From: Haliotis cracherodii
Lineage: Eukaryota
Assembly (NCBI RefSeq): GCF_022045235.1
Contig: NW_027266269.1
Span: 17,174,001 to 17,238,000 of the forward strand
Length of the DNA stretch: 64,000 nt
Reading direction: 5' to 3'
Shown: in pieces, positions 1 to 64,000 of the stretch
Position numbering within the stretch: position 1 is the stretch's first letter
How the letters are laid out: every line of letters starts with the position of its first letter
Translations under genes and position numbers: made by a program
Notes under the pieces: model-generated
Seen by the model: the letters and a program-made list of their open reading frames with translations, nothing else
Databases searched by the model: none
Told to the model about the DNA's origin: nothing

Positions 1-1730
1 CTATGATATAGACGGTTGACTGAGATCTGTGTTATAGATGGTAGACTGAGATATGTGTTATAGATGGTTGACTGAGATCTGTGTTATAGATGGTTGACTG
101 AGATCTGTGTTATAGATGGTTGACTGAGATCTGTGTTATAGGTGGTAGACTAAGATCTGTGTTATAGGTGGTAGACTGAGATCTGTGTTATAGATGGTTG
201 ACTGAGATCTGTGTTATAGGTGGTAGACTGAGATCTGTGTTATAGATGGTTGACTGAGATCTGTGTTATAGATGGTTGACTGAGATCTGTGTTATAGATG
301 GTAGACCGAGATCTGTGTTATAAATGGTAGACTGAGATCTGTGTTATAGATGGTAGACCGAGATCTGTGTAATAGATGGTAGACTGAGATCTGTGTAATA
401 GATGGATGACTGAGATCTGTGTTATAGGTGGTAGACTGAGATCTGTGTTATAGGTGGTAGACTGAGATCTGTGTTATAGATGGTTGACTGAGATCTGTGT
501 TATAGGTGGTAGACTGAGATCTGTGTTATAGATGGTTGACTGAGATCTGTGTTATAGATGGTTGACTGAGATCTGTGTTATAGATGTGAGACTGAGATCT
601 GTGTTATAGATGTGAGACTGAAATCTGTACTATTGATGGCAGACTCAAATGTGTTATGTATGGGAGACTGAAGTCTGTGTTATAGATGTGAGACTGAAGT
701 CTGTGTTATAGATGTGAGACTGAAATCTATGTTATGTATGGGAGACTGAGATCTGTGTTGTATATGGGAGACTGAAGTCTGTGTTATAAATGTGAGACTG
801 AAATCTGTGTTATAGATGTGAGACTGAAATATGTGTTATAGATGTGAGACTGAAGTCTGTGTTATAGATGTGAGACTGAGATCTGTGTTATGTATGGGAG
901 ACTGAGATCTGTGTTGTAGGTGGTAGACTGAGATGTGTGTTTTAGATGTGAGACTGAAGTCTGTGTTATGTATGGGAGACTGAAGTCTGTGTTATAGATG
1001 TGAGACTGAAGTCTGTGTTATGTATGGGAGACTGAAGTCTGTGTTATAGATGTGAGACAGATCTGTGTTATAGATGGGAGACTGAAATCTGTACTATTGA
1101 TGGCAGACTCAAATGTGTTATGTGTGTGAGACTGAAGTCTGTGTTATAGATGTGAGACTGAAGTCTGTGTTATAGATGTGAGACTGAAGTCTGTGTTATA
1201 GATGTGAGACTGAAATCTGTGTTATAGATGTGAGACTGAAGTCTGTGTTATAGATGTGAGACTGAAGTCTGTGTTATAGATGTGAGACTAAAGTCTGTGT
1301 TATAGATGTGAGACTGAAGTCTGTGTTATGTATGGGAGACTGAAGTCTGTGTTATAGATGTGAGACTAAAGTCTGTGTTATAGATGTGAGACTGAAGTCT
1401 GTGTTATAGATGTGAGACTGAAGTCTGTGTTATAGATGTGAAACTGAAGTCTGTGTTATGTATGGGAGACTGAAGTCTGTGTTATAGATGTGAGACTGAA
1501 GTCTGTGTTATAGATGTGAGACTGAAGTCTGTGTTATAGATGGGAGACTGAAGTCTGTGTTATAGATGCGAGACTGAGATCTGTGTTATAGATGGGAGAC
1601 TGAAATCTGTACTATTGATGGCAGACTCAAATATGTTATGGATGGAAGACTGAGATTTGTTTTATGGATGGGAGATTGAGATCTGTGTTATTTGTGGGAG
1701 ACTGAGATCTATGATGTAGATGTGAGACTG
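1..1730. repeat. 26-bp minisatellite (ACTGAGATCTGTGTTATAGATGGTTG grading into ACTGAAGTCTGTGTTATAGATGTGAG)
   Basis: Tandem copies are directly visible; the array runs off the window start and ends about 43 bp before a coding exon. Confidence 0.97.
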
Positions 1731-1773
1731 ATTTCTATCAGTATGTTATAAGTTATGTATTTTCTTGTTGTAG

Positions 1774-1851
1774 GAGAAGGAGAAGAAGAAGTTTTTTGGC
1801 AGTAGTTCCTCTAAGAAGGAAGTGCCTATCTCTGACCCAGCCACTGCTGAG
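1774..1851 (+). CDS. Internal coding exon of an unidentified gene (EKEKKKFFGSSSSKKEVPISDPATAE)
   Basis: Acceptor tttcttgttgtag, donor GAG|gtaact, 78 bp, open in phase 0, and joins in frame to the exon at 4707. Confidence 0.7.
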
Positions 1852-2204
1852 GTAACTTTGAAAGTTGTTATCAGCAAACACAGTAAAGCTGCAAAATATG
1901 TAAATGTTCGTCTTGGGAATGTTGATGAGGCTTTTATCAAACAGTGCAGGAAACATACATTATACATTACTTCTGTTAGTGGGTATAAATTACAAACCTC
2001 ACATGGATACCAAATGTTTATCTAATTGGACACCATGTACATCAATCTTATGAAGATCTGATGACACAGCCATAGGTCGCGCCAAGTTTACTTCCTAATA
2101 AGCCAATCAGTGTTGTGGCTTCTAAATTCTGGGGACGAGTTAGCAAAGTATTCAGACAGGCATTTCTGATTTGTGTATCTCGACAAAGAACTTAACACGA
2201 CCAT

Positions 2205-2755
2205 CAGAAGGTCGGGGGTTCGATCCTCGGCCGCTTCATACCAAAATACATTAAAAGATCGTGCTTGGTTTTAAGGGGATAAAACAAGGACGGGTCTGCT
2301 CGGAGACAGTGTTCTGTATCTAAGTGGGGTGTCCATGTTAAACTGTGGCATAGTATTTCATGGGTCTAGCACTATAAATGCGACAGAAGTCTGGAGAAAT
2401 AGACTGCCTCAATGGTCTAGCGGTAGAACGTCCGTCCAAAAAGCAGAAGTTCCAGGGTTCAGTCACCAGCCGCATCATACTAAAAGACGTTAAAAGATGG
2501 TACTTGTTGTAAACCCGGCATTAAGATGCTAAAACAAGGACTGGTCGACTTGGGAGTCAGTACACTGTGTCTGCGTGGGGTATTCATGTTAAACTGCATG
2601 GGATCTCAGTAGGCTAGCACTATAAATCGGCATCAGTCTGGACTAGTAAAAGCAGACCCACACAGGCACTCACACATGCGTGCATGTCGCTTATATAAGT
2701 GCAATAATCTTGGACGCAATGTTAAACCCCATTTCACCTCACCTCACCTCACCTG
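2205..2755 (+). mobile_element. Two tandem degenerate tRNA-derived SINE copies (Meta-domain-like body)
   Basis: A-box-like TGGTCTAGCGG and B-box-like GGTTCGATCC/GGTTCAGTC, conserved CATACCAAAA...TTAAAAGATGGTACTTG body, and tail ...GTTAAACCCC followed by (CACCT)n. Confidence 0.7.
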
Positions 2756-4136
2756 GACAAGTACAGGCATGCAAGGTCACTATATATATATATAAGTGCA
2801 ATCAGCTTGACTGCGATGTTAACCCCATTTGAGGCAATGAGTCCTGGAAGTTAAGAGTGCCAGTATAAGAATGAAGACTGCACTTACTATACAACAGTAG
2901 CCATGTGGGGCCAGGCTCAATAATAAGGTACATGTGGTGAAGGAAACGGTTGTCTACCGATCATGGTCCAAACAAGGCATTAGATATATTTATGATGTTG
3001 ATGAAAAGGGACGCTCTCCATCATTTGTACAATCATGGAGAATTATAACATTAAAATTAATTATGTCAACTAATGAGCCTGATCCACTCTATCGGAATAC
3101 TGTCGACAACAGAACATCCAGAAGCTGAAGAAACTTAGTAACCCAATTTTACCATCAATTATTTCATCTGTTACAAACCATGAAATGTTCCCAATATTTC
3201 TAAAAACTAATTATGGACATGATTACCAAGAACCATTACTTTCCTGCTAAGATGTGAAATCTGCGAAGCAAATCATGAACATTAAAATCCTACACCGTTT
3301 AGGTGTACATAGTCATGTACATTTAAGTGGTTTCAATACCAACAAATTCTACCTACAAATTGGCTTGTGTACAAGACGGGAGACATGGACAGTGACATGT
3401 GTAGGTATTGCTCACCTGTCTTAGGAATGTATGCCCCTTCTGGTCCAATAGGAAAAAAATGGCTTCTTAATGAAGGGCAAATGACCATTCATATCTGAAA
3501 AGAAACCATGTTGCTTGAATATTGTTTACAAAACAATAATCCATAATATTGGTGCTGACAAAAGTTATTTTTAACAAAAGAATCAAACACAGATTCCGAT
3601 ATTCCTGTTTATCATACAATGGGTAGGTTTCTCGGCAGGATAAAGCCAACGGATAAAAACGATATCCGTTGGGGTCATATGCGGATAGAGATGCAAATAT
3701 CAAAGGTCAAGTAGGGACTACTTTCACTGTTTATAAACAAACATGGCGTCGCCCTCGTCATTCGGCAATCGAGTCAGAATTAACCATCGGGAATCTGGAT
3801 AAACTACAGGGATAATTGCTATCATTATCAAAAGAACAATCTAATATACTGAAAATCAGTGTCTAAATGTGACGTAGCTAAGGCATTTTATAAGTTTTGG
3901 CAACCTTGTAGATATAAATTTCGAAACAATTTTATGAGGGCATCAGCAGTCATATATGTGCTTGAAACCTTCTCCACAAATGAAAATAGTTGGATTTGGC
4001 CGAAATATGTTTGAATTGTTACCATGTTTTGTTTTGTCGCTGTGTGTACATCTGACTACACTTCTTAACGTTATGACAGGACAGATCGACTGTCAACGTC
4101 TGACTGTGGTCGTGACGTCTCATAAACTAGGGTTAG

Positions 4137-4376
4137 AGTGTGTGTTTGGGGATGGTAAATATCCTCGGCCGCTTCATACCAAAATACATTAAAAGATTGT
4201 GCTTGGTTTTAAGGGGATAAAACAAGGACGGGTCTGCTCGGAGACAGTGTTCTGTATCTAAGTGGGGTGTCCATGTTAAACTGTGGCATAGTATTTCAGG
4301 GGTCTAGCACTATAAAGGCTCGCTAAATACAATGTTTATTCCTAATGCAGGATATTTACCATCCCCAAACACACTC
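4137..4376. repeat. 26-bp inverted repeat pair enclosing a 156-bp near-identical copy of 2223-2378
   Basis: GTGTGTTTGGGGATGGTAAATATCCT ... AGGATATTTACCATCCCCAAACACAC. Segment 4161-4316 matches 2223-2378 with 2 visible mismatches. Confidence 0.85.
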
Positions 4377-4706
4377 GCGTGATAACCTCTATAAATCCAA
4401 CAGGAGCTCACTCAATATCATTTATGAACAAAGTACATTACAAATGTAAACTATGACACTGGATATTTCAACAAGTACTGGTCAAGCTGTCCTTTACTCT
4501 TCTCGTAATGCACCACAACTATATGTGTAATATACACACTTATACCAGGAAAGTGCAACAGAATATAAAGTTACAAACAATCATCATGTCAGCTACAACT
4601 TTCAAACTATACAAGGTGTGCCTGGTATGTGTTATGTAATACAATGCATGTGTTGCTGTGTCTACATGGTACTTATTTCATGAAATTATTGTGGGTTTTC
4701 TTCCAG

Positions 4707-4751
4707 CGAATCGTCACAAAGATTGAAGAGGCTATGGCCAGAATGAAGTAA
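4707..4751 (+). CDS. Terminal coding exon of the same unidentified gene (RIVTKIEEAMARMK*)
   Basis: Acceptor gttttcttccag, phase 0, helical-looking C-terminus, then TAA. Followed by UTR-like sequence with AATAAA at 5011. Confidence 0.65.
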   Translation, partial: RIVTKIEEAMARMK

Positions 4752-7392
4752 TGTGTGTAGGAGCTGTCAGAACCAAGTCCTTCTTCCTTGGCTGGAGTCC
4801 AGTGCAGCCAGGCTGGGCAGGCTGGGGAGCCCAGTACACTCCTCTGTGTTTGCATGAAGTGCCGACCTGTACTCTCTATGTCTGAAAGGTTGTGTCTTGT
4901 ATTCATGACTACGGTGAAAGACAAGATTACCTGAAATCCGTTTGATGAAACAATGGCAGATATGATATTTTCATGATTTGGCCCCACATGGGATAGAGAA
5001 TATATATGTCAATAAATGATATTAATCGACACATCAGGGTAAAGCTTGTCTGGTAAATGCTGTAGTGCTATCTACTTCAACTGAGTAGTGCTAATGTCCC
5101 CTTGTTTTGAGCCAGTCTATTTTGTTCTAAACAGTCCCATCAACCCCTATGTTGCCATGGAATAGCTGTAAAAGTAATGAAAGCCAAGAATGTTGTAGCT
5201 GATGGTTGTGTCCAGCTGTCTGTCAGCGACATGTCCATGTTTCTTTTGTTTTGAAGACTAGTCATTGTTTAGATGCTTGATTTGTTATCCCGACCCACAC
5301 GAGAGTGTGTTGTGGAGTATTCCTGTGGTAGCCCTGACAATGCTCAGTCCTGTGTGAACAACGTGCACATCATGTCACATTTCCTGTCTTGCCAAGTGTT
5401 TGGGAGAAACCTTGCATTCTTGAATCTGGTAGATAATGAAATGTATGTCACAGTGATTAAATGAATGTAATGGACAGGATTCAAAGCAGTTGTTAGAACA
5501 AGAGGTGTTCTTGTGTTATCGCCTTATATAACCACCCCAGCAATATTGTGTGTTGTGCTACATATGCATGTGTTCTGCTTCACCTATGGTGCTATTCATT
5601 TGCTTGTTTCCATCTAGGTAGTCTGCCCGGATCACACACTGTCGTATATCTATGTCTACTCTGCTGTCATTTATTCCACAGTTTTTTGTGTGACAAGCAG
5701 TTTCAGGCATATATGAAATATATATTATGCTATTTGGGGTGTTAATATTTTAGTTAATATTTGTACATGAAGCGATCATGTACATCTTTATAAAATGTAT
5801 GAAAACATTATATGAATATAGTGTTGAATTGAACGATTTTGCTGACATTCGTCAATATGCAAGCTGCTGAACTCTGCCTGGCCTTACACCAGTATTGGTG
5901 AGGGAGCCAGGGCGAGGTCTCATGGTTCAACCGACTGTTCCAGCAGTATTCCCCCTGGTTGCTTGGCTTGGCTGGCTCTACACGGAGACGCAGCCACAAG
6001 CCTCATTCACCAGCGTTGTGGGTAAATCACAGCTAGGTTCTGGGAGAGCTTGCACCAAGTGTAGCTATGCAGACCAAGCAGTGCCCCTGTCTGTTGTGTG
6101 TGTGTCGTCTGCTACTCTCTAGAGTTGTGACAGGGTATTAGCTGAACATCATGCAAAAATGATTATCTATACAGTGTGATGTTATTTAATTTCTTTTGAT
6201 ATAATTCAAGTTTTATGACACTTTGTTGTAAGATTCTGTATATTTTAGTGGAACTGATTTCTTGAGTTTTATTTTCCTTTGTTGTGATTTTATAGTTTAA
6301 ATGCTTTTGAAGGCAGCATATTTCCCTATGTGAGGCATGGTAGTGCTCCAGTATGTCGCCCCAATGAGACAGGTCCAGCTTCAGGCCTCATCCAGCCTGT
6401 CACATACTCCATACAAGTATTACCTTTTGGTCATGAAGGATTTATTTATGGGCAAATTTGAACAGCATAATGTGTCAATATGTTTGCAACTTGCAGGCCT
6501 AGGTATACCGGGGTAGTTGTGCTTCGATAAAAAAAATGATGAAATCCCAAAATGCTATGCTTTCTGCATTTTCAATTTTTTTCTCCCTTTTCTGTAGCGT
6601 TGTATTTTATGGGATTTAAAGGTTTCAAGTCTTAAATGATGTTTGAGGTGTGATGAAAAAACTTAACATGTGTCAGTTGATCTCATTTCTAGCTGTCACA
6701 AATAATGACCCTACTCCTGACCCCTGAGCTCCCTTCAACTTCTTGTTCATGTCCCTCCCTGTAACAGGAATTCAGCTTTAGTCCAGTCCCGGTATTTACC
6801 CCCATCAGTGTCGGCGGCCTGCAACCTGCCTTCTAACCGTAATAGTTCTAATTCAGTATGCATGTTTATTCATATCGCCTAAAGGGACTTCTGAATAATA
6901 CCTTGTCTTTCAACTCTCCTGTATACTTTTCTATTTTTTTTCTATGTGTAGTAACTTACAAATGTGTGTGAGCTTGTATCGTGAGTCCCCCAAGCACACA
7001 GAAGGGCCCGTGACTGGGGCCCACATACAGCAGCCCCACCCCGCATGTGCTGGGCGGGGGACATTATATCCCAGTACTAACTAGCAATATTATGTAAAGC
7101 TTTTACTGTAGTGAAGTGGGCTGTGGTCCGTGTGGGGACAGGGAGATGCACCTGCATGGTGGTGGCTGTAGCATTGCTAGAGGACTGTAGTGGAGGCTTG
7201 TTAGAGCAACACAACCCATGGTGGTATCATGCACACCTAACAGTGTAATGTGTAGTAGAATGAATGTATTTTAATTCATGCCAGCCATTTTGAAATTAAA
7301 CAGTAAAATGTTGTTTTTGTTTAGTTGATTTGTTGATATATACTGATCGTGTATACTACAAGTGTCAGAAACGTGTAGGAACATGCCAGAGT

Positions 7393-7826
7393 TACAGTGC
7401 CAGAAACATGCATTGTAACAACAGTGCTGGGAACATGCATTGTAACAATAGTGTCAGGGACATGCATTGTAACAACAGTGCCGGGAACATGCATTGTAAC
7501 AACAGTGTCGGGAACATGCATTGTAACAACAGTGCCGGGAACATGCATTGTAACAACAGTGTCGGGGACATGCATTGTAACAATAGTGTCAGGGACATGC
7601 ATTGTAACAACAGTGCCGGGAACATGCATTGTAACAACAGTGTCGGGGACATGCATTGTAACAACAGTGCCGGGAACATGCATTGTAACAACAGTGCCGG
7701 GAACATGCATTGTAACAACAGTGTCAGGGACATGCATTGTAACAACAGTGTCGGGAACATGCATTGTAACAACAGTGCCGGGGACTTGCATTGTAACAAC
7801 AGTGTCGGGGACATGCATTGTAACAA
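7393..7826. repeat. 27-bp minisatellite (GGGAACATGCATTGTAACAACAGTGCC), about 16 copies
   Basis: Direct tandem repeats; they explain the four overlapping repetitive ORFs at 7321-7870. Confidence 0.97.
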
Positions 7827-9574
7827 ATGAGCCACCAGGAACTCAGAAACCGTTCAAAGAACACTGGTAGTTATATAAACAGGGCTATTTATACCAGAAA
7901 ACAAAAACGTGATCATTAAGACACACTTAGAGTACAATTAAAGCCAATCAGGCAAAGGTCAAAACAGAAACTTGCCGTTCACAGATACCTTTGTAATATC
8001 GACATTAGTGCATTATTAGTAGCCATTATGAATGTCCTCAGAGTTTCAGTCAAGGGTTTCTTCACTTGTCCATTAGTATTGGACTTAAAGAATTATCATT
8101 TTCAATATGTCCTGCGTGTCATCGTCTTCAACAAAGTAAACATTTTAAAAAATCAAAATGGTCACTGCTACAGCTCGTTTTAGTGGAAATACTGCCTCTT
8201 GCCAACCTATTCTCAGTCACCATTGAGCATTGTCTTCAGATTTGCAGAAGATTATTATTGAAAACGTCAAGCGTGTCCTGCTCGTTCTTCACTCCGTTCG
8301 GGTACTCATGACGCCGATAAACGAACGCAACAAAGAAACGAAACAACTGCTGTATTATTGTAGAATGGTAATGAATGCCCTGCACCAAATCAGTATACCC
8401 AGTTTGTTGTGCTCAGCAACAACAATTTGAAAAGATGTATAAGAAACTATGATGTTTTGAAATGCGACAATGATATTGTCCACTTACAGGATGGGTCTCC
8501 CCGCACTAGGGAAGTGTAGCATTACGTGGCGTGTCGGGTACCCTTTCCTGTGTGCCTGCCCTGAGATAGGGGTCTACAGACTCATGCAGTGTGTGATGGG
8601 AGCCATGGCCCACTCCTTGATTGGAATTGTGAATCGAACTCTGCCTCTGTGGTTGTGATATGGCAAGGCCAAGATATGATTTCCACTGTCAACAACTTGA
8701 TGACGTCATCAAGAGGTCCAATGACTGACAGTACATGTGCAGAGGGTCTCCCTATTGAGATATACCATCATACGGAACACATGAGTTTTGTCAGTGCAAC
8801 ATTTTATGCACAAAAACAATTAAATAACAAATCCAGTCTTAGATATTTTTATTTTCCCATAAAAGTTTCAGCCCTACGGATGTTAATGACTACTTTACGC
8901 TAGATTAGGCTCACATTTAGTCTCTGAAATGAAAACATTAAAGGATAGTATATTTGTTGAATTGTCTGTCAATACATGATACGAAGGAGCCAAGAGCATG
9001 CTTTCACTATTTTGCCTTTTGCCTTTTACCCATAATGAAAGATGTTTCGGCAGATATTCGAGATTGATTATCTTGGGCTAACATTATATATTGATTATCA
9101 GGCCTGATGACATTAACACTTGCCTCACTAGCTAATTGTTACTTGAATGGGCTGTTTGAGTGCCTGGTATTATATATGACTACTCTGGATTCGTCGTGTG
9201 TGCGTGAGTTCTTGCGTGCGTGCGTGCTGGAATATATGCGTTTTGAGAGGATGCGGAGGGCTTCCTTGAACCAGTGCTGTGGCACATTTACCCAGTGTAT
9301 TCCAAGTATGGTGTCTGTTCTGTCTCTGAAACCTCCTGGAACGAGACTGGAATAGTAAAATGACGAGTTATGAAACGTCAGCCATATTATGTTGTTTATT
9401 ACTCAATTCATCACAGTTTTGTAAAGTTGTCGATTTAAGCTGAAATTATTCGTACTCTAGGGTGCACAGTCAATATGTGTAATCGGGGCTCGCGGAAGGA
9501 GAATACACCAGGTACTATGTTGAGAAGAAATTATCCACAAGGATTGGTTGACAAGTTCTAATAAACAAGTTTCT

Positions 9575-9900
9575 TTGATGAATGAATGTACTCTCTCCTG
9601 GGAAATGCCTACTGAGCTAGCAATATGACGCTCAGTCATTGGCCTGTTAGTCATCACCATATATATCGTGGATTGCCTGGATCACTTCTGGTGTTGCTGA
9701 AGTGACAGGCCTTCCAGGACGGGGGTCGTCTTCAAGGCTCTCCCGGCAAGGGGCATCCTCCCGTGGTGGCTTTTGGTGTTAAACCCTTTGTTCTGCAGTT
9801 ACTTTGTCCACTTTCCAAAGGTCACGGACCACAGCTTATTTTACTGATTTGTCACAGCGAAACTATTTGCTCAGCTGACACTTGATTTTGCGGATATACC
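9575..9900 (-). pseudogene. Degenerate mariner transposase N-terminal fragment
   Basis: Minus-strand translation GRESLEDDPRPGRPVTSATPEVIQAIHD / MVMTNRPMTERHIASSVGISQERVHS is typical of the mariner HTH-linker-HTH region; frameshifted. Confidence 0.75.
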
Positions 9901-10404
9901 TCAAAGACGTCATATTGCACAATTACGCAGTTCCTTCTCAGAACTTAACAAACAACCATGAACCATGTCCTTGTACCAACGCAACTTGTGGTCCACAACA
10001 ATGTCTGCAATCACACACCTTGCGGCAGCTTCATCAATTTACAATGCATGCATTAAAATTTGAGTTTACAAATGCTTTCCTATTTAAAGTTATCCTACTA
10101 AAAATAGGTAAAGATCCTTAACTCATTTGAGTAATAAACTACATGTTTCATGCTCGATACTAGTACCATGCTCAAGCCGGTCAATGGACCAGCGTGCACT
10201 CAGTTTTCACTGTCATCTCCCGGGGGATGACCGAAGCGGTCTGTGAACTGCGAAAAGGTCGGGACGTAATATATAATGAAGTTATATTCTGAGACAGTTT
10301 TGAATGTTTCCCTTTTTGAATGAGTATCGTTATGGTCGTTGGCCTGCATTACACAACAACAAGCTTTACAGAAAGAATCTTCAGCTCTTGGCAAGAGCGG
10401 CCAG

Positions 10405-10619
10405 CTACAGTTGGAAGTCGCCAGCTATTTTGGGCATGGCGATCTCGCAGATGAAGGACTTTTTTTTGGAGCAGGGGGACGGGTTCATGGCTCCACCCTT
10501 GGTGATCTCCAGGCATGTCTGATCTACCAAATGTTTGGCCATGTCGGGGATAATCGCCCCGTCCAGCCAGCGCCACACGCTTGCCACCTCTTCGCCCCCG
10601 AGGTAAGTGTTGGAGCCCA
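10405..10619 (-). CDS. PAN-CTLD protein, last exon (C-terminal half of a C-type lectin domain)
   Basis: Acceptor gcctttcag, phase 1. LGSNTYLGGEEVASVWRWLDG...CLEI...PCSKKKSFICE shows the WxWxDG and FICE CTLD motifs; stop at 10405-10407. Confidence 0.85.
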
Positions 10620-10710
10620 CTGAAAGGCCACAACGTTCAAACATGAAAGGTCTATGAAAAAACAATAACACATTGTAAGTACTTCACATACGTAGACACA
10701 ATTATCATAT

Positions 10711-10935
10711 CAGTACACCATTCCACCCTCCACTGTGGAGGACAGAGTGTATACGTACATTATGACACCATGGGTGTTTGTGGGGGTGGGGGTGGGGGTG
10801 GGGGTGGGGGTGGGGGTGTCACTGTGGAGGACGGAGTGTATACGTACATTATGACACCATGGGTGTAAGTGTGTGTGTGTGTGTGTGTGTGGGGGGGGGG
10901 GGGGGGTCACTGTGAAGGAGGGAGTGTATACGTAC
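10711..10935. repeat. Imperfect tandem repeat with (GGGGGT)n/(GT)n/poly-G expansions in the CTLD intron
   Basis: Three copies of CACTGTGGAGGAC.GAGTGTATACGTACAT, which includes the reverse complement of the donor site. Confidence 0.8.
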
Positions 10936-11109
10936 ATCCTTGCACTACTGTGGTGAGGAATGACAGCGCATATTCATCCTTGGGCATAGCTAGGTCGGCC
11001 CCATACTGCTGGCAGATGCTGCGGGACGCCTCGAAGGTCATTTTCTGGACAATCACCTTGATGCAGATGTTGTACACGTCGACGAAGGTAAAAGACGAGA
11101 TGCACGGAT
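10936..11109 (-). CDS. PAN-CTLD protein, middle exon (N-terminal half of a C-type lectin domain)
   Basis: attacag acceptor, gtacgt donor, phase 1-1. DPCISSFTFVDVYNICIKVIVQKMTFEASRSICQQYGADLAMPKDEYALSFL matches the CTLD C..T(F/W)..A...C...G..LA pattern. Confidence 0.88.
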
Positions 11110-11283
11110 CTGTAATCCATACTGGTCATCAATTTTATTAATAATGAATACAAGTACAGTCACTTGAGTGAGTGAGTGAGTGAGTGAGAGATGTTTAACA
11201 GTATTTCAGTCATGTCACTACGTGTCAGCCTACGTTTAGGAGACAAGCCTTGGGATATGCTGGGATTCCTTTACATCACATTG

Positions 11284-11455
11284 AGGGGTGGTCGGGTAGC
11301 CTAGTGGTTAAAGCGTTCGCTCGTCACGCCGAAGACCCGGGTTCGATTCCCGACATGGGTACAATGTGTGAAGCCCATGTGTGGTGTCCCCTGCCGTGAT
11401 ATTGCTGGAATATTGCTAAAAGCGGCGTAAAACCATACTCACTCACTCACTCACT
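11284..11455 (+). mobile_element. tRNA-derived SINE family A, full length
   Basis: A box TAGCCTAGTGG, B box GGTTCGATTCC, tail GCGGCGTAAAACC plus (ACTC)n; flanking ATCACATTG duplication. Second copy at 52940. Confidence 0.9.
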
Positions 11456-11659
11456 TCTATCACATTGGATGTCCAAGTTACCACGAGAAGAAACAGTCTG
11501 CTGCCAGGTTTAATTGATAGGCCTTGATACCCATCTGTGTCTACATGTCTAATAAAGGAATTCCGAAGTTTAATTCATAAATATGTGTTCAGGGTATCAC
11601 TGGATATCAGTCTCAAGACCGATAAGTAATTCTAGTCACCGGTCTCTCAGCAATCTTGA

Positions 11660-11772
11660 CGAGGACACTTGCACAAAGAGATCTTAGCGCTAAGATGATC
11701 GTAACTCCCATACTTTAACATAGGCTTCCGATAGTCTTAGCGCTAAGATCGCTTTCTGCAAGTGGACCCAGG
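11660..11772. mobile_element. Short palindromic MITE (about 110 bp; TCTTAGCGCTAAGA core), possibly Harbinger-like
   Basis: Inverted symmetry; related copies at about 44467-44575 and 61858-61950. Confidence 0.6.
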
Positions 11773-12082
11773 ACACTTGACCTGTGTAGGACGAGGGACT
11801 GCTAGTTATATGGGTTGAATTCCATCTATAGTGTTAACATTGACCAATTTGACGAGGCAATAACATGTTACTGACACATGTAGTAATCAAAACGTTTCAA
11901 GTGTGTGCTGTGGCTATCGCCACGCGCCCGCGTTACATATCGTTTCAAATTATTGTGTGACAGAATTTCTTTGGATAGGTGACAAAGCTATGCAGAGACT
12001 TGTCCAGGGTATCTATGACAATAGATTGGAGGTACTGCTGGATGTGAGTGACATCGGTCCATCACACACGCCTACAGCCCAC

Positions 12083-12344
12083 CTGCTCGACTGTAGTACT
12101 TATAGCCAGTGCTGAGGACTGTCTGGGAGATGTCGGGTCTGACGAGGCCGTCCACGAGGCTGCAGAGTCCGTCACTGTCGCGGTAGTAGAAGGAGAAGCA
12201 GGTGGAGGACACGGAGGAGCAGAGCTGGCCACAGTGGAGCTTGCTGCTGGCCCGGAAGGGTCCGGGCAGTGACATCAGGGCGACATCTCTCGCCACCAGC
12301 ATGTACACCAGGGCTGTCGATGTCATCTCCGCTGTTGTGTGAAA
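12083..12344 (-). CDS. PAN-CTLD protein, PAN/Apple domain exon
   Basis: ttgtttctctag acceptor, GCAG|gtgggc donor. SKLHCGQLCSSVSSTCFSFYYRDSDGLCSL is the PAN C-x3-C...C-x-SF-x-Y...C-x-L signature, and the phase matches the next exon. Confidence 0.85.
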
Positions 12345-12849
12345 CTAGAGAAACAAGCATAAACAGTACAGGATACTACTAAACTTATACGAAATATACC
12401 TGTAATGTTTTTCTCTAAATAACATTGGTGATTCTGCCAGGTAGATCCTCGGATGAGTGAGTGCGTTGGGTTGAAAGCCGCATTGAACAGTATCTGCGTT
12501 ATATCCCACCTTAATGTTAGAGGAATGACCATAGTGTGACAGGTCCTAGATGTTTAACACTTTTATAAAAATGATTTCTTTCTATAAACATAAGACATCT
12601 CTGCTAAACGCACGAGCATGGGCATGGGGCGGACATCACAAACGGAGTTCCAGATCAAATGCGTCTTTGTGAGAACAATAACCCGACTAATTTGGAGTTA
12701 ATACGCACGAAACATTCCAAAAACCAAACTGAGTAATTACCCGGCGTAGACTTTTCAGCTTGTCAACCCGAACATCGTTACACATTATTATTTCCTGGTC
12801 GAATGCAGGCATCGCCAATACACAAACTGTGCTGCAGTGAATAATGCAC

Positions 12850-13616
12850 CAGCTTCCCGAGGCGAGGGAGTTAACTGACTGTAAAAGTCCAGTTTCCATC
12901 CTTGCCGAATCAGGCTGTATTATGGAGTTACATTTTGGCTGTGCTAACGAGTCCATGCATAGTCCAATCAAAATCGCGTAACAAACTAGAAATCCGGTTT
13001 CTAAACAACATGGATTTCGTAAGACAAGTTCTATGGATGAACAACCTCTTTATTACAATAAGGGCGACGTTTCGGTGTAGATCCTAACACCTATATCAAG
13101 CAAGTGATAAAGGTGTTAGGATCTACACCGAAACGTCGCACTAATTGTAATAAAGAAGTTGTTCATCCATAGAACTTGTCTTCCTTCATCACGCCAACTT
13201 CTAAATGCCACTTAAAGTAACATGGATTTCAACGTACAGATTTCGGTCGACTGCAGGATTTGCAAAGCATGTGTAAAACTGGGCGTGGACATATTTTGCA
13301 AATTCTTTCATGTTTTTAATCATGGTGCTCACCTGATTCGATGCACCTCGCGAGATAAGACCCACTCAATTACAACACAAATCTTGACTATCGAGCAGAT
13401 CGTCTTGATTGGGCGCCTCCATTTTGTTTGAATCAAATGCACGTGATACGAGAGATGAAATCTGATTGGTCAATAGGCAGGATTCTTCAATAGAAGGGAC
13501 TTACCTTGTAATAGCCACTGGTGGCGCTACGATCGAGCCTGGAAATTCCAGTCGACTTCGGCAAGGGTGGAAACTGGACTTGTATAATCAGTTAACGCCC
13601 TTGCCTCGGGAAGATG
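12850..13616 (+). mobile_element. MITE family M1 (CATCTTCCC...GGGAAGATG TIRs, 9-bp TSD) with a nested 200-bp insert
   Basis: About 60-bp TIRs; degenerate TSD ATAATGCAC/ATACTGAAC; homologous to the copies at 20382 and 53902. Confidence 0.85.
13019..13218. mobile_element. Penelope-like (PLE) inverted terminal fragment
   Basis: About 72-77-bp inverted arms containing TGATAAAGG...CCGAAACGTCG...AATAAA; 12-bp target duplication AACATGGATTTC; absent from the sister MITE copy at 53902. Confidence 0.65.
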
Positions 13617-14552
13617 ATACTGAACATACGTGATACGACTCACTAAGTGTAAGAGAGGCACGTTGTTGTGAGTTGGCGACGGGCGACACACTTGGGGCTG
13701 CACGTGAACAGAAGAAAATTAGAAGTCACCTGAAACAGTATTTTAAGCAGAATTATTTTTAAAAATGTTTCCTCGTTGGTTTAAAACTACCCAATCGACT
13801 GGACCAAAGGGAGTAAACATGTATTGGATTTCGAAAGAAAGATATCAAATACTCAATGTGAATGATAACCTGATTATGAGTAAATGCTAAATGGCTTGAC
13901 ATATAATCTGGAGCCCTGCACCAAGAATAAAAACCGGGGATTCGACCCCACGAGCATCGTACTCTGGCACGACTCTTCTGGAGTGAGGAAAGTACCAAGT
14001 ATAGTATCCCTGGACATCTAATCTACAACCAACTTGAAAACATCAATGTTCTTTTCATGTATGTGTTGTCACCTTTTAATCCCCTCCTTTAATATATTTT
14101 CGGAGCAGTGAGACCAATGTTACAGCGACAGCAAGTAGTCAATCCATGTGACCATAACTGCCCCACACATGATTCACAGGAGTAGAAGGTATGCAGTAGA
14201 ACGGATGCCCGCACCAGGAAGTACCGATAACCAAAGGATATTTGACATGGTTACATTCATGCTGAATACAAACAACAAGCGAAGTCAATAATTCAACATT
14301 AAATTCGATATGATTTGGATAAAATTGAAACCTCGCAAGCTTGAAATCACTCTGGTTGTAAGTCTTCCAACTTGTATGATGACGAGCTCAACATGTCGTT
14401 ATGTTCTACAGCCTTCTTTGTATGTCTTGTCCAACCACAGAACCTACAGAACCATTATCAAGATAGCATCGCCCTTGTTTGTAAAAAAATGATTCCAAAT
14501 ACATCACAGATAAAATAAAAATGAATTGGTTATTCTGTCTGTCGATCTACTT

Positions 14553-14828
14553 TCATCTGAGACTACTGAAAAAGAGTGATGAAAGTTTGCACGATGACTT
14601 TAGACATATGTTTCTTTGATGAGTTCGGAACTTTGTACAGGGCATTCCTACAGTGGACTCCAGATCAAGGATGTTGTCTTTGGGAGCACATTCCCAGAAT
14701 ATATGCATAGTGCTTCTAAGACTTTCAAATAAGATCCAGCAGCACCAGGAAATACTGTTCTGATAAAATATTTTTTCAGACTTTACAAAGTATTTCAATG
14801 TGGTGTGAATGCTATTTACTTTTAACAC
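14553..14828 (-). pseudogene. Possible decayed L1/Tx1-type LINE ORF2 C-terminal fragment
   Basis: HIFWEC motif in the minus-strand translation resembles the HLFWEC zinc-binding motif; otherwise highly degraded. Confidence 0.3.
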
Positions 14829-17773
14829 TGTTTAAGAAAAAGTATATTCCTAGTTTAAGTACACATCAGTACACACCATTCACCAGTTGGACCCCTGAGG
14901 TGTCAATCTTGTGGGAGACTTTTACGCCCGAGCGAGGAATCCTTTCCGAATCTTGTCGTAATTATTATGATTGATAAGAATGGAAGAAAACGTTTCCATT
15001 AATATATAGGCATGAATTAAAATATTCTGGATGGAATATCTGGGATGACTACAGGCTACGTGAATGTACCAATATTGGCTTATGGAAACACGTGTCACTA
15101 GTAGTAGTATTGTTACCAGCGTGCAAAGATGTTAGCTCCTCGGGTGGATTCAAGGCAACAACCAATCACTGTCACGAGACAATTACGTTTTTATATATGG
15201 ACAAGACGCACGTGCCATTGACAGTGCACGCGATCGATGAGAAAAGCCCGTTACTCTGGTGAACGCGCGTTGACCAAAGAATGACATTTTAGCACACGCT
15301 AACTGACTGATGAGTTTAATGAACAGATTTTAATGAATATCATTAACTATGTATCTAGGTAATAACATTTATACGAGCTACATTCCTAAATGCATCAGGG
15401 CAAGGAAACTTACGATTGTCGGTGTAAGACTGTCTCAATAATGAACATGTGATGTTGATTCTACATCTCTGTTTGATGGTCCACGCGTTATTGTGAACTT
15501 CCTTGTCGTGTTAAATGCATTATACAGAACAGGTACAACGGCAGCTATGTGAAACACCTGTTAACATCTCAGAGTTGTGTGTTGTAGCAATATACATGCT
15601 GCATGACACACTGTTGTGTTTCTCCTCAGGGAAGTCTTTTTGTATTAGGCCTATATCTAAGGATGTGTTTTATGCATTTGTTTAGGATACTGTCTAAGTT
15701 GTGCTTGGTTAACACTGGTGTTCTCAGGTTAAATGGAATTAACCTTGGTTGCCAGAAATACGCTAATCTCAGTAAACAATCGAACACAAGTAATGTTATT
15801 ACACAAAAATACATGTGAGCTATGTCTGCTGGTCCGAATCCCGACACAATGTGTTATCAGGGCTTATTTCAGGTATGTAATGGTCATGCTGGGACAGAGA
15901 TACCAACCATATCTGACTAAGATACAGATCTGATTATAGACTCAATATGCAGGGCCGGGGAATCTATGAAACGAAAGAATAATGTCTACACACGGAATGC
16001 ACACCCATGATATGATACAGATTGTGTTTATGTGAGAGAGGGCATATTAGCGTATAACCTATAATCCCTACCGGCACTCTAATGACAATGCGTCTTTGAA
16101 GAATACGAGTATGAAGTTGGTCTAGGAATTTAGGAGTTACACCTGGGGATAGCGTCCTCGTGTTATAACTAATGTAGTTCAGGACAATATTACACTTTGG
16201 TTACAACACATGGGGTAGTGCAAACTTTGATTCTTAATTCAGATGACTGATTCCCTTTTACTATAAAGTAATTATTTTTTTAATACGCATACCTTGCTTA
16301 CTGGCATTTTACTCCTCTTGCATTTGACAATTCTGTTTAGTGTGGAACAAGTACTGTCTCACACGTCCTATCGTAAACCTTGTGTATGTAAATTCAAAAA
16401 TCAAAATCAGCATCCATTTTTTCTCGACATTCATGTGATGCTCCAAACCACTTAGCGGTAATGAAGACGAATGACAATCTTCTCAGAGAGGACAGAGTGA
16501 CGACAAACAGGAGACGCATAACGCGGCCGCAGTATAAAACAGCAGCTTGGTCTAATGTCAGGGGAAGACGCCGTGGGTAACAGCTAGCTGGAAGAAAGCA
16601 ACAAGACTGAAGGTCTAGTGGCCATGTCTGTCCCCGAAGACGTCAGCTCGACCGGCTTGGCTGTGTGGTCACTTATTGGACATTTCGAATCAGGAAAGTA
16701 ATAAAGCTGTCAATTTAAACAGAGGCAAATGATGTTTAGCAGAAGGTTAACTTTTATATTACAATATGTTCGTATGTAACACCTGGCCATTAGGGGTAAA
16801 CTTGACAGCTGGCGCGAGTTGCCGATGGGGACATGCACATCCTTATCTGTCTCTCCTTCCACACGGACCACGTGTACAGTGCAAAGTTGAAAGATAGAGG
16901 TTCGCGTGTACATACACCGACTTATCTTGTATGTGGTATCGGTACTTTGAGTCGACAGCCTACCAGGCGGGTATAACATATAAGCAATAATGGCTCCAAG
17001 TACAACTTGTGCTTTACCTTATGTTCTTCCCCGTGCAACATTGCACGTAGGGGTGACAACGACCCACGCGCTATGTTCACTGTGCACCCTTTCCCTGCAT
17101 AGAAGCTGCACTTCAGATTACAGTTAAATCATCGACCATCCATATTTATCGAATCAGTGTAATACACTGTTAATGCCTGACATGCTACAACTACATAGGT
17201 GTGTACTGGGGGATACTTACATAGCAGCAGGCAGTCGATGGCTGTCAACGCGCGCCATGGAGTCCTATGGAGGAGTTCTTGCAGCTGCACGAGAGTCACT
17301 CCTTGTTGTGTTGTAGTAAACCACAGTAATTATGTAGCACCACTTCTGTCTTCACAATGGCGGGAAGTTGGGCATTCATCCTGCTCTGTTGTCTAACTAT
17401 CTGAATGCACGTATTATCAAAGTCAGAGCGGAAGTGATAATGAGCCGAGGGTTCGAGGCCCTGGACACAAAGGTGTAATCAGTGCTCAGCTATAGCAGTA
17501 TAACAACGGTGTGATGAACGAAAGTGTAACGCGATTTCTAATCAGTCATATCACACGGCAGTATTCGTGTTAAGGAGTGAGTTGCCGCTTTCAGAGACAT
17601 AATGACCATTCATACATCTGAACAGGTGATCAGGTATTCTAAATACTAAACGAATAACAACACTATACCTAACTCATTAAGTGACATATTTCCAATAAGA
17701 TTTCATGATTACTAAACTAAAATTGCCAGCTCACGAAACTCTCCGCTCCTCTTCTGAAAAACTGTATCTGCGC

Positions 17774-19670
17774 GTGAGTGTTGTCATGTATACACCGCCA
17801 TACTATGGTGGCCGTTGATAGGATGAATGAAGCACTATGTGTGAGTGTTGTCATGTATACACCGCCATACTATGGTGGCCGTTGATAGGATGAATGAAGC
17901 ACTATGTGTGAGTGTTGTCATGTATACACCGCCATACTATGGTGGCCGTTGATAGGATGAATGAAGCACTATGTGTGAGTGTTGTCATGTATACACCGCC
18001 ATACTATGGTGGCCGTTGATAGGATGAATGAAGCACTATGTGTGAGTGTTGTCATGTATACACCGCCATACTATGGTGGCCGTTGATAGGATGAATGAAG
18101 CACTATGTGTGAGTGTTGTCATGTATACACCGCCATACTATGGTTGCCGTTGATAGGATGAATGAAGCACTATGTGTGAGTGTTGTCATGTATACACCGC
18201 CATACTATGGTGGCCGTTGATAGGATGAATGAAGCACTATGTGTGAGTGTTGTCATGTATACACCGCCATACTATGGTGGCCGTTGATAGGATGAATGAA
18301 GCACTATGTGTGAGTGTTGTCATGTATACACAGCCATACTATGGTGGCCGTTGATAGGATGAATGAAGCACTATGTGTGAGTGTTGTCATGTATACACCG
18401 CCACACTATGGTGGCCGTTGATAGGATGAATGAAGCACTATGTGTGAGTGTTGTCATGTATACATCGCCACACTATGGTGGCCGTTGATAGGATGAATGA
18501 AGCACTATGTGTGAGTGTTGTCATGTATACACCGCCATACTATGGTGGCTGTTGATAGGATGAATGAAGCACTATGTGTGAGTGTTGTCATGTATACACC
18601 GCCACACTATGGTGGCCGTTGATAGGATGAATGAAGCGTTATGTGTGAGTGTTGTCATGTATACACCTCTACACTAAGGTGGCTGTTGATAGATGAATGA
18701 AGCACTATGTGTGAGAGTTGTCATGTATACACCTCTACACTAAAGTGGCTGTTGATAGGATGAATGAAGCACTATGTGTGAGTGTTGTCATGTATACATC
18801 GCCACACTATGGTGGCCGTTGATAGGATGAATGAAGCACTATGTGTGAGTGTTGTCATGTATACATCGCCACACTATGGTTGCCGTTGATAGGATGAATG
18901 AAGCACTATGTGTGAGTGTTGTCATGTATACACCGCCATACTATGGTGGCCGTTGATAGGATGAATGAAGCACTATGTGTGAGTGTTGTCATGTATACAT
19001 CGCCACACTATGGTTGCCGTTGATAGGATGAATGAAGCGTTATGTGTGAGTGTTGTCATGTATACACCGCCACACTATGGTGGCCGTTGATAGGATGAAT
19101 GAAGCACTATGTGTGAGTGTTGTCATGTATACACCGCCATACTATGGTGGCCGTTGATAGGATGAATGAAGCACTATGTGTGAGTGTTGTCATGTATACA
19201 CCGCCATACTATGGTGGCCGTTGATAGGATGAATGAAGCACTATGTGTGAGTGTTGTCATGTATACATCGCCACACTATGGTTGCCGTTGATAGGATGAA
19301 TGAAGCACTATGTGTGAGTGTTGTCATGTATACACCGTCACACTAAGGTGGCCGTTGATAGGATGAATGAAGCGTTATGTGTGAGTGCTGTCATGTATAC
19401 ATCGCCACACTAAGGTTGCCGTTGATAGGATGAATGAAGCACTATGTGTGAGTGCTGTCATGTATACATCGCCACACTATGGTGGCCGTTGATAGGATGA
19501 ATGAAGCACTATGTGTGAGTGTTGTCATGTATACACCTCCACACTAACGTGGCTGTTGATAGGATGAATGAAGCACTATGTGTGAGTGCTGTCATGTATA
19601 CATCGCCACACTAAGGTTGCCGTTGATAGGATGAATGAAGCGTTATGTGTGAGTGTTGTCATTTATACAC
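17774..19670. repeat. 67-bp minisatellite, about 28 copies
   Basis: Unit GTGAGTGTTGTCATGTATACACCGCCATACTATGGTGGCCGTTGATAGGATGAATGAAGCACTATGT; successive starts at 17774 and 17841. Confidence 0.97.
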
Positions 19671-19852
19671 CGAAAGACCTGATTGTTGGACAACGGTCTG
19701 GGGATAAAATCAGGGTGCGTAACCCTCATCGGATCATGCGTGCAGGACTCCTGACCCAAGCTACCACGAAAGACCGCATCGTCTACACCAAGCGCCGCAT
19801 CCTCTACAGTACAGGCACGGGTCTGCCTGTAGACACGGTCCCCTTTGGGTGA
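19671..19852 (+). pseudogene. Protein-primed DNA polymerase B C-terminal fragment (Polinton type)
   Basis: KIRVRNPHRIMR...TTKDRIVYTKRRIL...DTVPFG* resembles the K.YRIVY.KR....T.P(Y/F)G C-terminal motif of Polinton pPolB; 5'-truncated at the minisatellite. Confidence 0.75.
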
Positions 19853-20018
19853 AGAGACTAGACAATTTTTATGATGTTCTCAACGTTGTGTCGGCTGTTG
19901 GCGTTTTATCTTGAGGACATGCGTGTTCGGAGAGAGTGCCGTGCACTGTTCACTTCAATCCGTGAAGCCATGGAAGAAATCAACAACGGTCAGATTAGTG
20001 GAACGAAAACAAATGCAA

Positions 20019-20295
20019 CCAATGAGAAGCTAGGGTTTTCGACCAATCAGAGGCCCGCACACACCCTGTGCGAGACTCTGGTCGAACAGTGGTTGTGCTT
20101 TCTCTCCCATGGAACAGGCCTTTTCCTGTGGAAAAGAAACACAACGTCTGTGCCAAACTGGGTTGTGTGTGGGCCAGAAACCAACCAATGAGAAGGTCGG
20201 GTTCTTCACCAATGAGAAGCTTGGGGTTTTATCCAATCAGGAAGCAGGGTTTCAGTTCCTTAAATACCACAGACGTTCGCTTGTCATCACTTTTC
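20019..20295 (+). promoter_or_regulatory. CCAAT-box array plus TATA-like and Inr-like elements upstream of the zinc-knuckle ORF
   Basis: CCAAT at 20019, 20043, 20185, 20209 and 20233 (24-bp spacing within each cluster), TTAAATA at 20260, TCACTT at about 20287, ATG at 20320. Confidence 0.6.
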
Positions 20296-20319
20296 TGCTG
20301 CTGTCCAAGAAGCAACATC

Positions 20320-21201
20320 ATGTCGTCTCGATACAACTGTCTGAAGTGTCAGACCGACAGTCACAGTTACCTGTACTGTCCCATCTTCCCCAGGCAAGAG
20401 AGTTAACTGACTTTAAAAGTCCAGTTTCCACCCTTGCCGAACTAGGCTGGAATTACTGGGCAGTGGCTGTTACTAGTTATGTTCCCCCCCCTGAGCCTCT
20501 CCTATGGACCAATCAGATTCCACCTCTCGTATCACTTGACGTTTGCTTCACACAAAATGGTGGCGCCCAGTCAGGACGATCTGAGCGATAATCAAGATCT
20601 ATATTGTGATAAAACGGGTCTTACATCGCGAAATGCACATCAAAACACGTGAGCACCTTGATTAAAAACATGAAAAGATTTGGAAAATATTTGCTGACAA
20701 CGAGTTGGCTGTGCATATGCTTTGCAAATCCTGCAATCGACCGAAATCTGCACGACTGTTCACGAACTTGATTTCGGTGCGCGATTTTGATTGGACTATG
20801 CATAGACTCGTTAGTCCAGCCAAAATGTAACGACATAATACCAGTCTAGTTCGGCAAGGGTGGAAACTGGATTTTTGTCGTCAGTTAACTCTCTTGCCTC
20901 GGGAAGATGGTACTGTCCTGAAGTGACATGTACCGAGTGTCACACTCAAGGTCACCGCCACTATGTCTGTACGGAGACGAAGACAAACAGTCAAGGTCAA
21001 GCACATGGTCCATGCTACAACAGTCAAGCCGTTGGCCATTTCGCTGCAGATTGCCCAGAACCCCACAAGAAGACTCCAGCAGCGCCGTCAATGTCGACAC
21101 AACTGACACAAGTGCTCCATCTTATAGAAGACATACATAACAATGTCCGTACCCTAAAAGAACACATAACACATCTCCATGCGGATGTTACAGCAAGCTG
21201 A
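20320..21201 (+). pseudogene. Triple CCHC zinc-knuckle plus coiled-coil protein (114 aa once the MITE is removed)
   Basis: CLKCQTDSHSYLYC, CTECHTQGHRHYVC and CYNSQAVGHFAADC. Removing 20382-20918 restores one open frame. Confidence 0.8.
20382..20909 (-). mobile_element. MITE family M1, 528 bp, perfect 9-bp TSD
   Basis: TIRs CATCTTCCC.AGGCAAGAGAGTTAACTGAC; TSD GTACTGTCC at 20373-20381 and 20910-20918; opposite orientation to the other two copies. Confidence 0.92.
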
Positions 21202-21284
21202 GGCAAAAGAAAAAACAACAGAAGCCCCTCAAGAAATCCCCCTTTAAAGCGCCGGCGACGTCATCATTCCTAGGAGGAGGTGCG

Positions 21285-21553
21285 AGTGAGTGAGTTGGGT
21301 TTAACGCCGCTTTTAACAGTATTCCAGTTATATCACGGCGTGTCAGCTTTTATATGGGAGGAAAGCCCGAAGTGACGCAGGTATCCGACGTTTACCACTT
21401 CGGTAAAACCCACGAGCACGGGAATGGTGCTGACAAACCTAGAAACATAATCGGGGCGAACCGGGATTCGAACCTACGATCATAGGTTTCTGGCGTGTCC
21501 AAGGGACGCAACTCTGCACAGCGCATCGCGGCGCTTTAGACGACTGGGCCTCC
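21285..21553 (-). mobile_element. tRNA-derived SINE family C
   Basis: On the minus strand: A-box-like GGCCCAGTCGTCTAAAGCG, B box GGTTCGAATCC, and tail GCGGCGTTAAACCCAACTCACTCAC. Degenerate relatives at about 45519-45670 and 53740-53895. Confidence 0.8.
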
Positions 21554-21779
21554 CGTTTACACGAGTAAAACACCACGTATGTCTATCTAAACGTATGTTT
21601 GTAGTCACGAGTGACAACACGTTTGCATGTATACACGAGTGACAACACCTATGCATGAATTGGCGAGCGACACCGCGAATGTCTGTCTAAACGTATGTTT
21701 GTAGTCACGAGTGACACCACGTTTGCACCTAAGCTCAGACCAGGCACCGGAACGGTCCAATCGGCGCTGCGTTTTGGAC

Positions 21780-21859
21780 CCATCAGCGTGCAGAGACCTA
21801 AACAGAAATAGAAGCCTCTGGACAAGGCTCCGGCCAAGTCCAAGAAGAATGAGAAACAA

Positions 21860-21894
<35 letters not shown>

Positions 21895-22390
21895 TTCTAC
21901 ACCACGCCTGGTCATGAAAGTCAGGTCGCCCAGGAGGAAGCAGTCCCCACCAGTCTCCACCATGGAGATTAAGGGGACCCTTCCCCCGACCCCACAGCCC
22001 TCCGCCGCAGCAAAAGACCTTGCTCCCCTCGAATTCAGAGGGGAGGAGCCTTTCCGCTCGCAGGAGGCCACAGGGCATGGAAAGAAGAAGAGGAAGAGGA
22101 GAGGGATCTCCTCTCCCGACACTCCCCCACGCCCGACCCCAACGCCAAGTCTACGTAGACCCTGACCGCTACAGCACCAAGCCCCACCCTCAACAACAGC
22201 CAAGTCCAGACCGACCTGGTCCAGGAACCAGAAGTTGAAGTAGACCTCCGTCTTGAACTTAACCGGTAAGCAGACCTCATCCTGTAACAGCACCAAGCAC
22301 ACCTCGACCTCTACCAAGGTCTCTCTCTAGAAGAACATAGCCTAGCCAGGAGGCTCCTGGAAAGGCATCGCCAATAGAAAGCAACGGGAC
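21780..22390 (+). pseudogene. Decayed Lys/Pro-rich ORF with NLS-like KKKRKRR and an acidic helical tail
   Basis: QRPKQK*KPLDKAPAKSKKNEKQTPTPTP...GKKKRKRRGISSPDTPP..., then DLVQEPEVEVDLRLELNR*ADLIL*QHQ... in another frame; premature stops and frameshifts. Confidence 0.45.
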
Positions 22391-22491
22391 CAGTCACCAC
22401 ACAAGCTCGCCAGCCGACGCGTGCCTTCCACAGCTCGAACCACATACATACATCGAGAGGATTCAGTTTCACAAAAATCATCGCATCGAGA

Positions 22492-22830
22492 ATGGCAGTG
22501 ACTGATGGTACGGATGCTTGTGAGCCCAGTAAGCCGCCGACGACACCCCATCAAACTTTTGATAGAAGACTAGTCTCGTTTGAGGCGTGGCGGATGCAGA
22601 TGGGTCAGACCGCTGAAGAGATGGCCCATGTGTGCTTACCGATAGCGTGTGCTGCTTTCAATGCGGCGTGCGGCTGAGAAGATGGGCGCCCCACGACGAT
22701 CCTTGGATCCCCAGTGTGTCTACCTCAAGATGACCGGAATGGTGAGACACAAGAAGAACGTGGAGACTACTACTTTCTGGCACTATCTGTGCGAGAATGC
22801 AAATCAGAGGAGCACGAACGAGGAAGCTTT
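22492..22830 (+). pseudogene. Intronless single-BIR inhibitor-of-apoptosis (IAP)-like pseudogene
   Basis: FDRRLVSFEAW...TAEEMA / TDSVCCFQCGVRLRRWAPHDDPW / PQCVYLK across three frame segments. This is the BIR consensus with two small deletions, covering the AGFxY and EH segments. Confidence 0.8.
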
Positions 22831-23020
22831 CCCCCAGGATGAAGTTCCAGTTTCCGTTCCCGTTCCCGTTCCAGTGTTGGTAGTTTTTCTTCTTCAAACG
22901 GCCCTTTTCAGGGCCATCCAACTCTCCCGAAAAAACACTTTCATCATTGCTTTTCATCACTCTGCTTGCCAACCCTGATGCCAATGATATCCTTACTTAA
23001 GTTGAGGATTTTACGTGCGC

Positions 23021-23170
23021 TTTTTATATTCTCCTCCTCCTCGCCATCTTGGTGGCGCACGCCTTCCCGGAACCGAACGTGCCGTGATCTTGAAGGCGCA
23101 CGCCTTCCCGGAACCGGACGTGCCGGCATCTTTAAGGCGCACGCCTCCTGGAACCGGACGTTGCGCCCTC
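23021..23170 (-). promoter_or_regulatory. Subterminal inward-facing promoter: three 41-bp repeats plus YY1-like motif and TATA
   Basis: GGCGCACGCCTTCCCGGAACCG starting at 23054, 23095 and 23136; CGCCATCTT at 23042; TATAAAAA on the minus strand at 23021-23028. Confidence 0.55.
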
Positions 23171-26100
23171 TTCCACTAGAGGGAGAGAAACCACTTTCGG
23201 TAGGGGAAGATGACTCCCGCTGGCTTGGCGGCCAAAGAGCACGCTTACACTACTCACATGTTTTGTAAGTTATGAAAGTTCTTAATGAAGACAATATTTG
23301 TTGCTATTGTGGGTTCCTTCACCAGTATCAAGTCTGGACTATACCACAGAAAGACACTGTCACTACAGCAGATTCTCTCGGATGCACATTGGGAAGGTCC
23401 ATGGACACAGAGCAAGAACGGCGTGCTTCATTAACGTGTTGCGTGGCCACATCATGTTTGCTACTGACTGTTGCCCAACAAATCCAGAACCAGCCATGTG
23501 CGCCTGTTCATCTCTTGGAAGATGTCCCTCCGTGAACAGTCGGTGTACAGCCAACCCCAGACTGCATTTAGACGGACGTCGAAGCTGACAACCACTATGG
23601 TAGACTAACACGCCCGCTTCCCTGCTCGGATCTGGAACCATCATCTCATTGTTGGTCCTCGGACCAACAACTAACTTAAAGACTTTCATGGACGTCTGAA
23701 AAATAAAACAGCATCTAGGAGTTCCCGATGCAAATAAAAATAGGTTGAGGCTGCAGACAGAGCCAAGTGGCTGCGGATGGATCATAATGTCACATTACTC
23801 TCAGCCTCTATCAACTCAGTGAACAGGACCAATACATCATGCGACTAAGGAAAACCTCCACTGCGGACTGAAAACCCCACTTGAGTTCCAGGAGGCTGCT
23901 AGTCGCCCTTTTAAGGGGAATTGAACTGAACATTGAAACAAGCAAATGAGGACTATATCAAACTGAACTCTAAATCCAAATGTTTTGATAAACTCAAGAA
24001 AAGAAAGACTATATCCCCAGACTATATGATAATATGTGTTTCACACACCAATTGTTGTTATTCTATATATGTTATTAAAATATATAATCTGTCTATACCT
24101 GGTCCAGTTCATTTGTATAAAAGGTTACTACGTGGCGACTACAACCACTAGACCCCGACGTGTTTTAAGACTGTTGGCGACATGGGATGTAGGCCGACAG
24201 GGAACACACTCTTGCTAGATTATAACACGATCAAGCACAAGACTACTGACATTTGTGACGACAAGAGGAACTGATTATCTTCATGGGGAAGACTAACGAT
24301 GGAATGCGATGATGCTTTTTTCTGAAACCCGATTAAATGAGCCTTGTCTACTACTAGGGCCTTACCTCTGCATGTGGTGTTGTATGCCGAACATCTTGGT
24401 CGTATGGGCACTCCTGCTCATATTCTTAAAGGTTTCAAACGGGTGGATCGTTTCTTGCATTTGGCGATGTCAGTGGGCCCTGGTCCTTTATCATACTTTG
24501 TCTACTTACATGAACAACTGTAAAACACTAATCAAACATAGTTCACATTCTACTACCACTAAAGTGGAACAAAGAAACGAGAGGAAATATACTTCCACAC
24601 ATTAACACAGCATTGTGCCCGAAACTGCCATGTACTTATCATGTCATATGATTCCACACCATCCCCATGCACCTCTCGTTTTCCATCTGTACATTAATTG
24701 AAGGAACGCCACACGTGGACCCTTGTATTTGTCATGCGCACATTTAGTAGCGACAGATGTTAGATCTGATTGCCTCAAATACAATAACTACATTTAAATA
24801 CATTACCCGTGGTCGCAGGGACGCTACAGAACATTGCTAGGATACAGGGTTAGGAGAACCACACAGGTAGGTAAACATATATTCGCGCTTGAATTCCTAG
24901 CCATAAGTGTATGATAGGACTTGCAGATAGGGCAACATGGTGAGGTGGTCGACTAAGGCGCCGCAATAAGCTTGCAATCTACTCTGAAGTGACTCTGTAC
25001 CAAACACCTGGCGCTATCGTGCCTGAAGTGACTCTGTACCAAACGCTGTATGTGTTCTCGACTCTGACGTCAACCTGTTCATTAGCTCCAAGTGAAACGG
25101 TACTCAAGGGCCGCATGAAAGTGGCTAGATACATGTCTGTTGTAAACATAAAACGTGCACCTGTACACTGTAATAAATAATTGCCGAAAAAAAACATTTT
25201 TGTTATATTCCTGTCAGCACTTTGGAATAAAAATAAATAATGGTGTCTATTTTATGTTTAAAACCTCTTAATTGAAATACAATTGACCAAAAAAGTACGT
25301 TTATCAATAATTCGCAATTGTCTTATTTAATAATGGTTGCGCTTTCTTAAAAAGTTGTCATACATCTACAATAACCTTTTACGTTTCATTTCCACATTGC
25401 GATATTTTATGTTAACCAAGGGAGGTAACTATCAATTACTCGTGTTTGTTTATGGCTGCAAGAGGTGACTATACGGAGATTTGATATCTACGACCTCCAG
25501 GCTTGGATTCACTGAAGGCATCGAAGATACAATCCAAAAAGTAATGTCCTATGCTTATTTTTATTAGCTAGGTATATGATTACGTAGGATATCTTTTTTT
25601 CACTTTAGGACGAAATAAGAAAGAAGTTACGCCGAGAATAGTAAATATCGGCTGAATATGTAGCCTAGGCTGATAGTGATATATAGGTAAGTCGACTTAT
25701 AACAAGAGTAAACTTATCAAATGAAACACTTATATTGGTCGGCGGTCTAAACTTGCAAAACAGGTGTTGTAATGAACTGTTAAATGCATCTGATGACGTG
25801 GATTTAATGCAGCTCTTGCTGGAATTTACGTGTTTTGAACAAGTGAAATGCAGACGTTGATCTATAAGACTAGGCTCCAGGCCTAGCGTGTGCTTGGTAC
25901 AAGGTCCAATCACGGAAAGAAAGTTAGTGGGACTTCGTCTGATTGTTTGGTCACGGATGTCAAGGCATGATGATGAATGGGGAGACCGACCTATCCATAA
26001 GTTCCCGTCAAACACGTACACTACACAGGTGTTCATATGCATGATTTGACCTGAATTCAGAATCATTGAGTTGGTGTGTGCAGCCATTTTTGCTTGTTGA

Positions 26101-26948
26101 AAGGTTATGATTAGATGACTTGAAACCATAATCTGATTCATACTGAATTTCCATATTTTGCACAGGTCTTTTAGCAGCCCGAAATTCAGACAAGATCCCT
26201 TACACAGGCCTGATATTTAACAAACATGTAATCTTGTTTACAATGAGTAATCATGTACACTTATTGTTTTATGTTGATTTTTCCAACTATCCCATTTATG
26301 CATTGGTGAAAAGATATCTTTAAGGAGAGTACTATAGCCTGAAAATGCAGAAACAGCCTGAAAAACTTGCACAAAAAATGTAAATTTGTATTACTGATTA
26401 AATCTCTATTGATGTATTTCAGTAACTCCTGTAGTTTACATTGGAGATTATGTTTTCATGTGAAAGGGTTCTTCTAAAAAATGCATTTAATGTCACTGGC
26501 TATAAGTTAGTTTACATTGTTATAAATTAACATGTTTCATAATAGTGGAGCTCAGGTTTTTTATATCTGAGGCCCATTAGATGTCTCGGTTTTCATGAGG
26601 ATCATGGTAAGGACACAATCTCCATGTTTACATTAATCCTTAAATTCTGACATACTTGTTTGTTCTCAAATTGTAGTTCTCCATTTGCAATTGATGGTGT
26701 TAAAACATAACTTGGCCTACCTTTAGAATTCAGAACCACATATGTTGCTATACCCTATGATACCATTTGTGAAATTTTGTTGCAAGGTACACCATGGTAC
26801 TTGTAATGTCAGCATGGCAACAGGGTTGCTGGGGTCTTCAAGTGGCTCCTTTCAGTGATCTATCATTGCTACATGTAATGCCAATGTCACTGAACAAACC
26901 TGGCAATGTTGAGATGTTTTTATTTTCATCATATTTTGTTTCAACTTA

Positions 26949-27289
26949 CTATATTTGGTGTAATAAGCGCCCAGGGAGCTCTCAAAATTAGAAATATGGG
27001 GCTCTTATTAGAATATTATTTTGGTGAAAAAAAACAGAGTTGAAAGATACATTTTGTGGTTTATATTGACAGCCTGAAATGTTTATGTACGACTTATATT
27101 TTTCTACAATTTAATTGCCCATAATTAAGGGTGCATATAACACGAGTGCGTATTGTACGTGACTAAATAAGTCTTGTGAACATTGATCAATCGGAAGGGG
27201 TGCTAATGGGGATTGTTCACTTTCCAATATATTTGCAAATTCCGCCATGGGCGCTTATTAGAGCGGGGCGCTTGTTACGTCAAATACGG
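26949..27289. mobile_element. Tc1/mariner(pogo)-type MITE, CCGTA...TACGG termini, TA TSD
   Basis: TAATAAGCGCCC / GGGCGCTTATTA subterminal motifs; second copy at 55826-56092. Confidence 0.75.
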
Positions 27290-27670
27290 TAATTCATGCA
27301 GCTAAAAGGATTATATTTGGGAACTAATGATTCAAATTTTAGCTGTATATTTTCTGTACACAATAACAGCAATAGAGCAAGATGTCTACTGCAGCTACAT
27401 TGCTCAGATATGACTCCAAAGTCCACTCACCCTCACGGCATCAGTAGCCATGCATATGCCTTCCCCAGTACTATGATCCATGTTAAAGATCATTAAGATG
27501 AGAAGTTGCAGTGCTGAATTCTGGAGGTACTCCAATAATTTTCATTCCTGTACTAATTTGCATGATTTCATTGACTAATTGAAAAACATTTACCCACAAT
27601 GCAGATTAATCATGATCATAATTACTACTTTGCAAACATTATCACAACACTTATATTGACACACAAAATA

Positions 27671-28854
27671 CGTGGGATGTTCATTAAGGGTTTCCCCTGA
27701 CCCCACTTCCGATGGACCTAGTGGATTGAAACTTGGCATAGGTATTAGTCTTTCTCCAGATAGGAACCACGAAGAGTTACGCACTTCTCCCATTGTTTTA
27801 TGCAACTATGGAGACCTTGCTTGTAAAAGCCCTCATTTTGCGTCTCAAACCAGGACTTGACTTCAGAAATCAGTGTTTCATCTGTGAAAAGTTTTCCCTT
27901 CAAAAATGACTTCATGGTTGGAAAGAGGTGGAAGTCAGATGGTGCAAGGTCAGGAGAGTAAGGAGGATGTGGAAGGATTTCATAGCCACAGGACCGCGCT
28001 TCTGTCTGGGCAACATGAGAGTGTGTACTGGAGCATTGTCTGGCAGGTGACGGACACCCTTGGTCAGCATGCCACACCTTTTAAGCTTGATAGCGTCCCA
28101 CAATTTCCGCAGCAGTGAAGCATGATAAGCTCCTGTAATTGTGGTACCCTTTGCCAAGAAATCCATCATCACTACTCCGTGCTGGTCCCAAAACACTGTG
28201 AGCATGACCTTGCCTGCAGAGGGTTGGACACGTACCTTCTTTGGGGGTGGTGACCCCACATGCTTCCATTGCATCGACTGAACTTTAGTCTCAGTCTCCT
28301 TTGAGCAATTGACTCGTTCCTGCTTTTGGAAAGGTGTGAGCAACCTGGGAATCCATCGTGCAGACATCTTATGCATGTTCAAATTGTCATGGAAGATCAT
28401 GACATCTTGTGCTAACTGACGAACAGTTATACGTCGGTCTGCCAAAATGGCGGTCTCCACTTGATGGATAGTGTCCTCATCAATGGCTGAATGGGGGCGA
28501 CCAGGAATAGCAGTTGTTTCCACAGATGTCCGACCACACTTGAACTGGCGATGCCAGTGTTTAACAACATCATATGATGGGGCATCTTCCCCATAAGTTG
28601 CTTTCATTTCATCGAAAGTTTCTTTTGGTGTGCAACCTTTCAAATATAAAAACCTAATCACTGCTCGGTATTCTACTGGCTCCATTGTCACTACCTACTC
28701 GATCATAACACCTGTAAAAGTGTTAAGATTAATAGTTCGGTGCTGCAAATTCAGACATAACCCATAGATACATGTATCATTACACATGTGAAATTTCAAC
28801 CAAATATGATAACCCTAAGTGGTTTAGGGGAAATCTTTAATAAACAACCCCTCG
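27671..28854 (-). mobile_element. Mariner transposon, internally deleted and frameshifted
   Basis: ORFs 27912-28691 and 27745-28077 carry the HTH, WIPRLL, GKVMLTVFWD, DNA.VH and YSPDLAPSDFHLF motifs. Imperfect TIRs of about 38 bp are flanked by TA. Confidence 0.95.
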
Positions 28855-29101
28855 TATGTTATATTTTTGTGTGCTGGTTCCATTTGACATCTGTGGTGCA
28901 TCAGGAATGTTTTTTACACATTGCACCCATATGGAGAATCAAAGCTTTAGCCACTATGCTGCCCTTTTGTGGACAAATATAGGTATTTTATAATTATGCT
29001 TCAGCTATTTTATCTTATGTTTTACAGATAAAAGGGGTTGATAAATGTTACCCAAATACATGTAATGTATCAATGCAACTAAATTTTGTTTGGAAGAAAC
29101 C

Positions 29102-29516
29102 CTATCTCATTGAAATCTGATCTTAGTTCTCGCTATTGTAAACAATGATCTGAGGACATCCCATTACAGGTTACATCATAACGACCTTTCATCCGACCAA
29201 TCAAAGCGTTGCTTACCAGATCATGAAAGTGACAGTTGGAATGTGTTTTCTAATCATGCAACCTTGAAAATGTTAACGAGGGGAATTCCAAACAACAGTT
29301 ATGGCCCAAAAATTTTAATCAATTTTAATCGAGAACTGTGAAATCGTCAGGTTGAAACGAAAGCTGCTTTCTAATTGGCTGATGTCGACTTCTTGTTTGT
29401 CATTTCAGTGGTCAGTCAAAGTTCGCGAAAGGGCGTTTTGAAGTGACCCGTAATGGGATGTCCTTAGATCTTTGTTTTGTGGCAGCGAGAACTTAGATAT
29501 GATTTTAAGGAGATTG
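29102..29516. mobile_element. MITE with about 85-bp TIRs and a 9-bp TSD (Mutator-like)
   Basis: Long imperfect inverted arms; TSD GAAGAAACC at 29093-29101 and 29517-29525. Confidence 0.8.
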
Positions 29517-32500
29517 GAAGAAACCTTGAAAATTAATTTTGCTACACTGACAGCAATGTTCAAAACAGTTATCTGCCTGTTATCCTGTGACCATTATAGA
29601 CTGTCAATATGAGCCATATAGCAACCATATTAACAATGACTAATGGTGTCTCTTTGTTATAGCACATGTTAACTGTTGTGAAGCATTGTCCATCCCCTGT
29701 CCTGTCATACATCTGTTGTATCTTGTTTGACATATCCCATGAAGCTGAAACACTAGATAATCCTAGCAGCAGTGCTCACAGGATTCCTATCTCGCTTCAA
29801 ACATGGCTGCTTCAGCATCCATACTGAAAATGTCAATTTGGCCCATAAGCATGCTGGGACCTATTTTCTATGTTTTTGAAAAAAAGTGTGGTTTACAATT
29901 ATAGAGTGGCAGCGGCAGTACCTGTCCAGTGGCAGTAGCCAGACACTCACCAAAAATTTATTTATAGCTACATGTAATTAGGTAAACCAATAATATCCAA
30001 AATTAACAGGCCTGCATAATCCTCTTCCTGCAAAGACCATTAAAACATATGTCTGCAAGAGATAACTTTCTATATATAAACCGTCCAGGATCCACCCTTC
30101 TTACATTATTGCTAAGCAATATTATTTCAGGTTTTAAGCTAGTGTATTCCACACGACTCATTTTAGACGACCTTTGGTGTATGATAGGACTTTAAGTGAA
30201 TGTAACAGCATTCCACGAAAGACAATCCCTGAAAAACACTAACTAGTACTACATGTATTAAAGCTGTGTCTGGATACTACCTTGATGAAAAACAGTTGTA
30301 AGGGAGTACACAGAATTTTTTTAAAGAAGAAGACAAAGTCATCAATATCCCCCACAATGGTAAATACTTGTCATGAATAAATATGTGAAACTTGTTGCCA
30401 TGGAAACTAAAACAATATTTAAGCTGTGGTTGTGTATTGAGGTGACATTTATTAAATCAATTTATTTGTTGAGTCAGTCAATCAATCAATCACCCTGTAA
30501 CAAATATATAACATGATATACAATACATACTATAACATTCAAAGATACGACTGCATATTGATTATATCATTCTTTAAGCAGTCACATTAATCCATTCATG
30601 TAACACATACAGTTACATATCACTAGTTCATTGTAGATAACTGTTATCATATTCAATTTGCAGGACTTTCAAATCAGTAATACATATATTAATTGTGTCT
30701 TATCATAACTGAATATATATGGGTTACACCCTATATAGTTAGAAGAATACCAGTAGCCATACGGCATCATTGATATATATACCAATTAATACCAAGAGTA
30801 GGAATGTATATAAAATGCTGCCACGTTGTGTTTCATTATAACACATAGATAATACATATGAATTCATACATAAGTGAGTGATAATTAAAGGATGGGTGAC
30901 ACCGGGATGTGTCTATTATAACCCACATCATGAGTGGCATTCCTATGAAAAATAAATAACTATCATACTTGAATATATATATACTTATCAATCATGGCGA
31001 CAATTACTTTAAGTTATGGAAAAAAACAACTTGTAATTCAATCCCTATATTCAAAACTACCAATCAAATCATGCTCTCACACATACATGCATGTTAATCA
31101 CTTTATACTGATAAAATAGAAGATATCTTGATTATTTGATATAATAGATAAGCGTTTACTATACTTTACATTATTGATTAGATATTTATAGATATATTAG
31201 AATTCTTTTTAGGAAAAGATAATGTAAATAACAAATCTGAGCTACTTGTAGTCCATGTCTTGTCTGTGCAAAGTTATAAGCAGAGTGACTAAAAAGTGTG
31301 TAAAGATAGGGAAGAAAGCTGTAGTTAAATAATGTTAATCAGCTAGGGTGGTGAAAGCTATTGTATTGACAAGCTAGAGAGTTTGTGACAAAGGAACAGG
31401 AATAGACTAACCTGTCCACCCTTAAAATAAAATGGACCAACTGCTTGGACTCTTAACCTAAACATATACATCTTATGCCACAACTATAATAAAGACTATA
31501 TAAAACTACTTGAAATAAAAAGCTAAAACTATATTCCTAAAACCTGTGTACACAATATCCTGTTACAGCAAGATAACAATGAAATCTTTATCTGCATACA
31601 TATCATAACAGATACTCAGATGTCTACATACTACTTATTCATATATTAAAGTGGATTTTCTTTAAAAATGTTCTTAATAATCTGGGTGTAATTATTTAAG
31701 AGTGCATGTTAATTTTTCGGATTGTTTTAAAAATCTATATAATCCATTCCTATTTTTGAGATCTACTGATGTAGTTTACAATAACATGTAGGAAGTGAGC
31801 CTTGTACCCGCCAACAGGTCTGACAGGAAAGCAATTAAGAACATGATGACAGATTTAGAGGATACACGCAGATATGATGTCATGAAATGACAAGTAGTTT
31901 CAGATATTGCAGGCGCCATGGTTGTTTATGTAACAAGACAGTTACTGATTATTTTAGCCTGATGTTTAGGGACAACAAAATTATCAGTATAACCCCATTT
32001 TACACCGAGAGGATGATGACCCATGATGACCTCCGTGAACTGGAGGCAGTGTCCATAGCTGGACTGTTTTTATTGTCTTTGCATTTTGGCCGAGGGGCAT
32101 ATTATCCAAGAACATATTAAATGTCTGCTGAATGCCAGGGTTGATCGAGATAACAGTTTGTGTTAATTTTATGATATTAATTTAGAATGAGATTAACAGT
32201 TTACTGTGAGTTACATGTGATATTATTGTTCAGATTTATTGTTTACCGCATCTGTTCAATTGATGAATCTGTCTGAGGCAGCTGCGTCAAAGTAAGCATC
32301 TGAAATATATCCAGTCAATTATGACAGGTCATGTTCACGATGAACTGTATGTTTCAATGCCTCCATTACTTTCTAATCTGTTTCCATGTATTTTGCAATT
32401 TTAAAAAAACCATGTGAAGTGTCTGACTACTGCCTCTCTGCTGTTTGGGAACAGCTGACTTTGTCCGGGTCCTACTGAAGCTGTTGTTAGGCTAATAGTA

Positions 32501-32985
32501 TCCAGATTAGGCTGAGCAAGACGTTCTTTGTCTGTTGGTAAATTTTGAAAACACGAGCAATTGTCTCGCTTGGTATCGCGAGGACAGATATGTGTCTGGG
32601 TACTGCCTCCCCAGCTCTGTTACCTGTGGGCAAAGTCAGGTGGTCAATTTGTTAATAAACACGATAAAAACAACTCATTTTATTATGTTGGTCTGTTTTG
32701 TAAACCAACTAGCTAAACATAAATGACCTTACTCCGCCATTTCTTAATATATTATAATGAAAATATATTATAATTGTTAACTAAATATTGATGAGTTATT
32801 GATAAAAATCGGAGAAGTAACTGAGCAAATATGCAAATAAAAAAATATTTCACTCCACTGGTGAGTGGTGGCATATCTATGACATTAGTGACAATATCAA
32901 GTCTGTTTTGGTAAATCTAAACTTTATTTCATCACAATAGATTATGTAAGATATTATCAATGACACAATTTTCATATTAACAATT

Positions 32986-33226
32986 GACCCATGAATATCC
33001 GGGGTAGAATAGGTCTTCAGCAACCCATGCTTGCCGTGAAAGGCAACTATGCTTGTCGTAAGAAGTGACTAACGAGATCGGGGGGTCAGACTCGCTGACT
33101 TGGTTGGTGCATGTCATTGTATCCCAATTGCATGGATAGATGCTCATGATGTCAATCACAGGATTATCTGGTCCAGCCTTGATTATTTGCAGACCCCTAT
33201 CTGTGCGGCATTGAACAACAAACAAA
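32986..33226 (+). mobile_element. V-domain SINE-like element, family B
   Basis: GACCC.TGAA 5' end and TGCTTGTCGTAAGA.G.GACTAA V-like domain; other copies at 38447-38703 (-), 47670-47930 (-) and 61546-61765 (+). Confidence 0.85.
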
Positions 33227-33350
33227 GTAACATATTGATAATTGTTAATATTTCTTCCAATAGACTATAATTCTGATTACCAATCTTTTTTGCTGCCCTA
33301 ATTTTTGCATGTTTTGAATTTTTAGATCATCTGATGTTCATCCTTACATG

Positions 33351-36300
33351 TAGTCCGGTAATTAAAGGTTTATTTTTCATGAAGGTTCAACAAAATTGAC
33401 GGAAAAGGTTTTTTAACACATTTCACTGCCTTGATAGGTCTACTTTAAAAAAAAAAATAGTTTACCAAAATTTGACTTGGGGAAACACCCAAAATAGGTC
33501 AAATCCAAGATGGCCGCCATCAATACAAACGAAAATCGAAAAAGTAAAAAAAAAAGAATCAATCAAAATCTAAAAATGGATGATGACTCTATTTATAATC
33601 AACTTCATAAGATTAAGACAGGGGAATATATATTTAACAATTTTAAAGTGAAATCTTACACAGAAATAAATTACGGCTGCCCGAAATGTGAAAAAAATGC
33701 AATTGTTCCATATCGGACTACAAAATACTTAACACAGGCTTATAAAGAGGGAATAACCCTGCAATACTACAGTTTACAAGTCAAACTTACTATCAATTTA
33801 AATGTCTAAAGTTCAAGACAGTCGCACTCATATATTGGACATGAAGAGACGATTATTCAGTAATGTCAGAGAAGTCATGACTTGGTCCATTTGAAAATGT
33901 CATCCCTTTGCATTGTCCACATGCTGAGGTACATTGTAGACAAAATAATTCTGCATGAGCATGTGTTTTCATCACACTTTCCAGTGCAATTGTATCTGAT
34001 TATTTTCAACAGAAATTTAGGAGTGACAGCTTGGTGCCTTGTGATTGGTTTCAATATAGTGCCCTTGTTGCTCTTGTGAAACGTCCAGCCCCATTCTGTC
34101 GCATCCATATTGTTGCCTAGCCAGGTCTGCACTTGGAGTCAGACTCGTTGGCTGGGCAATCTGGCAGCATCTGATGTCGGTGGAAGGTGTCGAAGGGGTA
34201 GGTAATTTGAGCTTGATACATACCTTCTCAGTGAATTTTGTCACACGTTCAGAATTCAAATCCAAGCCAGGCATACAGCCGCAGAGGATTGCAAGTGCCT
34301 GATTACCAGCCTGCTCGATTTCTGCATGGTTTCCACCTGTCACCATGAAAACCTTTGAATATTCCTGAGACCATCCCTATGCCATATGGCCTCAATGTTG
34401 TGTCGGTCCCTGACAATGCATGTACAAAGAGCAAAGAATGGCTGAGATTAGGATCAAGGATCATCTGTAGGATGAAGATGTCAGTGATCTTTGTACTTGT
34501 CTGAAGAAAGATGGCCTCCAGTTATTCTCTGATGGGTCTCATCCTTGGTAAAAAAAACACCACAATAACCATCAACACGATAAGAGCATTGCAGAAGTGG
34601 TTCCTCAAGAAATGAGCCCGCACAGCTTGTGACACAGATTTGCCGGACAACATCTGATCTGTACTACCCTCTGAATATACTTGAGTGATGATCTCCTTTA
34701 ACACAGATCCAGCCATCAGATTCCCAACTGTACCCACAAAACTCATCTAAGTATGGAATCCCCCCAAGACCAGGGCTATTCGATGCAAGGGGCTCTCAGC
34801 TGGCCGTGATTCGATGATCATGTATGCAATTCACCAAAGTTGCTGGTCGATTGTAATAACCGGTGTGATTCCATGTCGTCTGGCATATTTTGAAATATAC
34901 TCCAGCGTTGATCTGACACAGGATTCGTCACATGGTGTCAAGTTGATAATCAACAATATCTCAGAGCTCTTCCTGGGGTATGGAATGTCAGAATGGAGCA
35001 ATTGCGTGCAACCGGAACACAGTGGTCAACACACATAGAAGTGGCGCACTCCACAAACTATCTAGTTTGCTATTCTTTTCATCAAGACAGAAGTCACCAA
35101 TTGGTGAATAGATAATGTTCGCCAGCACTGCCTTTGGATTTCTTTGTGAGAATGGTTTGACACTGTTGATTTTTTTAACATCATCCAAGTCCACCTTAAC
35201 TCTTGGTACCCTCCGTCTCACCATCTCGCTCATAGTATGGATTGAGCCAGTCCCATCAAACTTTTTGCTGGCATGATCTATATAACCAGCCTGGTATTGC
35301 ACGAATGTATCTGCAATGTCTCTAATTAGGTGAACACCATGAGTGGTCACCGAGAATTTTCTAAATTTACGAGGAGCTGAAACCGAGTTGGCTTATCATA
35401 TCCACTAAATTACGATGACCATATATGTGTTATAGTGTGATACTTTGTCAAACTTGTCGAGGAGGCAGAAATGATGGGGACATTTCGAATGCATTATTGC
35501 CTGACCCAATGACGCAGCTCAGCTCTTGATGATAGTTTGAAGGAGGATGAGTAATGCATGTGGGAGGTAATCAAGATTGGTGTCAATCAATGCCATCTGC
35601 TCATTGTCGAGATACACATCAACATGTTTCGACATGCTCTCTACCTGCGTATGAATGTATCCTCCTCCAACTTTAATCAAACTGTCCATGTCAGATTTGT
35701 CCACCTTTGCAACATTTTCATATGCCGTAAGAGATGCAATGTTAGGTTGTTGCCTGATTTGTTATGAATACCTTGTTCCCATAGTGATTCATGAATTCCC
35801 TTTTCAGCTGAGAAGTAGTGTGTAGTTGATCATCACTCAGTGCACTCATTGACTTCATAATGTGATGCAAATTGTCCAAAGGAATCGTTTCATCATCATT
35901 CTCTTCCAAGTAATAAATGGCAATCTCAAATGCTGTCATCTAGGACATACACTTCGGTCGACCAAGTCTCCGTTTCTTTGGTGGAGCCTCCCCATGTTCA
36001 ATACAAGCTGCAGGTATACTTGTCCCTCTCCGAAAATTCTTATCACAAGCATGGTGATGGATAGCTTCTTCAGCTGGTAGATTGTATATGGGCACAATAC
36101 TTGACTGTACCATCTTGGTCCAATCATCTTGCCTGTTGACACAGTATGTTGCAGACATATGTTGAGTAACTGAAGAGCCATCGCAGGGCTGAAGTACACT
36201 TCTATATGGATGTTTGTACAAGTACCACATAGAAAACAGTGAGTTTTAAAATTTAAGGCTTTAACATATGATCAAAAGGTTTCAGCTACTTTGATTGCCT

Positions 36301-37400
36301 TTGGATTTTTATGCATACTTCGACACTGTCTGTGTACCAACAGGCTACAGTTGTATATGATGTCTGGTGCATCGAATTTACAGCAGCATTTTGCAATCAA
36401 CTTCACATAATCCTGGGGTTTGTCCAGGTTAACTGGTTCCATACATAGCAAACAAGTCGCCATCTGTGATCTACATAGGACACCTTCAGTTGAGAATAGT
36501 CACCTGCGAATAGTAATAGTTGATAGAAATATGGTTGACATGTGTCCAGATACAAATGTTGCTTTTCCGATTATAGCAAATGATTTTTGTGCTAAATGTC
36601 TTGATTATATCTTCTGAATTAACTTTTAATAAAGTTTCTGAGAAGCTAATACCATTTGAGAAAAATAACTGCTTCCCGGAGTTTGGATTATCTCCCTTGA
36701 TTTTCCTTTAAACAAATGTTGATGTTAATTTTAAGGCTCTGTTTCAAATTTTATATTTATATTTGTTCATATTTTCATCAGTTATTCCTCTCTAGAGCCA
36801 ATCAACTATATATTATACAAGTTTTCATTTTAGCTATAAAAGAAAAATAGCTTATACATACCTTTATGTTCTTGAGGTCTATCTTTAAGATATTGTATGC
36901 TCGGCCGCCATTTTGAAGAAGGGAATACTTTGGGTTTTTTCAATTATATTTGTTTCTAACTTGATTATTTACGTGAAGACAATAAACTGCATGATTTTAT
37001 ATGCAAAACGTCAACATTATAATAAATCGGTTCATGTTCTGCAAGAATTACTGATATTAACAAATTTATGTACTTTTTCGTCATTTTGAAGCATTATTTT
37101 AAATTTCTATGTGAATTTTCCTTTCAAAATTGTTAAATATACATTCTTTTGCATTTATCCTGGCAAGCTAATATAGATACACTCATCATAAATGTTTTTT
37201 TTGTTATTGGTTCCACGTTTATGACTATTATTACTTTTGTTGGCGGCCATCTTGGATTTGACCTATTTTCGGATGGTTCCCCATGTCCGATTTTGGTAAA
37301 CTATTTTTTATTTTAATGTATAGGTGCCAAGGCACCAAGATCCAGCAATAAACCTTTTCCGTCAATTTTGTTGAACCTGGTCCTTTTAATTACTGGACTA
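33351..37400 (-). mobile_element. Academ DNA transposon, degenerate, both ends intact
   Basis: TAG...CTA termini, about 150-bp TIRs, 3-bp TSD ATG. Minus-strand fragments GGFHT*MSFVGTVGNLMAGS...MLSGKSVSQAVRAHF, FVQYQAGYIDH..FDGTGSIH and EWGW...CTGKCDENTCSCR. Confidence 0.88.
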
Positions 37401-38446
37401 ATGCCCCTTTAGCTACATGATCTAGGTGTACTGCATTTTGGAAATCTCCTTTGAGATATGATGTCTGGGTTTACCATGTTTATGAAGCTGAAATTTGTAT
37501 AATATTCTAACTACAGGGGTGGATCATTCTTTTCTGTGTCAGTGGACATAGTGACTTGCAGTTATTATTGTTGGTAAGTCACAAGGCATGGTGTGCAAGT
37601 CAGAGTTTTCAATATGGGACTGGTCATGTAGTGAAAGGGAGAGAGTTGGATGGGAGAGGGTTGGTTTGTGTGTGAAAAGATGACACAAATCTTATTCTAA
37701 TAAATTAAAAGTTTATTTAGGAACTGGTCATCAAAATATGATATAGTCCTAAAACCAAGCTGAGTAATATGGGTTTCATTTGTTTTGTGTATTTGAAGTT
37801 TTGCCAGGAGTTTACCATGTTTAACTCATCTGTGACCTTCATGCACAACTACCAGGGAGACATGGTTAAAGTAGAACCCTCTGTGGCCTCAATCTGGCGG
37901 GAGTGTATGTCTACGTTATGCTGTGTAGGTAGTTTACTCTGTTACGTTTGGTCTTCATTCCCGGGATATGATGAGTCAAGTATTGCAGATATTTCACGAC
38001 ATATAACATACAACATTTATTCTTGATATTAAATTGTAATTTGTGTACACTGTCAACATATCACATATAGTGAGAGCACAATTCAGATGTGATTTATATT
38101 ATGACCACAGCAGCTGAACTTGTTGACTGTGTGGAAATGACATTTTGAACCGTAACAAGCAATGTCAGTACATCAGCTGGTATGTCTCAATGTGAAATAC
38201 ATAATACAGTGACTACGACATGTACAAAGGTTCTTTGTCTATTATGATATTGTGAAAGTGTCCCGTAGTCATGTTAATGTTGCAAATATTCGCGAGGATT
38301 CACACATGATCAAGTGAGCTTCAGTGGGTTGTGGTTCTGTCTTTATGTTAGGTTTGTTTCTTGTCTGTGTGAGACTATCTGATGTCTGGTTTATGCGCCA
38401 AGGGCATGGTCCTGGTGGCTGCAACATAACCTGACAACATTTCCCA

Positions 38447-38703
38447 TTTGTTGTTTAACGCCGCACTCAGCAATATACCAGCTATATAACGGCGGTCTGT
38501 AAATAATCGAGTCTGGACAAGACAGTGCAGTGATTGACATCATGAGCATCGATCCACGCAATTGGGATACAATGACATGCATCAACCAAGTCAGCGAATC
38601 TGACCACCTGATCTCATTAGTCACTTCTTACGACAAGCATAGTCGCCTTTTACGGCATGCATGGGTTGCTGTAGACCTATTCTACCCCTGATCTTTATGG
38701 GTC
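38447..38703 (-). mobile_element. V-domain SINE-like element, family B
   Basis: Reverse-complement match to the 32986 copy, including the tail GCGGCGTTAAACAACAA. Confidence 0.88.
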
Positions 38704-38744
38704 AGCCTAAAGAGAGGTTCAAGGACAAACCTCACACACCTGGA

Positions 38745-41190
38745 ACATGAAGACCTGGGTGTATCAGGATGGTTGTTATGAAGACCTAGATGGAGCAGGG
38801 TGGTCATGAAGACCAAGGTGGGAGCTGTGTGGTTGTCATGGAGACCTAGGTGGGAGCAGGGTGGTCATGAAGTCCTAGGCAGGCCTCAAAGTTGCGACTA
38901 AAACGATGGCCAGTGCGACCCATATTTTCAATTTGTCTAAAATTTGATTAAAATTCAGAGGTCGCCAAATGGCTACCTTGAAAAATATCTTGTGGCAACT
39001 AAATTCTATTGCTCACATAGCAATTTGTGTAGACACAAATTTTCAGACACACAATTTTCTTGATGGCCAGTGCTGTCACAGTCGCAATGGAATGCATTTA
39101 CCGTACTCATGGTCTGTTTCATTGATATTCCCATAGCACACTGCAGCATTGAGGGATTCAGTTTTGTAAACTCTTTCAATGCCGAAGCCTCGAGTCCTCG
39201 GACACTGTTGGCCGGGAAACTGGCCAAGCCGTAGTCACGTCAAAATAGTATAGATAATTTAATAAACCTACCTGTCAAATTATGCATTTATTAAATCTGT
39301 CACATTTCACAAGATCTGAAATGTGTATTCCATTTCAATTTATAATTTTTTATCGATAGATTAAACAAATGTCCACAATTTCCCGCAATGTTATTGAAAA
39401 TAAAATTCTCGGACACACAGTTCACTTCGACAATGGGTCCACATCAATAATGTCAAAGAGCAAAATAAAGACGTTTGAAGCAAATCTTCAAATATATTCT
39501 ACTGAGTAATGAAACAATCAGCAAAAAATATTTCTAAAAGATGTCAAACTTACATCTAAGTTAATATTTCCATCTTGCGATCACGTATAACATGGTATAA
39601 TGCAAGTCAAATGACACCACAGATTTCGTCGCTTCGATTTCTCAGCTCAGATACGATGTTTAATGCCAAAATATATGCATAAAAACTCTTTGTCACAGCT
39701 CGTAACCTAGCATAAAACATCCATGAAGTTCCATATTTTTAATATAGATCGCGATTTTCTGCCTAAAAACGTTAGGAATAATAAGATTTAGCTGTAAATC
39801 ATAGCTGTAATTTGATTGGCTTCCTTAGGTCACATGCTCAAATTTGACCAATCACAAACCTTGTAGCATATTTCGACAAGAAAGCATCATTAGAAACCAA
39901 TTTTTTTACAAAGAAATAGTATGTTACGATTGTGTAGATGAAAAAACAAGCTTTCTAGCGGTGTGTCATGGGACAGTCTTCAACGAACGTGTTATTCATT
40001 TGAAGCTTCGAAAACGGAGGTATTTCTTCATGTTACTGGGTGCCTTTTGTGGGAAATAAATAACACCATTTACAACACCGGTATTTGCTTTCAGTGTCTT
40101 ATCACTTTGAATATATTCAGTTAACATCCAAACACACATTGTCGAAGACCTATAGAAGTCTGTTAATGGTAGATTGTTATACTATTTTATTTTAGTCGAC
40201 AATGCTCATTGGATAAGCAAGGCTATACCTATGTCCTCTTGTAATAAGATGCATCATTGTTCGAGTCACAAATAACACAAACAACAAAAACCAAGTACAG
40301 TTTCCACTAATATACAATTTCAAGCCTAGTGCTATGAATTGTATACATATTATGATAGTTATTTGATAAATGATAATTTGAAATGTTTTTGGCTACCTTA
40401 AATTTTGGCTTGTCTTGTTGATTGGCTACCTGGAAAAAAGTAATGGTGGCCATATGGCTACTAGTTAAAAAACAATACTTTGAGACCTGCTAGGTGGGAG
40501 CAGGGTGGTCATGAAGACCTAGGTGGGATCTGTGTGGTTGTCATTGAGACCTAGGTGGGAGCAGGGTGGTCATGAAGACCTAGGTGGGAGCTGTGTGGTT
40601 GTCATGAAGACCTAGGTGGGAGCTGTGTGGTTGTCATGGATACCTAGGTGGGAGCAGGGTGGTCATGAAGACCCAGGTGGGAGCTGTGTGGTTGTCATGA
40701 AGACCTAGGTGGGAGCTGTGTTGTTGTCATGGAGACCTCGGTGGGAGCAGTGTGGTCATGAAGACCTAGGTGGGAGCAGGGTGGTCATGAAGACCTAGGT
40801 GGGAGCAGGGTGGTCATGAAGACCTAGGTGGGAGCTGTGTTGTTGTCATGGAGACCTAGGTGGGAGCAGGGTGGTCATGAAGACCTAGGTGGGAGCAGGG
40901 TGGTGATGAAGACCTAGGTGGGAGCTGTGTTGTTGTCATGGAGACCTCGGTGGGAGCAGGGTGGTGATGAAGACCTAGGTGGGAGCTGTGTGGTTGTCAT
41001 GGAGACCTCGGTGGGAGCGGGGTGGTCATGAAGACCTAGGTTGGAGCTGTGTTGTTGTCATGGAGACCTCGGTGGGAGCAGGGTGGTCATGAAGACCTAG
41101 GTGGGAGCTGTGTTGTTGTCATGGAGACCTAGTTGGGAGCAGGGTGGTCATAAGGATTGAGTTGGGGCAGGGTGGTTGTCATGAAAGTCT
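38745..41190. repeat. 29-32-bp minisatellite (GAAGACCTAGGTGGGAGCAGGGTGGTCAT) interrupted by a DNA transposon
   Basis: Units at 38745-38879 continue at 40490-41190. Confidence 0.92.
38880..40489. mobile_element. Non-autonomous hAT-like DNA transposon, 1610 bp, 5-bp TSD
   Basis: Termini CAGGCCTCAAAGT...ACTTTGAGACCTG, TSD CTAGG on both sides, subterminal TGGCTACC-type repeats, and no long ORF. Confidence 0.8.
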
Positions 41191-42487
41191 TTATGCTGGC
41201 ATAAATTCTTTATTTCTTGTCAGTACCTGTATAGCTGTTGATCCAGCCAATGATTAACCTGCTAAATGCTTCATTGTATCAAAGTGGGATAAGTTTCTTC
41301 AGGGTCAGTCCATGCAGCTTCATTCGCAACATGTAATATGCAGATGTGTGACATAGATAACATTTCCAGTGGAACACGCTCAAGTGCATGTAATATTTAT
41401 GCTTTGCAATTCTTCTGAGTGCCGCTTGCAGCGTTAGAAATTCGCACTAGTCCTGTAGTCCTTTACCAAACTGCCCTATAGTAAAGGTATCCTAAGGACC
41501 AGTAGAAATTGGCCCATTTTAAGGGTTTTGCTGTATCTTGTCATTATATGGACTAGTGGACTGAAAACTGTTAGTTTCTAACTCTGGTTTGTAGGATATG
41601 ATATGTATGGCCTCCCAATTGAAATGGAAGTGGAAATTGCTCCGTGTGGAGTGAACACTGTGATCAGAAAGTATCAATAAATAATATGAATAAAGCCAAT
41701 TGTCAGTTATCATCAGGAATACAATCTGGGAGTTAGCTTGAGTATTGCCAGCCTGATCATGCTGATTAACACTGTGTTATTTTAGTTACAGGTTCAGTGT
41801 TAAAACCTGCTCTCCAAAGACACTTCAAAATTGAATGGCAGCTTAAAACAGTAATAGTCAATTCAGATATAATTTGACATAGTTTTATTGACAAATTAAG
41901 GGTTGGTCTTTAATAAATATTTCCTTGGGTTTTGAGGGAGCAGAATGTTTAGAATGTTTTCATGAGGTGTGGCGTGTTGATATGGGTAGATAACATTAAG
42001 TGACAAGGCCTTATAGAAGTCCTCTTGTCCTAAATTGTACTGACAAGCACAATGTGTTTTGCACATGTCTTAAGCCTGTCATCAAATGGTGAAATGGCTC
42101 ATGGTATACTCTTACATAATGACAAGAAATTAGAAAGGCATGTATGTGATTGGTGAGTAGACAGTTCCTTAGTTGCAATAAAGAGGGAATTTGAACATGT
42201 TGATATGGAAAATTATTTCAGGTCTTTTCTAAAATTATGTTCAATTAGTTTGGCACATGTAGGCGTAATAAAAAACACTTTATGTGTATAATGGTAGGGA
42301 AATATATGCAGCTCACATCATTTGTACACCCATCAGTTGCTATGTATGTACGGCATGAACTGCTCAAAGCTACATATGTATTCCACTACTTACTCTTTTA
42401 GAATTGTTAACACAAACACACACAAGCATGGTTTTTACTAGTGCACCATAACAGCGGCCTCAACTTAAATGATAAATGTGGAGTCGC

Positions 42488-43850
42488 TGGGCCTCATGAT
42501 GGATTGAAACCACTTGGCCTTATGATGAAGGTGAAACCACTGTACTGGGCCTCATGATGAAGGTGACACCACTGTACTGGGCCTCATGATGAAGGTGAAA
42601 CCACTGGGCCTCATGATGAAGGTGAAACCACTGTACTTGGCCTCATGATGAAGGTGAAACCACTGTACTGGGCCTCATGATGAAGGTGAAACCACTGGGC
42701 CTCATGATGAAGGTGAAACCACTGGGCCTCATGATGAAGGTGAAACCACTGAACTGGGCTTCATGATGAAGGTGAAACGACTGTACTGGGCCTCATGATG
42801 AAGGTGAAACCACTGTACTGGGCCTCGTGATGAAGGTGAAACCACTGAACTGGGCCTCATGATGAAGGTGAAACGACTGTACTGGGCCTCATGATGAAGG
42901 TGAAACCACTGAACTGGGCCTCGTGATGAAGGTGAAACCACTGAACTGGGCCTCATGATGAAGGTGAAACCACTGAACTGGGCCTCATGATGAAGGTGAA
43001 ACCACTGTACTGGGCCTCATGATGAAGGTGAAACCACTGTACTGGGCCTCACGATGAAGGTGAAACCACTGTACTGGGCCTCATGATGAAGGTGAAACCA
43101 CTGTACTGGGCCTCATGATGAAGGTGAAACCAATGGGCTTCATGATGAAGGTAAAACCACTGGGCCTCATGATGAAGGTGAAACCAATGGGCCTCATGGT
43201 GAAGGTGAAACCACTAGGCTTCATGATGAAGGTGAAACCACTAGGCTTCATGATGAAGGTGAAACCACTAGGCTTCATGATGAAGGTGAAACCACTGGGC
43301 CTCATGATGAAGGTGAAACCAGTGTACTGGGCCTCATGATGAAGGTGAAACCACTGGGCCTCATGATGAAGGTAAAACCACTGGGTCTCATGATGAAGGT
43401 GAAACCACTGGGCCTCATGATGAAGGTGAAACCAGTGTACTGGGCCTCATGGTGAAGGTGAAACCACTAGGCTTCATGATGAAGGTGAAACCACTAGGCT
43501 TCACGATGAAGGTGAAACCACTAGGCTTCATGATGAAAGTGAAACCACTAGGCTTCATGATGCAGGTAAAACGAATGGGCCTCATGATGAAGGTTAAACC
43601 AATGGGCCTCATGATGAAGGTGAAACCACTGGGCCTCATGATGAAGGGTAAAACCGCTGGGCCTCATGATGAAGGTATAACCACTGGGCCTCATGATGAA
43701 GGTAAAACCACTGGGCCTCATGATGAAGGTGAAACCACTGGGCCTCATGATGAAGGTAAAACCACTGGGCCTCATGATGAAGGTGAAACCACTGGGCCTC
43801 ATGATGAAGGTGAAACCACTGGGCCTTATGGTGAAGGTAAAACCAAAGGT
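42488..43850. repeat. 27/32-bp minisatellite (GGGCCTCATGATGAAGGTGAAACCACT[GTACT])
   Basis: Direct tandem repeats; they explain the repetitive ORFs at 42729-43914. Confidence 0.97.
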
Positions 43851-44042
43851 GATTGTTTTCTTTTCATTAAAACATGTTGTTTTGTATCATGACAAGTTAA
43901 TTAACCAACCCTAGCGCAAACATCAGTTCATCAGGTTATCACAAGATGTTGAAAATATGGTAGCCAGGTACGACAATGGTGCCCCTATGTTTGCCTTGTA
44001 GTGTATGAGTGTCTGTGTTTTTGCAGTCAGTATGCTGGGAGT

Positions 44043-44180
44043 ATGGTGACAGAAGTGAAGGAGTTGTCTGGTAGCTCCGGTACGGTGGTGCACATTCCCT
44101 CTATGGCTGTCAGAGGCAGCTCCAACAACAGGAATGATGTGGAACACTTTCACCATGAAGAACACAGAATCAATGCCAAG
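44043..44180 (+). CDS. SLC25A42: Mitochondrial CoA transporter SLC25A42-like, coding exon 1 (MVTEVKEL...HRINAK)
   Basis: Acceptor ttttgcag at 44026, ATG at 44043, donor AAG|gtaaat; phase 0 fits the next exon. The N-terminus is poorly conserved, so the assignment rests on splice phase. Confidence 0.65.
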
Positions 44181-44344
44181 GTAAATAATCGTTGCTTGCT
44201 CTGTATTTGTAACTCAACGTGTTTGTCCGGGGTAGCAGGGTTGCTGCCATTTACACAGTTGTTTTCATGTTCATGTGGGTGGTAGCAGGTGGTTGTCATG
44301 GTGTTCCATAAGCATCCATTGGTAGCATTAAAGTTTGGGAAAAG

Positions 44345-45150
44345 GGGAGGTAGCAGGATGGTCATGAAGACCTAGGTGGTAGGAGGCTGGTTGTCATGAA
44401 GACCTGGGTGGTAGGCGGCTGGTTGTCATGAAGACTTAGGTGGGAGCAGGGTGGTGCTGAAGACCTGGGTCTTGTTCCTCAAAGGGATCTTAGTGCTACG
44501 ATTATCGTAAATCTGTGTTAAAATATGGGAGTTACGATCATCTTAGTGCTAAGATCGCTTTGTGGAACAGACCTCTGGAGAGGAGCAGGGTGGTCATGAA
44601 GATCTGGGTGGGAGCAGGGTGGTCATGAAGACCTAGGTGGTAGGAGGCTGGTGGTCATGAAGACTTAAGTGGAAGCAGGGTGGTCCTGAAGACCTGGGTG
44701 GGAGCAGGGTGGTCCTGAAGACCTGGGTGGGAGCAGGGTGGTCATGAAGACCTAGAGGGGAGCAGGGTGGTCATGAAGATCTGGGTGGGAGCAGGGTGGT
44801 CATGAAGACCTGGGTGGTAGGAGGCTGGTTGTCATGAAGACTTAGGTGGAAGCAGGGTGGTCCTGAAGACATGGGTGGGAGCAGGGTGGTCATGAAGACC
44901 TGGGTGGTAGGAGGCTTGATGTCATGAAGACCTGGGTGGGTGCAGGGTGGTCATGACAACCTGGTGGGAGCAGGTTGGTCATGATGATCTGGGTGGGAGC
45001 AGGGTGGTCATGAAGATCTGGGTGGGAGCAGGGTGGTCCTGAAGACCTGGGTGGGAGCAGGGTGGTCTTGAAGACCTGGGTGGTAGCAGGGTGGTCATGA
45101 AGACCTGGGTGGTAGGAGGCTGGTTGTCATGATGACAAAGGTGGGAGCTG
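44345..45150. repeat. Second array of the GAAGACCTGGGTGGGAGCAGGGTGGTCAT minisatellite, interrupted by a small palindromic MITE (about 44467-44575)
   Basis: Same unit family as 38745-41190. Confidence 0.9.
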
Positions 45151-45949
45151 TGTGGTTTGGGTGAACATTGTTTGGTAGCATTATAGTTTGGCAACACAAA
45201 CTCTACAAGAGCTATTTGTAAACTTCACACCACTTGCCACAACATTCTTAAGGCAGGGTAGGGGACATTAGTATATGGATGCTATTAATGAGATGCCACT
45301 GTTACGTGTTCTGACCAAAATGTGTTGCCACACCTACTTATATTATCCTATGGAGCACAATTTGGCATTTAGTGACCTACAAGTTCTTCCGAAACTATTT
45401 GAAACTGCCTGCCAACCCTCCTGCCCATGACCCTCAAGAGTTGTGCATTTCCAAACACATCATCTTCCAAGGTGACTGGAATATCATCTAAGGTGCCGTG
45501 GTTCCCAGAGTTGTATCCCTAGGCATGCCAGCAACCTAGAAACCTGGGTACGAATCCCGATTGGCTCTGTTTAGGTTTGTCAGCACTGTACCCATGCTCT
45601 TGGGTTTCACCAAGTGGTACTGAGACCTGCATCACACTTGCAGCTTTCCTCTCACATTCAGCTAACACACATACAGCTTGACCAGTATGTTCCACTATCA
45701 TGGACAATGGGGCAAAGAATCCCTCCTATTGTTACTTAAAATCTTCAGGAATTTGATTGTTTCCCGAAATGCAGATATGTGAGAACTTTACAATATTTAG
45801 AATTTATAAAAAGCCGACGAAAATGACTGCAGATGCATTATTAAGCTTCATGAAAGAAGTGCTTGTTAGTTGAATGTCACAGCTTGAGTTTCATTGGAAT
45901 TTGATATTTTACAAGTGATTTAAGGGCAGTTAAAGGCACAGCTGTGTAT

Positions 45950-48095
45950 GTAGTGTAGCGTNNNNNNNNNNNNNNNNNNNNNNNNNNNNNNNNNNNNNNN
46001 NNNNNNNNNNNNNNNNNNNNNNNNNNNNNNNNNNNNNNNNNNNNNNNNNNNNNNNNNNNNNNNNNNNNNNNNNNNNNNNNNNNNNNNNNNNNNNNNNNNN
46101 NNNNNNNNNNNNNNNNNNNNNNNNNNNNNNNNNNNNNNNNNNNNNNNNNNNNNNNNNNNNNNNNNNNNNNNNNNNNNNNNNNNNNNNNNNNNNNNNNNNN
46201 NNNNNNNNNNNNNNNNNNNNNNNNNNNNNNNNNNNNNNNNNNNNNNNNNNNNNNNAGTGTAGCGNNNNNNNNNNNNNNNNNNNNNNNNNNNNNNNNNNNN
46301 NNNNNNNNNNNNNNNNNNNNNNNNNNNNNNNNNNNNNNNNNNNNNNNNNNNNNNNNNNNNNNNNNNNNNNNNNNNNNNNNNNNNNNNNNNNNNNNNNNNN
46401 NNNNNNNNNNNNNNNNNNNNNNNNNNNNNNNNNNNNNNNNNNNNNNNNNNNNNNNNNNNNNNNNNNNNNNNNNNNNNNNNNNNNNNNNNNNNNNNNNNNN
46501 NNNNNNNNNNNNNNNNNNNNNNNNNNNNNNNNNNNNNNNNNNNNNNNNNNNNNNNNNNNNNNNNNNNNNNNNNNNNNNNNNNNNNNNNNNNNNNNNNNNN
46601 NNNNNNAGCGTAGTGTGTAATGTCATGTAGTGTAGTGTAGTGTAGTGTCATGTAGTGTCATGTAGTGTAGTGTAGTGTGTAATGTCATGTAGTGTAGTGT
46701 AGTGTAGTGTAGCATAGTGTGTAATGTCATGTAGTGTAGTGTAGTGTAGTGTAGCGTAGTGTGTAATGTCATGTAGTGTAGTGTAGTGTGTAATGTCATG
46801 TAGTGTAGTGTAGTGTAGTGTAGCGTAGTGTGTAATGTCATGTAGTGTAGTGTAGTGTAGTGTCATGTAGTGTAGTGTAGTGTAGTGTGTAATGTCATGT
46901 AGTGTAGTGTAGCGNNNNNNNNNNNNNNNNNNNNNNNNNNNNNNNNNNNNNNNNNNNNNNNNNNNNNNNNNNNNNNNNNNNNNNNNNNNNNNNNNNNNNN
47001 NNNNNNNNNNNNNNNNNNNNNNNNNNNNNNNNNNNNNNNNNNNNNNNNNNNNNNNNNNNNNNNNNNNNNNNNNNNNNNNNNNNNNNNNNNNNNNNNNNNN
47101 NNNNNNNNNNNNNNNNNNNNNNNNNNNNNNNNNNNNNNNNNNNNNNNNNNNNNNNNNNNNNNNNNNNNNNNNNNNNNNNNNNNNNNNNNNNNNNNNNNNA
47201 ATGTCATGTAGTGTAGTGTAGTGTAGTGTGTAATGTCATGTAGTGTAGCGTAGTGTGTAATGTCATGTAGTGTAGTGTAGTGTAGTGTCATGTAGTGTCA
47301 TGTAGTGTAGTGNNNNNNNNNNNNNNNNNNNNNNNNNNNNNNNNNNNNNNNNNNNNNNNNNNNNNNNNNNNNNNNNNNNNNNNNNNNNNNNNNNNNNNNN
47401 NNNNNNNNNNNNNNNNNNNNNNNNNNNNNNNNNNNNNNNNNNNNNNNNNNNNNNNNNNNNNNNNNNNNNNNNNNNNNNNNNNNNNNNNNNNNNNNNNNNN
47501 NNNNNNNNNNNNNNNNNNNNNNNNNNNNNNNNNNNNNNNNNNNNNNNNNNNNNNNNNNNNNNNNNNNNNNNNNNNNNNNNNNNNNNNNNNNNNNNNNNNN
47601 NNNNNNNNNNNNNNNNNNNNNNNNNNNNNNNNNNNNNNNNNNNNNNNNNNNNNNNNNNNNNNNNNNNNNTTGTTTGTTTGTTGTTTAACGCCGCACTTAG
47701 CAATATTCCAGCTATATGACAGCGGTCTCAAAGAAATCGAGTCTGAACCAGACTGTTCAGTGATTGACATCATGAGCATCGATCCATGCAATTGGGATCG
47801 ATGACAAGCATCAAACAAGTCAGCGAACTTGACCACCCGATCCTGTTAGTCGCCTCTTACGACAAGCAGTCAACTTTTATGGCGAGCATGGGTTGCCGAA
47901 GATCTGTTCTACCCCGGATCTTCACGGGTCTAGTGTAGTGTAGTGTCATATTGTGTTATGTATGTCGTGTTGTGTAATGTGTGTTGTGTTGTGTCGTAGC
48001 GTGTCATATTGTGTAATGTAATGTGGTGTAATGTTGCGTTGCGTAATGTAACGTAACGTAACGTAACGTAATGGTATGTATTGTAATGTATGTAA
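45950..48095. repeat. (GTGTA)n-type microsatellite region with four assembly gaps and an embedded family B element (47670-47930, -)
   Basis: AGTGT pentamer runs; N tracts at 45962-46255, 46265-46606, 46915-47199 and 47313-47669. Confidence 0.9.
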
Positions 48096-48211
48096 TATAT
48101 GTAGCTCCCAAACAAATGCTTTTGACATACAGGTCATACAGCAATATATGTGTCTTTGTTCAGAGCCATTGGGATTAATTAGCATTTGATAAATGCCCAT
48201 ATCTGTTGCAG

Positions 48212-48320
48212 GTGCCGCAGCACAACAAGTTCATCACTTCACTCATTGCTGGAGCCCTGGCTGGAGCTGTGGCCAAGACCACCATAGCTCCACTGGATAG
48301 AACAAAAATAAATTTTCAGA
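48212..48320 (+). CDS. SLC25A42: SLC25A42-like coding exon 2
   Basis: [36 protein letters not shown] contains the first carrier PxDxxK motif; AG/GT boundaries. Confidence 0.95.
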
Positions 48321-49267
48321 GTAACTGTCATTCATTCTAGTTTTATCCTACTTGATCCCATCATCCTCAGGGACTTCTGCCATAGCTAGTTGTCCATTGT
48401 TGGTCAGTTGTTTGTTGTTTAAAGTGGTAATTCAGGGCTTGAAACTACTCAGTGCTGCTGTGCCTTTAGCACACATAAAAGAAATATAATATCTACTTTA
48501 ATTTTATGTGCTAGTTTCCCAGCTTCCCCATTAGTTGCATGTTGCCTGTTGTAAGTCACTTCCTGTGATTCAAGTAGACTCTATCTTATAGACGTTTGAA
48601 GAGATGTTCAAGATTGCACAAAATACATTTGAATGTACTTCTTTCCATATTTTGACAGAATATCACAAATATTAAGTAGGTATTGCATTTCAAAGGCAGT
48701 GGTTATTCCCGTTGACTGTTGTGAAATGCCAAACAATCACTATTTGGCAATATCGAAGAATCTGAAAAGAAAAATTCCACTACAGTAGAAAAGTTACTGC
48801 AAGAAAAACAGCCTATACCGCTGCCACTGCCCCCTCCGCCGAGTGCTAGTGCAATCCCTGAGAAGTGAATATTGATTGTAGACACGACTGACATGTGTGA
48901 TAGAACAAATGTAATCAGCCTGAGGTATTCACAATAACGGGCCACTTACAAACTAGAAGTTGTGGTTAATATGTGACGGGGCTAAAAATTGAATATAATG
49001 CAAAATTTGCAAAGAGTATGTATGGTCAACCAGTTGGAAAATGGGAAAATAATGTAGGGATTTCAGAACCGTTAACTTTAAAACATATTTACAATCCAAT
49101 GAATATTTAAAGGTGTTCAATATGCACTTTTAACAGAAGCAAGTGAATCACAGTTGGAAATAGGTGTAACTGACTTAATTTGTCATAAAATATTTTGATC
49201 AAATGGATTAGCAGCCTTTTGTTTTAATTATTGGGAAATATAGACAAGGCACAACTAAATCTAAAAT

Positions 49268-50064
49268 GGCACACCTGAAAAACAGGTCCAGTACCCTTGG
49301 GCACACCTGAAAAACAGGTCCAGTACCCTTGGGCACACCTGAAAAACAGTCCAGTACCCTTGGGCACAGAAAAACAGGTCCAGTACCCTTGGGCACACCT
49401 GAAAAACAGTCCAGTACCCTTGGGCACACCTGAAAAACAGTCCAGTACCCTTGGGCACACCTGAAAAACAGGTCCAGTACCCTTGGGCACACCTGAAAAA
49501 CAGGTCCAGTACCCTTGGGCACACCTGAAAAACAGTCCAGTACCCTTGGGCACACCTGAAAAACAGTCCAGTACCCTTGGGCACACCTCAAAAACAGGTC
49601 CAGTACCCTTGGGCACACCTGAAAAACAGGTCCAGTACCCTTGGGCACACCTGAAAAACAGTCCAGTACCCTTGGGCACACCTGAAAAACAGGTCCAGTA
49701 CCCTTGGGCACACCTGAAAAACAGGTCCAGTACCCTTGGGCACACCTGATAACAGGTCCAGTACCCTTGGGCACACCTGAAAAACAGGTCCAGTACCCTT
49801 GGGCACACCTGAAAAACAGGTCCAGTACCCTTGGGCACAGAAAAACAGGTCCAGTACCCTTGGGCACACCTGAAAAACAGTCCAGTACCCTTGGGCACAC
49901 CTGAAAAACAGTCCAGTACCCTTGGGCACAGAAAAACAGGTCCAGTACCCTTGGGCACACCTGAAAAACAGGTCCAGTACCCTTGGGCACAGAAAAACAG
50001 GTCCAGTACCCTTGGGCACAGAAAAACAGGTCCAGTACCCTTGGGCACACCTGAAAAACAGGTC
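49268..50064. repeat. 30-32-bp minisatellite (GGGCACACCTGAAAAACAGGTCCAGTACCCTT)
   Basis: Direct tandem repeats; they explain the 280-aa repetitive ORFs. Confidence 0.97.
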
Positions 50065-50096
50065 ATACTACAAATAACGAAACTTTGTACTTGCAG

Positions 50097-50283
50097 TCAG
50101 CAACACCCGATTCTCGTTTCGTCAAGCTATCCGTTTTCTGCACCTCACATTCAAGGATGAGGGCTTCCTGCGCTTGTGGCGCGGCAACTCGGCAACCATG
50201 GCCAGAATTGTGCCATACGCTGCTATCCAGTACGCTGCTCATGAGCAGTACAAGTGGCTCCTCCTCAAGGACAAGAGGAAAAA
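50097..50283 (+). CDS. SLC25A42: SLC25A42-like coding exon 3
   Basis: [54 protein letters not shown]...; [20 protein letters not shown] is characteristic of SLC25A42; phase 1-2. Confidence 0.95.
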
Positions 50284-50585
50284 GTGAGAAGGATTTTTTG
50301 TGTACTACATAACTACAAATTGTATCTTGATACATTGCAATCAGAAAGCTGGAATAACAAAATTATGTCAATGACATTACTAAGCTTCACTAAACTTGTT
50401 CACACACACACAGACTTACCCTTTCACAACCTTTGCCCACACCAGAGCCCGTTGCTTTTGAACATATATTCCTGGTAAACCAAGATTCTACCTGCATGAT
50501 GATTAAAATTATCAAATGGATTGATGTTTGTGTGTGAAAAGATGCTACCTGAACATCTGACAATATGTATCCAATGTTGTTGCAG

Positions 50586-50702
50586 ACATCTGCCCCCTGG
50601 GAGAAGGTTCCTGGCAGGTGCTCTGGCTGGGACAACCTCTGTGGCCTGCACCTACCCCCTTGACATGGTGCGGGCTAGAATGGCTGTCACAGCTAAGGAA
50701 AA
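50586..50702 (+). CDS. SLC25A42: SLC25A42-like coding exon 4
   Basis: [38 protein letters not shown]; phase 2-2; donor gtaagc. Confidence 0.95.
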
Positions 50703-50746
50703 GTAAGCGACTAATTCAGAGTTCTGGTGTTGCCAGGGAGATCTGG

Positions 50747-52515
50747 TTAACACACAACTACAGTACACATATGATGTTATACATACATCAACTACATACT
50801 GTAATCACCACACAATGGCAGTGATTAACACAACTACAGCACATATATGATGTTATACATACATCAACTACATACTGTAATCACCACACAATGGCAGTGA
50901 TTAACACACAACTACAGTACACATATGATGTTATACATACATCAACTACATACTGTAATCACCACACAATGGCAGTGATTAACACACAACTACAGTACAC
51001 ATATGATGTTATACATACATCAACTACATACTGTAATCACCTCACAATGGCGGTGATTAACACACAACTACAGCACACATATGATGCTACACATACATCA
51101 ACTACATACTGTAATCACCACACAATGGCGGTGATTAACACACAACTACAGTACACATATGATGTTATACATACATCAACTACATACTGTAATCACCACA
51201 CAATGGCGGTGATTAACACACAACTACAGTACACATATGATGTTATACATACATCAACTACATACTGTAATCACCACACAATGGCGGTGATTAACACACA
51301 ACTACAGTTCACATATGATGCTATACATATGTAGCCGGGTGGTGGTGCTAACTCTGAATGAGTTATAGCCACATAAGTACCCCCCTCTTTTAACCCCCCT
51401 TAGATTCATTCTATACATATATACATACATGTTCATCTATTATCACGATCACTTCATTCTGTGTTCATTATATGTTCATTATATGTTGTCCTTGTCTGCA
51501 GTTGAATGTCAGCCAGCTAACACCAACCTGATACCCTTTTGCAGCCTCTGTAATTTCTCCAGCTTCACCTGGACTTCCCCCTATCTATTTTTAGATATGT
51601 CCACCACTTCATGTGACTGAAGCATCTTGACTTCCTTTAAATACAGATGCTACCTTTCTTTTGATTGGCCCTTTGGTCCACTTCTTTAACTTCCTTTCTC
51701 ACCTGCCCTCCTCATGCATTCTGCATGAACTCTTTATGGAGGGAGGACTCTTCATTACAGGTGAGAAACATATCAATATTCTGATCTCTTTCCATCCTGC
51801 TTTGGAAACAAATATATTCATAGAAAGGGTATCACAGCTTATCATTAAAGTAAATTATATTTAATTGCATTATTATTTAATTTGTTATATCTAAATGTTT
51901 GCCAGCTCACACATTTTGTGTTACAATAATTGAGCACATGGTCTTCAACCATGTGCTCCCCAACATATCCCTATAAATTAATCTGTTTCCTTTTGGCTTA
52001 AATTAAATTATAACATATTCTGCATGAACTCTTTATGGAGGGAGGACTCTTCATTACAGCTTCCCTCCCACCATCTACTCCAAAAGAATAAATATGATCA
52101 TCATCTTCAAGAACTGCCTCCTGTTTTGACTAGCAGCCCAGTGGCTGGACACATGACACCACGCCCGGCTACACATACATCAACTACATACTGTAATCAC
52201 CTCACAATGGCGGTGATTAACACACAACTACAGTACACATATGATGCTATACATACATCAACTACATACTGTAATCACCTCACAATGGCGGTGATTAACA
52301 CACAACTACAGCACATATATGATGTTATACATACATCAACTACATACTGTAATCACCTCACAATGGCGGTGATTAACACACAACTACAGCACACATATGA
52401 TGTTATACATACATCAACTACATACTGTAATCACCACACAATGGCGGTGATTAACACACAACTACAGTACACATATGATGCTATACATACATCAACTACA
52501 TACTGTAATCACCAC
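50747..52515. repeat. 78-bp minisatellite split by an 844-bp insertion
   Basis: Units at 50747-51329 and 52174-52515 (26-codon periodicity in the ORF track). Confidence 0.95.
51330..52173. mobile_element. Solo-LTR-like (Gypsy) or Ginger-like insertion
   Basis: TGTAGCCGGG...CCCGGCTACA inverted termini (TG...CA), 4-bp TSD CATA, and no coding capacity. Confidence 0.75.
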
Positions 52516-52939
52516 CCATATGTGGTGCTTAATGCAACTTTGTGTGAAAGCTTGGGTACAAGACGACTTGTGTATTAATGATTGGAATATTGGGTCTCCA
52601 TTGCGTCAAGTTTTGGGTGTCCTCCATAAGGTCAAGGTCACATGAGGTCAAATTATGAAACATGATTAAAATGTCATGAAATTTCAAATAAAAAATCAAA
52701 GGTTTTTGTTAAGATGAATTCAAAGTAACTAACTCAACACCTTTCATGTGTCATGAATGTGTTCAATGTCAAAGCTGCTTTAAGGTCATTTAATCATGAA
52801 GCTTCGTTCAGGAAATATTCTCAGTGTGGTATGGAGGATCCTTACATGTGATTGGTAATGTCCTACACAATATCATGAGCGTTCATGATTGGAATTCACT
52901 GAAACTTTATACACATGATCTCTTGGCAGTTCATAACTG

Positions 52940-53110
52940 AGAGGGGCGGTTGGGTAGCCTAGTGGTTAAAGCGTTTACTCATCACGCCGAAGACCCGGGT
53001 TCAATTCCCGACATGGGTACAATGTGTGAAGCCCATTTCTGGTGTCCCCCACTGTGATATTGCTGGGATATTGTTAAAAGCGATGTAAAACCATACTCAC
53101 TCACTCACTC
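52940..53110 (+). mobile_element. tRNA-derived SINE family A, full length
   Basis: Homologous to the 11284 copy; flanking TCATAACTGAG duplication. Confidence 0.9.
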
Positions 53111-53433
53111 ATAACTGAGATGTAAGGTCAAGTCATAAACCTGAAGTGTTTGTAATTATGTTATTAAGGTTCCTTGTGGCTGAGGATGTTCTATTTCAAA
53201 GTTGTGCTGCATTGGGCATGTGTTTTTCAAACTGGAAGTGGTGTTATTAAACCAGAAGTGCTTGTAACTATGTTATTAGAGGTAGCAACCATTGTACTTT
53301 GTCAACTGTCAACTGATGCGATCAAGTCAGTATGATTCATGACAACCGATATGTTGGTGTTTGCTAGGGGTTGACCATATGATGAAAGACAATCTTTTAA
53401 GGCATTTTGGTTGCAAAGATTATCTTGTTGTAG

Positions 53434-53585
53434 ATATCACAACCTGAAGGAGGTGATCATGAAGACATATAAAGAGGAGGGTGTACGCACTCTGTACAGA
53501 GGATTCACTCCCACGATACTCGGCTCCATTCCATACTCAGGGACAAGCTTCTTCACTTATGAGAGTCTTAAGAAATTACATGCTG
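53434..53585 (+). CDS. SLC25A42: SLC25A42-like coding exon 5
   Basis: YHNLKEVIMKTYKEEGVRTLYRGFTPTILGSIPYSGTSFFTYESLKKLHA; phase 2-1. Confidence 0.95.
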
Positions 53586-53901
53586 GTATGATCTTGATGA
53601 TTACTTGCCTTGCCTTACAATCTCTGGTTAACACTTTCCACCTTGGACACCTTAATGTTGAATAGGGGGCATGTTGGCACTCCTAAGGTGCTTCTTTTGT
53701 TTTGCAAAGTTGTGTCCCTTTGCGCATGCTGGAAACAAATCCCAGTTTGCCGAGATTATGTTCCTAGTTCTGTCAGCACCAAAGTGGTAAACATCTAAGA
53801 CCTGCATCACTTTGGGTTTTCCTCGCACATTAAGCTGACATGCCGTGATATAACTGGAATACTGTTGAAAGAGTTGTTAAACCCAACTCACTCACGAATG
53901 A

Positions 53902-54457
53902 CATCTTGCGGAGGCAAGTGAGTTAACTGACTATGAAAGTCCTGTTTCCACCCTTGCCGAACTAGGCTGGAATTCTGGAGTTACATTTTGGCTGGACAAA
54001 CGAGTCCATACATAGTTCAATCAAAATCACGTAATGAACTAGACATCCGGTTCATAAACCATATGGATTTCAACGTGTAGATTTCTGTCGACTAAAGTAT
54101 TTGCAAAGCATGTGTACCGCCAACTGGACGTCAACAGATATTTTGCCAATCTTTTCATGTTTTTAATCAAGATGCTCAAGTGATTTAATGCATTTTGTGA
54201 GGTAAGGCCCATTTTATTACTATATACATCTTGAATATCAATCAGATGGTCTTGACTCGGCACCGCCATTTTGTTTGAAGCAATTACAAGTGATAGAAGA
54301 AGTGGAATCTGATTGGTCAGTGGGATGGACATGGAAGGGACATAACTTGTAATAGCCACTTATGGCGCTACAATCGAGCACAGAAATTCCAACATAGTTG
54401 GGCAAGTGTGGAAACTGGACTTTTGTAGTCAATAAACGCCCTTGCCATGGGAAGATG
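53902..54457 (+). mobile_element. MITE family M1, third copy
   Basis: CATCTT...GGGAAGATG termini and internal homology to the 12850 and 20382 copies; flanks ACGAATGA/ACTTATGA. Confidence 0.85.
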
Positions 54458-54596
54458 ACTTATGATGATTACAGTCAATGAACATTGATTTAGCTTGAAC
54501 TGATATGTCATCCAGTGTTATTCATTTGCTCATTGTGTACAAGTTTATTTTGCATATACTCCTTGCCATGGTTTTATGTCAGTGTATTTTGTGTAG

Positions 54597-54719
54597 AGTA
54601 TGCAATGGGTAAAGATCCCTCTCCAGTGGAGCGTCTGTCCTTTGGTGCTGTGGCGGGGCTGCTGGGCCAGTCGGCCTCCTACCCCCTGGACATTGTGCGC
54701 CGCCGGATGCAGACAGCAG
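54597..54719 (+). CDS. SLC25A42: SLC25A42-like coding exon 6
   Basis: [41 protein letters not shown]; phase 1-1. Confidence 0.95.
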
Positions 54720-54789
54720 GTAAGCACGGCAGGCAGTGAGGAAGGCAAACGCAAAGGGATGACTGTTGGTGGCGAGGGAAGATAGCAGG

Positions 54790-55660
54790 TGAGGGAGGGC
54801 AGAAAGCAGATGGGGAGGGCAGGCAGCAGATGGGGAGGACAGACAGCAGATGGGGAGGACAGACAGCAGATGTGGAGGGCAGACAGCAGATGGGGAGGGC
54901 AGACAGCAGATGGGGAGGGCAGACAGCAGATGGGGAGGACAGACAGCAGATGGGGAGGGCAGACAGCAGATGGGGAGGACAGACAGCAGATGGGGAGGGC
55001 AGACAGCAGATGGGGAGGGCAGACAGCAGATGGGGAGGGCAGACAGCAGATGGGAAGGGCAGGCAGCAGGTGGGGAGGGCAGACAGCAGATGGGGAGGGC
55101 AGACAGCAGATGGGGAGGGCAGACAGCAGATGGGGAGGGCAGACAGCAGATGGGGAGGACAGGCAGCAGATGGGAAGGGCAGGCAGCAGGTGGGAGGGCA
55201 GACAGCAGATGGGGAGGGCAGACAGCAGATGGGGAGGGCAGGCAGCAGGTGGGGAGGGCAGGCAGCAGGTGGGTAGGGCAGATGGGGAGGACAGACAGCA
55301 GATGGGGAGGACAGACAGCAGGTGGGGAGGACAGACAGCAGGTGGGGAGGGCAGACAGCAGGTGGGGAGGGCAGACAGCAGATGGGGAAGGCAGACAGCA
55401 GATGGGGAGGGCAGACAGCAGATGGGGAGGGCAGACAGCAGATGGGGAGGGCAGACAGCAGATGGGGAGGACAGGTGGGGAGGGCAGAGAGCAGATGGGG
55501 AGGGCAGAGAGCAGATGGGGAGGGCAGAGAGCAGATGGGGAGGGCAGACAGCAGATGGGGAGGGCAGACAGCAAGCAGGGAGGGCAGACAGCAAGCAGGG
55601 AGGGCAGACAGCAGGTGGGGGAGGGCAGACAGGTGGAGAGGGCAGACAGCAGATACGAAG
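54790..55660. repeat. 20-bp purine-rich minisatellite (AGACAGCAGATGGGGAGGGC)
   Basis: Direct tandem repeats; they explain the ORFs at 54545-55698. Confidence 0.97.
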
Positions 55661-55825
55661 GGCAGGTAGTAGTAGGTAGGGGTCCATGCAGACAGTAGGG
55701 GAGAAGGACTAGATCATGTTGATGCTGGAGTGTTCTTATACTGTCTTTGTCTTAACCTCAACTTTTTTGCCTATCAGATATATTCCATGTATATTAAAGT
55801 GCTCTGCAAATTAGTCCTGTTATTA

Positions 55826-56092
55826 CCGTATTCGACGTAATAAGCGCCCAGGGCGTGGTTTATGCTGACAGCCTGAAATGTTTATGTACGACAGAATTAT
55901 TTTTCCAGAATTTTATTGCCCATAATTAAGTGTGCATATAATACACGAGTGCATATTATACGCGAATAAATAAGTCTTGTCTACATTAATCAATCGGAAG
56001 GCGTGCTAATTGGGATTGTTCACTAGCCAATATATTAGCAAATATCGCCTTGGGCGCTTATTAGAGCGGGGCGCTTAATGTGTCGAATAAGG
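55826..56092. mobile_element. Tc1/mariner(pogo)-type MITE, second copy
   Basis: TA|CCGTATTCGAC...GTCGAATAAGG|TA; homologous to 26949-27289. Confidence 0.8.
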
Positions 56093-56906
56093 TACTCTAT
56101 CTAGTTTTGAAAAGTGCTAATTCTATATCTGGCTTCATGTGTTCAATCTATTTTATCAACTGTAATCAACATTCCATTTAATGTATGGTCTTAAATTTTG
56201 GCAAAATTGTGGGTGAACTGATCGGAAGATTACTTATTGCAAACCTGATCAGGCTACCACCATTGACAAACCACAGTTTCCACAGAATGTATACATACAT
56301 CATAAATGCTATACTCTGACTTGTAAAAAAAGTCATATTTGTTGTTATTTTATGTCAATGTGTTGTTATCTTGATCAAAACTTGTGAAACCTTCATGTTG
56401 TGATCGCTGATTGGTTGACCTCAAAGGGTGACCCGCCAAAACTATACCATACATTAAGAATAACCTGTAATATACAAAAGTGCTACCCTTATAGTGATTT
56501 CAAATATAAAAAGTAAAAGCATAAACTACGATAGGTAAAATAACATGATATTAGAATAATTTATCTGGTTCAAATATAGTTTCAGATATAATGCTTTGTG
56601 TGATTGATGACATGACAGGTAGGTCTACAAATTGTCTTGCGTACAAACTTTCGAGTCAAAAACTAGGTAAAACCACAGATAAAACACTTATCTTGCCCAT
56701 ACCTACAGAGCCGTTATCTTTATTCAAGCATGAGGAATGTGTGCTTCATCAGTAAGAAATGACTCTTTACTGTTACAGCCATTATGCAATATATCACATG
56801 ACTAACCATGAGCCATGTAGTCCTGTGGGTAGCCAGGTCCTTCTCAGGATCCCCCTGTCTCAGCCCTAGACTAAACATTGGTGTATGTGAGACTGTGGTG
56901 TTGCAG

Positions 56907-57118
56907 GTGTGACCGGTCACTCCAAGGACTACACCAGCATCGTGGGGACAGCCACACAGGTGATCAGGGAGGAGGGCTTCATCAGGGGCATGTACAAGGG
57001 ACTCAGCATGAACTGGATCAAAGGACCCATTGCTGTCGGCATCAGCTTCACCACGTTTGACATCTCCGTCAGATGGTTGCGCACATTTGAGTTTTTCCAC
57101 ATAGACGATGAAACTTAG
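56907..57118 (+). CDS. SLC25A42: SLC25A42-like coding exon 7 (terminal)
   Basis: [52 protein letters not shown]...*. The spliced CDS totals 1038 nt (345 aa). Confidence 0.95.
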
Positions 57119-57175
57119 CTGTTACCACTGTAAGGTGCTATCTGTTAGCTGTGATATGACCACCTGTGATGTAGT

Positions 57176-58172
57176 GCTGGATCTGTGTGTCAGGGCATGT
57201 GTGTCTGGACCTGTGTGTCAGGGCATATGTGTCTGGACCTGTGTGTCAGGGCATATGTGTCTGGACCTGTGTGTCAGGGCATGTGTGTCAGGGGCATGTG
57301 TTTCTGGACCTGTGTGTCAGGGCATATGTGTCTGGACCTGTGTGTCAGGGCATGTGTGTCTGGACCTGTGTGTCAGGGCATGTGTGTCTGGACCTGTGTG
57401 TCAGGGCATGTGTGTCTGGACCTGTGTGTCAGGGCATGTGTGTCTGGACCTGTGTGTCTGGACCTGTGTGTCAGGGCATGTGTCTGGGCCTGTGTGTCTG
57501 GGCCTGTGTGTCAGGGCATGTGTGTCTGGACCTGTGTGTCAGGGCATGTGTGTCTGGACCTGTGTGTCAGGGCATGTGTGTCAGGGCATGTGTGTCAGGG
57601 CATGTGTGTCAGGGCATGTGTGTCAGGGCATGTGTGTCTGGGCATGTGTGTCTGGGCCTGCGTGTCAGGGCATGTGTGTCTGGGCATGTGTCTGGACCTG
57701 CGTGTCTGGGCATATGTGTCAGGGCATGTGTGTCTGGACCTGTGTGTCAGGGCATGTGTGTCTGGACCTGCATGTCAGGGCATGTGTGCCTGGACCTGCG
57801 TGTCAGGGCATGCGTGTCTGGACCTGTGTGTAAGGGCGTGTGTGTCTGGACCTGTGTCCCTAGAACTGAGTGTCTGGACCTGTGTGTCTGGGCATGTGTG
57901 TCTGGACCTGCGTGTTAGGGCATGTGTGTCTGGACCTGTGTGTCTGGGCATGTGTGTCTGGATCTGTGTGTCAGGGCATGTGTGTCTGGGCATGTGTGTC
58001 TGGACCTGTGTGTCTGGGCATGTGTGTCTGGACCTGTGTGTCTGAGCATGTGTCTCTGCACCTGTGTGTTAGGGCATGTGTGTCTGGACCTGTGTGTCTG
58101 GGCATGTGTGTCTGGGCATGTGTGTCTGGGCATGTGTGTCTGGGCATGTGTGTCAGGGCATGTGTGTCTGGA
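57176..58172. repeat. 14/28-bp minisatellite (GGACCTGTGTGTCAGGGCATGTGTGTCT) just after the SLC25A42 stop
   Basis: Direct tandem repeats; they explain the Cys/Val-rich ORFs. Confidence 0.97.
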
Positions 58173-59246
58173 CTAGGTTGACTTGAGTACCACCGAAAAT
58201 TCTAATTTACTGTAAGAAATGACTTGATTTACAAGACCGGACCAGTTTTATTTTTTGTTAAACAGCTTTTTGTTGCAAAGATGTGAGGCACTAAATAATG
58301 TCAGGATGAAATAACAAAAATTGAAATTGATAACACAAGTATTGGTTTTAAGATACATATTCTAGGGGTAAATGGTCTTGCATTCAATTAATTATGGAAT
58401 CATTCACAAGTAGGACTTTGAAATAAATTGACAAATATGCATACCTGACATTAAACACAGCGTTTAGACATTGAGATAATACAAGGAATAGGTTCTGATC
58501 TCAGTGTAAGATAGAAAAGGGTCAGAGGCACAAATCAAGTCGATTCCCCATCTTCAACATCTTAATGCACCATTATGTTAGCAAACTATGAATGATTGAC
58601 ATCTGTTTCTCTTGATAAAATATTTGTGTTGTGTTAGTGTTGAAATGATTGAAATGTTGTCCTAACAGCATGACACTGCATTGTGAGTGTGTTACTCCAG
58701 GAAATCAGTGTGTGTGAATGTATGTGGTGCAGGGCATCTGACTACAGCTATGTAGGTACGTGCTCTATGGGACTAAGGCTGTTTTCAGCCGTGTATCGAA
58801 CTTGGAGTTGTCAGGAGTTTTGTGTTTAGTTCCTTTCTTTAAGCATCTGTTCACAACAGTTTTCACAAGGATAGGTAAAATTAACTTTTGAAAACTGTCT
58901 TTTCTCTCCTTGTTGAAGCATGAAAATTACGTTTTATGTTAATACCCGACCTGGAGTCTTATTTTGAAAATCTGTAAATGAAGAAATTAATAACATGGTG
59001 CCTTAGGAGTGGATTTGAGCTAGGGTAAAAGTGGCAGGTCATCTGTAGTCAGAAACATAGAGAAATTTATATTCAAGTTTCTCCTAAACTTGGGCAAGTA
59101 CGTTTCAAGTGTATTTTCTTGATGACAGATGCTGTGGATTAAACTAGTCTGTTTACATGACTGAGTTCGGCTGTCGTGTCAGCCCTGACCAAATAGTATG
59201 AAGATGGATTTACACTGAACACAAGTCCTGTTCTGTCTCTCATACA

Positions 59247-60190
59247 GATTAATTACAAGATAAGTATATGTATCAAAACAATCTCTGAGTTTACCTTTAT
59301 GTACTGATTGATTACAACATAAGTGTATGTATCAAAACAACCTCTGAGTTTACCTTTATGTACTGATTGATTACAACATAAGTGTATGTATCAAAACAAC
59401 CTCTGAGTTTACCTTTATGTACTGATTGATTACAACATAAGTGTATGTATCAAAACAACCTCTGAGTTTACCTTTATGTACTGATTAATTACAACATAAG
59501 TGTATGTATCAAAACAATCTCTGAGTTTACCTTTACGTACTGATTAATTACAACATAAGTGTATGTATCAAAACAATCTCTTGGTTTACCTTTATGTACT
59601 GATTGATTACAACATAAGTGTATGTATCAAAACAATCTCTTGGTTTACCTTTATGTACTGATTGATTACAACATAAGTGTATGTATCAAATCAACCTCTG
59701 TGTTTACCTTTACGTACTGATTAATTACAACATAAGTGTATGTATCAAAACAATCTCTTGGTTTACCTTTATGTACTGATTAATTACAAGATAAGTGTAT
59801 GAATCAAAACAATCTCTTGGTTTACCTTTACGTACTGATTAATTACAAGATAAGTGTATGAATCAAAACAATTTACGTACTGATTAATTACAAGATAAGT
59901 GTATGAATCAAAACAATCTCTTGGTTTACCTAATATGTACTGATTAATTACAAGATAAGTGTATGAATCAAAACAATCTCTTGGTTTACCTTTATGTACT
60001 GATTAATTACAAGATAAGTGTATGAATCAAAACAATTTATGTACTGATTAATTACAAGATAAGTGTATGGATCAAAACGATCTCTTGGTTTACCTTTATG
60101 TACTGATTAATTACAAGATAAGTGTATGAATCAAAACAATCTCGGGGTTTATGTTCTGATTAAATTGAAAATAAGTGTATGAATCCAAAC
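59247..60190. repeat. 59-bp AT-rich minisatellite
   Basis: Unit GATTAATTACAAGATAAGTGTATGTATCAAAACAATCTCTGAGTTTACCTTTATGTACT. Confidence 0.95.
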
Positions 60191-61545
60191 AATATGGATG
60201 GGGGTTACCGATACACTAGGAGTGATTGCTTGTGGAGTATGTCATGCTGCATGTTGTTGTACGCCTGGCTGTTAGACATTAGTTCTGTGAGAAGAGTGAT
60301 GATGCAGGCCTGGCAGGACACTGTGGTGTCTTCATAATACCAGTATTGCATAAATCAGCTATGTCCAAGGCTGTAGTTGGAGCAGAAACTGGTAACTTAT
60401 CTAAATGAATAAGTTTAGATATGCATATTTAAAACAACAGTAACCTCTTCAGGAAGGTTGTAAGGTAAAATGCATAACATTGACTCAGTGATTCCCATCT
60501 GATATTGATGCATCACTATGTTGCTTCAATCCTACAACACTGTAGACATCTTTGTGAAGCTAATACGTCTGTAGGTTCAACTCCGTGGTACAGTGATAAG
60601 GAGCTGTTCGGGAGTGTCTACACCAGGAGAGATATGGGTATACCTACATTCTGCAGAGCATTAGTGAATGTAGGATATGATGACACATAGCAGATTCTAC
60701 CACCGTTTTCAATGTTCGGTCCGTCCAAACATAGCTGTAGACTTTAAGAAAGCTACACCGGCAGCTCTCCCTGTGTGTTTGTTGGATGGCATTCTCCGAG
60801 TGAGGGGCAGTATTGATGTGCCCGACTCATTCTGTACTTCTCATCCATCCAGTTGTGTCCAGCCGTGTGTGATGGGGGCCTCATGGTGATCAGTATGTAG
60901 TCTTGGCAGAGCTGCTATCAGCTGAATACTTCTTCACAATACACTCAACTAACCTTGTACTGTACATTGGGAACTTTTACTATGTACATGATGTATGTTT
61001 TTTGTTTTGTATATTTAATATTTGTCATTTTCTTTCATTAAGGGTTGAGTCTGTGTCAGAACTCACCTCAAACCCACCTCTAGGCCGCGCAGCAAGAAGG
61101 TGGGGACACTTGTCATCTCTTGATGACTTCCTCCATAGCAGTTCAGTGTTTACATGTTTGTTTTACCATGGCAAGAGAATATTTACCCAGTTAGAGAGTT
61201 GTTTGTTTCTGTGTATCAGAGTGCTGTGATATGTAGATGTTGCACTGTTAGACCACATACCCCAGTCCAGCACTAGACTCATCAGTCGGCAGTGCAGTCA
61301 GTCAGTCAGTCCAACCAATCAAGATACACAGCTATATTTACTGCCAACCTGTGTAGATCCTTGTTGAAGTTGGACTTCCTGTGAGGCAGCGAGGTGCAAT
61401 GTGTGCCAGTAGGTGACACACTGCTGTGTGGCATCACTTGTTATATCATGTTCAGTATTGCTGAGTGGCATTAGTCTGTATATTATATGTAGAACTTGTT
61501 GCTTCATCCAGTCCTGCCAGAGGAACTTAATAGGATTACCAATGC

Positions 61546-61765
61546 ATCCCATACTTGCCGTAAAAGACGACTACCCTTGTCGTAAGAGGCAACTAATGGG
61601 ATCCGGTGGTCAGGCTCACTGACTTGGTTGATGCATGTCATTGACACCACGAGCATCGATCTACGCAATTGTGATACAATCACTGGATTGTCTGGTCCAG
61701 ACTCGATTTTTTACAGACCGCCATCATATAGCTGGAATATTGCTGAGTGTGGTGTTAAACAACAA
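61546..61765 (+). mobile_element. V-domain SINE-like element, family B (5'-degraded)
   Basis: CTTGTCGTAAGAGGCAACTAA and GCTGGAATATTGCTGAGTGTGGTGTTAAACAACAA tail. Confidence 0.8.
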
Positions 61766-64000
61766 AGACCTCACCATGCTATGCATCATATCCCTGTTTA
61801 AGTACAGCACGTCATAGATGGAGGGGAGACAACTCGGTACACACTGATGCCATACTAGGTCCCTGTTCCAGAAAGGCTATCACAGCAGTAAGATAATGGC
61901 AACTCCCATGTCTAACAGACTTATGATAGCTTTGTGGAATGGGACCCTGCATTCATAAGTAGGAAGTTCCTTATCTTATGTTTTTCAGTACCAAATTGTA
62001 TTGAGAGCTTGTATCTTGTAATCTATAAAGATTACAATAGTAAGACTTTGAAACAATGTTGGATTGCGTTTTGTTACGTCTGGAGTAAGGAATGAGGACG
62101 TGGTGTATGCTGTTTGTACCAGATGAAACTTGGGTTATGTTTTGTCCTCAAGCATGATCTTTGCAATGAAATCTGATATTGAAACTCTCAGATGACAGTC
62201 ATACTGAGATAGTGTTTCCTTATTCAACCTCTGTACATGTATTGGATATTTAGTAAGTATGTATCAGAACATATATACATATACTATGAATCGACACATA
62301 TTGAGTAGCTGTTAATAACTATCAACCTCTGATTTGTCTGAGACTTGATCCTATACTTACACCGGTAGCCATCTTAAACACAATCACTTTCGTTGTCTTG
62401 GTGTGATTTAGTATGAAGGAACTTTATGTGTGTCCTCTTTGACATGGACTAAAACTGCTTGTGCCAGTTAATGTAATTTTCATGTTCATAATGATGCCAC
62501 TTTAATTTATTGATTTGTGTAAAAACATTGATGATTGTGTTTATGGATGTCTGCTTGTTAAACCTCATTTAATCTCAAGTGTTGTATTTTCATGAAAGTC
62601 AGGTGAGCTACAGAGATTGTGCTGCTGTATTTGGTGACTTTGGACTGACCTTGGGTCACCATGTCCACACAGTGATCGCGCATCTTACCTTGCCACAGAA
62701 TTCTTACTCAGGGTACAGACTTTTAACCAACAAGTGTACAGTTACTCACCTCCTGAGCAGGCTGTTATCCTAACTCGCCTTCTGTTATTAGCAAAATATT
62801 TATAATGATGTTAATCAGAATCATAATTAAGCACACACACTATTATTTCCAGAAATGGTTTGTAATATTCCAGAAAAATATCAAATATGTGACATTAGTC
62901 TTCATTTATTGTTTTCTACATGTGCATACAATTGTATCACTTGTATTGTTGACATTGTATTGATGCAGTTTCCTGATGTGTGTGCAGGAGGTGCTGCTGT
63001 CTGAGTGGTGTGTGACTCCCTCCACTGCCAGTATGTCTGTGTCACATGCACCACTCCCTGATGAAATCCTGATTAAATACTGCTGTTGAAATGCTGTCTT
63101 TGCTTGCTGTCAGTTGGTAGGTGCTGGGAGGTGCATGTAATTACTCTTCGGGGGAAATACTCCTGCCAGAAACATGTGATGTAATTGTAAGCGATTTATT
63201 TTTAAAGACTCATTCCGGCCTCAAGAGTTTGCATGAACTCTTGTTACGCTTACAAAAATTCAAACGAGGTTCTCCCAGTTTGGGTGGCACTCTGTTTGAT
63301 AGAGGAAGGCTTAAATCCTAAACAAAGGGACAAACTACAAAATTATTCCACATACTGATTTATTACCATTTTCAAGAATTTGCAAATGATATACATTAAT
63401 TTCTAGTTCAGACTCCACTAAATAAAAACCAATGGAAGTATTACCGACCAGTATACATGTGTTACAAATTCCGGCCTACCTTTAGAATACAGTACCACAA
63501 ACTTTTCAAACACGTGATCATACCCTATGACGTAATTTGTTGCCAGTCACACCGGCGAAACAATGCCCTGTGACGTCAGGGGTCATCGAGTGTGCATAAG
63601 CTCCTCCCAGTGATCTATCTTCTCTACACGAAATGTCATTGAATATGCCAAGAGCTGTGGAGAGTTTTGAATATTTGTTTACTGAAATTAGCCTGCGGCG
63701 GCGCATTTTATAGCAAGCGCTAGTTTACGAAAGCACTTTCATTTTTTATTTATTTTTTATTTCGTTTTTCTCGTAATTCAAGTGGCTAAAAGGGTTATAA
63801 ATGGGGGGGATACATATATTATTTTTTCGGTGCATTAATTTTCATTATTATGCAAAAGAATGTAGTTTGTTAGGGATATTTAGTGGTGCTGAACACATCC
63901 AAATGTCGCCAGTGTTAGAGTAGGTTACCCCGAACTCTATCCTTAGCCCTTGGATCCCCTTTACGATAATTCACCCCTTTACGATCATTAGGGTTAGGAA

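Follow-up and report, generated by a model that had tools for sequence, protein, structure and literature searches.

A decayed Polinton arm in Haliotis cracherodii and a Polinton family with core genes on two separately integrating elements

The window analysed here comprises 64,000 nucleotides of Haliotis cracherodii contig NW_027266269.1 (positions 17,174,001 to 17,238,000). At 19671..23254 it contains an island that, judged from its sequence, is the decayed and broken right arm of a Polinton (Maverick), from a polymerase-side copy. A sequence-only reading had taken it for the right arm of a Polinton-like element from a mollusc, bearing a BIR and a zinc-knuckle gene and obscured by inserted MITE and SINE copies as well as by frameshifts, and our analysis bears out both the identity of the element and the way in which it was masked (Table 1).

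Table 1. Features of the island, in window coordinates
Feature	Position	Strand	Evidence
pPolB C-terminal ~60 codons, remainder of gene absent	19671..19852	+	tblastn with intact family pPolB; PF03175 on family protein
Conserved ~41-codon block, putative coding	19871..19994	+	3' of polymerase in every polymerase-bearing copy
CCAAT-array promoter-like module	20011..20260	+	CCAAT positions; recurs 5' of several family genes
Zinc-knuckle (CCHC) gene, interrupted by MITE	20320..21201	+	PF00098; aligns in two pieces
MITE, 528 bp, ~80-bp inverted ends, 9-bp target duplication, later insertion	20382..20909	.	dispersed copies, 84%
SINE, tRNA-like head, later insertion	21285..21557	-	dispersed copies, 92-93%; relaxed ARAGORN match
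Internal minisatellite of the element family	21570..21727	+	same repeat at same position in relatives
Unrelated dispersed-repeat fragment with Lys/Pro-rich ORF	21814..22430	+	matches to dispersed repeat
Single-BIR (IAP-like) gene, frameshifted	22489..22842	+	tblastn to family BIR1; PF00653 on family protein
Histone-type 3' stem-loop (stem 22900-22915) and downstream purine-rich element	22895..22941	+	Rfam RF00032
41-bp subterminal tandem repeats of terminal inverted repeat	23042..23172	+	repeat search
Right terminus ACTACT	23249..23254	+	sequence; related ends with different flanks

The polymerase-like C-terminus noted earlier is that of pPolB: in an intact family protein of 1418 aa, its alignment spans residues 1341-1415 (53%, E 4e-12), and that protein matches PF03175 at E 8.5e-35. 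The window's 59-aa piece alone gave no Pfam match; the fragment has 129 matches across the genome. Of the small ORF thought to follow it, the first ~41 codons match the conserved block, and the remainder crosses a promoter-like module that recurs before several genes. That module, correctly recognised as a CCAAT array, holds five CCAAT boxes at 20019-20233, also lies 5' of pol/BIR1, CCHC and o107, and may function as a promoter. The zinc-knuckle gene is present as described but split by the MITE, and relatives are uninterrupted across the insertion site; PF00098 matches its 3' part in the window at E 0.0045 and the intact family protein at E 1.3e-12. The BIR gene is homologous to family BIR1 (tblastn E 1.8e-7 to 2.7e-10), a family protein that matches PF00653 at E 1.6e-22 and, when intact, IAP/NAIP structures; the window's own BIR pieces gave no Pfam match. 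The accessory cassette may, as suggested, be a host-manipulation module; what is shown is the BIR homology.

The subterminal repeats and the ACTACT end at 23254 held up as well. Related copies end at the equivalent position with differing flanks, and two short elements have 6-bp duplications; the duplication of the window copy is unreadable because its left end is missing. A search of the window and of the 20 kb upstream revealed neither a left end nor more of the polymerase, and no integrase was found in the window. The Lys/Pro-rich ORF does not belong to the cassette: none of 26 young family members carries it, and its region is related, at about 72% (53 matches), to a dispersed repeat of another kind. 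In some copies this repeat sits 3' of an RNase H ORF, and the fragment in the island is likely to be the 3' part of an RNase H-bearing retroposon. A 67-bp minisatellite had no match to family elements. Two relatives keep the order polymerase, block, promoter, CCHC, (repeat), BIR and terminus at 75-83% DNA identity. The sub-lineage of the window is older and groups with copies that retained ATPase.

The sequence-only reading overlooked the histone-type stem-loop at the 3' end of the BIR gene, which scores 37.8 bits (RF00032; gathering threshold 34) and has one change in its ACCCA flank. Three A genes and one B gene of the family (classes described below; BIR1, CCHC, o107 and o86) end in such a stem-loop and a downstream element, the stem-loop lying 11-134 nt 3' of the stop codons. 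Exact 27-nt copies of it number 293, against 0 for the control. As in replication-dependent histone 3' ends (RF00032; SLBP/U7, in the accessible part of PMC5706932), a 16-nt stem-loop is preceded by AAC and followed by ACCCA, with AAAGA about 14-19 nt downstream, intronless genes and upstream CCAAT boxes. The flanks are identical to those of host H2A, H2B, H3 and H4 ends and the spacing is nearly the same, the AAAGA element lying at +15-19 in 83 of 84 family sites versus +14-18 in host histone genes. Hairpin pairing, flanks and spacing are exactly kept in 76 of the 85 scanned sites. Unlike histone ends, these stem-loops stand 3' of BIR, zinc-knuckle and two small Cys-rich genes, and a single compensatory pair (T-A to C-G) sets the stem apart from that of the host. 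They are absent from three resident one-piece families and from 82 outside loci (463 kb). Because the small accessory genes have a CCAAT module on one side and, on the other, a histone stem-loop with its downstream element, the SLBP/U7 pathway is predicted to cleave their mRNAs, which would probably peak in S phase; the BIR proteins, going by homology, would hold off cell death in the meantime. Should the stem-loops be functional, a pathway normally reserved for histone messages would serve a virus-like element, and its accessory genes would be tied to S phase. Only four genes are followed by stem-loops, which may be nearly invariant in part because they were copied recently. Poly(A) hexamers lie near one of eight other gene ends, an uninformative count, and a host U7 snRNA was not found among the 65 of 206,431 candidates scored.

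An element of 15-25 kb with integrase, ATPase, protease and capsid genes had been expected, but in the young family those genes reside on a second element bounded by the same ends. All 34 young paired elements in the one assembly are 8-12 kb, and the 26 that were fetched comprise 16 of class A, 6 of class B and 4 of class C; copies of A outnumber those of B. Class A (10.6-11.9 kb) carries an intact pPolB, two BIR genes and a zinc knuckle. All 16 copies have an ORF of 1415-1420 aa with all five polymerase/exonuclease motifs, and in none of the 16 was there a match to integrase, ATPase, capsids or protease. Class B (about 10.5 kb) has ATPase, integrase, minor and major capsid and protease genes, with rve (PF00665, E 5.3e-12) and A32 domains and a major capsid predicted to fold as a double jelly roll (pLDDT 92.8; Sputnik MCP E 3.6e-17), and a polymerase match in 0 of 6; class C is without any core gene. 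A 184-aa accessory protein gave no Pfam or Atlas match. Identical 6-bp flanks border 23 of the 24 young elements with both ends visible, and A and B each integrate separately with 6-bp duplications.

No young copy combines the A and B gene sets (0/26); only decayed fossils join them. Among the candidates scored (99 of 2022 for integrase, 95 of 378 for capsid), a family polymerase end lay within 40 kb of 0 of 13 integrase and 0 of 10 capsid loci at at least 95% identity, and no B gene lay within 1 Mb of 21 open-frame polymerase loci. Two apparent joined elements proved otherwise: at C23:51.5 Mb, an A copy 11 kb from B remnants is self-contained with its own duplication, and at C1:41.9 Mb a fragment of another Polinton family is nested in A. 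Twelve unpaired terminus matches, considered as longer one-piece elements, were chance in 11 cases and an old A in one; taken by itself, the terminal 13-mer occurs no more often than its control (85 vs 153 matches), and only pairing is informative. The B half was covered in 30 of 30 bins in runs X12, X14 and X20 and in 13 of 30 in X7, and none of the listed pieces from these four runs spanned the B-specific junction 5' of ATPase.

The family ends in AGTAGT...ACTACT with terminal inverted repeats, as Polintons/Mavericks do. These repeats measure 439-565 bp in most A and B elements and are longer in C. The termini of one A-B pair are identical over 330 nt, and the mean terminus distance is 0.045 between A and B versus 0.049 within A. 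In a tree, A termini lie intermixed with B termini, and a single B-terminus clade is rejected (p-AU 8e-79). Three one-piece Polinton families that we examined have other termini, or none that were found.

Substitution ratios show purifying selection on the A and B gene sets. For pPolB, dN/dS is 0.23 for variants shared among copies and 0.55 for private ones (Fisher p 0.018), and pooled class B core genes give p 0.008 in a selection test; the CCHC gene has dN/dS >1. For fish Mavericks, the accessible part of PMC8097293 reports dN/dS of ~0.001, against which the 0.2-0.5 seen here represents far weaker constraint. The A layout is kept in seven older copies to dS 0.24 (dN/dS 0.27-0.49), four of which have their own paired ends and duplications, and polymerase-less B copies reach dS of up to 0.2-0.29. 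Between older A copies and B, ATPase identity is 83-88%. Six decayed loci join polymerase with B-type genes; distances to these one-piece fossils are dS 0.35-0.48 for the A polymerase and 0.18-0.26 for B genes.

Together, we put at about 70% the probability that this is a two-segment Polinton with complementary 10-12 kb halves acting in trans, the window holding a decayed polymerase-side copy. Segments with common termini and complementary essential genes, which characterise a segmented virus, are both present. After excision or co-infection, the A polymerase would copy both linear genomes from their common ends. Because A is without integrase yet has fresh duplications, the B integrase would insert A as well as B, and the B capsid module would package each half separately. 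Class C would ride along as a gene-poor passenger of similar size; the similarity of the three sizes is only suggestive of co-packaging. These data come from one assembly, and a young one-piece helper may exist elsewhere, whether within other animals or as free virus. Other families in this genome include intact one-piece Polintons, which share the terminal hexamer and could therefore help. No partner of the window's sub-lineage was identified.

Some of these observations could also be explained if A, B and C were passively copied, mutually independent deletion products of an active one-piece Polinton absent from the assembly, residing in other individuals or as free virus. Such products would be expected to have common termini, old one-piece fossils are present, class C resembles a defective passenger, and only part of the integrase and capsid candidates was scored. 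We nonetheless consider this unlikely, since the A and B layouts are uniform to dS 0.24-0.29 under purifying selection, the losses are complementary rather than random, all young paired elements are 8-12 kb, and the unpaired terminus matches revealed no longer element. The greater distance of the A polymerase than of B genes from the one-piece fossils likewise argues against it.

Less probable still is that A and B are independent satellites of other resident one-piece Polintons, A borrowing integrase and capsid and B a polymerase. In favour of this, three intact one-piece families are resident, two of them with AGTAGT ends, and the closest is at 47% polymerase and 42-49% integrase/capsid identity; for other polinton-like viruses without an integrase, the available portion of PMC11296320 suggests integration through genes acting in trans. 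However, the one-piece families have just 6-7 terminal bases in common with A/B, and the interleaved or identical A/B termini require co-replication; the ATPase similarity of older A copies and B also speaks against this reading. For the window itself, three foreign insertions and the lack of a Pfam match for the polymerase and BIR pieces alone would fit a mosaic of unrelated host and transposon scraps with the hairpin as a passive leftover. This we regard as highly improbable: the two relatives with the same gene order contradict a mosaic, and the exact conservation of hairpin pairing, flanks and spacing at most scanned sites speaks against a passive relic.

In outside relatives, polymerase lies 5' of ATPase in 14 of 14 long contigs with at least 2.5 kb there. 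One route to the two-segment state, whose chances we judge to be roughly even, is that A originated as a satellite, without capsid genes, of a one-piece Polinton, and that this Polinton later lost its polymerase and turned into B; the polymerase tree (212 columns, long outgroup) does not fix the order of events. The odds are similarly balanced that we are seeing an integrating double-jelly-roll dsDNA virus becoming segmented, with interdependent halves, fossils of the one-piece and intermediate forms alongside them and early genes expressed via the histone 3'-end pathway. Double-jelly-roll viruses with dsDNA are not known to be other than one-piece, and the origin of segmented from one-piece viruses is a long-standing question. 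Since a single genome here preserves the two halves, a passenger class and datable remains of previous layouts, the route to segmentation can be traced. No prior report of a split Polinton, or of a histone stem-loop in one, was found in the literature searched, a search outside which lay subscription papers, Repbase and supplements.

Compared with known systems, the family agrees with Polintons/Mavericks ('alpha' adintoviruses, group 1-type), as defined in the accessible parts of PMC8097293 and bioRxiv 10.1101/697771, in its AGTAGT//ACTACT ends, 6-bp duplications, long terminal repeats and intronless ORFs, and in its pPolB, rve integrase, A32-type ATPase, double-jelly-roll major capsid, minor capsid and protease. 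Class B keeps the order of outside relatives (ATPase, integrase, minor capsid, major capsid, protease). Unlike the intact Polintons in that part of PMC8097293, the core genes are split over two separately integrating elements, with pPolB in A and the window fragment, not B or C, and the integrase, capsids, ATPase and protease in B only; 0 of 26 young elements hold all of them, and only decayed fossils do so in part. The mining described there required integrase and pPolB matches 4-40 kb apart and so would miss the split layout. Whatever the animal, such pairs would escape screens that demand a polymerase beside an integrase.

Bidnaviridae (Bombyx mori bidensovirus) and Drosophila Vesanto virus, as portrayed in the available sections of PMC4061559 and PMC8363768, likewise combine a Polinton-origin pPolB with segments bearing matching terminal repeats; the functional likeness holds if the present segments are packed separately. 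According to the same sections, those viruses have ssDNA, a parvovirus-type capsid and an S3 helicase, lack an integrase and carry polymerase and capsid together on a single segment. In contrast, the abalone family has a double-jelly-roll capsid, an integrase, and polymerase and capsid on different segments, each of which integrates.

Unlike non-autonomous Polintons, A and B retain intact, selected and complementary gene sets. Such defective passengers are said to have been described by Kapitonov and Jurka in 2006 and in Repbase. Class C and old elements of 1-4 kb resemble them, having the family ends and few or no genes.

The sequence-only reading had proposed that window 19671–23254 is the right arm of a Polinton-like element, and this arm is real: its order of pPolB tail, CCHC gene, BIR gene and ACTACT terminus recurs at 75–83% identity in two relatives that lack its three insertions. 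The window copy is dead, and its left end is gone. A Lys/Pro-rich ORF had also been assigned to the accessory cassette, but it is supplied by a fragment of an unrelated repeat. A dispersed 1.3-kb repeat has a Lys/Pro-rich ORF followed by short repeats that form its 3' tail, and some copies also contain an RNase H ORF. Flanks of the type at 23255–23260 contain CATG at four of five old window-type loci, as do several class B and C duplications, and a target-site preference for such flanks is possible. Outside the island, a 183-aa open stretch lies at 25665–26216 (minus strand).

Content of the island at window 19671–23254, in order
Feature	Place	Remark
pPolB C-terminal end, last ~60 codons	First part of island	53% to intact family protein; PF03175 match on that protein
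Conserved 41-codon block	After pPolB tail	
CCAAT module	After 41-codon block	
Zinc-knuckle gene	After CCAAT module	Split by 528-bp MITE with 9-bp duplication
SINE	After zinc-knuckle gene	
Internal minisatellite	After SINE	
Unrelated-repeat fragment	After minisatellite	Source of Lys/Pro ORF
BIR gene	After unrelated-repeat fragment	Frameshifted
Histone stem-loop	After BIR gene	
41-bp repeats, then ACTACT	Island terminus	

In the one assembly searched (1.18 Gb), the polymerase tail has 129 matches, 21 of them within open frames of 1400 aa or more. Three of these open-frame loci are elements of 10.6–11.9 kb that have AGTAGT/ACTACT ends and 6-bp duplications but lack integrase and capsid genes. A 13-nt terminus word is not above control by itself (85 matches vs 153 for the control word); 68 of the 85 form 34 inward-facing pairs. 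Copies sharing the ACTACT boundary had been expected to have an inverted partner 15–25 kb away; paired ends with 6-bp duplications do exist, although at 8–12 kb. Classes were assigned from 26 of these pairs. Class A (16 of 26) encodes a pPolB of 1415–1420 aa in which each of the five motifs examined is present; its other genes are two with a single BIR, one CCHC gene and three small ORFs. When the integrase, ATPase, capsid and protease proteins of three one-piece Polintons resident in the assembly, in which a single element holds all core genes, were compared with class A by tblastn (E 1e-3), no match was found. Class B (6 of 26) carries ATPase, integrase, minor and major capsid and protease genes, the major capsid being absent in one, and none of the six has a polymerase. 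Its proteins match Pfam rve and A32, and its major capsid is modeled confidently as a double jelly roll. Class C (4 of 26) has neither polymerase nor B-type core genes. The remaining eight pairs each have a polymerase match, with no integrase or capsid among the matches listed. The closest named relatives of the family polymerase and capsid are Haliotis proteins, which makes an abalone the likely host.

Class C elements (C6:36.13, C7:14.79, C9:0.38, C14:15.72 and C6:5.82 Mb) are largely palindromic, with arms up to 4.8 kb and an interior of tandem repeats and only small Cys-rich genes with stem-loops; their size is nonetheless 7.7–9.9 kb, possibly reflecting a packaging limit. The class A copy at C78:61.51 Mb has 1.56-kb inverted ends with the CCHC gene at both, which shows that the arm of one end is copied onto the opposite end. 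Among young class A copies, which vary in knuckle number, the CCHC gene has dN/dS >1, a value from few sites and sensitive to alignment.

By a one-element test, the family of the window element is not an intact Polinton. We consider it probable (roughly 70%) that the island element behaves like one half of a two-segment Polinton. Joint action of A and B is suggested by several results. The first 330 nt of A and B termini are interleaved, with one A–B pair identical, and the A–B terminal distance (0.045) equals that within A (0.049). With older copies added, monophyly of the B termini is rejected (p-AU 8e-79). In other Polinton families whose ends were found, the match to A/B termini stops after six or seven bases. 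Variants common to several copies are older than the insertions; their dN/dS is 0.23 vs about 0.5 for private variants in pPolB (Fisher p 0.018) and 0–0.35 vs about 0.5 in B core genes (Fisher p 0.008). Seven older copies, at dS up to 0.24, again show the class A layout, and B copies that lack polymerase extend to dS 0.2–0.29. Three points speak against joint action: purifying selection in the A/B family is much weaker than in fish Mavericks (dN/dS ~0.001 reported in PMC8097293), class A copies outnumber class B, and the data come from one assembly. Words of the A half occur in sequencing runs under four organism labels (share 0.23–0.77), and in runs under three labels the B half has coverage along its whole length.

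No young joined copy was found among the best 99 of 2022 integrase and best 95 of 378 capsid candidates, from which extra fragments of a locus already counted and members of other families (≤46% identity for integrase, ≤53% for capsid) had been removed. Within these sets, a polymerase end is no more than 40 kb away at 3 of 57 integrase loci and at 2 of 57 capsid loci; at ≥95% identity the counts are 0 of 13 and 0 of 10, and no B gene lies within 1 Mb of the 21 open-frame polymerases. Twelve unpaired termini were rejected as eleven chance matches and one old class A copy. Six decayed loci do join polymerase with genes of the B type, and one of these has the complete series polymerase–ATPase–integrase–minor capsid–major capsid–protease. 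Outside relatives are one-piece: among the contigs of 7 kb or longer listed from 82 loci, polymerase precedes the ATPase in all 14 that have at least 2.5 kb before it. On a metagenome contig, a close outside relative (capsid identity 72%) carries a BIR gene flanked by the minor and major capsid genes. The assembly also contains an abundant second one-piece family of ~14 kb, with 150 or more ATPase matches, and two further families.

Young class A polymerases are at dS 0.35–0.48 from the one-piece fossils, and young class B integrase and capsid at dS 0.18–0.26 from two of those same fossils. The window polymerase clusters with old copies that have polymerase, ATPase, BIR and CCHC genes and no integrase or capsid (212 columns, weakly rooted). 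Most simply, A-type satellites would have come first, and the one-piece helper would later have lost its polymerase. Alternatively, fission may have occurred repeatedly, or the one-piece fossils may themselves be products of fusion.

Non-autonomous Polintons are present in Repbase, and the gene label PZ is in use. Our comparison draws on parts of PMC8097293 (sections 7 and 16), 10.1101/697771, PMC11071308, PMC4061559, PMC8363768, PMC11296320 and PMC5706932. As described there, segmented pPolB-bearing relatives occur among ssDNA bidna-like viruses (PMC4061559, PMC8363768), and integrase-less polinton-like viruses may integrate in trans (PMC11296320). We found no report of a split Polinton, or of one with histone stem-loops, in the portions consulted of the literature outside subscription papers and Repbase.

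Rfam RF00032 matches lie 11–134 nt from the stop codon, 3' of BIR1, the CCHC gene and the 107-aa gene in class A and of the 86-aa gene in classes B and C. A 27-nt form of the stem-loop has 293 genomic copies vs 0 for the control. No histone-type signal was found in the three one-piece families or the 82 outside loci. Host clustered H2A, H2B, H3 and H4 genes have the same 3' signal; relative to the host stem, the element stem has one compensatory pair changed and retains AAAGA one base further out. A CCAAT module lies upstream of the same stem-loop-bearing genes. From the established SLBP/U7 pathway of histone mRNA 3'-end formation (PMC5706932), the transcripts of these genes are expected to carry no poly(A) tail and to be most abundant in S phase; such a pattern, if true, would suit a DNA element in need of nucleotides and a living cell. 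A genome search gave no host U7 snRNA among the 65 of 206,431 candidates scored. The divergent BIR1/pPolB pair of class A has one promoter module between the two genes, and the word GGATCGAAA in this promoter recurs, perhaps by chance, in the host divergent H2A/H2B promoter.

Follow-up and report, generated by a model that had tools for sequence, protein, structure and literature searches.

The window analysed here, a stretch of 64,000 nucleotides from the abalone Haliotis cracherodii, harbours a dead BIR gene on an old copy of a mobile element that we call segment A, and it is likely that segment A and a second element, segment D, are co-dependent segments of a bipartite integrating virus, which probably arose by fission. 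The two segments have complementary gene sets, have exchanged their ends, are inserted separately and descend from a one-piece lineage, and we infer that each depends on the other. In a wider sense, and with somewhat less confidence, our data favour a double jelly-roll dsDNA virus in two integrating parts, which was recently mobile in the germline and forms copy-back defective genomes of its own, and Maverick cargo rather than retroposition as the cause behind much of the expansion of intronless single-BIR genes in molluscs.

A dead BIR gene in an old, truncated element

An intronless single-BIR gene (BIR1) lies as a relic at 22492-22834 on the plus strand, where its three frame pieces were found as an earlier reading of the sequence alone (the sequence-only reading) had quoted them. 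The assignment of the stitched peptide to the BIR fold was borne out, since PF00653 (Pfam BIR) matches the middle frame piece with 27.2 bits (E 5.6e-6; curated cut-off 22.9) and the stitched relic, with X at the breaks, reaches 114.6 bits with a profile built from 10 natural BIR proteins, compared to 3.4 bits for the best of 200 shuffles. The first and third frame pieces, each searched alone, matched no Pfam family. Two deletions break the gene, and DNA alignments to five of the six sister copies tried (for the sixth, no alignment was obtained) place them after ~22638 and ~22709. Both are long and frame-shifting and the second removes the His ligand, so that the copy is indeed dead through loss of its His segment, as had been proposed. 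The Cys-Cys-His-Cys zinc ligands are found in one frame in young BIR1 and BIR2, and not in the window relic. A close named match to the relic is a BIRC7-like gene in the Haliotis rufescens annotation. Taken by itself, the relic is real and ordinary.

The surrounding element is an old, 5'-truncated Maverick/Polinton-type element of the segment A kind, with the order pPolB tail, zinc-knuckle relic, BIR relic, subterminal motif, 41-bp repeats and ACTACT. Both outer marks implied by the sequence-only reading could be located: a fragment from the C-terminus of segment A's protein-primed polymerase (a DNA polymerase B, pPolB) at 19667-19858 on the plus strand (tblastn, 53% to residues 1341-1415 of the 1418-aa family pPolB) and the ACTACT at 23249-23254. 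Between them lie a family-specific non-coding repeat (20018-20144; blastn), which has several occurrences in segment A, turns up in old as well as young copies of segment D and may have a promoter-like role, and a decayed CCHC zinc-knuckle gene of segment A (20316-21294, plus strand; tblastn and blastn), which is split by a host repeat at about 20382-20909. The link of the non-coding repeat to D was made through the corresponding stretch of a young A copy, which aligns to D copies; Pfam zf-CCHC matched the young copy of the zinc-knuckle gene and was weak on the window. A non-coding stretch common to old segment-A copies follows at 21584-21787 (blastn), a subterminal motif conserved in A, D and gene-less copies at 22842-22953 (blastn), and 41-bp tandem repeats at 23042-23172 form part of the terminal inverted repeat. 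Besides these, a repeat at 21814-22293 has about 40 genomic matches at 69-76%; as four checked copies of it came without element protein, it was treated as an insertion in the element.

The right end of the element (23214-23254, plus strand) belongs to an old end type, for which a pattern search gave 10 matches and the control 0, and which closes the window copy and one old copy each of A (C45:19.596 Mb) and D (C1:1.324 Mb). The old 7.4-kb copy at C45:19.59 Mb has the same gene order and end type as the window and bears BIR1 at both ends. The window copy retains its right inverted-repeat end only: neither a left end nor more pPolB was found in the window or in the preceding 10 kb, and the rest of the pPolB was lost where a 67-bp satellite abuts the fragment. 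This satellite, with about 28 copies at 17774-19672, stops where the pPolB fragment starts. Outside the element, a mariner-type transposase ORF (Pfam Transposase_1 and HTH_48) lies at 27915-28694 of the window on the minus strand.

Segment A carries the polymerase, segment D the integrase and capsid

Young copies of segment A are about 11.5 kb long, carry inverted repeats of ~500 bp tipped with AGTAGT, are flanked by 6-bp target duplications, and encode the 1418-aa pPolB, two single-BIR genes, a CCHC zinc knuckle and three small ORFs. The linkage of the sister copies to pPolB and to AGTAGT/ACTACT ends, on which the sequence-only reading had made its case depend, was found in the genome copies. 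The pPolB scores 122.6 bits against PF03175, and its exonuclease and polymerase motifs are present. BIR1 and BIR2 of young segment A reach 80.8 and 73.8 bits (PF00653) and are putative IAPs, judged by their likeness to the BIRs of XIAP, DIAP1 and NAIP. The young segment A copies yielded no gene for an integrase, ATPase, protease or capsid. The sole copy of 16.2 kb contains a nested 4.9-kb element with inverted repeats of its own. This nested element (C1:41919256-41924196) has 903-bp inverted repeats, ends other than AGTAGT and similarity to integrase and ATPase only, and integrase frames of 393-396 aa like the one in it recur throughout the genome.

Among the sequencing runs listed as containing segment A, none is on record as RNA. 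In four runs (all of them contigs, three only guessed to be RNA) the genes and spacers of segment A are covered alike, and the runs therefore indicate the presence of segment A and not its transcription. A joint with canonical splice ends lies in and behind a 184-aa ORF of segment A (1507-1874 of the copy); it occurs in two guessed-RNA runs from two studies, is absent from the fourth, unlabelled run, and, with a short side of only 25 letters, is a weak hint. The ESM Atlas returned nothing for the 184-aa ORF, and the label 'Oncoid' for it was dropped, as the Rb-binding-like motif appears in 4 of the 16 alignments listed, two of which are the same copy.

Segment D, at about 10.3 kb, has the same inverted ends as A together with 6-bp target duplications of its own, and encodes an ATPase (Pox_A32), an rve-chromo integrase, a putative minor capsid protein, a 442-aa major capsid protein (MCP) and an adenain-like protease. 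Catalytic motifs are present in the integrase, the ATPase and the protease. Young D is rare, and none of the 11 young copies that were mapped contains pPolB. In its structural model (pLDDT 94.8), the major capsid protein is predicted to be a double jelly-roll, with the capsids of Sputnik (a virophage), PBCV-1 and iridovirus as best matches. The minor capsid protein, which has no Pfam match, is so labelled for its position and its likeness to the protein of family C described below. One young D copy has lost the major capsid gene through a deletion, and three young D copies on C6 have one target duplication in common and are probably one insertion that was duplicated.

Old D copies carry BIR1 after the protease at five places. 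In old A and old D alike BIR1 adjoined the end, young D is without BIR1, and young A has two BIR genes. Two old D copies, whose left ends were not found, have B-type pPolB fragments at a distance of about 7 kb. At C80:17.62 Mb, a coding exon like that of a host BIR-BIR-UBA gene is immediately followed by an old D copy with BIR1. That the host gene itself sits inside a D copy was considered and rejected, because the inverted repeat flanking it differs from the family ends and resembles a repeat common in the host.

A further eight elements of 5.5-9.9 kb contain no genes, have family ends and 6-bp duplications and are largely palindromic. Several of them are almost perfect palindromes with arms of up to 4.6 kb, and resemble copy-back defective genomes.

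The genome also holds one-piece Mavericks. Those of family B are about 21 kb long and have one BIR gene beside the ATPase; in at least three subfamilies of B, this gene has stayed at the side of the ATPase, and purifying selection acts on it. Family C is a one-piece Maverick of 16.5 kb at C4:10.27 Mb, whose capsid arm has the gene order of D, with a BIR gene after the protease as in old D. Outside the genome, a metagenome scan gave 6 loci, all too short for a test of the split in a close relative, and scans of viral contigs for relatives by pPolB and MCP found none. One metagenome contig (1-2075) bears a D-type capsid module at 72-73% to the D proteins, with a single-BIR gene between a 127-aa ORF and the major capsid gene; from this position it follows that BIR genes shift inside the capsid module as well. 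A 186-aa ORF (5559-6119 of its locus), which resembles a NADAR-family protein, lies beside a BIR gene and Maverick fragments.

Shared ends and common descent of the two segments

Among the matches listed for one assembly, 59 pairs of family ends were counted, 42 of segment A, 9 of segment D and 8 gene-less, where a pair means two ends less than 40 kb apart and where most A calls come from the coordinates of BIR1 or pPolB hits rather than from retrieved DNA. Unpaired or duplicate ends, two unlike matches, three unlisted ones and the 21-nt matches that belong to another repeat do not enter the count. The family thus shows what marks a multipartite virus, gene sets that complement each other on separate molecules with the same ends, and none of the 59 end pairs encloses both modules or has polymerase and integrase together, as a canonical one-piece Maverick would. 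The layouts are constant across the copies and subfamilies of A and D, up to a dS of about 0.45, and old A and old D are split already.

These counts bear directly on the reading by which A and D arose, in stereotyped fashion, through deletion from a one-piece A+D Maverick, absent from the assembly because it is exogenous, polymorphic or unassembled. Such an origin would fit with the one-piece relatives present in the genome (family C) and with the gene-less palindromes, which show that defective genomes form readily, and a single assembly is the basis of the census. However, not one end pair holds both modules although the Mavericks of families C (16.5 kb) and B (about 21 kb) integrate without difficulty and are well assembled, and both the constant layouts and the early split of the old copies speak against this origin; we consider this reading very unlikely.

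The ends of A and D are 92-93% identical over about 500 bp and interleave in a tree of 49 ends, with exchange of variants between the segments: the label changes 5 times for A and 8 times for D (well-supported branches force 3 and 4 of these), and in none of 200 bootstrap trees do A, D or the gene-less class each come out as one group. An AGTAGT tip and a 6-bp duplication are common to all Polinton families in the genome, and blastn of the family B and C ends against A or D ends gave no match. In the protein trees, the pPolB of A is sister to family C-type pPolBs (SH-aLRT 98) and the MCP of D is sister to the family C-type MCP (SH-aLRT 100), both from quick trees, the one for pPolB with a long outgroup branch. 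Proteins of H. rufescens are sister to both A and D.

Another explanation is a one-way dependence, in which A is a self-copying, capsid-free element that uses any Polinton integrase and D is a satellite on the polymerase of A. Since all Polinton families end in AGTAGT, the integrase of family B could insert A, and B is abundant with open integrase frames; the tip and the duplication are general, and A outnumbers D by about four to five to one. Past the tip, however, the B and C ends are unrelated to those of A and D, whereas A and D exchange end variants with each other and have the older end type in common, and both modules come from the same one-piece lineage. On balance we regard a one-way dependence as unlikely, and a pair of co-dependent segments as the better reading of the ends.

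Pairwise dN/dS between natural copies, computed behind an identity filter that biases dN down and that the window relic failed, was 0.16-0.33 in comparisons of BIR1 with its 7 most distant copies, 0.18-0.72 in 30 pairs of pPolB, 0.31-0.50 for the integrase and 0.35-0.51 for the MCP of D (old versus young), and 0.14-0.20 for the BIR gene of family B (between subfamilies). No clear constraint was seen on the D protease, with 0.58-1.31 between old and young copies, or on the zinc knuckle, with 0.73-2.09.

Maverick cargo among the BIR genes of the genome

A genome search for BIR genes yielded 549 candidates, the best 150 of which were scored. Of these, 71 fall into class A (including a match at C10:10.49 Mb that adjoins a family C polymerase), 53 into class B (one of them on fragments only) and 1 into class D, which puts 125 of the best 150 in Maverick-type elements, where for 68 matches the main ground of the class is a pPolB hit within 16 kb. 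The suggestion of the sequence-only reading that BIR genes on mobile elements are a source of intronless copies is thereby supported for this genome. Because the ranking favours unbroken domains and most host BIRs of the hard clam span two exons (PMC7831173), the figure of 125 in 150 does not stand for the whole genome. The other 25 matches had no Maverick gene in the DNA examined, about 3 kb only in 8 cases; an overly strict pattern found no RING in them, and they are not counted as RING genes. All 14 homologues of a young BIR copy come from H. cracherodii or H. rufescens, and 12 of the 14 go under host IAP names.

In a tree of 85 rows and 64 columns, BIR1 of A and of old D forms one clade (95/92), BIR2 and the BIR of family B each form a clade of their own, and no Maverick BIR clade nests in a host clade. 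In this phylogeny, of the kind called for by the sequence-only reading, BIR1 stands apart from the host genes and no donor emerges. A single origin of all Maverick BIRs is neither supported nor rejected (p-AU 0.178, in a tree without known viral IAPs).

Intronless single-BIR genes of molluscs are commonly put down to retroposition (PMC7831173, PMC8917759), and the BIR gene could accordingly be a host IAP that was retroposed into the element by accident and serves no purpose in it. Such an origin can hardly be upheld for the abalone gene: 53 of the 150 scored BIR1 matches have at least 90% identity, most of them at the same place in segment A, purifying selection acts across subfamilies, and families B and C have BIR genes of their own at fixed positions. 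A retroposed host IAP independent of the element is contradicted by this fixed position together with the separate BIR1 clade, and we rejected it in favour of a gene carried by the element.

Implications and relation to known systems

By analogy with Polinton and adenovirus biology, the terminal protein and polymerase of A would copy any molecule with family ends, the integrase of D would insert such molecules, and the ATPase and capsid of D would package them. BIR1 and BIR2, in their predicted role, would likely hold the host cell back from apoptosis meanwhile. To our knowledge, genome segmentation is very rare among double-stranded DNA viruses. As dated traces of both segments, of a one-piece relative and of defective derivatives lie in the host genome, the splitting of a virus, and how it stays split, can be studied directly. 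Split systems would escape searches that demand a polymerase gene adjacent to a capsid gene. Since most of the intact single-exon BIR matches here are Maverick cargo named as host IAPs, the IAP counts of molluscs and their explanation by retroposition become testable; the obvious case for this question is the set of 42 intronless single-BIR genes of the hard clam.

Non-autonomous Polintons were reportedly described by Kapitonov and Jurka in 2006. In the literature searched, which was mostly open-access and did not include Repbase or the supplements of PMC8502044 and PMC4028283, we found no report of a two-segment Maverick. Polintons that lack single modules are documented, as 9 of 72 in one survey are without capsid, protease and ATPase (PMC4028283). 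Such elements have lost a module and kept their ends, and our gene-less palindromic class fits this pattern; in contrast to them, the integrase here travels with the capsid module, and a complementary partner without polymerase exists that has the same ends and is under selection. Integrase-less Polinton-like elements may use integration genes in trans (PMC11296320), and swaps of pPolB are covered in the literature as well (PMC10748475).

Together, A and D resemble Polintons/Mavericks (also called polintoviruses; in Starrett et al., PMC8502044, the alpha adintoviruses) in AGTAGT ends, long inverted repeats and a 6-bp duplication, as well as in a PF03175 pPolB, an rve-chromo integrase, an A32-like ATPase, an adenain-like protease and a double jelly-roll capsid; the PolB of the Rhodactis coral adintovirus is 44% identical to the family pPolB. 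The difference is that the core genes are spread over two separately integrating elements, neither of which has the full set. IAP and Bcl2 homologues are described in adintoviruses (PMC8502044, section 3.2) and an IAP has been mapped in leafhopper adintoviruses (bioRxiv 10.64898/2026.07.28.741253), so that a Maverick-borne IAP is already known.

Intronless single-BIR IAPs of other molluscs (hard clam clade 1, PMC7831173; oysters, PMC8917759) share with those of A and D one exon, one BIR and a dispersal over chromosomes. In the sections cited, such intronless dispersed IAPs are put down to retroposition or to unnamed DNA transposons (PMC7831173, PMC8917759, PMC13159474), and the word 'Maverick' is absent from the main texts of these three papers; the published cause is retroposition, whereas the abalone copies are Maverick cargo. 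DNA transposons are enriched near the single-BIR IAPs of the hard clam (PMC7831173), and Mavericks are reported as the largest class of DNA transposons in that species (PMC8905726).

A bipartite arrangement itself is found in the Bidnaviridae, where Bombyx mori bidensovirus, like A and D, has two linear segments with terminal inverted repeats and, on one segment, a pPolB of polintovirus origin (PMC4061559). The bidnaviruses have ssDNA and a parvovirus-type capsid, with an integrase not among the genes described in the part of that paper cited here (PMC4061559). A and D fall outside this family: they combine a Polinton integrase with a predicted double jelly-roll capsid, and they reside in the host genome.
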